Notes under the pieces: generated by a model
What the model was told of the DNA's origin: nothing
The model's input: the letters and a program-made list of their open reading frames with translations, nothing else
Databases searched by the model: none
In this document: one piece after another, positions 1 to 64,000 of the stretch
How positions within the stretch are numbered: position 1 is the first letter of the stretch
How the letters are laid out: each line of letters begins with the position of its first letter
Made by a program: the position numbers and the translations under genes
Source: Octopus sinensis
Taxonomy: Eukaryota
DNA: 64,000 nt
Assembly (NCBI RefSeq): GCF_006345805.1
Contig: NC_043000.1
Location: forward strand, 64,728,001-64,792,000
Reading direction: 5' to 3'

Positions 1-913
1 TATCTCCCCTGTTTGAAAAGTTAAGGACACAGAATGCTTGTATCAAGCAGCTAACTAGAAACGTTGTTTCTTGGAGCTAAATAGCAGAAGCATTCTTCCT
101 TTTCCTGGGACTGCTGCATTAAGTTAGCAAAAAACCATCACTATATATATATATGTGATGGGCTTCTTTCAGTTTCCGCCTAAAAAAATCCACTCTCAAG
201 AGTGGTTGGGAAGCAAACTTCTTACCACAGCCATGCCTTTCTGTAGAATAGGATATATCCTTCAAAACTGAAAAGAATTTGGTAGACAGATCACTGGGGT
301 GCATTGTTAGAGGTTAATGGGAAGCACAATGTTAGTAGGTTGAAATGATCAAATGAAAATTCACACTGATGATTATGTACATGTGGTGTTGAAGGAAGTG
401 GTCTAAAAGATAAGAATTAGGAAAGGGATTTTATTGAATATAGAGTTGGAAGTAAGTTAGGCAGCAAATGCAGTGGCTTTATCAGCTGAAGAATTACTTT
501 ATAGAACCTCTTTTGGTGAGAGTTGCAAGTAGTAGGATTCTACAAAATCAATAACAATCCTCTTGGCAAGAGACCTGGCTGCAATTTCAGAGGTAAGAAA
601 TGTATGCCAGGTAATGTACAAAGAGATATTTCATTTTCATGATGGGCATCTTGTTCTGTCAGAAATTCATGATGCAATGATATCCTTGTTAAAAAAAAAC
701 ATACAGTGAAGCCAAATTTCTATCATTCCATAGGAAAGATGCAAATACCATGTCAAAACCATATGTACATTCCTCTTGAACAGTTATAGATCTGACTTTA
801 TCAGGGCCCACAGAACTATACAAGAATTATAATAAGCATTTCAAGAATTATTTTATTACATATTTACAATCTAAAGAGGATAAACTGTTGTAATGTTTAT
901 ACCTTTTCCAAAA

Positions 914-2230
914 CATCATCATCATTTAATGTCTGTTGTCTATGCTGGCATGGGTTGGATGGTTTGACCAGGTTTGGAAAGCTGGAAGGTTGCACCAGAC
1001 CCCATTCTTATTTGGCATGGTTTCTATGGCTGGATGCTCTTCCTAATGCCAACCACTCTGAAAGTGTAATGGGTGCTTTTACATGCCATCTGTGTGACAC
1101 TGGTATCTGCCATGACTGCAGTTTTGCTCGGTTCGATGGGTCTTCTTCTCAAGCATGACGTAATGCCAAAGGTCTCAGTCATTGCCTGCATGAAGCCCAA
1201 CACTGAAAAGCAGTTCAACCACATTGCCTCTGTGAAGCCCATTGCTTGAAAAGTGCTTTTTATATGCCAGTTACATTACACCAGCATCAGCCACGACTAC
1301 AATTTCACTTGGCTTGATGAGTCTTCTCAAGCACAGCATATCACCAAAGGTCTCAGTCACTAGTCATCGCCTCTGTGAGGCCCAAAGTTCAACAAATCTG
1401 CTTCACCACCTCATTGCAGGTCTTCTTGGGTCTACCTCTAACACAGGTTCCCTCCAATTAGAAATCGGCATTTCTTTACACAACTGTTGTCATCCATACA
1501 CATCACGTGACCATACCAGCACAGTTGTCTCTCTTGCACACCACAGCTGATGCCCCTTATGCCTAACTTTTCTCTCAAGATGCTTATACTCTGTTGAACA
1601 TGTATACTGACACTGCACATCTAGCAAAGTATACTGGCTTCATTTCTTTCAAGCCTGTGCATGTCCTTGGCTGTCACAGCCCATGTTTCACTGCCATGTA
1701 GTATAGCTGTTCGCACACAGGCATGCACCATACAATTTGCCTTTCAGTCAGAGAGAGGCTTTTTGTTGCCAGCAGAGGTAGGAGCTCTCTGGACTTCACC
1801 CAGCTTAATCTTATTCTCACAGCTACACTCTTGGAGCATCCACCTCCGCTACTAACTTGGTCACATAGATAATTGAAGCTGTCTACTACCTCTAGGTTAC
1901 CACCTGGTAGTTGATGGAGTTTATTTTCTGTACAATTTTGGTGTTTATTGTACCTGCGTATCTTCCACATACGAAAGCTATTTTCTCTGTAAACCTTCCT
2001 CTGATATTGTTGCACCTTTTATGTGCCCAAACCTTACACCAGGTGCATCTTATGAAGTTTCTACTTGCACCTTTTCTACAGATCAAGAAAGGGTTTGTGA
2101 TTTGTCTGCCTTCCTACTTACTAAGACTTTGGTTTTTGCTTGGTTAACTCTAAGGCCCTTCGATTCTAGATCTTGCTTCTATGCCTGGAACTTCTCTAGT
2201 TCTGGTAGTGATTCAGCTATAAGAGCCTTT
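914..2230 (-). mobile_element. 5'-truncated RTE-clade LINE (RT C-terminus, 3' UTR, (ATG)n tail)
   Basis: Fragments CRKGASRNFIRCTWCKVWAHKRC, LEVVDSFNYL, LCWYGHVMCMDDNSCVKKC; frameshifted; catcatcatc tail at 914. Confidence 0.88.
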
Positions 2231-2315
2231 TCTAAAAGATATTAGCAATAAAAGTGAAGTGAAATACCTACAACTTGGAATGAAAGCTAAATAATAAACA
2301 CAGAAGACTAGTGTT

Positions 2316-2338
2316 TTACTTTTGTTTTATGTCACTTG
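2316..2338 (-). CDS. ASPSCR1: Tentative terminal TUG exon (A-SDIKQK-stop)
   Basis: gaacttttctgtag acceptor after a 104-nt intron gives A-S...K stop, resembling human ASKR*; other acceptors or an exon outside the window are possible. Confidence 0.4.
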
Positions 2339-5300
2339 CTACAGAAAAGTTCAGATATTATCTACTTAACACTGGACTTGTTGCTATATATGCACATTCT
2401 AGAAAATGACAAATGCTTGAAATTTCATACATGAAAACTTACCCAGTTTGAACCATTTGGGAACAAAATTCTCATAATTTTGAGATCCTGATGGCTTTGG
2501 TGTTGATCCTGATGGCTTTGGAGTAGATGTTGATCCTGATGGCTTTGGAGTGGACGTTGATGGATTTTCTTGAGAAGTAGAAGCTTGAGAGGACTTGTAT
2601 GAAGCAGTTTCTTTTTTATTATTTCTACAAAGAATAGATAATTTTCAGTGAATGATTAAATATTTATTGAAATGTATCTGAACAAGGAAATAAAATCAGC
2701 TGCAGATCAAGCACCTTGGCCTAAGAAGGTCATGATCAGTGCCCTTCTCTTCTGACTAACACACAAAAGTAAAAACAGTCAACAACCTCCATACTAGGGA
2801 AATTAAAATCTAAGACAATGCTTGTGAGTACAAATCTAATGAAGAATGAAAACCTAGAACAAGTTAGAAAATGGTAAAATATTTATTTTTGTGTATTTCC
2901 CTTTTAGAAGACCAATTTTCCATTTCATTTTCTGTACTAAAAAGTCCAATCTTTTTGTACACTAACTTTTACTCTAATGACGATCTCACATTCATCCTTC
3001 CATTACGTAGCAATTCAAAAGATATCTAATCTCTTTAAACCATAAATTTAACTAGTTTTCAGTTAAAACTTATACTGTGGCATATTTCATATTGCAACAT
3101 GAAATTCAGAACAAACATGTCCTTCATTATAATCTTTAGAATATTACAAATGATAACAATTGATGAAATCATCTCTAATCTACAACACACACACTTGTGT
3201 GCATGTGGCATGTGCATACACATACACACACTCTTTTGTGGTTGTTTGACCCACTAGAAATAGCAGTCAACTCTTGTTCAAATCACACTCCACCTTCTTC
3301 AGATAGGGAAAGACACATTAGATAAAATAATTTGAGATAACCTCAAAAAATGACAGTCAAGATTGGAGTGCCTTTAATCATAAATCTGTTCCATGATTTA
3401 GGTCTAAATAACAACCTTTAATCAATAATTAAGATCTTCTTTGAGGTATTCCAACTTCCACCATATTGAGACTTTTCGCAGTATCAGAATAACAACTGTA
3501 TGAGCCAATTACAGAGTTGCAATATCTGCATCATTACATCTTATTTCCAAAAAAGAAAGGCACATTGGATGGTCTTAGGCAGTGGTTCTTAACCATTTTT
3601 TTGCCTATGAACTCCTTTGATTCCTATTTCACTCATGTGGACCCTCATAGCTATTTGATGTTTAAGAGATCCCATTATATTTTTATAATTAAATATTAGA
3701 AATTGTATTAAAAAAAATTAAAATATTTTGTGTTGTATAAATATAACCAAGTTATTACACAAATTTTAACAACAAAATCTGATATGGACCTCAGTTAAGA
3801 AATTCTGGTCTAAGGTATGTTATCTGATGAGGAGAGATCCCTACCCAACAGGAAAAATGGGTAGTCATAATTGTAATGTCTTTGATCATAAGTCTGCTTA
3901 ATCAAGACTGATCGGGTGGTTAACCAACAAGAAACTGAAACTAAATTTTATCATCATCAACATTTAACATCTGTTTTTCATGCTTTACTCTATATATTTT
4001 TGCACTTTTCTTGTAGATCTACTTTGGAATGCTGGTATCCTTTAAAGGGTTGGTGCAGCTGTTTGGTGCCACCTGTCTGGTGTTGATTTGAAGCAGACTT
4101 ATTTTGACATCAGATGTTTTTATGTTTCTGTTGTTTATGTGAGTGAATATATTTCTCCTTATGTGTATGAGGAGAAGGGAAAGTGTTTTTGGTCAGTTGT
4201 GTTCAATTAATAAATTGTAATGTCTCACTGTATGTGTATATTTCTGCATGTGTGTGTGTGTTTCCAGTATCAAAAAAGCAGTCACCAAAACAAGTTCAAT
4301 GTACACTCAGCCATTACCAAATTACCAATGTTCAAACATGTGTGTCTAGTTGTCAAATTCTGACTTTTGAAAATGGTGTTTTCTTTTATGGCTGGATATT
4401 CATTCTGCCCCCATTTAACCCTTTAACATTTAAACTGGCCATATCTGGCCAAAACATTCTGCCTGTTTTATCTTCAAAATGGTCCTATCTGGCCTTTCAC
4501 ACCTACTGTACAGTGCCATTTTAAACATCAACAATCACATCACTGAAATCTCAAAGCTATGAAATTATGCATGATTAATTTTAAATGATGTGAATACATA
4601 AGCATTACATTTGACAGAGTAAAATGAATGCTTAAAGGGTTAATCTAACAAGTACTGTCTTATATTTGTTTAAGTTCATAAGCTACAGTCAGAGCTGGTT
4701 TCAGACATTCATTACTTTGTTAATTCATACTTTTGTAAATTTTTATTCAGATTTTAATGTAAATGATACTAAATGTACAAAATTGTGAAGAACTATGTAT
4801 CCCTTCCTTTTATTTTGCTAACAGAACTTCTGTTTTCATAATTATTTGAACCTGTTTTTCATTGGAATCTTAATTTTATCCTAGGCAAAAATAATTGCCA
4901 GTTTACATTATATAAATAAACCACATTCCAATTTTTTTTCAACAAATCCAAATTGGAATAGTGAAAACGTTTTGGTCTGTTTATTTCTTCTTTTTCAAAG
5001 AATACTTCTCACTGATTCTACAGGAATATCTGAGAGTTATACAGTTTTTCTATGTTGAAACAGTAGCCAAAGTTTAACAGAATTGATAAGCTTCAAAAAT
5101 AGTTTTCTGTTAGTTACTATTTAAACTAAGTTAGTTACTAAACAAATTAAATCTTAATATGAATAAATATTGTTTTTTCACAGTCACAAACATTTACCAA
5201 TAAAATATAATAATATTTAGAGTTATACAATAAAAATTACATTCCTAGTCTTAAAGAAAATTGTAACCTTTTTGGGGGGTGCATTTTTAATGTCAATATG

Positions 5301-5778
5301 GATTGTGGGTTTTTAAAATCACTTATCTCCAACATACTAGCAACTCATCATCAACATCAACATTTAATGTCTGCTTTCCATACTGGCATAGGTTGTAAGG
5401 TTTGGTAGGAGCTGGCTAGTCAAAAGACTGCACTATGGTTCACTGCCTGTTTTGGTATGGTTTTTAGGGTTGGATGCTCTTCCTGGCATCAACGATTCTG
5501 CAAAGTGGACTGAGTGGTTTTTATGTGGCACCAGCACAGGTGAGGTCAGTTTTGGCATGTTTTTTTTAAAAGTTGGATGCTTTTTCAAATGCCAACCACT
5601 TTACATTGTGCAGTGGATGCTTTTTGTGAGGTACCAACACTGGTAGGATCAACAAGACAAAGATCCTTTGAGAGGGGATGTAGTATTGGAGGTGAACTTG
5701 TATGTCAGATGATGAAAGGTTAGAGTGTGACAGAGAGACAGAAACAAGTGTTTTGTTGTAAAGGAGACAGGGTTACTC

Positions 5779-5820
<42 letters not shown>

Positions 5821-8800
5821 GGTGATCAAGACTAAGGTCAGTAATGGGTGTGTTGCTGTATCATTGACTGTTGTTTAACATTCCAGTCAGATTTGATTAA
5901 ACAGACCTATGATCAAAAGCATTCTAGTTGCAACCATCATATTTTTTTAATTATATTTGTCATCTTTATTTAACAGTCCATCCCCAAACAATTTCAGAGA
6001 CTCTGAAAAATGAGTGTTGTCAAAACAAAGATTCCTGTAGTTTAGATTTTAATTATTTTCTGTGAAACACACATGTTTATTAATAGAATAAATTTGTGAG
6101 GTATCTAGACTTATTCTATAAAGGACAAACCTTCATTGGTAATAAGGCCACAAATTAAAAGGGAAAAAGAATTGAATTAGCTGTTATTTCTTTTATCAAC
6201 TCTAGAGAAATACATCAAAATTAACCACGAACTCAGAACATGGAAGGATAAAGCTAAATATGGCAAAATAGTTAGCTTGACCCTGCCTTTTCTATCACTC
6301 CATAGATCACTGATTTCTTATATAATGATTTTTTAAACAATGATGCATGACCATAAATTTGGGATTAGAGTGAAGTTAATTAAACTGACCTAAGAATCTA
6401 ACAATTCTGCCAATCTGCTATTTTTGTTGTTTAACATTGAGAAAAAATTGTACTAAACCCAACAAAGACAATCAGAAATATCAAGGAACAAATTTCACAC
6501 AAGACATTAAGAGTAACTGCATAACATTTTTTTTAGAAGTTAAAAAACCCCCCCAAAAATAAACAAAAAGATTCTGAATTTTACTTGAGAAGGCAATGGA
6601 AATCTATCAAAAACATTGATTGGTAGTCAATGACAAAATTTGTGCCACAGAAAATCTAATGATAATGGTACACCAGTTCCAGTAATTAGTCCAGGAAATT
6701 TTTGTCAGCAATTTTTGTGGGGTTGTTAGTTTAAATATTAGAGCATGTGTGAATATTAGAATTATACTCAACCACAGTACTGCTACAGGTTTTTATAAAT
6801 TTATGATGGGATGTATGTGCTTGAAAGACAAAACTAGAGGCTGTGAACATACTGACTTAATCTAACATTTTGAGATTATATATTATATGTCCACTGAACA
6901 GGTCTTTTTCTTATGTAGGTAAGAGAGATGGTGATTTGGCTAAATAAAGCTGGCCAGCACCCCTTGCCATTATAATCCTGCTGAGATCTTTGGTTCAGCA
7001 AAGAATTATGTATTAAAGATTCTATGGTGACAAAGACAATAATAGTCGGTTACTAAAAGGAGAGCTATAAATTCTGTCACTGAAGCTGTAGTGAAGGCCA
7101 TGAAATGGCTTGGATAAAGATCAGCAGTTTGCTGTTATAGGGATGCAAGCTGGGACTTGATCAACTCTGGTTGAATCAACTAGGTGAGGGGTCTGATGTT
7201 GGAAGACCTGAAACTCCTTGAGACTCCGAAAACATCACTGACAATGCATCCCAGAGCATCCAAAAGATGTATCTTAAAACTACAACTGCATGCTCAGCTG
7301 TTTGAGGTTAATTTTAATACAGTCCCCATCTCAGAAGCCCTCACAATAGTGTGGCTGTAAGCCATATGATTGAAGAAGATGTGCTTATCCAGACATTATA
7401 AAATCTACATACTAAAACTCTTCTGCTGCCTATGAGGATTAAAATTATGATGATATTGGTTGGAAAATGAAAAAACAAAATATGATTTGAAAATAAAATA
7501 TAACAAGATAAATTTCTCATTTCACTGAACATGGCACCATATTTAGAAATATGCTCTATGTCAATTGGAAGGTTATACTGTACCATTTGAGCAGGCTGGA
7601 GCATACACACTGCACCAATTATAGTGATAGGCCTTCTTTGTTGACACAGTTTGATTAATATAAATGCCGTAGTGACCAAGCAATAAACTGATAACAGTAT
7701 AAAAATATTGACAGCCTGGCACAGTTTTGTTAGCATTTGCTCACCTCTTCCAGCTAGCAACTCTAAAAACCAGTTATCAAGGCTGACAAGCATTCTTCAA
7801 TATAGCAGTCTCATTCAACTTCTTTCCTTCGGCTGAAAGCCATTCCTCCCTTTTATTCATCCCTTTTCCTTGACTCACCAACTGGACAATATCGAGTTGA
7901 ACTACCATACCATACTTATAGTCAAACCTGTTATCTGAACAATATTTTGAGTTTCCATGAACATTTAGTTAGCTACACCATGTAACCCAATCTTGACAGT
8001 AATAATGGCACCACCATTCTGTATTTTACTGCTTACAATAATTAATGGCAAATTCAAATTACTGAAATTATCCTTGAGTTTGGGATTACACACAGTAACC
8101 TAAACTCAACTAAATGTTCACAGTAGCTTGAGAAATTAATCCTTTAGCATTTAAACTGGCTATATCTGGCCAAAATATTCTACCAGTTTTATGCTCAAAC
8201 TGGCCATATCTGGCCTCTCACACTTACCTTACATTTGTCAGAGAAATCTGAATGCTAAAAGGTCAATTATTTTAATTTCAGATTATCCAATATTGAAGTA
8301 ACAAAGGTTTGACTATAAGTATGGTATGGTAGTTCAACTTGATATTGTCCAGTTGGTGTGTCAAGGAAAAGAGATGAGTGAAAAGGAGGAATGACTATGA
8401 GCAAATGGAGAAAAGTTGAATAAGACAGCTATGCTATATTGAAGTAATGTTTACAATCCCTAATGAATGTGGTCATTACTATTGCTATATAGAAGGGGAT
8501 GGGTTGCTGACAAGACTGTGACTGACTGTCAATATTTTTATAATCTGAAGGCAGCAAGGTGGCAGAATTGTTAGCACACTGGGGAAAAAGGCTCAGCAGC
8601 ATTTTGTCTGTCTTTATGTTCTGAGTTCAAATGCTGCCAAGGCCAGCTTTGCCTTTCATTCTTTTGGGATCACTAAAATAAGTACCAGTTGAGTACTGGA
8701 GTCAATGTAATCGACTTAGCCCCTCACCTGAAATTGCTGACCTTGTACTAAAATTTGAAACAGTAACACAGTGAGCTGGAGCTGGAAGAATTGTTAGCAT

Positions 8801-11800
8801 CCCAGGCAAAATGCTTAACAGCATTTTGTCTGTCTCTACGTTATGAGTTCAAATTCCACCTAAGTCAACTTTACCTTTCATCCTCTCAGGGTCAATAAAA
8901 TAAGCACCAGTTGAGCACTGGGGTTGATGTAACTGACTCAGCCCCTCCCCTGAAATTGCCTGCCTTGTGCCAAAATTTGAAACCAATATTTTCATACTCT
9001 GTTATAAGCTAATTGTTATATTAAAGAGGTTTTACAGTTGTGTGATGATCCCATCTTTAGTTTATAATCATTATAAAAGTCCTACATATTGATCATTCTA
9101 TTACTTTGATCTCAGTTGGATATTTTAAGGGTTTAAAATAATTTTAACACATAAAAATGCCTGACATGCTGAAGGGATTTAAAAGCATTGCAAAATCAGT
9201 GATGGTATCATTCATTGTAAGACTTTGTTTCAAGTACACATATGTTAGAAGTCACTGAGCTTGTTGTTACCAGGTTTGTGAGGAGAAAGCAAATAGGGTT
9301 GACATTTGAATAGAAAAGTGAGATTTTACAGCATTCGGATTGTGATCAGAAGATATCAAAGACTGAAAAAGTAACAGTGTCTAACATCAATAAAAGAAGA
9401 CCAGGGATTAAGAAAGTTATCAACCAAGTCTCATTTCATGCATTAAAAAGTTTACCAAAGTCAGGGAAGTATGGATGCTATGAGTGGTAAGGAAAATCCT
9501 ATACCAACATTTCCTCCAGTTTCATCAACAAAATTGTTTATGGGTTGTGACTTTTCATAGAGTAGTATAAAACACAATATGAAGTCAATAATTTGATGAA
9601 TCTTCATCAAATGTTATGGTTGGCAAAAATACCTCAAGCAACAAAGCCAAATATTTTCTTAGCAAAATAATAATAATAATAATGAAATTATTGTATAGTG
9701 CTCAGGTGCACCACAACTTGTCAGAAAGTGCATATAAAGTACATGCAGTAATGTAGACCAACTTCTACCCCAAAGAATCATTTACATAAAACCAATAAGT
9801 GCCAAAATCTATGAACTTATGCAGATACAAATGCATTCTTTGTAATTACACCATGCTTCTTTGGATCTCCAATTCCATATTTTTTTTTATTTAAACAGAG
9901 AATGGTAATTTATTTGTAACATGAATTTTTAAGTAATATCTAATGTAAGTATACATTTTATCAATTCAATGATAGGAACTTTGTAAAGAGACACTTTATG
10001 TAATTATGTTGAATGTCTTCCTTTTGTATATGATCAGGCCAGTTATCCAAAATGAATACTCCCTTCCTGTCTCCTTCAGATAATTGAGCTCTAACCATTT
10101 AGAGTTCATAATTGGTGAGGACCTAATGACTAAGGATGTAAATCTTAACAACAAATCATAAATTTATATTTTCAAAAACATCACTTACTTTTCTGAATAT
10201 GGAAAGCTAATATCTATATTCTTTTTGCATGTAATATGAGCTGACAAATCAGCTTTTAAAAATGGAGCTGCAAATAAAAAAAGAAAGAAAAGAAATTATA
10301 AAAATACAGAAAATTACTTTTTTAAAAATAATTGTGAAACTGAAGTAAAAAAGCTTTTAATAGACACATAAAAAAAAGTTGAACTACTAATCTATCAACT
10401 CTCTATATATAACACAGTATTTCTGTAAATGGAGAGCTACTTATCTGGAGGATGGCAACAAGTTATGACACATTAGACAGCCTGTTGATAAGTAGTAAAT
10501 CATGACAATACACAGATATTGTTTTGAGCTGAGTGGGGGTGCTAGATTCCCTTGTTCAAAAATATAAGGACACAGATCATGTCATATAGCCAGCTGGAGA
10601 CGATGTCTCCTGGGGCTAAATTACAGCAACATTTGTCCTAAACTAGGACTGTCATGTTATGTTGGCAAATAATCTTTACTCCAAAGTACTGTTGCTGAAT
10701 ATCTCTTGTTGTGAGATTTACAAATAGTAATTTTCTAATATGACAGAAATAGTTTGTAAATTAGAGTTAAAAAACAAACTGAGAAATTAGCATTATGATT
10801 GTTCAAATTTCTCATATTTCTTGCTACAACAATAGCATCAACATTAATGTGAGTAATAGTGTAAAATAAAAGTTAGTTGAATCAAATCTAGTACTTAACA
10901 GGTAAGTTTAGCAGAGGACTGCATATTTTTTAATAGTAAATATAATCAGCTGAATGAACCCCAGTGCTTGATTAGTAAATTTAGCAGAGGGCCACATATT
11001 TTGTGAGCAATAATGTACATAGTCAATTGAATCAAAACCCAGAAGCTCACTGGTAAGTATTTTTTGTCAACTCCAGTGAAATTTGAACATAGAACATCAA
11101 GGTTCATAACTAAACACTGTTAAGGTACTCTGTTGTTTCTGCTATCTAAGTCTTTTCTAACAGATTAACATTGCATATCCACTAGATTATAATTATCTAA
11201 TTAGTGTATGTACACTCCAGAAGTATCCATACACATTATAATTCTTATACCTATGTAAAAACCCCTGCCCTTGGCTCAGTGAGAGAGGTCTGGTTTCTAG
11301 CAACAGTAACATTTCATAGCACAACTTTTATCCTTCCCCTAATTCCAGTCCTGCCACCTGCACCTTGCTCTTAGTGAAAATCATTGTCCAGTTTAATATC
11401 ATAATCTGAACTTTGGTAGAGTCCATTCTATTGCAAATATTTAGTGCAGATATTCAGTTTCTCACCAAGAATCATGAGCACTGTGCTTGCACTTTGGACT
11501 ACAAACATATTCCCTACAAAAAAGCAACAAAAAAAACAAAACAAAACAAAACATCACCCTTGATGCTATGATTAATGTAATTAACTATTTTCAGGATATA
11601 ACTCCTTAAGCATTTAAAACCAGCCATCTCTCTCTCTATCCGCTTAATCTAAGTCGACTCTCGGTCACTCGTTGGGTCAGTGTCCTCCAGTCAGTTCTAT
11701 CCTGAACTGACTGGGATAGAACCAGCCATAACCAGTTGAAATATTCTGTTTTCAAACTGGCTAAATGTGGCCTATCACACCAATCATACATTATTCTAAA

Positions 11801-14800
11801 AATTAACAGTTACTGCATCAAAATTTCTAAGCTATGAGATAATGCATGATTAATTCAAAACTGTGAATAAATAAGCATTACTTCTGACAGAATAATCTGA
11901 ATGCTAAAGGGTTAAATGTCTTTTTTAGCCCAGTGTAGCCGGAGCATATAAAGAGAAGGTTTCCTTATACAGTTTCATCTGGAAAGCAAAATCTTGTGGC
12001 TAATACAAATAACTTGTGATTAAAATAATTTATTGCAATTGCAACAAATAAAAACTACAGTTATTATTATTATTATTATTTATTATTTTTAAGTTACACA
12101 GGTGAAAGCTCCATGCCTGCAATTCTTTCCCCCAGACGAGATCTGGAGAGAATACTTTGACAGAGTAAACTCTGCCAAAGGCATCCCATGGCCAGATAGT
12201 GGTGTTAAATTGGTTGACAGATTAAACCTACAGACCAGTGTTTCTCAACCTTTTTACCCTTGTGAACCCTTAAAATAAATTACATGTCCCAAGGAACCCC
12301 TGCACAAAAAAAAATTATATGCCATATCTTTCTCATATTTTTTCATCGTAGGTCATGTGATATAAATATCACATATATATATGGTTGTTATATTTTATTG
12401 ATAACATAATAGGTTAAATAGGATGATGGGATCTAGTCAGTTTCATTTGCAAAATCAGGCCCCCTTAATTTTGCTCAGATTGCTTTCAATTTTGGTGTAT
12501 CGATGCAGTTCTGAATTTTGATTACACTCAACCAATTACTTTGTCTCATAAATTAAAGAATCTGATGTTATTTGGAATTAAAGGTGGGAAAGTTTGGGTA
12601 ATTTTTTAGTCAATGTAAACACAGAAAAACTTCACAAAATATATGAAAAATATGTAAAATATTAAGACAATTGATGAAAAATATCTACAATAAAATTCTA
12701 ATTGATAAATATAAATTTTTATTAATACAAAACACGTGGGTGAAGTAAATCTGGCACAACATGCCAGTGAAGTGAAACACAACACAACGTGTATTTGCAT
12801 GGTAACAAGCTGTTAATGCTTTGCCGTCTGTTGACTGGCTAAAATTTTCCCACCTTTAATTCCAAATAACAGATTCTTTAATTTATGAGATAAAGTAACT
12901 GGTTGAGTGTAATCAAAATTCAGAACTGCATCGATACACCAAAATTAAAGGAGGCTGATTTTGCGAATGAAACAGGCTAGATCCGGATGATGTCTATATT
13001 ACAGTATTACAATAACCAATAATATGTTGTGCATGTATAGTAATATTATGATCGTGAAATTAGCATATCTCACTCTTTCTCAGAGAATCCCTAGGAACCT
13101 TTTGCGGAACCCTGGTTGAGAAACACTGCTATAGACAGTCCCTCTAGTGGACATCTACACATTTCTGTCTCCCAAATTTCACTCACAAAGCTTTCATTGT
13201 AGAAGACACTTGCTTAAAATGTCATGTAGTGGGATTGAACTCCAAACTATGCAGCTTTGAAGTAATCCTGTTAACAATACAGCCCAGTTAGTACAAATAA
13301 AATGAGAAGAGATATAGTCCTTTTAATAATAGTATTTGATTTAGGCACAAGGTTCTCAATTTAAGGGGATGGGTTAGTCATTGCCATAGACCCTAGTACT
13401 TGATTAGTACTTTATTTTATTTTATAGTAACCTCAGTAGCATTTAAAAGCAGGATACAAGTAGCCCTTTTTTTACAACACTAGAAATTTATTTATGTTTT
13501 TTCACTTTATTTAAAAAAAATTATTCATCAGTCTGATCTATAACCCTTCACTTTTTATTGCTTCCCCTTGAATACATTCTATAATTACAATACTCTTCCC
13601 AATCCTGTTTCTTCTATGTCACTGTCACAGCTGAATCCTGCTTTTCAAGTTGTCTACCTCTCTAAAACTCAATCTTGACCAATGACTTGCTTAAAAATCT
13701 ACCACTCCCTCATCATCTCATTTAGCTAGTTTGGATTTGTGCCACTCCCAGGGCAAACTTAATCACAATACATCCAACTGAAATTGCATTCAATGAAATC
13801 ACCACTCCTCTATCAACACCCTTACAATTTCTAAAGGTTTATTAAAGAACTTCCTGTCTTTACAATCAATCACCATTTTAACAACAAATTTCTACAATCC
13901 CAACAAGAGAAATCTTTTACCTCAGTGGTTCTCAACCGGGGTCCACACAAGCAAAACACTAAATTGGGGATGCACAGTAGTATATTAAGGGTCCATGAAA
14001 AAATTTTCCTTTAGATATATTTATTGCAAAAACAGCTAATGTTTTTCATAGTTCAACCTATACAAGTTAATGTATGAAAAACAGAATAAGAACTCTGAAA
14101 GAAGCTTCCTTAAAACTAGTTTTTAAACATTGAATGGCAATGGGGGCCCACTAAAGTAAAATAGTAATCAAAGGGGTCCACAGGTAAAAAAGATTGTGAA
14201 GTGCTGTTCTATATGGTCTACTGATCTATTAGAAATAGTACTCAAATCTCTCTCAAATCATACCACAACATTGCATAAACGAATAAGTTGGATAATGTAA
14301 TTCTAGGTTCCTTACACATACACGAAAATGATGGAATTCTTTTGATTACAAGTCTGCTAGATCAGGATTGATATGGGGCTAAACAACAATCACAGACACC
14401 AGTAAAATTTTTGATTTAATTCCCGATTCAAAAGTTTATGCAACCCTATTTAGTTAGCTAATTACTTCTTGAGACATGTTGACAATTAATATAACAACAG
14501 TGTCTCCAAGATCCATGACTACTGAAAAAGACTGACAAGATTCTGTTCCACTAACTCCCACCCCCTACACACACACAACTTTACTAATGCATCCATACAT
14601 CATTCTCCGTTGACAACATACTGGTTATTTCTACATACAGCTTCTTGGACATAGCAACAAAAACTCAAACTAGAATCTTAACTCCAGAAAATCAATACAA
14701 CTACACCAACACTCTAAATATATAGGAACTAGACTTCATCTATCACCCAGCTTAACACTACTGCCTGGATAAATTCCTCCAACCAGTCTCTAAGGCTCTG

Positions 14801-16470
14801 AGAAGGGTCATGAACACTGCCTTTCATTCTTTGACTAAATGATATATATATATATAGGGAGGGTTTACGAAAAAAACAAAAGATGAAGACAGGTGGTGTA
14901 CAAAACAAACAGATGTATTAGTATAATGCTCAGGAATAGAAAAAGTCTTTTACGTTTCGAGCCTACACTCCTCTACAGAAAGGGACACGGAAAAAACAAG
15001 GAGAGAAAAAAAACGTGTGTAGTGGCTAATGATCTATCATGGATAATATATATATATATTATCATGGACATGCTGGCTCTGCCAAGATGCATACTGTTTC
15101 TGACACAAGCTATAAAGATCTAAGAACAAGTGGTGGTTTCCATGTTATAACAGGCTGCACACATACCAAACATATCAACTACCTACACAATGAAATAAAA
15201 GTATTCAAAGTGTTAAGACTGTTTAGGCATCTGAAGCATGCAGGTCGTGTCTGTTGTTTGCTTTCTATAGCCTATCTGTTCACACCAGTAACGCACTGGA
15301 ACAATAATATGAAACCATAAAATATAAAAAAAAAAAAAATTAATCACCTGTTGTCACATTTTCAACACAATTTATTCAACCAAAACTGTAAGATAATTTA
15401 GGCATCTGAGGCTTATAATTTATGTCTGCTGTGTATTCCAACTCACTCTGCCCCTATAACATTATCTATTTATTTATTTTTTTATATCTTTTACATGTCT
15501 CATTCATTAGACAGCAGCCATGCTGGGGCACTGCAATGAAGAACTTTTAGTTCAATGAATTGACCCCAGTACTTTTTTTTTTTATCTCTTTTACTGACCT
15601 GCTAAATTACAGGGACATAAACAAACCAACAGCTGTTGTCAAGTGGCAGTAGAAGACACACACACACACACATGCAATATATTAAAATCTGATTTATCAT
15701 TTCAATTTGTTTACATTTTAAGCATGCATTGAATGCAAGGTATTCAATGCAGGAAATACCATTGCTATGAAACCATCCTTAAAAAAGAAAGACAATTATT
15801 TTTAAAGTTGTTGTTTCGCCTCAGGTCACATAGTATTGGGCAGACCCAAGATGAAAGGTATTCCAGCTGAAACCATCCCATCTTTTATTCAAACAGTACA
15901 CACACAGCAATATTATCCTATTGGTCCTTCTTTTCTAAGACAGTAGGGGTAAGATTTGAGGGAGGTTTGGCTGTCATTCATAGCAGACCAAGTGACCATA
16001 TAGTCACATCTTAAGCTAATTTTATTCAATGTTGTTTAGCCTCAGGTCAGACATGACTGAGGAGACTTATGATCAAAAACATTCCAGTTATCCAGTTGCA
16101 ACACTTTTTTTGTAAACATATAGGTGTAGGAGTGGCTGCGTGGTAAGTAGCTTGCTTACGAACCCCATGGTTCCAGGTTCAGTCCCACTGCGTGGCACTT
16201 TGGGCAAGTGTCTTCTACTATAGCCTTGGGCTGACCAAAGCCTTGTGAGTGGATTTGGTAGACGGAAACTGAAGGAAGCCCATCGTGTATATATATGTAT
16301 GTATGTATCATCATCATCATCATCATTTAGCGTCCGTTCTCCATGCTAGCATGGGTTGGACGGTTCAACTGGGGTCTGTGAAGCTGGAAGGCTTCATCAG
16401 GCCCAGTCAGATCTGGCAGTGTTTCTACGGCTGGATGCCCTTCCTAACGCCAAATCCCTTCCTAACGCCA

Positions 16471-16510
<40 letters not shown>

Positions 16511-18035
16511 TTGTTCCCCCAACATCGCTTAGCGGTTTGGCAAAAGAGACCGACAGAATAAGTACTAGGCTTACAAAGAATAAGTCCTGGAGTCAATTTT
16601 CTTGACTAAAGGCAGTGCTCCAGCATGGCCACAGTCAAATGACTGAAACAAGTAAAAGAGTAAAGAGTATATAGGCAAAGGCACAGCTGTGTGGTTCAGG
16701 AACTCAATTTGCAACCATGTGGTCTTGCTGCATGGCACCTGTGGGCAAATGTTTTCTACTATAGCCCCGGGTTGACCAAAGACTTATGAGTGGTTTTAGT
16801 AGATTGAAACTATGTTGTAGCCTCTGTGTGTGTGTGTCAGTATCTGTCTCCCTACACCACTCGACATTTTAAGTAGTGATCCAGCATGGTTGCAGTCCAA
16901 TGACTGAAACAAGATAAGAGATACATCATACAATATATCCTTTTTTGAACATAGTGGAGTTAATCTGAGAGCGATATGGCTGCTATTTCTAACAGATTGA
17001 ATGACCACATGAGATTCCCTAGTAATGGTGTGTTACATTTGAGGTTGATTTTGGCTTTCAACTTAGCTTGTTCATTTATGCAGATTTATTCAGTATACAT
17101 TCTTTTCAAAGATACAATTACAATTTTAAAAAATAACAGGTGATAACAAATACAAATTTAATGCAGTTTTACTTTCTCCAACTAAAATAAAATTAAGTCT
17201 TTGCACATGGTATTTACTATGTCACTAATTTATGTCAATGGCCCATTTGAATTACTCCCCTTAGATCATTTTATTTATTAAAATAAAAAATGCAAATTAT
17301 AATTCTTTTTCTATGTGTAAATATCTTTGTCAATTGATCAATGTAAGCTTATACTATACTGAAGAGGTCTAATACACCAAAATAAGTCTATAATTGTGTC
17401 CTTGCTGACAAAGATCAGACTTTCCTTCCCTTAAACATGTAAATTAAATCTGAAAGATTAATCTTTTTTCTGTTTTTGTTTTGAAAGCAGTAAATAAATG
17501 CTAACACGTCATTGCTTTCTTTTCCCAACCAAGGGAGGAATTTTGGTTAAGTGTCGGTTACTTTGCAACCATTTGGTTTTGAATTATGTCACAGTGCAGC
17601 ATCTTGGGAAAAATGTCTTTACTATAGCCCTGAGTTGACCAATGCCTTATAAGTAAATTTGGTAGACAGAAACTATGTGGAAGCTCACAGTGTGTGTGTG
17701 TATATATTCTTATTCTTTTACTTGTATCAGTCATTTTACTGCAGCCATGCTGGAGCACTACCTTGAAGGGTTTTAGTCAAAGAAATTGACCCCAGGACTT
17801 CTTCTTTGTAAGCCTAGGACTTATTGTATCTGTTTTTTTTTTTTGCCAAACTACTAAGTTACAGAGATGTAAACACACAAACATTGGTTGTCAAGTGAAG
17901 GTGAGGGGGCAAACACAGACACACACATATATACATACATATATATATATTATACATACACACATATACACATGCACACACACACACACATACATACATA
18001 CATACATATACACATGCACACACACATATATACAT

Positions 18036-18066
<31 letters not shown>

Positions 18067-21000
18067 CACGATGGACTTTCAGTTTGTCTACCAAATCCAC
18101 TCACAAGGCTTTGGTTGGCCCGAGGTTGTAGTAGAGGACACTTGCCTAAGGTACCATGCAACCACTTAGTTGGGAAGCAAGCTTCTTATTACACACCCAC
18201 ACCTGCACCTATATATATGAGTGTGTTCCCTCCCCACTTGACACCTGTTGGTTTGTTTACATATCCCATAACTTAGCAGTTTTGCGTAAGAAACCAACAA
18301 AAGTACCAGAGCCAAAAAAAATAAAAACGTAAGCATGGGATTGAATGTTCAATTAAAATCCTTGAAGATAGAGTCTCAGGTTGGCCACAGTCCAGTTATA
18401 GAAACAAATAAAAGAAACAACATATTGCACATCGCCCCCATGGATTTTATAAAGTATAGTCAATTTAAGACAAGGGACGTAATTCACGTCCAGTTTTAAT
18501 CAGATGATTAACAATCAGTGACAGAGTTAAAATCATTAAGTGATACAAGTAATTTTAATCTTTAAGCAAGAATACTGAAATGATATATATATTGTTTATT
18601 CTTTTTACTTTTATGTTTTTATTCTAGCATGAATATATTGTTGAATATATTCATGAATAAATTGTTACATATACTGAAGCACTGTTTTATAGTCAGATGC
18701 CCTTCTTGTTGCAAGCCCTTGCCTGTTTTCCAAGTAAGGGATCTCTTACTGCACACATATTTGAAGGTTTGAAGTGAGAAGATGATTTGTTAACAAGAGA
18801 TATGGTACCAACACTACTTGTAGCTCATGAATTATGTGGTGTGCAAACATAAATAAACACACAAACACGCACGTTTTTGTGTGTGTGTGTGTGTGTCTGT
18901 TAGTTTATATTTGTGAAAAAATTCTGTTGTGTAACTATGTATGTATATTTTAATAACAATTTGACCTGGCTCCATCTGACAAAATTTGTGGGTATGTAAG
19001 ACACATTCATCTAATCAGAAATCTGATGAGATGGGTGTGTCCTATGCACTCATGACATTTATGGAGCTAAGTCAAACTCATTAAAAAATATATGTACCTC
19101 TTGTCCACTCATGTATTTGTTTTATGCATTTTGAGCCAAAAGCCTTGTAACTTGCATTTAAAAGTAAAAGAGTATAAATAATGGACTGGATACATTTATT
19201 TGTGCATTATAAACTTATACCTGTTTTTGATATGCGTTTTGGGTGCATTCATGGTTTAATTTACTGCAGTTGGTGTGTTGGACTGACAACAATAGCATTC
19301 ACTACATTTCCAATCAATCAATTAATCGGCTGAGTTAACTGAACCATGAATGCTCTTGAAATGCATATAAGAAACAGCAGCTGCAAGTCTATATTTTACA
19401 AATAAATGCATAAAGCCTATTATTTGTCTTTTTCTTAAGTATCACTTTGTGAATACATACTATATTAACTAAGTAATGTAAAAATGGATTTCCTATGTCA
19501 AATGGTGAAGGACTTTGACTTCAGATTACCTGGATTTCAATGCCAAGCACCAAAAAGTATTTTGCTTAGATTACTAATCTCTTATTAATGACTCTTTGTT
19601 CAGATAAATTCTTGATTTACTGAAATTATCTCTGCTTTCCAGAGCAGGTAAACTAATTTTTTGTGGTGGAAATTGGTACCAACTCCAAACGAGAAGGGGA
19701 GATAATCTCATGAATCAGGAATTCCCCAAAATTAACAAGTTGACATACATGCTGTTATGGGAAAGTCAGTATGATTGTCTGAAAAAATATACGTTACATG
19801 TCTATCTATCACACACACGATGAGCTTCTTTCAGTTTCTATCTACCAAATCTACTCACAAAGTTTTGGTTGGTTTAGGTCTATACTAAAAGATTTTTGTC
19901 CAAAGTATCATGCAGTGGAACTGAACCCAAAAGCACATGGTTGGGAGGTGAACTGCTTTGTCACATAGCTATACTTGTGCCTAATCATATAAATAAACAA
20001 ATAAAAGCCCAAAACAGATTAAAATTATATGCGCACCTTTGTTGCATGTAGAACTAAAAAATACGTTGGAAGCCGGAACAAGCTTTGCCTGTAATGTAAG
20101 GAAATAAAAGTAAACGAACCTTGTTTAAATATCAGCAAGTATATCAAAATATGAAATGATATTCAAAATTAGTATACATTTTTGTAATAATCATAAGAAC
20201 ATCTACAGAAAATGGCAAAAAGGAGAGACATTCTAGATTATCTGGTCATCCCATGAGTTCTGTCCGATTTTACCTTCTTTAAAATTTAATAGTATTTTAG
20301 AATGTCTAATGGAATCAACAATTATTTTTATGTATTTGTGTACATTTAAACTAGTTAAATATTATTTTACAGAATAATAGAATTAAAATTTCTTTGATTA
20401 AAACCCTTTCTAACATGGAAGTATCCAAAGAACATTTAAGGCACATAATGCTTTATGAGTACAAAAAAGGAAACTCTGCTGCTGAAGTGACTTGAAACAT
20501 ACACTCAGTTTATGGGAAAGAATGCTTGAATGAAAGAACTTGCAGAAGATGGTTTGCAAAATTCAGAAGTGGATATTTCAGCCTTGAAGATGAAGATCAA
20601 ACAGGACATCCAGTTGAGTTTGATGATAAGCTCCTTGAAGAAAATCCTACACTATCAGTTGAAGAATTGGCAATAAAGCTTAGTTCAAACCATAGCAACT
20701 GTTCATTGTCATCTTCAACAATTTGGAAAGGGTCCTAAACTTGAAAAATGGGTGTCTCATGAATTGTCCAAAAGCAACCGTAAATCCTGAGTTTGACATC
20801 TGCTCTTCTTGCCAGTCTCACGAACTCATTTCACCCTTTTTGGATAGATTTGTGACTGGTGATGGAAAATGGATCTTCTATTGAAATGTTAAATGTCGTA
20901 AACAGTGACTTGGTAAAAGAGAAAAAGCTCAACCACAACCAAGAAGGGAACTTCATGGAAAAAAGGTTCTTCTATCTGGTGGGATTGCAAAGGAGTAATT

Positions 21001-24000
21001 CACTTTGAATTGTTATCACCTTATGCAACAATCAATGCTCAAATCTACTGTCAGCAATTAGAATGTTTGAACCAAGCTTTGAAGAAAAAAAGGCCCGTTT
21101 TAGTGAATCGAAAAGGAGTGATGTTTCATCAGGACAATTTGCGACCCCACACTGCAAAGATCACATCACAGAAGATCGAAGAGCTTGGTTGGGAAAAAAT
21201 TCCTCATCCACCTTATTCTCCCGACCTTGCTCCTTCAGACTACCATTTGTTTCGTAGTTTACAGAATCATTTGGGGGACATAACTTTTGCAAGCCAGGAG
21301 GAGGTCGAAACTGACATTTCAGAGTTCTTTGCTTTGAAAGCAAAAAAGTTTTACATTGATGGGATTAAAAAGTTTGTAAATAAATGGAAGGAAGTCATAG
21401 ATAATCAGGGAAAGTACATTGATGATTATATTTCAATCAAATATAACATTTGATCACTTGTTTTCTTTATTCAAAATTCGGACAGAACTTATGGGATGAC
21501 CTGATATTTTCATAAACTGACATTCCAAAAGTTATACACATTAGAGATAGCAGCACTACAAGGCACTATACAAGTAAACTGCTGTATATATTTATATCAG
21601 AAAATATAAAACCAAAAATCAAACATGGAACAAAACACACAGAGCTGCACTTGGTAGATCAATGAAGCCATACAATATAAACTGATAAATATTAATTTAA
21701 ATTGTATAGGATGGTGCACAACTTCTGGATAACTTTGTCTGATTTCATATAAATAGAGATATCATTCACTACAGCAATGGATCTGGTGCCTTTCATAGGC
21801 ATGTTAAAACAATAGCAAAACTGGGATCTGTAAATATTACGATATTCTCACATGGCTTTCTTAACATCGGACGTTTTTATGTATGTTTCCCAGGATTAAC
21901 ATAATTCTTTAGTCAGATAAAAATAACTCTAATTACCAGGATTGTAAAATATAAAATAGAAAGAAATTAAGTCAAAACTGAAGTAGAAGTATTGTAATCA
22001 TCATCATCATCATTTAATGTCCATTGTCCATGCTGGCATGGGTTGGACAGTTTGACCAGGGTTGGTAAGCTGGAAGGCTGCACCAGACTCCAGTCTGATT
22101 TGGCAAGGTTTTCTACGGCTGGATGCCCCTCCTAATACCAACATTTACATTTATCTTATGCGCCTTTAAAAAAGTAAAGAGTTATGTTATAAATCTATAA
22201 AAGCTACTTCTCAGTCTAACAGATCAGTCAAAATGTGGAAACAGTATTGTAATACTGTAGCAGTTATATATTGATGTAGTAATAACTTACTGAAATCAAG
22301 CTTTCGCTCATGTTTTTCAAAGTTTTCTTTGGAGGAGAGATATCTGTCAATAAAATTGTTTTAATTTAATATGCAGTTGGCACATGAAAGCAGTGTTGTG
22401 AATTAAACATTTATATCAGTTCAAGAATGTTCCAAACATTTGAATTGGTCTAAATATTTGTTTTTATTAGATTTTCTATAAATGTGATTGTAACAGAGTA
22501 AAGAGAATAAACATTTTATTTTAGATTTTTATTGAAATGGAAAAAAAAAACCCCTCTCAAAAGCAAAAGAACAACCAAACAACACACACACAAAACTGCT
22601 TTAGAGTACAACTAAAATCTCACTGAGCAGTGTCCATTGTGTCATCAACTAAGACATTGTTATGAAGTGGTTTAAAGATGGCTAAATGACAATGGATTTC
22701 ACTTCAGCTATGAAAGCTAACAAAAAACCTATCAATTATGGTATTTAGTCATTATTTTTTACATTTGCAGTCCAAATAATTTTGCTTATCATCCTTCTGT
22801 GATCAATAAAATAAAGTACCAGTCAATTATTGGGGATCAGTTTAATTAACTATATTCTCCTGATGAATGCAAGTCCTTCTAGCAATATTGATTTCAAATT
22901 TTAGTACAAGGCCAGTAAGTTCAGGGAAGTGGGTAAATTGGTTACAGTGATCTCAGTACCTAACTGGTACTTATGTTATTGACTGACTCTGAAAGGATGA
23001 AAGGCAAAGTTGACCTTGGCGGAAATTCAACTCAGAATGTGAAGACAGCAAGCTGGCAGAATCATTAGCAATATTAGAAATCATTTAAAGTAATACACTG
23101 TTTATAGAGGTCGCCTGATCTGTGGTGTATAATGTAGAACCAAGAGGACTGAATCTTTGAAAAGTAAGTATCTCTGGGGGTGACATTAATACAGCACAGG
23201 CAGTTTGTTTATTTTGGTATCATTGGTCATAGATTTCCATGAGGACAATAATTAGTTCATTTTATTTCTGACAGTCAGAGTATAAAGGGAACATTTAGCC
23301 ATGTGACAGGAACTTCTTGTAAAAGAATGTTTTTATTATATTTTTTCTCTCAACAAATTTATGTCTTATATTGATAAACCAACAAATGGTACACATGATA
23401 TGGTCGAAAACACTTGCCCAAAAGTATTGTGCAACTAGGTGGTTCTGGTTTGAATCTAGAGCCACAAAGTTGTGAAGTAAACTCTTCCACCACACAGCCA
23501 CATATACAAATCATAGACCAATAGGTAAGCATGCTCTATAGTCAGCTAATGGTGTATAATTTACCAGCCATATACATAATAACTGTATGTAGAACTATTA
23601 AAATTGTATATGAGAACAGCTCTAGTTCTCTAGTTCACAAGAATTACAACTAGTTTCAAATGAAAGATTACTTTTGTGTTATAATTTATATACAATGTAG
23701 TGTGCTTAATCTGAGATTAAGAATCCTTATGTGGAAAGGAAACAAGGGTAGGATTATCATTAGCAATGAAACTGTATTATGCTGAAAGGCTTATTCCAGC
23801 AAGAATGCTTAACACACTGTAGTTCATATAACAATAATTTTGTTCAAGAGTTCTAGAAATAATTTTTTCATGGTAAAATGATGCTCACACATACACACAG
23901 GAAAGTGAATGAAAAGACAATAATTAATTAATCATACTTACAGAGATGAAATACTGTGTTACTATCTTCTAAGTTGTCTCTCACAAACTGATGTAAAGCA

Positions 24001-27000
24001 GCCACTGTAACATTAACACATAATTACACTGATTAATGATATCAATAAATTATGATTACAGTAACAGAACTTGGTATTATCTATGACTTATTTCTTTAAT
24101 ATATCTTCTGAGCAAACCTTGAATTATCTTTGTTTCCAAAGAAATAAATACAAGCCAAATATTTCCATCGTCAATATTTACACATTCCTGAATATTTTGC
24201 CATAGTTCAATAAAATAAAATATTTCTGAATATGTAATAACCCTCCAGAATGGTCTTTTGTTTCCTTGATGATCTATTTAGGTGTCATTCCTCTCATCTT
24301 TACAGTTAAACAGAAATATTTAATAAATGTGCAACCATATCAGATTATCAAACTTACTGCTGATAAATTTTAAGGATATTGTTTCTAGAAAATAATTGTT
24401 TGGGGTACTATTCCAGGAATTTCAAACAAATGAAATGGACTTCTGGTTTTAATTTACATCTTTACTTGACTTGAAACAACCCTAAATATAAATTGTATTA
24501 ACTTTGAGTGTACTAGTATATTTCTATCTTGTCAAGAGCTGTTCCCTACTAATTTGTGTTTACAGAAAGACCCATGAATCCTAGGTATCATAATTTGTAA
24601 TTTTTCATCAATTTTTCTTCCTACATATCCTCTAACTCAAAGTAAAAGAGAAAAAATGAATAACTACATAGTTACCTAATTTACTTAATTTTATTCTTAT
24701 CTTTGTATGAAAACATTTAAAAGTTTATTTCAGTTTTATTGAGCTTTATGGACCACACAATTATTCACTTGTTGCAGTAGAAAATATAAAATACATATCT
24801 CATTCTATGCTAGATTATTACCTCTGTCTTAATGAAGGCAGAGGTATTGTTTTCAGTCATGTTTGTTTGTTTGTTTGTCCGTGGGCAAGATATCTCAAGA
24901 ACCACTGGATGAATTTGGATGAAACTTTCAGGGATGTTTGGCCTCGTGACTGGCATGAACTGATTATATCTTGGGATTGATCTGGTACCAGACAAGGATT
25001 CTGGATTGATTACGATCTTACGTTAACTTTCAAGTGTTTCTCAATTATCTTCCTATAAGGCTGTAACTATTTTGAATGGTGAATTTGTTAACTTTGGCTT
25101 GTATCAGATAAAAATAAACTATTTATTACAGTTACTAAATTTTCTACAGCCACCTTCACATTCCATGACTACCTTTGGGATCAATCAAGTACCAGACAAG
25201 GATTCTGGATTATTTTTCCGTTTTTTTTACTTAATTTTGAGAGCGGTCGGGTTCATTTTTAGTATTCTTGTTTGTGAGAGCAGTCAAGTTTATTTCAGAC
25301 TAGCAGTATCGCCCGGCGTTGCTCGGGTTTGTAAGGGAAATAACTATATAAGCATTTTTAGAGAGTTATAGCCAAAAAATGCATTAAAAATGGAAAAAAA
25401 ATTAAGGTAAATTTTTTTTTTAAATCGTTGACACATCGTAGATATTTTTAGAGAGTTACTTCCCTTATATAATAGCGAAAAAAATGCATTAAAATGGAAA
25501 AATATGATGGTAAATTTTTTTTAAATCGTAGACTCATGCTAATACCCAGAAGGGCTCGATATGAATCACGACTATAAGATATCCGGTTTTGGTTACACTG
25601 CACCGCAAAATGTGGGAGTAGTTAGGAATCTAAATCGTAGGAGACAGACACACAACTTCACTTTTATATATAAAGATATAAGCCACGTAGTTATATACAC
25701 ATACTTTGTTATATACACATTCTTAAAAGAAAATGTTATTTTGAACACAACATTTATAAAGAATAAAATATTTTTTGGTTTTTCTTTTAAACGGATGCAT
25801 ACATTTATTAATAACTATATATAAGTGTTATCTGTTTATACATAAACACTGTTTCATACTGCAAGCTCGGCTCGCCAATTAATACTACCAAAATTTAACG
25901 ACAGAAAGTAAAATAAAAACCAATTTACCTTTTCTGTATTGTTATAGCAATTCGACCGTCCGTGTGTCTTTGCAAATGTGTTGGAATGAGAAGTGAGTTG
26001 TGTTTTGGCGCCTTTTTTACTAATAACAAACACACACGTGTTTCTATGTAGTTGTTTGAAACGTTTGTGTTTGTCACTGTCATATATGTGTATGCGTGTG
26101 TGTGAGGAATGACACACACACACTCACGCACGCACACATGTACATCAATGCTTTCGGAGTGAAATGTTAAAATATTGAGTTTTCTCGAATTTTGTCTTAA
26201 TTGGGGGTAAAATTGAAAGAAATTTTGTATGGCATGACCCAATGGAAGTACTTTGAAAAATCATGGGTAAACTCTAATTGAAGAATTTGTGTGAGGAGTA
26301 AATCGTTATGTATTTATTTGTTTCTGTTTGCTGTGTTTTTTTTTTTAGTAGTGGTTTAAGGTACACTTCTCTCGTTTTATCGAAGTAGTTTCACTTTAAT
26401 TGTTGCAAACTTGCAAAGAGAAAGTCGTAGAAATTAGAGTGATAGCGTGAGTGAATCAGATCGCTCCGTTTTTGTGTGTGTGTGTGTGCGTGTGCTATAG
26501 CCCACACTAAGAAAAGCACTTGACTCACACACCACAATGTGAGTTTTCTCTAAATTTTGCTTAATTAGGGTTGAAATTTTAAAAACTGGACTTGGCACGA
26601 CCCGATGCATTCTACTCTTAAAAATGCTAGGTAAATTGTAATTGAAGAAATCCTATATTGTAGATTTCTATAAGAGACAAAGGGAGGCAGATAAAATCTG
26701 CCTTTTATAATAAGAGATATTCTCATTTTAAAAATGATCTCTGGCTAATTGTTGAGAGGACGTTGGTATTGCCTTGGCAAACGTTTGCACTCTCTGAGTG
26801 CTTGTTATAAATATATTTGTTTCTGTATTATCAACTTTATACTGAATTATTTGACAAGTACTATTTACAAAAATATTCTAGAAATAAAAATCTACATACC
26901 TTCTTCTTTAGGATGGAATGTTCCCTGCAATACCATACGATCAGGAAAATGTATTCTTATAGTTGCTGCTTTGTATTTTGCATACTTTTGAAACAGTTTG

Positions 27001-30000
27001 GCTTCTTTTGCAGACTTTGTCATTAAAGGCACGTTTTCAAGCTCTTGGCTGTTCATATACACCAAAATAAATGGTAAACAGAAATTAGTTTTCATGTAAC
27101 AATATATTTTAAAATGTATATTTTAAATGTCTAGATGACATTTCAGGAAGCCATTTGAGGAAAGTATTTCTTAGAGCCAGAACAGATATCTTCCTTTCAT
27201 TAAAAGAAAAAAAAATTAACAATTTCATTAAATATTATATTTTGTTATAAATATTTATATTTTTATTCAAGAACTTGGATATCTCAAAGAATTGCCATAA
27301 AGAAAAATCACTATGAACTAACTTTATACAATGTAATTTCTGTGAAGAATCAGTGAGATGTAATTTAATATAGTTATTTTAAGATATTATGAGACATAAT
27401 AATAATTTTAAATATTCAAAAATATTAAGTTGGAGAGACATTTATTTAGTATAGCAGCTGAGTGCTTTGGTACAGTTTGCGTGGTATGAGGGGCGTTCAA
27501 TAAGTAATGCCTCTGACCCACTTGCAGTTGTTTGATCTAGCTGAAATTTTTCATGTGCAATTATTTATATCTCTATAGATTAAGTGGCAAATTACAGCTC
27601 TGAACTAATTGTGGTTTCTGATTTACAGGTGTTTGAACTGAGTCAAGTGTGAAACGGAGCCTGTTGAGTGTTGAGCAGTGATGCGGTTTTTGTATTTGAA
27701 AGGATGCACACCACGGGAGACTTTTGATGAAATAAAAGTAACTTATGATGATGATGCCCCATCATATGACCTTGTAAATGCTGGCATCGTGAATTCAAAC
27801 ATGGTCGGAACTTTGTGGAAACAGTTCCCAGATCTGGTAGCCCCCTTCTGCCATTGATGAGGCATCTGTCCGTCAAGTTGAGGCTGCCATTTTGGAAGAT
27901 CGACGCATAACTATTCGCCAAATAGCCCATGAGGTTAAGATTAGTACCAGGTCTGTGGAAACTATCATTCATGACCATTTGCATATGCAAAAGGTGTCTG
28001 CCAGATGGATTCCCAGGCTGCTCACACCCTTCCAGAAGCAAGAACGCGTCGATTGCACGAGGATCAATTTGAAGATGTGCCAAGAAGATGAGTCAAAATT
28101 TTTCAAAAGACTGATTACACAGGATGAAACCTGGGTCCATCACTATGATCCAGAGACCAAAGCCAGTCAATGCAGTAGAAGCACCGTGACTCACCTCCTC
28201 CAAAGAAGGCAAGGGTGCAGCCCTCCGCTGGCAAGGTCATGCTCACAGTCTTCTGGGACCAGGACGGAGTAATGATGACAGATTTCTTGGCAAAGGGTGC
28301 CACAATTACAGGAGTCTATTATGCTTCACTTTTGAGGAAATTAAGAGAAGCTATCAAAATCAAGAGGCAGGGCAAGATCAGCAAAGGCATCCTCCTCCTG
28401 CAGGACAACGCTCCGATCCACAACTCGCGTGTCGCCAGATCAGAAGCACAGGCGTGCGGCTATGAACTCATCCCCCATTCTCCCTACTCTCCTGACCTGC
28501 ACCCTCTGATTTTCACCTCTTCCCAGCCATGAAGTTGTTTTTGAAAGGAAAGCGTTTCCCAGATGATGCAGCCTTGATTTCTGAAGTCACGTCGTGGTTG
28601 GAGGACCAAGCTGGGGTCTTCTACAAAAACGGTCTTGAGAGCTGCATCAAACGATGGGAGAAATGCGTAACTCTGGGTGGTTCCTATGTAGAAAAAGACT
28701 AATAACTGTGCCAAGTTTCGTTGCTCTACTGCTATGGGAAGTGGGTCAGGGGCATTACTTATTGAACGCCCCTCGTAGCAGTACAGGAGAAGAACAAGGC
28801 CCACAACACCTACAAGACTACTAATCAAAATGATGTTTTCATTATTTACCAACTGCTGCTGATCCTTCAAGTCCCCTGCCATGAGGATTTGTCGACTTTG
28901 AGGTAACTTCTTACTCTTACCTCTCAACCATGATAACAACTCCTTAAGCACTACTATCAAAGAAAAATCTTCCACATTTGTCTACAACTCCACACTGCAC
29001 ACACTCAGCAAAGCTGCTGTCTCACCACACTTCTGGTCACTCAAAGCCAGTAATGCTACCAGCCCTGACAATGCTCTTTCATTTGTCTTCAAATGATCAA
29101 AGTAGAGAAAGTTCATATCAGTATTAAATATTTCAATCATTCTCTCTATGTAGAGCTAATCCAATCTTTGGAAACATACTAGTATTCATAAAAAGGGCAA
29201 ACTTTCTAACCTTGCCAACCTACTGCTCCCACTATTTCTCTCACTATCGCATATAAAACATGATGGAAGCAGTTGCAAGCAATAACCTTCTCCAATATCT
29301 CAAATCACACACTCTTTCTCTCTTCATTGACTATGATTGTTTTTTTTTAGACTCCAGATCTCGGAATCTGCTCTTCCATATTACAAATGGTACTTTGTCC
29401 TAAAGATGTTCAGCAAAAGTAATGTTGCTTCATTGGACATCTGCAAAACCTTTAACCATGTCTAGCATGAGAGATTATGCTTACTATATGGAATTAATTT
29501 GTCTTGTTCTTTGGATTACTGTGTGCACTGACTCTCTCTGATGCAAATGAACAACTCTGATGTAGCACAAAGCATGATTATGTGCCCCAAAACACTTCCA
29601 GTTCTCATTCTTACTTATAACACACAATTCTGTAACCGTTAACACATAAGCATTACCTTACCAAAATACAACCTAGATATCTCACACTGAACCAGAAATC
29701 CTCTTTGAACAAAGACATCAAAACCTTCTTCAGCAAGGAACAAGACAATCTAGTCTCCTTCAAAAGCACAAAACAAAATCACAGGCCAGATCAAGGAAGC
29801 AACCTTGTAGTTTGCTTTCTCCAAGATTAGACCAAATGCAATCAAAACCCCTTAAAATGGCTACTCAATGATTCTTCCTAGAGACCCCTATATACATAAC
29901 ATAGTTGAATTTGTATCCCAGAGACTAGACATCCCCTTCAGGGTCAGAAAATATTTCACTTCTGATCAATAGTTGACCCTCTACAAAGTTTGAGTAAAAC

Positions 30001-32397
30001 CCATAATGGAATACTGCCCCCACATCTAAGACACAAACATTAGACCCCTACTATCATCAATAAAAATGCCATCCAACTGATTCACCAAGACACTACAAAA
30101 TTCTGATCTACAGATATGCTGGCTCATCACTATTCTCTCACCATTACAACAATGTTCCTCTGAATTAGTTTCTTACATGCATTATCTCCTTCAGATCCAC
30201 CTATCACCTCTTGTTATATCTCTGTCCCTAATTCTCATATGAACAACTCCTCCCAACCCTTCCTCTTCACAATATGATCACTCTGGAATTCCCTCTCAGT
30301 CCCTATTTTTCCTGCAGATATTGACTTACTGAAGTCTGAACAACTGTATAAATTTCATTAGTCTTGGATGGCCTGCAAATGTAGGCACTGGTTTTCCTCA
30401 GACTAAGACAAGAAATATATAGTTTGTTGCTGAGATTATCGACATATTCCTATACTTAACATTGTGACTTTAAATGAGATAATGTGATATGATTATCATA
30501 ATACCCATAGACAGCACTGTGCAAACTTGTGTAGCATTAAAATTTCTGAGATACTTAGATATCAAGTCTTGTTTTTACTTTGAAATCCCAATATAATGAG
30601 AAGGGAATATTATAATATATTAGTATATTATATGATTACATTGCTTTCTAGATTTACTTAACTTCAGTTTAATTCACTGAAAAACAAGGATTTTCCAAAA
30701 TAAGTTGGAGTTATCTTGTAGTGACTTAGTCTTAGATATACAAAAAAACAGGATGGTCATGGTTTTGGTCAATCAGAACTGAGCTGGAGTTAAACAGTGA
30801 CAACTCAGAATTATTTTGTTAATTCTAAGAAATCTATTCCAGCTCCAGGACACCTATACCTGTAAATTATACAAACATGAACTAAAGCTATGTGAGACAC
30901 AGGTCTGGAGAAATATATATGGAAATCAGAAGTTATACTGTTTAACTCTTTTAGTATTTAAGCCAGCTATATCCATCTCAAATAATTGACCTATTTTATG
31001 CTAAAGCCAGCCAGATCAGGCCTCTCACATTTATCCTACAGAGTCATAACAATAAACAATCACATCATTGAAATCTTGAAGCTAGTGCATGATTAATTCA
31101 AAACAAAATGAATAAATAAGAATTACACTTAATTGAAAAAATGAAATAAAAAAATAATCAAAATTTATTTATTAACTCACAATCTTTTCTGAAGATCATG
31201 CATCATAGTCATCACATCTGCTTTTGTAACCTCAAAAAATTCATCAGGAAGATCTATAATACAGAAAGTGTCATTTTTACTCCTTTCCTGTACATATGTT
31301 TATATAAGTACACAATCTATGATATTTCAATTAATTTTGAAAATCAAGTTTTTGGAGGAAATTAGTAAACTAACTGCCCTAATTAAGGTGGTGCTTGGAA
31401 TGTATCTTAAAAGGTTCTGACATTAAACTATAAAATGGAAAGTTTTAATTTAAATATGAATACTTTAAAACAGGAAGTTTTGTATCATGGAACACAAAGA
31501 AATCTCTGGAGAGTTGGTATCAAAAAGGGCTTAAAATAGTGAAACTTTATGGTAAAGGAATGTTTTCAAAACAGATTAATAACATTTGAATAAAAAGGTA
31601 GCAAACTTTTTAAATTGAATTACTTACATTAAATAATAAAAAAAAAGGATTATTTTTTAAATAGTCAAGAGATGTCAAAGGACCAAGATACCTGGCACCT
31701 CTGCATCCTCTGGTGAAGAGGATTGACCTGTAAGAGTCTGTGCTGGTGCCACACACAAACACCTATGCTGGTACCATGTTAAAAGCACCCAGCAGCTTAC
31801 ACAGTAAAGTGGTTGGTGTTAGGAAGGGCAGCCAGCTGTAGAAATCAAGCCAAACCAAACAAACCTGGTGCACCTCTCTGGCTTGCCAGCTCTGGTCAAT
31901 CCATCCAACCCATGCCCGCTTGGAAAACGGAAAGATGATGATGATGAATATTCCAAGATAATTATTGGTAATTATCTATCTCTAAGAGATGAAAGGACAA
32001 GCTAACCCTGTATGAATTTAAACTTAGAATGTACAATATTTAGTTTAATCCATTTATATTTGAAATTTAAATGTAGCAGGGCAGAAGTTTCGCCTTTCTT
32101 CCTTCTGAGATTGATAAAATAAGTATTACTCAAATAGTAAGGTCGATCTAGTAAAATGTACTCTTATTTTCCTTTTGCATTACTTGTGGCATTGTTCCTG
32201 TATAAGAAATTACTATTATTACAACCTAGAGGAAGGGGAAACATTGGTATTAACTTACCTTCATATGTAGTTTGTTCATTTTCCTTTTCACCTTGATAAA
32301 ATATCAGAGTATTTCGTTCAGGTATCTATAAGTAAAAATGAGAGAGATAATGTATATACATATGTATGTATGTGTGTGTATGTGTATATATGTGTGC

Positions 32398-32431
<34 letters not shown>

Positions 32432-35400
32432 CTGGAAATTCCTACGAGACAGCTTACTGAGTGCCACAGACCAAGTCTGTGGCTGGTGCAAAGTCCCTTC
32501 CAGACCTAGAGTTACGTGGTGGTAGAATAGTACGGTAGACAAAGCCGTTAGGGCAAAGAAACAGGCCTGGAAGGATGGGGGTAGCAGGGAAGGGTACCAT
32601 GTAGCCAGAAGAGAGGCTGGGTGGCAGGTATACATAGCCAAGAGCGAAGCGGAAAAGAAGTTTGCCGATGTCCAGAGACGTGAGGACAAGAACTGAGGTA
32701 TTTCGGATTGCAAGACTGTGTGAAAGAAAATTGTGATGTCACAGGAGAGAAATGTGTTCGAATGGATGATGGTGCATTTGCTTTTAGTGCTTGGAGAAGC
32801 CATTATGAAAGACTGCTGAATGTGGAGAATGAATGGGAGGAGGAGAGCCTGCCAAGTGTTGACCCAGTAGAGGGACCAGCTATCCGTATAGATAGCTCCC
32901 TAGCAGACAAAGCAATTAGAGGTATGAAGCCAGGAAAAGCCCCTAGCCCATCAGGAATCACTGCTGAGATGCTTAAAACATCAGGTGGTACGGGCTATGG
33001 CCTAGTCACCCGCATTGTAAACCAGGTTGTTCATGATGGAGTCATACCCAACAACTGGCGTAGCAGTACCATAGTCAACTGCTACAAGGGTAAAGGTGAT
33101 GCTCTAGATATAAATAACTATAGGGGTATCAAACTGCTGGATCAGATAATGAAGGTTATGGAGAGGGTCATAGCCCAACTTATTAGGGAGAGAGTCAACT
33201 TGGATGAGATGCAGTTCGGTTTTGTGCTGGGTAGAAGCACCACTGATGCCATATTCCTGGCTCAACAACTGCAGGAGAGATACCTAGCCAAAGATAAACC
33301 CCTATACTTAGCTTTTGTGGACTTGGCGAAAGCCTTTGACAGGGTCCCCTGATCCCTTATCTGGTGGGCGATGCGGAAACTGGAGATTGACGAATGGTTA
33401 ATAAGGGCTGTACAGGCCCTTTACAGAGAGGCTGTTAGTAAGGTTAGGATTGGCAATGAGTACAGTGAAGAATTCCGGGTAGAAGTTGGCGTCCACCAAG
33501 GCTCAGACCTCAGTCCCCTTCTATTCATCATAATCCTCCAGGCAATAACAGAGGAATTCAAGACGGGTTGCCCCTGGGAGCTCCTCTATGCTGATGACCT
33601 AGCCCTCATAGCAGAATCACTACCAGAACTAGAGAAGAAATTTCATGTGTGAAAGCTAGGTTTAGAATCAAAAGGCCTTAGAGTCAATGTAGCAAAGTCC
33701 AAAGTTCTAGTAAGTAGGAAGGCAAACTCACCACACACCCCTTCAGATAGGTGGCCCTGCTTAATCTGTAGAAAAGGTGTAGGTAAACTCCATAAGATGT
33801 ACCCAGTGTAAGCTATGGACACATAAAAGGTGCAGCAACATCAAAGAAAAATTAACTGAGAAGATAGCTTTCGTGTGCAGCAGATGCACAGGGGCAATAG
33901 ACACCATTGATACTCAGACAACAGATTCCATTACACTCCTGAGGAAGAAACTAGTAGTTGATAGTTTCTGCTACCTAGGTGATCAAGTTAGTAGCGGGGG
34001 GTGGATGCTCAGAGAGTGTTACCACTAGAATAAGAATAGCCTGGGCAAAGTTTAGGAAGCTTCTACCCCTACTGGCAACAAAGGTGGTTTTACATGTTAC
34101 TGCACGGGTGCTTTTACATTTTGCTGCATGGGCGCTTTTACAAGTCACGGCATGGACACTTAACGTGTCACCACATGGGCATTTCTACATGTTGCCACAC
34201 AGGTGCTATTATGTGTTACCACACAGGTGCTATTATATGCTGTCGCATGGGCACTTTTAGGTGACATTGCACAGGCACTTTTACTTGGCAACTCCAAATC
34301 ATCAAATCTTATTTTACAAAACGAATTTTCACAGTAACCAGAGCCCTAAGAATATTGAATTGCAAACAAATTAAGCAATACACTCTCTTACTCAGGGTGC
34401 TTTTTAAAAACTCTCAGTTGTCGGAGTTGGACAAGTTTTAGTGCTCAGAAAAGAAATAACAGAAAAAGAAAACTTCAAATAATTACTAAACCTTTTAAAT
34501 AGAGTAAATAAACTAAACAATAACAAAAGTTATTTCAATAAAGAGGAAAAAAAAACTTACCTGAAAATCATCACTTTCTTTATCACTAAAAACAATAAAA
34601 AAAAACTGTAGAATAAAAATATCGAGTAAGTTAAAAATACCTATGTCAACATGAGTGAAAAAACTTTTGTAAATTTTGAATATGGGCATATGAATTGGAG
34701 CATTCATTTTTTGGTATGATAATCTTTCAAGAAACTTATTTATAGCTAGACACACAAGAAATATTGTGATTTATCAATGATAAGAAAAAAAAAAATTTAA
34801 GATTTGAATTACATAACTTTGTTGTCATTGATCCTACCAAATTTATCACTATAAAGTGAAAGAAAGTAAAAAACAAAAAGGAATGGGGAGCAGTTTATTT
34901 GGAAATTTAGATTCAAAATAAAAATGAGCATGATACCTATTAGAAAATGTTACTGAAGATAATCAATGCAAGTGCCCAGAGAAATTCAGAACCCAAATTA
35001 AACATGTAATAGAGACCTAAAGACCCAATATGATAATAATATAAAAAGCATAGCTGAGTGGTTAAGAAACCAGCTTTCCAACTATGTGGTTTCAGGGTCA
35101 ATCCCACCATGCAGCACTTTAGGCATATGTCATTTACTGCAGCCTTATGCTGATCAAAAAAGAAAATACCTAAAAGCCAATACAGAAGTGGAACATGAAA
35201 TAAAATACATATGAAAATATGTGCAAATCATTTATTAAAACAAATCTAAGCTAATAAATTTTTTATAATGTTTTTTCGTGTCTTGGAACCACTTACTGTT
35301 TTTGTGGAAGCGCGTGACTTAGTGGGTAGGGTGTTGGACTTATGATCGTAACATTGTGGTTTCAATCCCTGGACCAGGCAACACGTGTTCTTGAGCAAAA

Positions 35401-36741
35401 CACTTCATTTCACACTGCTCTAGTTCACTCATCTGGCAAAAATGAATAATCCTGCGACAGACTGACGACCTGTCCCAGTGGGGAATTTATATGCCATGAA
35501 ACTGGAAAGCTGGCTCTTGTGAATCGGTACGACTCGAGAAGGTAACTTTAACTTACCTATGCTTGTCATATGAAAAAGTTAATATTATTTCTCATAAAGC
35601 CTCAGGTGGCAGAGAAGATGATACTTGTATCTTTCCCAATGGTATTAGAATTGCAAGTGAAGTAATTCCAAATGGGGAGGGAAGAAGACAGGGAACCAGT
35701 ACTGGTTTGCTGGGAACTTGCTGCTGTTACATGATATCAGTGTTGTAATAATTAATGATATACCTACAGTATTGATTTCTTAGAAAAGATCTAAATATCT
35801 TGTCTCATGTTCCTCTTAATTTATTATATTGCTATCAGTAAAAGGGTAAAGACCCCACTTTGTTCATGAATGACCATGGGATTGCACCTAGAAAGTTATC
35901 CTCTGAGGCACAAATCTAGGTAAGGTTTTTTTAATGGAAGACCAGCAGTCATCCATGCATATCAGCCTCCCCTCTCCACACCACCGATGTTATCTAAAGG
36001 ATGATATCCAAAGGCTGATACAGCTTGACATCAGTGATATCACAACACATTTCAAGAATTGAGAAAATTGGAGTTACATGAAATAAAGCATCTTACTTAA
36101 GAACACGACACACAGCTGGTTTGGGAATCAAACTCACTACCTCATGATTGTGAGCCCGAATCTCTAACCACTGAACCCAGCAGGGCTAAGACATGAACCT
36201 ATATAATAATTTTCCATCAAGAGGTCCAAATGACCTCTCTTGATGGAAAATTATTGCTAACAAATAGAAAAATATTTGAATTATCAAATAAAGAGATAGA
36301 CGTCATAATAGTAAATAGTAAGAACATTGCAGAGTGGATTGTCAATGATCACATACATACAAGACACTGTTTCTGTCCCTCCATTATATTTTAGCCTCTT
36401 ACCACTTGGCATAAAGCCACTCCGTCTCTACTACCCACTCAGTAAAAGAAGCTTTTTGTTTTGCAAGTTACCTCACTAGTGCTATGAAAAAAAAAGTGGT
36501 TGGTGTTAAAGAAGGTCATCTAGCCATAGAAACTATCAAAACAGACATAAAGCTTGATACAGTCCTCCAGTGTTTTGGGTCCTATTGAACCTTCCAACCC
36601 ATGTCAGCATGGAAGGTAGATGTTAAATGATAATTATATATCATCATCATCATTTAACATCTGTTTCATGTACTGGCATGGATTGGATGGTTCTCCCTCT
36701 TCCACAACTTCCTCCCACTTTAAGTGACTGGCACTTTATAT

Positions 36742-36814
<73 letters not shown>

Positions 36815-39800
36815 TATATATATATAAAGAAAGAGAGGAGGGTTCTCCACCTGTTGAATGATGGGGATTCAGTTGTCTAATCAATCAAATTACTTGCTCT
36901 TTATATGTATGTGAATCTGAGGTTAGCGTAAGTAGCTGACCATAGACACATACATTTAGCATAAATAAATCTTCAGCAGAATCAGAGAGACATTGTTAAT
37001 GATATTTTACATATATCTGTTGTCAAGCACTTGCAACCAAGTATGTCTTTAAAACTACTACCCCATATTTAAAAGTTAGAACCAAATCTACACTTACCTC
37101 TCTTGAGAAGAATTTCTGTCTCGCAACTGAAAGAAGACATTATTGAAATAATTAAAAATAAAAGAAAATAGTATTAAAATTGGGAAAAAGAAAAACTATT
37201 AGTTACAAGATAGTAGTTTATTTTTTAAAAAAGTGTTAATTCCTTCAACTAAAATTATTCTCTTTGCTTTTATTTTTTCTGTTATTGTTACAGTGGTAAA
37301 TTTAGCATCCACATTTAAATGCAGGTTTGATTTGGAAAGGTCTTCAACACAGGCCCTTCCATGTATTTTAATTTAATATCATTTATCATCAGTGAGGCCT
37401 AACATTCTGACCTTACTACATATTCTTCAATATTTTTCTTGTTGGTGTACTGCAGTTTTTCAACATCCACTGTTTTTATCTGTTCTCAGAGACATGCAAT
37501 ACTAATTACTAACATATTTGTCTGGAAGTCTGGAAGAAATGGTTCCAGGGAGAGAGATAACTGGTAGCACAAAAGGAAATACAATATGTGTAGTTCTGCT
37601 CTCATAATTACAGCAACATCTCTGTGTAGAAGTTAATCAAGCTGAGGTGAGTTAAAATTATAACAGTTCAGACTATCTGGGAAGAAACATTTCTTACATA
37701 TTTACATCTACTTCAGATATAAATATTAATTCCTAGAGATAGAATTCAAACTTACTGCAAGTCATTTGTGTTTTTCTGGGAGAAATATTTTATCATTTCC
37801 TATCAAGAATATATACTAGATCAATGGAGTTCACATGTAGACTATAAACCACCAATCACATGGCTTGAGTTGCCATTCAACCTGGACTCTGGTTTTGATG
37901 CCAATTATGAGCTAATTTTGGTTGTTTGTATGCAAAGCTGGTTGTGTATTTTGTTTGATATGAGAATATGTGCAGGTACATGTATGTATAAAAAGAAGAA
38001 AAAAATCAAGTTTCATAATTACTTTTTGCTGCTGTTGTTGTTGTTGTTGAAGTGTAGACGTTCTCTGTTGATCATGCCACATCATTTCCTGTGAAGAAAT
38101 AAGATTTTCTTCATGCCCTGAGGATTGCACATTTGGTTGAGTCTCTGATACAGAACTATGTTCCCCTTGAGATATTTCCATCATACAATCAGAGGAGCTA
38201 TCACCAACATCCCTAACAGTTTCCATTTCCTTTTCAGTTTTTCTTTCTCTTAAATGTATGTCTGCTTTCGCTTCCACTTTTATCTTTTTGACAGCTTCCC
38301 TGTTGGTGTCCTGTACAATTTCATGATCAGTAGTGCCTTCAGTTTCTCCATGAACTAGCCTACACAGGAAATACAGTGAAGTCAGTTTTAGATTAGAACA
38401 TAAAATAACTAATCCTAAATAACAAAATTTCTTTCTGTCAAACATATGCAGACAATATCTTCATCATCATCTAAAGACCATTTTCCATAGTGGCATGGGT
38501 TGGATGGCTTGACAGAAACTGGCAGGGCTAAGGGCCACACCAAATGCCATAGTCTGTTTTGGTTTAGTTTCTACAGCTGGATGCCCTTAGTAACACCAAC
38601 CACTTTACAGAGTGTACTGGGTGCTTTTTACGTGGCACCAGCACTCACCCACACCAATGCTTTTTACATGGCATTTTGATTTTAGGATTTTAATTCTGTT
38701 CTGGTGGCTATGTCTTCTTGAGTATAGTATGTCAAAATGCTAAATTTTATAATAAAATTCTTATTATTCTTAAGCTACATGTTAGGTAGATTTGAAGCAT
38801 AAATATAATGTGAAAGTATCCGTGAGTCAAGAAGCTAGAATTCTTAATTATATCATTTAGTTCAGAGCATAGTTTATTGCAGAAGAAATTATAAACTATT
38901 AGTAGTATAGCACCTTTAATTTTACAGCCTAGTAATATTTGCAAATATGCATTTATAAAAAATACCTTATATGTAAAAGTTAGTATAAAACCCACACTAA
39001 CCTCTCATTGGCAAAATTTCTTTCTTGGAGCTGGAAGACACAATATTGTAATAATTAAAAATAAACAGAAAAATATAAAAAAAAAAAGAGGGTAAAAATG
39101 GAATTTAGTAGTTTTATAGAAAAGATAATTCCTTTAATTAGAACAAACTAGTCATCTTTGGTATTGCTGCTACAGTGGTAATTTTAACAATTAGGAAAGG
39201 TCTTCAACATAGCACTCTTCCATGAATTTCAATTTTATACTGTGCATCATCTGTGAGGACTAATGTTCTGACCTTACTACATATTCTCCACTACTTCTCG
39301 TCTGTGTTCTGCAGGTTTTTTTCTACATCCACCAAGAAACATGCAATGCAGATACCAGCACAATTGTCTGGATTTTATACAGAGTAAGTCAAAAGTAGCA
39401 CTGAGTTTCTGGGAAGTCATGCTTTTGTTGTTTTGCAGATTATTAATTAGTTTTGAAAGTTACTGAATCTGGATCATGTATCATTAATAACTCAACTTGC
39501 AGAACAAGAGTTAGGAATCAAAAGCATCTCCCAGTCATACATATCAATCCCAAAACAAGAATTGGGCACTACTTTTGACTCACACTGTATTTAAAGAAAT
39601 TCAGTAGATGTTTATCATTATCTCAATTCACTCGTCCTCAACTTTACTCAAAAGTTAGTTAACATTACTAATCTAACAATTTGCTCCTTTATAATTGCTG
39701 AAGCTCTTCCTCCTATTCAGTGCCTGTTTCTAATGTCTAAAGATGCAGTTCATAGTTTGAACTATTGTAATCTTAACAATAAGTCAGCTCAGATATTGAA

Positions 39801-42800
39801 ATAAGGGCTTGTTTAGCATACCTGACAACTGCTGTACAGAGATGTTATGAAAGAAACTAAGAAACAGATACAGCATCTTGCTATATTCAGGAGGATTCAT
39901 TCTTGGTTCCCTTCACTATTTTACTTTTTATTCAAGTAAAAAGAGTATATTTTGCACAGGGATATTATAGCACACTTTCTAAAGAAGTTAGGTTTAAAAA
40001 AATAACCTAATTGACTTACAGACCATCACTTTTAATATTACAGCCATTGCGTTTCATAACATACTGTCACTTTACATCTGGTTTTTATGCTGGTATGAGA
40101 TGGATGGGTCATAATGGTCTGAGTGAGTTTTTATTCAGAGTTACATGTCTCCAAATGGGTCAAAGACTATGTGTCACTTGTACATTCTATTTTTGGTAGA
40201 GTTTCAATGGAAAGATACTCTTCCTAGCAACCACCACTCAACAATATACTGGAGGCATTTTAATGTAACACTAATAGTAGTAAAGCCACTTTGTATCCAG
40301 TAAGGTTGAAGAGTTCTCATTACTATATGTTATCTGTATTCAATGTGATCAAGATGATGAATGAGAGAAAGGGAGAGGGCAAAACAGAAGAACCAGAATG
40401 AGAGGGTGAATGAAGAGAAAATATGTTGAGACAAACAGTGAATGGGATGAGAGGGTGATAGAGAGAAGAATGGCAGTTAGATGTTTGCTGGTAAGAGAGA
40501 GCTAATCAAAATAGATAAGATATTGGATTATCTGTTCACGGGTCATGGATTGAAACTATCTTGCATGTTTCACGGTGGAACATTTTAATATCTTTTATTA
40601 GAAATATGTACTGGATCAATGAGATTCAGACTACAGACCACTAGTCAAAGGCTTTTAACTTGCCATTGAATTTAGGCCCTGGTTCTGAATTTGCTTGTAT
40701 GCTTATGTCTATGTGCAAGCGGATACATACATACTTTTCGTTGCTGCTGTTGTTTAAATTCTCTCTGTTGATCACGCTGTGCCACATCCTGTGGAGAAGT
40801 AAGATGCCCTGAGATCTGCATATTTGGTTGGGCCGCTGAAACAGGTTTAGGTGCCTCTTGAGATATTTCCATCATATCAGAAGAACTATCACCAACATCC
40901 CTAACAGCTTGCAATTCTCTTTCATTTTTCTCTTCTCTTAAATGCTTGGCTGCTATCTGATCTAATTTCATCTTCTTGGCAGTTTCTGCATCAATCTTCT
41001 GTATAATTTGAGCATAGGTAACATCATCAACTTGTCTGTGAACTAGCCTAGACAGAAAAAAAACAATAAGGTTAATTGTAAAGTAAAGTATAAAATCATT
41101 ACCCCTTTAAGGTTCATAAAATAATTGTTCTATCAGTCAAATTTGTTGGGACAAACAACAAAATTCTCTATCTGTCAAACATACATACAATATCTTTTAC
41201 TTGTTTCAATCATTAGACTGCAGCCATGCTGGAGCACCCAAGTACACGTTTTTTTATTTAAAATCTGGTATTTATTCTATCAGTCTCTTGTTGCCAAACC
41301 ACTTAGTTATGAAGATGTAAACAAACCAACACTGGTTGTCAAATGGTGGTGACACACATACACGGTGACTTTGTTTTGCATGGTAGATTTTTTATAATAC
41401 ATAACATTTAAAGCAAGTATACTATGTCATAAAGAGGATTAGAGTTATTTCATGTCAATATTTATAATAATTTTAAGGTGGCAAGCTGCCATGATCATTA
41501 GCATGCTGGGCAGAATGCTAAATAGCATTTCGCCTGTCTTCAGGTTCTGAATTCAGATTCTGCCAATGTCGACTTTGCATTTCATCCTTTTGGGGTCAAT
41601 AAAATAAGTACCAGTTGAGTACTGGGGTTGAAGCAATCAACTTTATCCTTCCTTGAAATTGTTGGCCTTGTGTCAAAATTTGAGATCAATATTTATAATA
41701 ATTTTAACAGCTTCAAATATAAATCCTATTTAATTACCGTATAACTGCTTTGCCGCCAGTAAGTCCTAATTTCCGTAAGGGTGTGGTTTTCAAAGCAATT
41801 TCTCCAATAATCTAAACAGTAAGAAAAATTTAAATACAAATTATAATCATTAAAATGTATTTCTTAAAGGAAAGAGTTTGAATCAATTGTGTGGTAATAT
41901 CAAAGAAATAATATTCTATTATTCCTTTACCAGTTTTAGTCATTGGACTGTGGTCATGTTGAAGCACAATCTTCTAAGATTTTAGTTGATTTTATCAACC
42001 CCAGTATTTATTTTATTTATCTTGAAGGAAGTCCATTATTTACTTTTGATGGATATTTGTGCTCATCTTGTTTGTTGTTAACACGTTTCGGCTGATATAT
42101 TCTCCAGCCTTCATCAGGTGTTTTGGGGAAATTTCGAACCTGGGTTCTCATTCCTAAGGTATGTTTCGATGTTATTATTATAATTAGTATTACTACTATT
42201 CAGGTCACTGCCTGAATAATAACAACAACAACATCGAAAAATACCTTAGGAATGGGAACCCAGGTTCGAAATAAATACTTTGTGGTATTTGTTGTGGCTC
42301 TTTACATTCTGAACTCAAATCCCACCGAGGTCAGAGAAAATACACTACCAGTAGAGTACTGGAGTCAAGGGTATCAACTAACCCTCCCCACAAAATTGTT
42401 GGCCTTGTCCTATGTTAGAAACAGTTATTATTATTATTATTATATTATTATTATTATTATTATCATCAATGTGGTGAGCTGGCAGAAACATGCCAGACAA
42501 AATACTTAGTAGCAGGTGATCTGTCTTTATGCCCCAAGTTCAAATTCCACTGAGACTGACTTAACTTTACATCCTTTCAAGGTTGATGAAATAAGTACCA
42601 GTTGAGCACAAAATTTGAGGTCTTGACCCTATAAAAGAAAGGGTCATTATTTGACTAAAGCAAAAAAGGTGGTGTTGTGGACGAGGCTGAAAGGACTGAA
42701 GACAAACACTTTCCTCTTTGGCCAAGCCCTCATCAACTTTTTCAGGTTCCACTTGAAAAAGGAAAGTGAGCATGAATGTGGCAAAAATGGCTCATGTGAA

Positions 42801-45800
42801 CGGGCCTTCTCTGAACATTCACTTGTAAGCTGGAGCGGTTGAGTGGAAGAAGAGTGCCTGCCTGAGGTACTCTTGGTGGTCGGGGTGACCAAGATGCGTG
42901 AGGTGCCTTGGTTGGTCCTGGGTGGAACACCCCCGTTGGGGACTTTTGTTGTTGATTGTCATTGTTACTTTATTTTTTAGCCGATTTTTGTGTTAAACCC
43001 TAAATGTCCCTTCTTTTGTATTGTCCCTGTTTGCTTTTGTGCTTGGCCCTTGTGGCCAATAAAAAAGTGATTATTATTATTATCATTATTATTAAGTGAA
43101 ATAAAACTTCACTAACCTCTTCCCTCATATATATACAAATAGGGTGCACACATGTTGAGCCGCTTGTATCAACTTCTGTTGTTAAAAGTGGTTGCAAAGA
43201 GCTGTAGGTGAAATAAATGAATATACAAAAACATGTAGATTGTAATGGACTTTGTGAATTATTAAATTAGACAGAAAATTATTTTATACAAAACAAGAGG
43301 TTTTATGAGAAATAAGTAAAAAGCATTGACGTACCCAGCATTGCTTGGGTATTAAATACTCAGCAATGGTCTTAAATAAGGGAATGCATACACAAGACAA
43401 CAAAAATGAGAGCATGTATTTTACAGAGACAATAAAAAAGGAGGGCTTGTTCTATAAACAAGTGAATTGAGTGTACATATATAAAGATAACCAAAATAAG
43501 AGTGTGTATTTGCAGAAAACAAAGGAACCAAAAGACAAACTATCAACAGTATCATTGTCAGTGGTATGTTTCAAAACAATTGGATGTACTCACCTGTCTG
43601 CTTCCTTCTGCCAGTGTTGTAATATTTCCCATAATGTTACTTGAGGCAGAAAACTTTTCTGAAGTCGTGTACCATCAGACAATTGTAAGGCAACTATTAT
43701 CTCAGATTCTTTTCGTGGTGTTGCTGCTTTCACTAATTCTAGCTTAGCATTGTTTGTTAAATTTAAATAGCGAATGGACAATGTTAAATCAAGGACTGTT
43801 CGGCCATGCCTGAAAATTTACAAGAAAGAAAATTAAAAAGAAACTCATTGTAACCATAATATCATGAAGACACAACAGTAACCTCTAATCTTTTAAGAGA
43901 TATTCGATGCATGCAATATCCTCAATTGTGATTCTACTTGTATAAAAATATAAATAAAAAACTTGCTCTATAAAAGCTTATTTTATGGGATTTAACAACA
44001 TCAACAAATAAAAAATTCTATGACAGTTTTGTTTCTTTAGTTCCTGTTGAAACAAATACTAATTAGGCATAATACTTTGGTGATATGCCATGCTTGTATA
44101 GACCTGTCAAGCCAAGTGAGATTGTAGTTGTGGCTGATGTTGGGGTCATAACAGTGGCACATAAAAAACACCCACTACACACTTGGAGATGTTGATGTTA
44201 GGAAGGGCATCCGACTGTAGAGACCTTGCCAAATCAGACTGGAACCCGTTTACAAATTTTCAGTCAAACTGTTCAACCCATGCCAGCATGGAAAGCAGAT
44301 GTTAAATGATGATGGTTTTATTATTTCTACTTTTGCATAAGGGACAAAAGTCACCCACAGTGAGATTTGGATTAATAGAAAATGTGAAGCAATTAGGGAT
44401 TGGTTACATCTAAATACTGTAAGGCATGTAGTGGTAAAGAAAATGATAATTTAACTTGCTACATTTGAGTTCTTTTGCAGACAATACATAGAGGATGTTA
44501 TCAAACATACCCTTTTTTTTTATGATGATAGAATTTTGTTTGAGGGAAATTTGATAACTATTTCAAGCAAGTCATGTGGCTACAAAGGTTGGATTGACAG
44601 AGTAAGAAGTTTAGATAAGTAAATGTAAACTTGAGAAGTAGATTGAACTCAAATAACTGGGTAAGAGGCTGTAGTTGTTGTTCAGCCCCAAGCCAGTCCA
44701 ATTGAACAAACTTATCAAATGCACTCAAATGATTTGCTTACTTACAAGGTTTTAATTCAACAGCGGCCATTTATTTTCAATATATTTTTTTTACAACCAA
44801 TGTTAACAGAAGCAAATTAGCTGTTTATTTTGCACCAGGACAGAACCTGGTAGAGACATGTCTAATACATGAGTAGGAAGTGATGAACTAGGAGTAAAAC
44901 CAAATAAAGAAGCTGCTGCAATACTGTTTTTCAGTTACATCAAGACATTAAAATAGAAAATTACTTATCTTTTACTTTTGTCAGTTACTGGACAGCAGCC
45001 ATACTGTTGAAGGATTTTAGTTGAACAAATTTCACCTCAGTAGCTGTTTTTTTTTTAAAAGTCTGATACTTATTTTATTAATCTCTTTTATCAAACTGCT
45101 AAATTATGAGGGTGTAAACAAACCAACACCAGTTGTCAAGAAGTGATGGGGATAGCCATACACATATATGATGGGCTTCCACACAGTTTCCATCCACCAA
45201 ATTTATTCACAAGGCATTGGTTGGCATGGGTCTATAGTAGAAGACACTTGCACAAGGTGCCATTCTGTGGGACTGAACCCAAAGCCTTGCAAAGCCAACT
45301 TCTTAATCACACAGTCATGTCTGTTTATTTTTGTTTACTTTCAAACAAGAGTGCTGCAATTTCACCAAAACCATTTCTCTCTTTTGAATAATACACAATC
45401 AACTTAATGTAATATTGAAGTTCCTTGGAACACCCAAATCATAGCTGCAATCTCTCAAAGTTTGCCAAAATATTGCTTTTTCTAAAAATGTAAGTTTAGA
45501 ACAATAATTCAGTCACATTGAATTTACATTTTTCCTACAGTTGAATGCATGCTTTACTCCACAGTAGAATTACATAAGATTGCCAGAGTGTCATATTATC
45601 AAGTGCCCTCACTTCCCTGGGATCAACATTACAAACAAATCTTTTCATGTAGCCTATTTATCTAAGCTGGAGTTTACCAGCTCTTTGTGAATTAGGTTCT
45701 ATATACTCTGTAATACACTAACCAATGTGTTCTTTCCTCTTTTTAAGGTGATAAGACATGATTTGGGGAAGATTTGACTGCTATTTCTATCAAGGAGAGC

Positions 45801-48800
45801 ACCTATGTAGAGATTCCTTCATCGATTAACCTTAGTATTAATGCTTTGGTTGGTGGAAAAAAAAAAGGATAGATGAGAGCAATGGAATGGACTGATTTAA
45901 AAGGCTGGCAGATGCTGAAGTGAAACTTGGAGACATAACAAAGCAAAGAAAAAGTGTTAATAGTGATGAACTACAACAATAATTATTACTTCATTAAATT
46001 CAATGTGTTGTAAAAGAAGAGAATTACAATCTTTTGGAAAGAAACAGGCTGAGACATATCATAAATTAGATAGGATCTTTCTACAATTCAAGTAGATAAT
46101 AACAGTGACTTAGATCTTAGAAGTTTGTGTCACATAGCAGAAAAAATGGTTCTTAGCAAACTGGTTTAATAATATATTATCAGAAACAAATTGTTAATGA
46201 CAATGAAGATGATTATAATGTAAAGAACTTACATGAGAGAATAATCTTCAGGTGGTAAAAACCCTTGTTTTTTACAGCAGTCTTCTAATATCTTTAAATA
46301 GAAAAAAATAATAGTAATGACATTATAACATTAGATCATCATCATTTAACGTCTGCTTTCCATGCTGGCATGGGTTGGATGGCTTGACTGAGAACTGGTA
46401 AGCTGGAAGGCTGCACCAGGCTCCAATCTAATTTGGCATGGTTTCTACAGCTGGATGCCCTTCCTAATGCCAACCATTATGAGAGTGTAGTGAGTGCTTT
46501 TTTGTGCCACTCAGACAGCCAGAACTATGATTTCACTTGGTTCAACAGGTCTTCACAAGCATGGCATATCACCTGACAACTGAAGGGTGCTTTTAAATGG
46601 GTCAGTTATTTGACACTGGCATTGGCCGATCTCACTTGGCTTGCTGGGTCTTCTCAAGTGTGGCACGTCTCCAAAGGTCTCAGTTGCTTGTCATTGCTTC
46701 TGTGAGGCCCAACGTTTGAAGGTCGTGCTTCACTATCTCATCCCATGTCTTCCTGGGTCTACCTCTTCCACAAGTTCCCTCCACTGTTAGAGTGACACTT
46801 CTTCATACAGCTGTCCTCATCCATACGCATCACATGACCATGCCAGTGCAGTTGTCTCCCTTGCACATCACATCTGATGCTTCTTATGTCCAACTTTTCA
46901 TTCAGGATGCTTACACTCTGTCGTGTATGCACATTGACATTACACATCCAGCAGTGCATACTAGTTCCATTTTTTTAAAGCCAATGCATGTCCTCAGCAG
47001 TTACAGCCCATGTTTCCCTGCCGTGTAGCACGGCTGTTCGCACACAGGCATCATACAATCTATCTTTCACTCTGAGCGAGAGACCCTCTGTTACCAGCAG
47101 AGGTAGGAACTCTCTGAACTTTGCCCAAGCTATTCTTATTAGGGCAGCTACGCTCTCAGAGAATCCAGCCTGACTCCTGATATGGTCACCTAGGTAATGG
47201 AAGCTATCAACTACTTCTAGTTTTTCCCCTTGGCATGGGATGGAATCTGTTTTCTGTACATTTTTGGTGTTTATTGCACTTGCGCTTCTTCTACACACAA
47301 AAACTATCTTCCTAGTTAACCTTTCTTTGATATTGTTGCACTTCTTATGTGTCCATAGCTTATACCAGGTACACCTTATGGAGTTTCTACCTATGCCTTT
47401 TCTACAGATCGAGCAGGACCATCTATCTGAAGGGATTTGTGATTTGTCCACCTTCCTACTTACTAAGACTTGGGTTTTTGCTAGGTTAACTCTAAGGCCC
47501 TTCGATTCTAGACCTTGCTTCCACACCTGAAACTTCTTTTCTAGTTCTGGTAGTGACTCAGCTATTAGCAACATCATCAGCATAGAGGAGTTCCCAGGGG
47601 TAGCCTGTCTTGAATTCAAGACAGGCTGCCTGGAGGACTATGATGAACAAAAGGGGACCGAGGACTGATCATTGGTGAACCTCTACTTTTACTCTGAATT
47701 CTTCAATGTACATGTCGCCAACACTCACTTTACTGATAACATCCCTGTACATGGCTAGTACAGCTCTCACCAACCACTCGTCTATCCTAGTTTCCACATT
47801 GATGATCAGATAAGGGATTAGGGGACCCTGTCAAAGGCTTTCCCCATGTCAACAAAATCCAAGTACAGAGGTTTATCTTTGGCCAGGTATTTCTCCTGCA
47901 GCTGTCTTACCAGAAATATAGCATCAGTGGTGCTTCTCCATAGCACAAACCCAAACTGCATCTCATCTCTCTCCCTAATTAGTTGGGCCGTGACCCTCTC
48001 TTTGACTTTCACCACCGGATCAATCAATATGATACCTTTGTAATTATTTCTAAGTTATCACCATTACCTTTGTAGCAGTTGACTATGGTGCTTCTACACA
48101 AGTCACTGGGTAGGACTCCTTTGTGTATCATCTGGTTAACTAGTCTATAGCCTACACCACCAGATATTTTAAGCATCTCAGCAGTGATTCCTGTTGGGCC
48201 AGGGCTTTCCCAGTCTTCATACCCTTAATTGCTTTTTCTACCAAGGTACTGTCAATTTGGATAGCTGGTCCCTCTGCTGGGTTGACATTTGGTGGACTTT
48301 CTTTCTCCCATGCATTCTCTTCATTTAGCAACCTTTCATAGTGGCATTTCCGAGTCTCTCTCTTTGCAACATCATTAAATGCAAGTGAGTCATCATCATA
48401 AATGTGATAAACCAGTAATTATAAATTTAAAACATAAATGTTTCCTCATTGTAGCATTGAATATTTTATAATTATTTTATGTTAAATTACTAACAGTAGA
48501 ATTATGTAAGACCAGCAGAATCTTGTTTTATCCAGTGCCTTTGTTTTCCAAGAAGTATTGTTGAAATCCCAATGGCTTAAATGAATATATTTTATCACTG
48601 CCTTCTAGAATTTGATACAACCACTTTATAATGTAATATTTAATTTTACACATACAACAGGAAAGCCTTGATAACTTTATCTTAATTTTTTCAACATTGT
48701 GAAATCACTTTTTGACTGGATTTCCAAAACATGCTTGGTTATCAAAAGTGATCCAAAGCTCAAAATGGTGATGGAGTGAAGTAATCTCTTAACACCATGT

Positions 48801-51800
48801 TTTAATTCAGTATAGAAAAAGTTGTCATACAGTCTCAACAAGCTATATTACAAGCTACTGAATAAAAAAACAAAACAAAAAAACAACTTAATAACACTGA
48901 ATAAAACTGCAAACATTTGGCTATGCTAGAGTCTCTTTTAAGCAAATGAACATATACAGTAACAATGATAATAAAATAAGTTTGGAAACATAAGATCATC
49001 GTGACATATCAAACCCTCATTCGGCGATCTTACGGTACAAGTACCATAACTGCCAATTATAAACCCACGTGGGTTTGTTTACATTTCTAAAGAAAAAAGA
49101 AACCCTTTTCCCCCACCCCTAACCCCACATATATATATATTAAGAAAACTTTACGGAAAGTGACAATCTTCTTCTTCAAATGTAAACAAACAGACTTGGC
49201 AGCTATGGTACTTGTACCGAAAGATGCCCCTTCATTCCATTACAGTTGCAACAAATAATTCTATCGCATCAAAATAAAAAAAATCCTGATCTGTTTGAAC
49301 ACTTATGACATGCCTATGAATTTGAGATGTTATTTGTTTTAATTACAAACGTTTTGCTATTTCTTGTAAATACGTTGTTTTGTTCTGCAGAGAATATGGT
49401 ATCAGGTGGTCTATAATTATCTTGAATTGTTCTGATAGTTCTAACAATAATGTGAGACCATGACAGTTTCATGCATACTTGCCTGTAGTGAAATAGCTCA
49501 CTCTTTAATTTTATAAAATGACTTTGTTGGTTGACAACTGAAATTATGGATTACAACATTGAAGCCTCAATGCATCAACTGTAGTATTTGCTAATACTTG
49601 AAAGACTTAAAAAGGTCAATAATATAGTTAGTACTATAGTCAGGAAAATGATATACCCTTAAATAAGCAAATATAATTTGTAAGCTCGTAACTTTTAGGA
49701 GCTCAAACTTGCAAATTACGATGTAATGATGTCAATTTGACTAGGTTTTTTTAAAACATTTATATTTCATTGAAAGCTAATTTCAAGATTTATTCAGTTA
49801 TTCTAAAGTTAGAAAGGATTTCCATAGTGTGATGGTCCTAAGATTGAAGGATCAAATTTAATGTTTTACAGACAGAAAAAACAAGAGTATGCATAGCAAG
49901 AGATAGAGTGGTGATTCAATGGATCTGTTTGACTGTTAGCAGTCAGCAGTTTCTGAAGAACATTCTATCAATGGCAAGAATATCTTTCCACTAGATATAT
50001 TCCACAAAACTATATCATTTATTACACATCTCACAATAGGCTAAACACTGATCCATAACAAAGAAAACACAGAAAGTATGACTTATCACCATAGTCACAA
50101 TGTTAGATAATAAAATACCCATACTTTCCTAAATACTATTAAGTCTAAAGCTAAAATAGTTAAGTATTATGAATGGAATTTGGAATAATGATGGTGTGGG
50201 AGTAATCAAAACTGCTGGAATGAGACGAGAAATTTCTTTTAAATAAGACTTTATCTAAATAAAACATCGGTTATTAATTATTATTTATTGTTTTCGATTA
50301 ACTTATTTCAAATTTAAAATATTGGTAGTCATCAACTACAATTAATTGAATATTTACAACTCAACCTTTTATAAAATCCACCTCACAATACATTGTTTAT
50401 AATACTGCATTCAAATAGGTTTTATTATGGTTCAAATCTTTTCGTAAAAAAACAATTGATTCAATATTTATGACTTAAAATTTCATCGGCTCTCGGAAAA
50501 CAGTAGTCATTTAACATTGTGTGCGAATACTTTCTTTTAATTTTTCTTAGTTAACAACTGAATTAATTTTATACATACGAAGCCCAAACGACGAGAAATT
50601 TCTAAATTTTGTGAGCATTTTTGATTACCGCCCTTGATTCTTAAATGCATGCTCAAGTATACGAGCGCCTAAATGCAATTAAGTGAAATGATATACCAGT
50701 ATATCAACAGAACAACATATTTAGTTCAACCTAATAAAAATGACTACGCCAATAGTGGTGAAGGTAGTTAAATCTACTAGAGTTAGGGTACTAGATATGG
50801 GCTTCATATAGTGATTCAAAAATACATAGCGTTTTCCCCAAGCATATAGGGATTTGAACACAGCACTACGAGATCACGAAATATTCGTTAATTTTACACT
50901 TCGGCTTGTACAGAGAACTAATTCACTCTTCGTACTTGCTGAGTGCTCGGTGTAATCTTGCGTTTTGATTACAGTTACAAAAGTAGCGCTCCTGTCACGT
51001 TATGAACCTCAGTTGTTTCGATTCAGCAAATCCTAGACAAAGAATATAAATCCGCACGAACAATGTGCTTGAAAAGCATAATACGCGCACATTAATAAAT
51101 CAATTAAACTATGAACTAATAGTTCAATTAAACCATTAGTTAACTTTCAATTTCAAATTAAGATTGGCCTATACTCGTGTTTAAATATCACTGTTGAAAT
51201 TTTTATCACCCAAAATAATATTAAGCGATTAATAGGTGAAAATATTATATTTCAACTTCAGCGGTTAAAATATATTTTAGAGGTGTTAACTATTCAGTGT
51301 CACCTTTGCAAGCTTTCGTTTTCCTTTTCTTATGACCAAAAGATCAGCAAATTTTTATGTATAGAAAGAAAAGTGTATATTCTTTTCTACGCACAAGACC
51401 CGAAATTTTGGGGAAGTGGGGGGGGGGGGCAGTCGATTAGATCGATCCCAATACGCAACTGGTACTTAATTTATCGACCCCGAAAGGTGGAAAGGCAAAG
51501 TCAACCTCGGCGGAAGGAAGGTTTATATTAAAAAGGAACTGTTAGTGTTATTTTGCTACGAGAGTAATGAAGTAAAACATGTGGAGGTTCATAACAATTC
51601 TTGCTTCTTTTATAATATATTACTTTCATATATGAAAACATGCTGAGGTTCTGGTTGTGACAACTGTATCACAAGCTAGAAGTCGAAAACATATAACATA
51701 TATATATATAAAATATAAATTAGAGATAAAACCACTATTATGCAACTCAAACAATGACTGGGCGAATAATTACAATAACTCGTCTGCCTTATGCTATATT

Positions 51801-51945
51801 CCGGTGAAGTAAACGTGAACAGAAATAATCAGACGCAAAATAGCAATACAATACATGACTCAACCTGAAGTAAAGTGGTGTTGAAGTTTGTCTTAATATT
51901 TTGTCTTCTTCCATTTGGACACAGTATTTGAATATTAAACGCCAT
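2316..51945 (-). CDS. ASPSCR1: Tether containing UBX domain for GLUT4 (TUG/ASPL/UBXD9), multi-exon gene, about 660 aa
   Basis: Exons 51865-51945, 46233-46291, 43594-43809, 43117-43201, 41738-41811, 40735-41047, 39002-39030, 38023-38359, 37098-37126, 34561-34585, 32259-32325, 31181-31253, 26900-27048, 23942-24004, 22291-22343, 20037-20088, 10189-10267, 2443-2624 (+ tentative 2316-2338) join in one frame with matching phases. Motifs matching human TUG: LCPNGRRQ, NLTNNAKLE, LQLSDGTRLQ, LGLTGG, DLPDEFFEV, RIHFPDRMVLQGTF (UBX), ISPPK, VPKWFKL. Confidence 0.93.
2443..2624 (-). CDS. ASPSCR1: TUG exon 18 (NNKKETASY...TPKPSGS x3...FVPKWFKL)
   Basis: tattctttgtag acceptor, GTAAGT donor, 182 nt, phase 2->1; VPKWFKL matches human VPKWLKL C-terminal motif. 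Confidence 0.92.
3580..3807. mobile_element. hAT-type MITE
   Basis: TIR cagtggttcttaac / gttaagaaattctg; 8-bp TSD gtcttagg / gtctaagg. Confidence 0.75.
4419..4639. mobile_element. piggyBac-type MITE (related copies at 8140-8262, 11602-11911, about 30946-31110)
   Basis: TTAA|CCCTTTAACATT...AATGCTTAAAGGG|TTAA; shared internal sequence among copies. Confidence 0.8.
5785..5818. repeat. (AG)n microsatellite
   Basis: Direct reading. Confidence 0.95.
7795..8444. repeat. Inverted repeat, arms of about 135-140 bp (7795-7929 / 8305-8444)
   Basis: Inner core ccaactggacaatatc(g/a)agttgaactaccataccatacttatagtcaaacct nearly perfect; outer parts diverged. Confidence 0.85.
8551..8985 (+). mobile_element. 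Two tandem copies of a tRNA-derived SINE (family also near 22870, 41476, 42300-42600, 51390, 55070, 61070, 63465)
   Basis: Shared ggcagaat(t/c)gttagc...ttctgagttcaaat...ctttgcctttcatcc...ataagtaccagttgag consensus. Confidence 0.75.
10189..10267 (-). CDS. ASPSCR1: TUG exon 17 (A-PFLKADLSAHITCKKNIDISFPYSE-K)
   Basis: Very long polypyrimidine tract ending ttttttatttgcag, GTAAGT donor, 79 nt; phase 1->2 is what is required; sequence similarity to human is weak. Confidence 0.78.
11628..11719 (-). mobile_element. 92-bp 3' tip of an RTE-type LINE with (GA)n tail, inserted in a piggyBac MITE
   Basis: 10-bp TSD aaccagccat (11618-11627, 11720-11729); minus strand reads QDRTDWRTLTQRVTESRLRLSG*. Confidence 0.7.
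12236..13128. mobile_element. hAT-type MITE carrying a nested insertion
   Basis: 15-bp perfect TIR cagtgtttctcaacc / ggttgagaaacactg; TSD ctacagac / ctatagac. Confidence 0.85.
12429..12984. mobile_element. Long-TIR MITE (possibly Merlin-like), nested in the hAT MITE
   Basis: Arms about 12429-12600 and 12843-12984 are inverted repeats starting GGATCTAG; perfect 8-bp TSD ggatgatg at 12421-12428 and 12985-12992. Confidence 0.8.
13923..14206. mobile_element. Degenerate hAT-type MITE
   Basis: cagtggttctcaacc left end, decayed right end; TSD only partly preserved. Confidence 0.5.
16124..16290 (+). mobile_element. tRNA-derived SINE, second family (copies near 150-240, 16670, 17540, 18070, 19820, 45170, 57720, 59215, 63800)
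   Basis: A/B-box-like head tggctgcgtggtaag...ggttcagtccca, core gggcaagtgtcttctactatagcc...ggatttggtagacggaaactg. Confidence 0.75.
17925..18070. repeat. Compound (AC)/(AT) microsatellite
   Basis: Direct reading. Confidence 0.95.
20037..20088 (-). CDS. ASPSCR1: TUG exon 16 (AKLVPASNVFFSSTCNK)
   Basis: tttccttacattacag acceptor, weak GTGCGC donor, 52 nt, phase 0->1; matches human ANLFPAALVHLG. Confidence 0.88.
20241..21504 (+). mobile_element. Mariner (DD34D) transposon, full length, pseudogenised transposase
   Basis: TIRs tctggtcatcccatgagttctgtccga / tcggacagaacttatgggatgacctga, TA TSDs; ATG 20415; VTGD(G)KW, FHQDN.RPH, YSPDLAPSDYHLF; frameshifts. Confidence 0.95.
22291..22343 (-). CDS. 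ASPSCR1: TUG exon 15 (Y-ISPPKKTLKNMSESLIS)
   Basis: ttttattgacag acceptor, GTAAGT donor, 53 nt, phase 1->0; matches human ITPPKTVLDDHTQTLFQ. Confidence 0.92.
23942..24004 (-). CDS. ASPSCR1: TUG exon 14 (V-AALHQFVRDNLEDSNTVFHL-Y)
   Basis: taatgttacag acceptor, GTAAGT donor, 63 nt, phase 1->1; matches human VGDLRDFVRSHLGNPELSFYLF. Confidence 0.92.
24818..25298 (+). mobile_element. Helentron-associated (HINE/DINE-1-like) element
   Basis: 5' hairpin tacctctgtcttaatgaaggcagaggta, (GTTT)n tract, core gatatctcaagaaccactggatgaatttggatgaaactt. Confidence 0.6.
25299..25677 (+). mobile_element. Second HINE/Helitron-like element with an internal duplication of about 100 bp
   Basis: Starts actagcagtatcgcccggcgttgctcggg; ends agacagacacacaacttcacttttatatataaagat; CpGs intact. 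Confidence 0.65.
25930..26720. mobile_element. Third Helentron-like non-autonomous element with internal direct repeat
   Basis: Terminal hairpin aggcagataaaatctgcct followed by ttataataagagat; blocks 26176-26285 and 26540-26655 are diverged direct repeats. Confidence 0.45.
26900..27048 (-). CDS. ASPSCR1: TUG exon 13, UBX domain N-part (QELENVPLMTK...RIHFPDRMVLQGTFHPKEE)
   Basis: tgaacag acceptor, GTATGT donor, 149 nt, phase 2->1; R..FPDR UBX signature. Confidence 0.95.
27487..28775 (+). mobile_element. Mariner, irritans-like lineage, full length, defective
   Basis: TIRs (t/c)gaggggcgttcaataagtaatgcc, TA TSDs; ITQDETWVHHYDP, AGKVMLTVFWD, LLQDNAP, YSPDL; start codon ATG>ACG and frameshifts. 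Confidence 0.95.
28780..30370 (+). mobile_element. Old degenerate CR1/L2-type LINE remnant
   Basis: Decayed LDI(C)K(T)F..V.H near 29435 and LYK...PIMEYC.HI near 29980; many stops. Confidence 0.6.
31181..31253 (-). CDS. ASPSCR1: TUG exon 12 (D-LPDEFFEVTKADVMTMMHDLQKR-F)
   Basis: ctttctgtattatag acceptor, GTGAGT donor, 73 nt, phase 1->2; matches human ELPDEFFELTVDDV. Confidence 0.95.
32259..32325 (-). CDS. ASPSCR1: TUG exon 11 (IPERNTLIFYQGEKENEQTTYE-D)
   Basis: ctcatttttacttatag acceptor, GTAAGT donor, 67 nt, phase 0->1; corresponds to human DREPVVCH region. Confidence 0.88.
32430..34085 (+). mobile_element. RTE-clade LINE fragment (RT domain), disrupted
   Basis: ORFs 32708-33352 and 33371-33652 with YRGIKLL, QFGF, AFVDLAKAFDRVP, GVHQGSDLSPLLF, LYADD; in-frame stops. 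Confidence 0.92.
34085..34290 (+). repeat. Diverged ~24-bp minisatellite, about 8 units
   Basis: gg(t/c)gcttttacatg-like unit recurring at 34106, 34130, 34154, 34177, 34201, 34225. Confidence 0.75.
34561..34585 (-). CDS. ASPSCR1: TUG exon 10 (25-nt microexon, S-DKESDDFQ)
   Basis: ttttttattgtttttag acceptor, CAG|GTAAGT donor; phase 2->0 is what is needed to join exon 9 to exon 11. Confidence 0.75.
36740..36825. repeat. (AC)n(AT)n microsatellite
   Basis: Direct reading. Confidence 0.95.
37098..37126 (-). CDS. ASPSCR1: TUG exon 9 (module copy B, 29-nt exon LRDRNSSQE-S)
   Basis: tgtcttctttcag acceptor, GTAAGT donor, phase 0->2. Confidence 0.82.
38023..38359 (-). CDS. ASPSCR1: TUG exon 8 (module copy B, large exon; LVHGETEG...QQQQQQQK)
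   Basis: tatttcctgtgtag acceptor, AAA|GTAATT donor, 337 nt, phase 2->0; paralog of exon 6. Confidence 0.83.
39002..39030 (-). CDS. ASPSCR1: TUG exon 7 (module copy A, 29-nt exon LQERNFANE-R)
   Basis: tgtgtcttccag acceptor, GTTAGT donor, phase 0->2 bridges exon 6 to exon 8; paralog of 37098-37126. Confidence 0.8.
40735..41047 (-). CDS. ASPSCR1: TUG exon 6 (module copy A, large exon; LVHRQVDD...KQQQQRK)
   Basis: ttttttttctgtctag acceptor, AAA|GTATGT donor, 313 nt, phase 2->0, open frame. Confidence 0.88.
41738..41811 (-). CDS. ASPSCR1: TUG exon 5 (IIGEIALKTTPLRKLGLTGGKAVI-R), end of UBL2
   Basis: ttcttactgtttag acceptor, GTAATT donor, 74 nt, phase 0->2; matches human VTGEAALRGTTLQSLGLTGGSATIR. 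Confidence 0.93.
42131..42272. repeat. Inverted repeat in a Penelope-like terminal repeat
   Basis: atttcgaacctgggttctcattcctaaggtat / ataccttaggaatgggaacccaggttcgaaat; upstream acgtttcggc...cttcatcagg motif. Confidence 0.65.
42640..43095 (+). mobile_element. 3' fragment of a Tx1/L1-like LINE with AATAAA and (ATT)n tail
   Basis: ORF 42651-42842 (ALINFFRFHLKKE...) resembles Tx1-type C-termini, followed by UTR, aataaa and an attatt tail. Confidence 0.5.
43117..43201 (-). CDS. ASPSCR1: TUG exon 4 (SLQPLL...HPICIYMREE)
   Basis: tttcacctacag acceptor, GTTAGT donor, 85 nt, phase 2->0; PICIYMREE matches human PVCVYTRDE. Confidence 0.92.
43594..43809 (-). CDS. ASPSCR1: TUG exon 3 (HGRTVLDLTLSIRYLNLTNNAKLE...QHWQKEAD)
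   Basis: ttttcag acceptor, GTGAGT donor, 216 nt, phase 2->2; overlaps provided ORF 43590-43781. Confidence 0.95.
46233..46291 (-). CDS. ASPSCR1: TUG exon 2 (ILEDCCKKQGFLPPEDYSL-M)
   Basis: tttttttctatttaaag acceptor, GTAAGT donor, 59 nt, phase 0->2; matches human VLEDTCRRQDFNPCEYDLK. Confidence 0.92.
46335..48400 (-). mobile_element. RTE-clade LINE, 5'-truncated, degenerate
   Basis: DEMQFGFV, AFDRVP, LIAESLPELEKKFQVWK, LHWHGHVMRMDEDSC; (ATG)n tail at 46335; same family as 914-2230 and 32430-34085. Confidence 0.9.
49023..49229. mobile_element. Small MITE (possibly PIF/Harbinger-like)
   Basis: TIRs of about 33 bp: ggcgatcttacggtacaagtaccataactgccaa / ttggcagctatggtacttgtaccgaaagatgcc, plus inner tttgtttacatt / aatgtaaacaaa. 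Confidence 0.7.
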
Positions 51946-52500
51946 ATTGGCAATCGAAACGGTGTCACCACTGTAAGTTCTCCTTCAATTATATGTCACG
52001 GAGGATAACACTGATACGCTGGGTAATGTTTATATATAACGGCATAATATCAAAAATAAAATAACTTCATCTCTCTCTCTCTCTCCCCAGTATTGCTCTC
52101 TCAAACAACCTTGATAACTACCAAGATATAGCTGCAGCAACTTTTTACGTTTTTTTTCCTTTTACTACTTGCTGGGCATTTGTCATTTGCTCATTTCTTT
52201 GGTCTTTCTCTCACATACCTCAGCCAATCCATAAAGAAGCAGTTTCTGTTTCTCTCTCTTCCACAAATCACTGATTCGCTATCTATCTGTCTGTCTGTCT
52301 ACTAAAATTGTGTTATTGTTTGCTTGAGATCATGTCTGTAATTTAATACAGCCAAATCAGCACATAATGGGAAAATATTCTGAAAGTAAAGTAGTCCTGA
52401 AATGCGAATACAAACGGAATAAAACAAATTTCACGTAAATCGGACCACAAAGTGCTGAGATACGCGGGCTTTGGGGGTTTGTTTCCACAAATTTAAGCAG
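50520..52500. promoter_or_regulatory. CpG-enriched promoter / 5' region of TUG
   Basis: By eye, CG dinucleotides are much more frequent around exon 1 than in the CpG-depleted gene body; not counted. Confidence 0.45.
51865..51945 (-). CDS. ASPSCR1: TUG exon 1 (MAFNIQILCPNGRRQNIKTNFNTTLLQ), UBL1 start
   Basis: ATG at 51945; 81 nt; CAG|GTTGAG donor; matches human SVLAPNGRRHTVKVTPSTVLLQ, which I recall also ending at an exon boundary. Confidence 0.92.
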
Positions 52501-53529
52501 TAAAACCTGGAGTTATTGCCCTTCCTGTGAACACCTGGATAGTTTTGTTGGCATAAATACAGATGTGTACCCCACTAATTTTGTGACCTCATGACTTTCA
52601 AAAAATTGATACATTTTAACAAAATTTTCAACAAAGAGCGCTTAGATGCTGTGGATTCAGAACATATAGGGGTTTATGAGAAAGAATTTTTCCGAAAGGA
52701 TGGTGAGAGGAGTTTTGGAAAATTCACATGGTCCAACTTTTCCCCCTCATAACTTTCAGAAAAACGAATTTCTTTAAATGACATTCTATACAAATACCTT
52801 TCAAACAGCATAGATAACGATTATAAAGAAATTTGTGGAGAAATTTTTTCTGATTGGGTGGGAAGAGGAGTTTTGAGAAAATGGATCACGGTTAATAATG
52901 TTCTTCTTAAATTCAATACCAACCAAGTAAAACATCATGGCTCTAGTTAGAAACCCATGACATAACATCTATAGTAGAAACAACAGACACTGTCATCTCA
53001 TCTTCTGGTCTCAAATAATTCTCTAAGTTCCCCATACTTTTTGCCGATCCTTTTATGTATCCATTCTATATTGCTTTTATAAGGCACCATCAACTCAACA
53101 ATCAAGCTTTATTTTGTCAAGTCATGTAATGTCATAACGTTAAAGCATTACTTTGATATTACAATATGGTATATGAATACAAATGCTCCTTTCACACACA
53201 TCCTACAAAACTCTGGGCATTGGTTTTCTTATATGTATGTTCCTGCTTTGTCCTTTTTGCCCCCTGTCTTGTGGAAAACAAAAGTATGTGACAAGGTGTT
53301 TTACTACATTGGTAATGATGCTCAGGATGTGGTAATACCATCAGGCATAACATGCAAAGATGATTTTTATGATGCCATGTATTATGTGGTCTGCTTCTCA
53401 AAAAAAAAGAAGAAAAAGGAAAAACTCATTGCCTGTGCCTGCTATACATAGTCATTTGATGTGCTAGAAGTCAGATATTTCTCAAATCACATTTTACCAT
53501 CTTAAAAAGGAAGGAGATATTAGATAATG

Positions 53530-53670
53530 CACCAGCATAGCTAGAGTTTGTCCCCAGGCCCCTACAAAATATACATATTGCCTATAGCAGACCCAAAAGT
53601 GATGCTGCTCTCATAAAAGTGCTGCTTGGGGTGGACAACTCCTTTGCAACCACCTCTAGCTATGCTAGTG
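53530..53670. mobile_element. Small MITE
   Basis: TIR caccagcatagctagag / ctctagctatgctagtg (16/17); no clear TSD. Confidence 0.5.
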
Positions 53671-55211
53671 AGACGATAGAGGTGATTGTCACAATTTGAA
53701 TGTGTTTCATCATGTGTTTGCTCAATCAGATTTGACCAGGGGCTAAAGAACAACAATAGAAGCAGGATGGGAATTCCAGGAGACTGAAATTGCATTATGG
53801 CGAAGAATGATTGCGAAAATTTTTAGTGCAGTGTTTGGGGCTGAAAAAAGGAAGAGATGAGTATATGAAATAGGTTGGGAGCAGGTGGTGTGCAACATGC
53901 TAACTCAGAAGAATAGAAGCAATTGTAGTATAAGGGGAGAAAGGAGAGCAGTGTAATTGTGAGATTGTGATATTGGTAAGCTACTAAAGCTTACACATTG
54001 AGTTTAGATTCCCTTTCGGAATTTTGTTATATCTCTGATGAGAAAACATTATTCTATGTTATTTATTCAATCTATGTTGAGGATAAGTAGCAAATCTACT
54101 GAGAATATTACCAACAACAGATTGACACTCTATCAAAGGCAGATTATGTCATCTGCTTAGTTTCTTCATAAATGAAATGGAAGTAATAAGATCTTAAGTC
54201 TCCTTGTGTTTATGTCATAGAGATTTTAACATGGTTCAACAACACAACTGCACAATAAATGGACTTATTCAGAATATTAAAGAAAATAAGCCTTTCTTGC
54301 ATATACTTGCCAAGTTTTACCATGTAAAAAGCATACAGTACACTCTGAAATGTGGTTTGCATTAAGAAGGGCAGCCAGCCATAGAAACTATGCAAAAGCA
54401 GTAGAGCTGGGGCAGTTTTCTGTTTCATCATCTCCTGTCAAACCATGCAGCCCATGCCAGCATAGAAAACAGATGTTGAATGGTGATGATAATGCATGAT
54501 CAAAAGCAAGACGACAATGCTGTATATCATGTTGCTTTTGACAACTGTACAACATAATGATGTTGAATTGAAAAAGAGATGGCTGTGGCTAATGAAAGCT
54601 ACAGAACAGTGCAAAGAAAAAAATTACCATTTTTATATTATGTAGGCATGAACCTGAGGATTATAAAGCTAACAGGGATGGCTATTGAATGAGTGTTTCT
54701 CTTAGATATTGTCCAATGTAAATTTCTTCCATAAACAGAGATATAAAGTGAGAAATATATAAAATTGGAAAGACACACACACACACAAAAGCTTTTAAAG
54801 TAACAATGTCATCACAAATATATTTGTATCTTAAATGTCTAGAAATATGACCATTATTAGAATCATACCATTATATCCATTTTATAATAGTATATTTCTG
54901 TGCTTGATTGGTATTCAAGTTGTGAGTGCTCCATCTTTTTATCATATGTGTGTTAAGTGCAGGATTAGTTTAACCAATATATCAATCCATTTTGTAGACT
55001 GTAGAGTAAAATATTAAAGAGATTTGGGTACTAATTGTAGCATATACAATGGTTTCAAATTACATTGCCCCGGTAATCTTTTTATCGGCTCCGTTAGGAT
55101 GAAAGGCAACGTCGAGCTCGGCGGAATTTGAACTCAGAACGTGAATACGGGCGAAATATCGCTAACTATTTCGTCCAGCGTGCTAACCATTCTGCCTAAT
55201 TGTAGTATATA

Positions 55212-56481
55212 CGAGGGGCGTTCAATAAGTAATGCCCCTGACCCACTTGCAGTTGTTTGATCTAGCTGAAATTTTGCATATGCACTTATTTATACCTCTA
55301 TAGATTAAGTGGCGAATTACAGCTCTGAACTAATTGTGGTTTCTGATTTACAGGTGTTTGAACTGAGTCAAGTGTGAAATGGAGCGTGTTGAGTGTCGAG
55401 CAGTGATCTGGTTTTTGTATTTGAAAGGACGCACACCATGGAAGACTTTTGATGAAATGAAAGTAACTTACGGTGATGATGCCCCATCATATGACCTTGT
55501 AAAACGCTGGCATTGTGAATTCAAACATAGTCGGAACTCTGTGGAAACAGCTCCCAGATCTGGTCGCCCCCTTCTGCCGTTGATGAGACGTCTGTCCGTC
55601 AAGTTGAGGCTGCCATTTTGGAAGGTCAACGCATAACTATTCGCCAAATAGCCCATAAGGTCAAGATTAGTACCGGGTTTGTGGAAACTATCACTCATGA
55701 CCATTTGCATAGGCAAAAGGTGTCTGCCAGATGGATTTCCAGGTTGCTCACACCTTTCCAGAAGCAAGAACGTGTCGAGTGCACGAGGATGAATTTGGAG
55801 ATGTGCCAAGAAGATGAGTCAAAATTTTTCAAAAGACTGATCACACAAGATAAAACCTGGGTCCATCACTATGATCCATAGACCAAAGCCCAGTCAATGC
55901 AGTGAAAGCACCGTGACTCACCTCCTCCAAAGAAGGCAAGGGTGCAGCCCTCCGCTGACAAGGTTATGCTCACAGTCTTCTGGGACCAGGACGGAGTAGT
56001 GATGACAGATTTCCTGGCAAGGGTACCACAATTACAGGAGCCTATTATGCTTCACTTTTGAGGAAATTAAGAGAAGCTATCAAAATCAAGAGGCGGGGCA
56101 AGATCAGCAAAGGCATCCTCCTCCTGCAGGACAACGCTCCGGTCCACAACTCGCGTGTCGCCAGATCAGAAGCACAGGCGTGCAGCTATGAACCCTCCCC
56201 CCTTGCACCCTCTGATTTTCACCTCTTCCCAGCCATGAAGTTGATTTTGAAAGGAAAGCGTTTCCCAGATGATGCAGCCTTGATTTCTGAAGTCACGTCG
56301 TGGTTGGAGGACCAAGCTGGGGTCTTCTACAAAAACGGTCTCCAGAGCTGTATCAAACGATGGGAGAAATGAATAACTCTGGGTAGTTCCTATGTAGGAA
56401 AAGACTAATAACTGTGCCAAGTTTCGTTGCTCTACTGCTATGGGAAGTGGGTCAGGGGCATTACTTATTGAACGCCCCTCG
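55212..56481 (+). mobile_element. Second copy of the same irritans-like mariner, defective
   Basis: Perfect TIRs cgaggggcgttcaataagtaatgcccctgacccactt, TA TSDs; small deletion removes YSPDL; stops and frameshifts. Confidence 0.95.
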
Positions 56482-57719
56482 TAGAATAACCAGTCAAAGG
56501 TATCTGTATTAAATTGTTACCTATTTAAAACAAGGGACGCAACTCTAACTTTTAAATGAATTTAAATAATATGTATTTGTAAAAATATTTACGTTCTCTT
56601 CACAACTCATGTAGGGGTGTTATTGTTGCAGAACTGCAAATATTTAATTAAAATGTGGATATTATCCTTGTGTAGTTGGGTATTGTTGTAAAATCAACCA
56701 TTTCCAGCGTTTTTTGGTGTTTTTTTTTCAAAATGACATTTCTATTAGTAGCAATATTTAGGTCACAATATCTCTGAGAATAATTGATGTAATGGGCTGA
56801 AATTTTATTTGTTCATCTTCCAGAGATACTTGAATGCTACTACGCAGGGGTCAAAAACTCTTGAACTGCTGCATATAGCTATGAGTGACCCCTGAACGAA
56901 ATCTAGGCCAACTTCATCAATGTCTTTGATTCGGCATCTAGTCTGTACCCCAGTCTGTTGGCATTTCAAATTAGAGCATATTATCTTTGATAGTTTGGTA
57001 GAAAAATTGACTTAAAATAAGGGTGTGCTTGTCTTGTTGGTCATTTTGAATTTATAATTAGGTTATGAATAGATGTGTAAATTTAATATTATATTTTTAG
57101 ATGGAGCCAACATTGTTCTTGATGTATGCCATATTTGGTTTGCCTAGGATTTATTCCCACTGAGTGAGAGTATCTTTAATTTAGGGGTGTTTTCCTACGT
57201 CTGAGGGGTTAGTCTTGCCTTAATGATTAAATTTGAAGAATGACAGGGGAGGTAATTCTCGAATTTAACAAAAGAATGCAATAGGGAAGTGAATCCAGTC
57301 TCCAACAGATCTCTCAAGTTTCAGTCCCATCTGCTTCCAAGTGACATCATAAAGAATTAGTGTCTGTACCTATTTATTCAAAAAACCCTATTTTTCTACC
57401 ATCTAACTCAGACAATAAATGGCGAGATGTATTTTTATATAATTTTCATCTTTACACATTACTTTTTTGTCAGTGGGAAAGCCTCTACATGGACACTAGA
57501 TCTGCTAGAAATAGCAACCTGCAAAAATGATTGGAAATTCAGAGCTGGAATACCTTTCACCATATATCTGCTTGAGCAGGAATGACTTGACGTTAAACAA
57601 CAACAGCAATGACAATAACAATTTCTCAAATTTAAAGTAACAACTGATTTTTCAATAAGAAAAGTACTGGATATAATTATCTCCTTAAATCAGTTCCATG
57701 TGTCATGTTATTATAGTAC

Positions 57720-58140
57720 AGGCATGGCTTTGAGGTAAGGAATTTGCTTCTCAACCACATGGATCCGAGTTCAGTTCCATTGTATGGCCCCTTAGGTAAG
57801 TGTCTCCTACTATAGCCCTGGGCCTACAAAAGACTTGTGAGGGATTTGGTAGGTGGAAACAGAAAGACGTCCTTTGTGTATGTGTGTGTGTGTGCGTGCG
57901 TGTAACTGTCTCTTTGCCTTCACATTGCGTCATAGTTGCAAACAAGTGCCACCGTCATGCAAGCAGTGTCCTTCATTTCCAATACTCCATGGAAACGTTT
58001 GGTCATGAAGAAATATTACCTTGCTTGGAAATAGGTTAGGGCAGGTGACAGGGAGGGCTGTAGAAAATGTTCCTCGACAAATTCCGCCCGAATCATGTGT
58101 GCATGGAAAAATGGCCGTTAAAATGATGATGATGATGATT
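57720..58140 (+). mobile_element. Full-length SINE with RTE-like (ATG)n tail
   Basis: tRNA-like head, (TG)n middle, 3' end ...ccgttaaaatgatgatgatgatgat similar to local RTE tails. Confidence 0.65.
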
Positions 58141-58515
58141 TCCTTGATATTCGAACTTATAAAAAAGTCTTACCACAGACAAACGGATTTAAACGTAAGG
58201 GAAACAACTCTTTCGGATTAACTAATTCGTTTCGATATAGTATTTAAATATCGGACACGAGTTTGTTCGTTTTCAGTTCATCACTGGTGAATAAAATTAG
58301 AAATTTGAGAATTTTATTTCTGTGAAAATTGTTTATAGAACAAAAATATTATCATCTTAATTTCCTTCATGCCGCTTCGTTACAACCGACATAATTGTTA
58401 CTGACACTTTTATTTCATAACAAATTATTTGGCATACCTACATAAGTGTGCCCCTGCCCCCATCGAATTTGTTTCCTCATAACTTTCAGAAAAACATTTG
58501 TCTTTTAATGAAATT

Positions 58516-59053
58516 TTCTACAAATACCTTTCAGATGGTGTAGATTCCAATTATAAATTATATCAAAATTTAATGTGAAAAAATCTGGTGAATGTGCGCA
58601 CATACAAACTGACACACATCACATATGTGTGCACCTTTCAATTTTCTTTCTTTACATTAAATTCCAATATAATTGTAACCTACACAATCTGAAAGGTAAT
58701 TGTAGAAAATATCATTAAAAAATACCTATTTTCAGAAAGTTATGAGGAAACAAAGTCAGCTTGTGTAAATTATTTGAAACTCTTCTTCACCGACCCATCC
58801 CCTGAAAATGTTTTACACAACAAATTCTGATATACTTCAGATTGTGTAGGTTACAATTATATTGGAATTTAATGTAAAGAAAGAAAATTGAAAGGTGCAC
58901 ACATATGTGATGTGTGTCAGTTTGTATGTGCACACATATGTGATGTGTGTCAGTTTGTATGTGCGCACATTCACCAGACTTGTTTGTTTTTCACATTAAA
59001 TTTTGATATAATTTATAATTGGAATCTACACCATCTGAAAGGTATTTGTAGAA
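58516..59053. repeat. Near-perfect long inverted repeat (58516-58693 / 58836-59053)
   Basis: Arms read as reverse complements; the right arm has a ~30-bp tandem duplication. Confidence 0.9.
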
Positions 59054-59425
59054 TATTTATTTTTAAGCCTACTACTTATTTTATTAGGTTCTTTTGCTGA
59101 ACTGCAAAGTTGCAGGGACAAACACACACCAATACCAGTTGTCAGTCAGGGAGGGGGGGGGGAGACAAACACAGACACTAAGACACATGCATGTAGATGT
59201 ATATATAAATATATGACAGGCTTCTTTCAGTTTCTGTACCAAATCCACTCACGAGGCTTTGGTCAGCTGGAGACTATATTAGAAGACACTTACCTAAGAT
59301 ACCATGTAGTAGGACTGAACCTGGAACCATGTGGTTGGGAAGCAAGCTTCTTACCATACAGTCACTTACACTTACTTAAATATTCTTCCAAACACATGTC
59401 ATCTAAGAATAATTGGCACACCAAC

Positions 59426-60546
59426 TCGGTAAACCACCGCCTACTACTTGTCAAGCTTCAAGCATATAGTTTCCATCCGGATATTGTACGATGGGTTGGT
59501 GCCTTCCTCTCAGATCGCTCCTTCCAAGTTCAAGTTAATGGTTCGCGGTCCGACGTCTCCAGTGCGAGCAGTGGCGTGCCTCAAGGTTCAGTGCTTGGGC
59601 CCTTGTTGTTCTTAGTCTTCATAAATGACTTGCCCGACGACCTCACGCAACACACCCTTCTATTTGCCGACGATATCAAACTGGTCGCTCCTCGCAGTAG
59701 TATAGAGGATCTTCGTCGATGCCTCCACCAAATTTGGAAGTGGTCTAACGATTGGGACCTGTGTCTGAACGTGTCAAAGTGCTGTCATCTGCCTGTCGGC
59801 TCTACTCCTGCAACTCAACTTGATTTCGAGCCGGGTCGTCTGCTGCTGGAGAGGACCGATAAGGTAAAGGACCTGGGTATCTTGGTGGATTCCTCCTTTT
59901 CACCTTCGGCCCAGTGTGTCCATGCTGCCAACAAAGCGCGCGGAATTCTGTTTTTGATTCGACGGTCATTCGGAATGCTCACAGCAGCCATATTCCTGCC
60001 ACTCTATGTCACGCTGGTGAGACCCATATTGGAGTATGGGATTCAAGCCTCTTCTCCTTATCTCCTCAAAGACATACAGCATCTCGAAAGAGTCCAGAGG
60101 CTGGCTACCCGCATGGTTCATGGTCTCAAAAATTTGTCCTACGAAGAAAGGCTGAGGACGCTCGACCTTTATTCTCTTGAAAAACGCCGCCGCCGTGGTG
60201 ATCTCATTCTCGCCCACAACATCATAAGCGGGAAGTGTAACCTCTCGAAAGAGCTGTTCTTCACTCCTGCTCCGGAGCGTCGGCTGCGGGGTCATTCCGA
60301 AAAGCTCTACCTGCGACGATTTCATCTCAATCGAAGGAGAGGAGCTTTCTCCGTCCGGGTTGCGGATCCATGGAACAAGCTGCCAGACGAGATGGTGAAG
60401 ATGCCGACGACCGCTTTGTTCAAAGCCTCCCTGGACCTCAAGTGGCCTGAACTCTTTACATGAACACCACCCTGTACTTAACTCCATGGCCCCTACATGG
60501 CCTTGCTATTTGCTTTTGAGCCAAATTAACTAACTAACTAACTAAC
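59426..60546 (+). mobile_element. Young 5'-truncated CR1-clade LINE, RT C-terminal half uninterrupted, (AACT)n tail
   Basis: Open frame SVNHRLLL...GVPQGSVLGPLLFLVFINDL...LFADDIK...RPILEY...LERVQRLATR to stop 60463; tail taactaactaac; visibly GC-richer than flanks. Confidence 0.93.
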
Positions 60547-62429
60547 ATAAGTGTGCACTGTTTTGTTTCCTCATAACTTTCAGAAAAATAGATGGTTAAT
60601 TTATTTGACTAAAAGTACTTCAAAGTGGTGCACCAGCATGGTTGCAGTCTAATGACTGAAACAAGTAAATGATATTTAAAGCAGGGAACATCAAAAAGAA
60701 AAAAAAATGTTATGACAAAAATACAGTATTAGTTCTAACTAGAAAAATTTATATAATGAAGTAAAAATCAATATTAGTCACTGAAACAAGTGAAAGACGA
60801 AAGAGATATATCATCATCACCACCACCATCATCAAACGTCTGTCTTCCATGCATGCATGGGTAGGATGGCTGACAGGAACCAACTAGATAGAAAACCACC
60901 CTAGGCTACTGCATCTGTTTTGGCAGGGTTGGATGCCCTTTCTAACACCAACCAGTTTGCAGAGTGGACTCAGTGCTTTTTAAGTGATACTAGCACAGTT
61001 GAAGTTAGTTTTAGCGTGATTTTTACAGCTGGATGCCCTTCCAAATGCCAACCACTTGAAGGCCAGAAATTTGGCAGGAGAAATAAGTCAATTACATTGA
61101 CGCCAGTGCTCAGCTGGTACTTATTTTATCGATCCTGAAAGGATGAGAGGCAAAGTCGACCTCAGTAGAATTTAAACTCAGAACGTGAAGACAGATGAAA
61201 TGTCACTAAGCAATTTGCCTGGTATGCTGACAGTTCTGCCAGCTCACCACCTTATATATATTATGGGTTATGACATATAACAGGTTAAGATGTTACCATT
61301 GGTTTCACTTGAAATATTGATGTCTTTTCAGACATGGTGACTAGAAGCACACAGTCTCGTTAGCCCTGGAGGTACATACACAATTGGTGGTGACAAAAAT
61401 GAAGAAGGATAATTTAGTTGAATAAAAAAAAAGTCGGGAAGAGTTATTTCCCTGGGTTTGTAAAATGGAGGGTGAGGATGAGCTTAAACTGCTGTGTGAT
61501 AAAAACAAAGATAAAATAACAACAATAAGAATAGTAAAGGAAAAGGAACCAAAATTAATGTTATTAATTGCAACGAAGGATAAATATCATAGGTATTAAA
61601 GGAATAAATCTTGTATGTGTAAATACACACACACGCATACATTTACATATACAGACACATATACATGTGTGTATGTGTGTGTGTCTATATATATGCAAAA
61701 AACCATTGATTACATGTGTATGTGGGGGCAGGGGCATTTGATGAGGCAGGTGAAGAAAGCAAAAATCTGGAGGGGTTGGAAACCCCGTTGATGGTTTGGA
61801 CCAGAGGTGATGTAGGATGTAGCAGTAACTATAAATGGAAGTATGTTGCTTGTGAATGTATTGTTCCCTAGGGTGAAGTGCCCTATAGACAGAGGTAGTG
61901 CACCATTTAGTGGGCACATACTGTAATTCTTACATGAGCATTCTGCCTGTCTGTGTTTTGGGGGTTATTAACTAAAATTTTCTTCATGATAGGCATGTAA
62001 CTGAATGAGACCCTTAAGCTATGTCAATTGAAAATTTTCCTATATCTATGGTCATGCATAAAATGCTCATCTTGCTAAGCTACTAATGCCCTACATATGC
62101 AGGTTTTCAAGGTAAGTGAGAAAAGGTAGGGAAAAACTAGATGACTTTGCAGAGGTGTCTTTTCTTGTAGATACTAGGGCTGGGCATGTAAGTGATATGG
62201 TCCTAAAAGTTGCTGGCAGCCAAAGCTTCATTGTAGTAGAGACCCACTACATCAAAGACATCCTTATTGGAGAATAGGTTTGAGATATTCCTGCTAATGC
62301 CTTTTACAAGATAAAATATCTAATACTTAATATTTGCATTTATACCATAAAAGAAAGATGAAGGAAAAGAATAAGGAATAAGTTAACCAAAGAAATTCAA
62401 AGAAATGAAAACTGGATCACACAAGTTGA

Positions 62430-62560
62430 AGAAAGAAGAAGAAGAAGAAGAAGAAGAAGAAGAAGAAGAAGAAGAAGAAGAAGAGAAGAAGAAGAAAAGA
62501 AGAAGAAGAAGAAGAAGAAGAAGAAGAAGAAGAAGAGAAGAAGAAGAAGAAGAAGGAAGA
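62430..62560. repeat. (GAA)n trinucleotide tract
   Basis: Direct reading. Confidence 0.97.
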
Positions 62561-63124
62561 GAAGGAGCAGGAAGACGATAAGAAGAAATAAGAACATAAA
62601 GTTGACAGAACAGATTTATCCATCATATAATGAATGGATTTTTCTTGGCATGAAACAAGAATTGCTGAAATGAGAAAGTAATAAAGTGGATGTTGTATTT
62701 GTAGTCTCTGAGTCAGTCTATTTCATGCAGATGTATGATCAAAAGTGTTTCAACCATGCCAACCATGTTGTTTATCTGGTACTGCATTGTCCAAATTGAT
62801 CTCATCTTTTTTTAATGATGTTAGGGGTGAAAATTGAAGAAGATTTTAAAGAAATTGTCGAATTAAAACAGTTTGATCAATGAAGGAGAATAGAATGAGA
62901 TGTTCAGGAATAAGGGACAATTCAGCCAATTGGACAGGCTGTCAATCATCCTAATTGAAAGAACAGGAAAGGAAGAGAAGTGAAGATTTATATAGAGTGA
63001 TTATGAAAAGAAGTAGAGAGGAATAGAAAGATGGGGAAGGGAGGACGGAAGTTGGTTGATATCCAGTCAACATCAGATGTCTTATCCCTGTATATATGCA
63101 TATATGCATATATCCAGGGATAAG

Positions 63125-63400
63125 ACAATGGCCCAGTGGTTAGGGCAGCCGACTTGCGGTCGTAGGATTGCGGTTTCGATTCTCAGACAGGGCATTGTGA
63201 GTGTTTATTGAACGAAAACACCTAAATCTCCACAAGGCTCTGGCAGGGGGTGGTGGCGATCCCTGCTGTACACTTTCGCCACAACTTTCTCTCACTCTTT
63301 CTTGTGTAGGCCTGCTTGCTTAGCCAGTGGGGTGGCACCATTTAAAGGCTAAAACAATGTGAAGCACATTGTGACCAACGATGTGTAGCAACATCTGATA
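63125..63400 (+). mobile_element. tRNA-headed SINE (a related head lies near 35306-35560)
   Basis: tggcccagtggttagggc...ggtttcgattc A/B-box-like head followed by non-tRNA body. Confidence 0.55.
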
Positions 63401-64000
63401 GCCTGGTCATTAAAAAAAAAAACATGCATAGTAATAGACTTGATTCCTAAAGCAGGGGAACTGGCAGAATTGTTTGCATGCCAGACAAAATACTTAACAG
63501 TGTTTCTTCTGGCTTTACATTCTGAGTTCAAATATCACTGAGGTTGACTCTGTCTTTCATTCTTTCAGGGTTGATGAAATAAGTACCAGTCGAGGACTTG
63601 GGTTGATGCAAATGACTACTTGCTCTCCCAAAATTTCAGACCTTGTGCTTATATTATAAAGGATTAGTTTAAAAATAAAGGCTCTTTGTTCAAATCAGGT
63701 TTAGTATGATGAGTATATCCAGGAATAAAATACCTGATGAGAGAGATCAACCATTCAAACTGTGTGTAGATGTAATTATTGAGTCTCTAAGGATTGCTAA
63801 GTGCAGGTATGGCATGTGGTAAGAAGTTTGCTTCCCAACTACATGGTTCTAGGTTCAGTTCTACTGCATCGCACCATGGGCAAGTGTTTTCTTCTATAGC
63901 CTCAGGCCAATCAAAGCTTTGTAGACAGGAACTAAAAGAAGCCTGTTCTTTATAAGTGTGTGGGTGTGTGTGTGCATGTATTTGTGTGTTTTTGTCCCCA

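What the first reader, a model, noticed from the sequence alone, without database searches (positions are those of the whole stretch)
37098..41047. Tandem duplication of a symmetric two-exon module inside TUG/ASPSCR1
Seen: exons 40735-41047 + 39002-39030 (342 nt) and 38023-38359 + 37098-37126 (366 nt) are paralogs. Both start G CTA GTT CA(C/T), share VRDVGDSSSD, MMEISQ, QPN.Q.SGH, DQQR and polyQ-K, and end in a 29-nt exon finishing GAG AG. Each module is phase 2-2 and a multiple of 3, so both, either or neither can be included in frame. About half the residues are identical by eye, and both copies keep open frames and splice sites. Known: human TUG as I recall it has no such repeat between UBL2 and UBX. 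Inference: a lineage-specific duplication lengthening the disordered linker and allowing isoform switching.
Basis: partly seen in the sequence, partly recalled or inferred. Interest (0 to 1): 0.7.

Follow-up and report, generated by a model that had tools for sequence, protein, structure and literature searches.

The report
Duplicated exon pair in octopus TUG
The octopus gene for the vesicle-tethering protein TUG/ASPSCR1 carries an old tandem copy of a two-exon block, and every annotated transcript includes both copies, so this is an ordinary internal gene duplication with no sign so far of isoform switching.

Summary
On the minus strand, exons 41047-40735 + 39030-39002 (342 nt) and 38359-38023 + 37126-37098 (366 nt) are paralogues. 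They share 59/113 identical residues, about 30 SD above shuffles. All splice sites are canonical, both modules are phase 2-2, and each length is a multiple of 3.

The duplication is genomic, because the introns are also homologous (unit A 41196-38942, unit B 38461-37038). The gene is TUG/ASPSCR1, and the window matches Octopus sinensis.

Both modules are present and collinear in O. bimaculoides, and both are in the O. vulgaris protein models. The Argonauta hians locus has one module. No other of 134 TUG homologues has such a repeat.

All 11 annotated Octopus isoforms contain both modules, so isoform switching is unsupported. It could not be tested with reads.

Copy A keeps the ancestral end of UBL2 and a conserved long helix, and it is under purifying selection. 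Copy B has diverged there and changes at the intron rate, but it keeps its frame, its splice sites and a nearly identical 55-58-nt core.

The most likely effect is a longer central disordered region with a doubled acidic Ser-rich motif. This is a known kind of event and of modest interest.

The parts
41738..41811 (-). Upstream constitutive exon (74 nt) encoding IIGEIALKTTPLRKLGLTGGKAVI + CG. It holds the conserved LGLTGG motif and the first half of the last UBL2 strand, and it ends in phase 2.
   Evidence: alignment with P0001
38942..41196 (-). Duplicated genomic unit A (exon A1, intron, exon A2 and flanks), collinear with unit B.
   Evidence: blastn of the two segments; intron flank z-scores 10-34
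40735..41047 (-). Exon A1, 313 nt: LVHRQVDDVTYAQ...QQQQRK. It is the ancestral-like copy, carrying the strand end, the conserved helix, the acidic Ser-rich motif and a Q-rich tail.
39031..40734 (-). Intron within module A (phase 0, 1704 nt). It contains a 1.24-kb stretch (40568-39332) with no counterpart in unit B, which is also present in O. bimaculoides.
39002..39030 (-). Exon A2, 29 nt (LQERNFANE + AG).
   Evidence: the same 29-nt exon exists in Argonauta (L001 10633-10661)
38360..39001 (-). Intron between modules A and B (642 nt). It includes a SINE-like repeat at 38645-38455 whose 3' end abuts the start of unit B.
37038..38461 (-). Duplicated genomic unit B.
38023..38359 (-). Exon B1, 337 nt: LVHGETEGTTDHEI...QQQQQQQQK. 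It is the diverged copy.
37127..38022 (-). Intron within module B (phase 0, 896 nt).
37098..37126 (-). Exon B2, 29 nt (LRDRNSSQE + AG), with a consensus donor GAG|gtaagt.
34561..34585 (-). Next constitutive exon (25 nt, completes S then DKESDDFQ).
40855..40909 (-). Near-identical core in copy A (VRDVGDSSSD-MMEISQ).
38164..38221 (-). Near-identical core in copy B (VRDVGDSSSDCMMEISQ).
41192..41363 (-). SINE-like repeat, of a different family from the one at 38645-38455, whose 3' end abuts the start of unit A.

Best explanation
A 2-3 kb piece of the TUG/ASPSCR1 gene was duplicated in tandem in an ancestor of the genus Octopus. The piece carried a large exon, a phase-0 intron and a 29-nt exon. The event came after the split from the Argonauta lineage and well before the O. 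bimaculoides / O. sinensis split. Because the block is phase 2-2 and a multiple of 3, both copies are spliced in series into the mRNA. The protein therefore carries a 114 + 122-residue tandem repeat directly after UBL2. Copy A kept the ancestral job: it completes the last UBL2 strand and forms the conserved helix that follows. Copy B lost the conserved helix residues and drifts almost neutrally, but it stays an open, spliceable insert and keeps the acidic Ser-rich core (VRDVGDSSSDxMMEISQ), QPNxQxSGH, DQQR and a polyQ run. The net effect is inferred, not shown: a central disordered region about 120 residues longer, with two copies of its short motifs. In mouse TUG this region targets the protein to the ERGIC. 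Shown: the anatomy, the genomic nature of the duplication, its distribution across species, the rates of change, and inclusion of both modules in all annotated models. Inferred: constitutive inclusion in real mRNA, and the functional effect.
For: Paralogy is 59/113 identical residues, about 30 SD above shuffles. The introns are collinear and homologous, with z-scores of 10-34 in four intronic flanks, while A-Argonauta and B-Argonauta comparisons are at noise in three of the four flanks and weaker in the fourth. The whole structure is collinear with O. bimaculoides at 91-94% identity. The Argonauta locus has one module with the same large-exon plus 29-nt-exon layout. A split self-alignment scan of 134 TUG homologues gives strong internal repeats only in the 11 Octopus proteins (237-256) and in Argonauta (207, due to a minisatellite); all others score <=84. 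A phmmer search of exon A1 against 1.84 billion representatives finds only octopod sequences, each with one matched stretch. All 11 annotated isoforms include both modules, and the O. vulgaris annotation used Iso-Seq and RNA-seq (PMC10700109). Between O. sinensis and O. bimaculoides, exon A is 97.4% identical against 94.1% for introns (p=0.0097), and exon B is 92.7%, no different from introns (p=0.29). B has dN/dS 0.44 (one-sided p=0.05). All A/B and B/B indels are in frame, and all splice sites are kept in both species. Only about 5% of simulated neutral copies with 65 substitutions stay open. AF2 predicts a strand at 167-178 and a helix at 180-223 with pLDDT >90, which is the N-terminal half of copy A, and gives copy B pLDDT <50. 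Mouse IDR1 (residues 183-321) is necessary and sufficient for ERGIC targeting (PMC12218103).
Against: No transcript reads were examined, so inclusion of B rests on gene models, and a gene predictor would accept any frame-preserving exon pair with good splice sites. B changes at the intron rate between species, so constraint on its sequence is weak. Its low AF2 confidence may only reflect a three-sequence alignment. The functional effect is extrapolated from mouse. A naive clock on 68% intron identity gives an age that fits awkwardly with a post-Argonauta origin.
Confidence: 0.7

Rival explanations
1. One reading: the two modules are alternative cassettes, or a mutually exclusive pair, so isoforms with A only, B only, both or neither are produced and tune the linker.
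For: Both modules are phase 2-2 and multiples of 3, so every combination stays in frame. With A skipped, the strand AVIR|LVH is still completed by B. Tandem exon duplications are often linked to mutually exclusive splicing (PMC9013439).
Against: None of the 11 annotated isoforms from three species and at least two annotation pipelines skips either module, although those pipelines did record alternative N and C termini at this locus. No shorter Octopus TUG appeared in the protein search.
Confidence: 0.15
2. Module B is a decaying pseudo-exon pair or neutral filler. Either it is spliced out in vivo and included only by gene predictors, or it is included but has no sequence-specific role.
For: Exon B is 92.7% identical between O. 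sinensis and O. bimaculoides, no more conserved than introns at 94.1%. Paralogue dN/dS is 0.78-0.97. B lost the residues conserved in the helix of all other TUGs. AF2 confidence for B is low.
Against: The frame is open in three species, every indel is in frame, and all four splice sites are kept in both compared genomes. Orthologue dN/dS is 0.44. A 55-58-nt core stays 93% identical to A, against 72% for the rest.
Confidence: 0.12
3. The duplication predates the Octopus-Argonauta split, and Argonauta later lost one copy by unequal crossing-over.
For: Paralogous intron identity is only about 68%, several-fold the O. sinensis / O. bimaculoides divergence. In the N-terminal conserved stretch, aligned by eye, the informative residues do not resolve the tree. 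A matches Argonauta alone at 13 sites and B at 5.
Against: The intronic flanks of A and B are clearly homologous to each other (z 10-34) but not to Argonauta (z <=2), except at the acceptor tract. A and B share insertions and motifs that Argonauta lacks.
Confidence: 0.08
4. Assembly artefact, i.e. a collapsed or expanded haplotype.
For: None.
Against: The copies differ by about 29% in exons and about 32% in introns. The same two-copy structure is in the independent O. bimaculoides assembly, and both modules are in the O. vulgaris protein models.
Confidence: 0.01

Closest known systems
Tandem exon duplications in animal genes (reviewed in PMC9013439; human substitution events in PMC9741552)
   Same: Adjacent homologous exons on the same strand and in the same phase, generated by intragenic segmental duplication. 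The introns still show homology.
   Different: The unit here is a two-exon block, and both copies appear to be used in series, giving an internal protein repeat. The best-studied cases are mutually exclusive.
Central intrinsically disordered region IDR1 of mouse TUG (residues 183-321; PMC12218103)
   Same: Same position in the protein, after UBL2 and before the UBX region. It is charged, Ser- and Gln-rich and mostly predicted disordered.
   Different: There is no detectable sequence similarity beyond the first residues. Mouse IDR1 has no internal duplication. Its ERGIC-targeting role has not been tested for the octopus sequence.
Minisatellite expansion in the same exon of Argonauta hians TUG (L001 9290-9600, 27 nt x 11.7, NVTQMEQQQ)
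   Same: It lengthens the same linker, in frame, by about 100 residues, in a sister octopod lineage.
   Different: The mechanism is slippage of a 27-nt unit inside one exon, not duplication of an exon-intron-exon block.

Membership tests
TUG / ASPSCR1 / UBXD9 orthologue | N-terminal TUG-UBL1 domain | tested here: met
   PF11470, E=3.5e-22, residues 9-72 of P0001, which is identical to the window's product in the exons checked
TUG / ASPSCR1 / UBXD9 orthologue | C-terminal UBX domain | tested here: met
   PF00789, E=3.4e-14, residues 488-562
TUG / ASPSCR1 / UBXD9 orthologue | Second ubiquitin-like domain with the LGLTGG motif before its middle strand (the mouse cleavage site is Gly164|Ser165) | tested here: met
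   LGLTGGKAVIR is conserved across 123 homologues. AF2 gives a strand at 167-178. The cleavage site is from PMC9556833. Cleavage itself was not tested in octopus.
Tandem intragenic (exon-block) duplication | Adjacent copies in the same orientation with significant similarity in exons | tested here: met
Tandem intragenic (exon-block) duplication | Homology extends into introns in the same order | tested here: met
Tandem intragenic (exon-block) duplication | A single-copy state in an outgroup | tested here: met
   The Argonauta hians genomic locus has one module with the same two-exon layout.
Alternatively spliced cassette or mutually exclusive exons | Transcripts or isoforms that lack one copy | tested here: not met
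   0 of 11 annotated isoforms skip a module. This tests annotation only.
Alternatively spliced cassette or mutually exclusive exons | Junction reads for skipping events | not testable with these tools
   No read-level data are available. Logan holds no full-length transcript contig for these proteins.
Functional coding exon (module B) | Purifying selection on the protein sequence between species | tested here: inconclusive
   dN/dS 0.44, p=0.05. Nucleotide divergence equals that of introns. The frame and splice sites are kept.

The most novel reading that the evidence does not exclude
Octopods lost about 100 residues of the ancestral TUG linker, including the otherwise near-universal invertebrate motif FKFPEETKG. 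Two octopod lineages then independently re-extended it to the usual ~230-275 residues: Octopus by duplicating the two-exon module, and Argonauta by a 27-nt minisatellite. This would imply selection on the length or motif valency of the ERGIC-targeting disordered region. Copy B would be kept as a spacer carrying a second VGDSSSDxMMEIS motif, and its nucleotide-identical core would be maintained by gene conversion.
Probability: 0.15. Interest if true: 0.45.

Novelty: new member of a known kind. Interest (0 to 1): 0.25.

Why it matters
It gives a clean, datable example of how a disordered region grows by duplication of an exon block. One copy stays constrained and the other drifts while remaining in frame. 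The protein's central disordered region was recently shown in mouse to be necessary and sufficient for ERGIC targeting. If linker length or motif number matters for TUG, the octopus (duplication) and argonaut (minisatellite) versions are natural variants to test. Otherwise this is an ordinary internal repeat. The RefSeq and ENA protein models already contain it, but in the searches run here I met no description of it as a repeat.

Tried and rejected
1. A second word-indexed protein search with the B1 peptide alone returned 'no candidate shares three 5-residue words', although P0001 contains the query exactly. This is a limit of the tool and says nothing about the distribution of B.
2. Self-BLASTP of the 134 homologues gave zero off-diagonal hits because enclosed HSPs are culled. 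It was replaced by split local alignments.
3. The species of the Logan contigs L003-L006 (SRR11869384 and related runs) could not be identified. The contigs carry an exon A1 orthologue 80.75% identical in DNA to the window, but they end inside intron A, so the presence of B in that octopod is unknown.
4. The Argonauta genome paper gave no divergence times. The 34 My figure comes from PMC10700109.
5. The shorter members of the decapodiform-like cluster (556-557 aa) are N-terminal truncations, not linker splice variants.
6. Rfam, tRNA and ORF scans of both strands over 36000-42000 found no other feature.
7. NAHR between flanking SINEs as the duplication mechanism is not supported. The repeats abutting the 5' ends of A and B belong to different families.
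8. Assembly artefact was rejected (see rival explanations).
Full report
**Observation.** The gene reads on the minus strand.
- A1 41047-40735: ...tctgtctag|GCTAGT ... CGAAAA|gtatgt
- A2 39030-39002: ...cttccag|CTCCAA ... TGAGAG|gttagt
- B1 38359-38023: ...cctgtgtag|GCTAGT ... CAAAAA|gtaatt
- B2 37126-37098...ctttcag|TTGCGA ... AGAGAG|gtaagt

The modules are 342 and 366 nt, i.e. 114 and 122 codons. Each enters and leaves in phase 2 and has a phase-0 internal intron. The translated copies align with 59 identical residues of 113. The local score is 251, against 38.8 +/- 7.1 for 1000 shuffles. The named shared strings are all present. All three skipping combinations stay in frame.

**The duplication is genomic.** Similarity is not confined to exons. 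Unit A (41196-38942) is collinear with unit B (38461-37038). Intron pieces are about 68% identical and exon 1 is 71.5% identical. Four intronic flanks give z-scores of 10-34 against shuffles. Intron A has a 1.24-kb stretch (40568-39332) with no counterpart in B. It is not repeated elsewhere in the window.

**Identity of the gene.**
- A spliced query returned 'tether containing UBX domain for GLUT4' proteins.
- O. sinensis isoform X3 (P0001, XP_029635484.1) is identical to the window's product through both modules. O. vulgaris differs at three residues in B. The window is therefore most likely O. sinensis.
- Pfam finds TUG-UBL1 (residues 9-72) and UBX (488-562). The modules match no Pfam family.
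- The gene spans roughly 52 kb down to 2.4 kb of the window.
- Nothing else lies on either strand of the region: no Rfam family, no tRNA, and only chance ORFs.

**Distribution.**
- The O. bimaculoides locus (L002) has both modules: A1 16973-17288, A2 18992-19020, B1 19663-19987, B2 21223-21251. The whole region is collinear with the window at 91-94% identity, including the A-specific intron stretch and the repeat between the modules.
- The Argonauta hians locus (L001) has one module with the same layout, a large exon from about 9055 and a 29-nt exon at 10633-10661. It shows no trace of a second copy.
- Its introns are not detectably homologous to those of A or B, except at the acceptor tract. 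This places the duplication after the split from the Argonauta lineage, with loss in Argonauta as a less likely alternative.
- Among 134 TUG homologues, split self-alignment gives 237-256 for the 11 Octopus proteins and 207 for Argonauta. The Argonauta score comes from a 27-nt x 11.7 minisatellite encoding NVTQMEQQQ. Everything else scores <=84.
- A phmmer search of exon A1 against 1.84 billion representatives found only Argonauta TUG and a genomic ORF from an unidentified octopod, each with one matched stretch.
[quoted passage not shown] The paralogous introns are several-fold more diverged than the orthologous ones (JC distance about 0.42 against 0.06, my calculation). The event is therefore old.

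**Isoforms.** The clusters hold O. sinensis X1-X5, two O. vulgaris models and four O. bimaculoides models. In the alignment all eleven contain both modules. They differ only in alternative N termini and C-terminal exons. No shorter Octopus TUG appeared in the search. The O. vulgaris annotation used Iso-Seq and RNA-seq. This is evidence from annotation, not from reads, so alternative use is unsupported rather than excluded.

**What the copies encode.**
- The first ~36 residues of copy A (LVHRQVDDVTYAQIIQKIDAETAKKMKLDQIAAKH) align with a stretch conserved in squid-like, bivalve, gastropod, chiton and brachiopod TUGs.
- AF2 on a 60-sequence alignment places a strand at 167-178 (GKAVIRLVHRQV) and a helix at 180-223 with pLDDT above 90. 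The rest of A is low-confidence, and there is a weak helix at 262-286.
- All of B (287-408) is below pLDDT 50. B has only three sequences supporting it in the alignment, so this says little.
- In mouse, the scissile bond Gly164|Ser165 sits at the start of that same strand (PMC9556833). The following IDR1 (183-321) is necessary and sufficient for ERGIC targeting (PMC12218103).
- The intron before each module therefore cuts the last UBL2 strand. Both copies begin with LVH, but only A keeps the conserved helix residues. B has G, T, E, G, D, H, V, K and D at conserved positions.

**Rates.** All comparisons are between O. sinensis and O. bimaculoides.

| Region | Identity | Test against introns |
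|---|---|---|
| Introns | 94.1% (3644/3872) | reference |
| Exon A | 97.4% (333/342) | Fisher p=0.0097 |
| Exon B | 92.7% (328/354) | p=0.29 |

- A and B differ from each other (p=0.005).
- For B, dN/dS is 0.44 (17 non-synonymous and 9 synonymous changes, one-sided p=0.05). For A there are too few changes to estimate it (8 and 1).
- Paralogue dN/dS is 0.78-0.97 overall and 0.34 in the central motif.
- With Argonauta as reference, A alone matches at 13 sites and B alone at 5 (p=0.10).
- B has kept an open frame in three species, and all its indels relative to A and between species are in frame. All four splice sites are kept in both genomes. Only about 5% of simulated copies with 65 random substitutions remain open.
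- A 55-58-nt core (40909-40855 in A, 38221-38164 in B) is 93% identical between paralogues, against 72% for the rest of the exon. That is as similar as A is to its orthologue in the unidentified octopod. It fits a short gene-conversion tract or nucleotide-level constraint. I could not separate the two.

**Mechanism of origin.** Both units begin exactly at the 3' end of a SINE-like repeat, but the two repeats belong to different families (41363-41192 and 38645-38455). Simple recombination between flanking repeats is therefore not supported, and the breakpoints remain unexplained.

**Likely function (inference).** The protein gains about 120 mostly disordered residues and second copies of an acidic Ser-rich motif, QPNxQxSGH, DQQR and a polyQ run, inside the region that in mouse targets TUG to the ERGIC. 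The distance from LGLTGG to the DEFF motif is 271-274 residues in Octopus, 233 in Argonauta, 225-234 in the squid-like sequences and 250-313 in other molluscs. Without the duplication or the minisatellite, the octopod linkers would be about 130-150 residues. Octopods also lack the motif F-x-F-P-[DE]-x-[TS]-[KR]-G. It is found in all other invertebrate TUGs retrieved and is absent from the three octopod loci at the DNA level. Independent re-lengthening in two lineages is suggestive, but it is not evidence of selection.

**Verdict.** This is a new example of a well-known kind of event and is of modest interest.

Noticed in passing
L001 9290-9600 (Argonauta hians TUG locus): A 27-nt minisatellite, 11.7 copies at 92% match, encodes NVTQMEQQQ repeats inside the single module's large exon. 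This is an independent in-frame lengthening of the same linker by about 100 residues.
   Followed up: partly
window minus strand between 37098 and 31181; L001; L002: The linker motif F-x-F-P-[DE]-x-[TS]-[KR]-G (FKFPEETKG) is present in 45 of the 134 retrieved TUGs: every non-octopod mollusc checked, plus brachiopod, annelid, amphioxus and hemichordate. It is absent from all Octopus and Argonauta proteins and gives no tblastn trace in the three octopod loci. It is also absent from vertebrates.
   Followed up: partly
window 40909-40855 and 38221-38164: A core of 55-58 nt is 93% identical between the two paralogous exons, with no synonymous differences in O. bimaculoides, while the rest of the exon is 72% identical. 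This points to a gene-conversion tract or nucleotide-level constraint.
   Followed up: partly
window 41363-41192, 38645-38455, 36693-36493: SINE-like repeats of two different families end exactly where units A and B begin. Another copy of the second family lies downstream of unit B, partly as an inverted pair.
   Followed up: partly
L003-L006 (Logan SRR11869384, SRR11869391, SRR11869394, SRR11869390): Genomic contigs from an unidentified octopod carry an orthologue of exon A1 and its flanks, 80.75% identical to window 41574-39460. The contigs end in intron A, so it is unknown whether that species has module B.
   Followed up: partly
window 2626-2441 (last coding exon, minus strand): An STPKPSGS-type tandem peptide repeat is longer in O. 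sinensis than in O. bimaculoides. Isoforms X4 and X5 and both O. vulgaris models read this exon in a different frame after skipping an upstream exon, giving a different C terminus without the conserved VPKWFKLG end.
   Followed up: no
window 48418-46556, 56516-55301, 28981-27576, 60505-59584: Transposon remnants lie inside and beside the gene. There are reverse-transcriptase-like ORF fragments in an intron, and two copies of a ~1.3-kb element with long ORF remnants.
   Followed up: no
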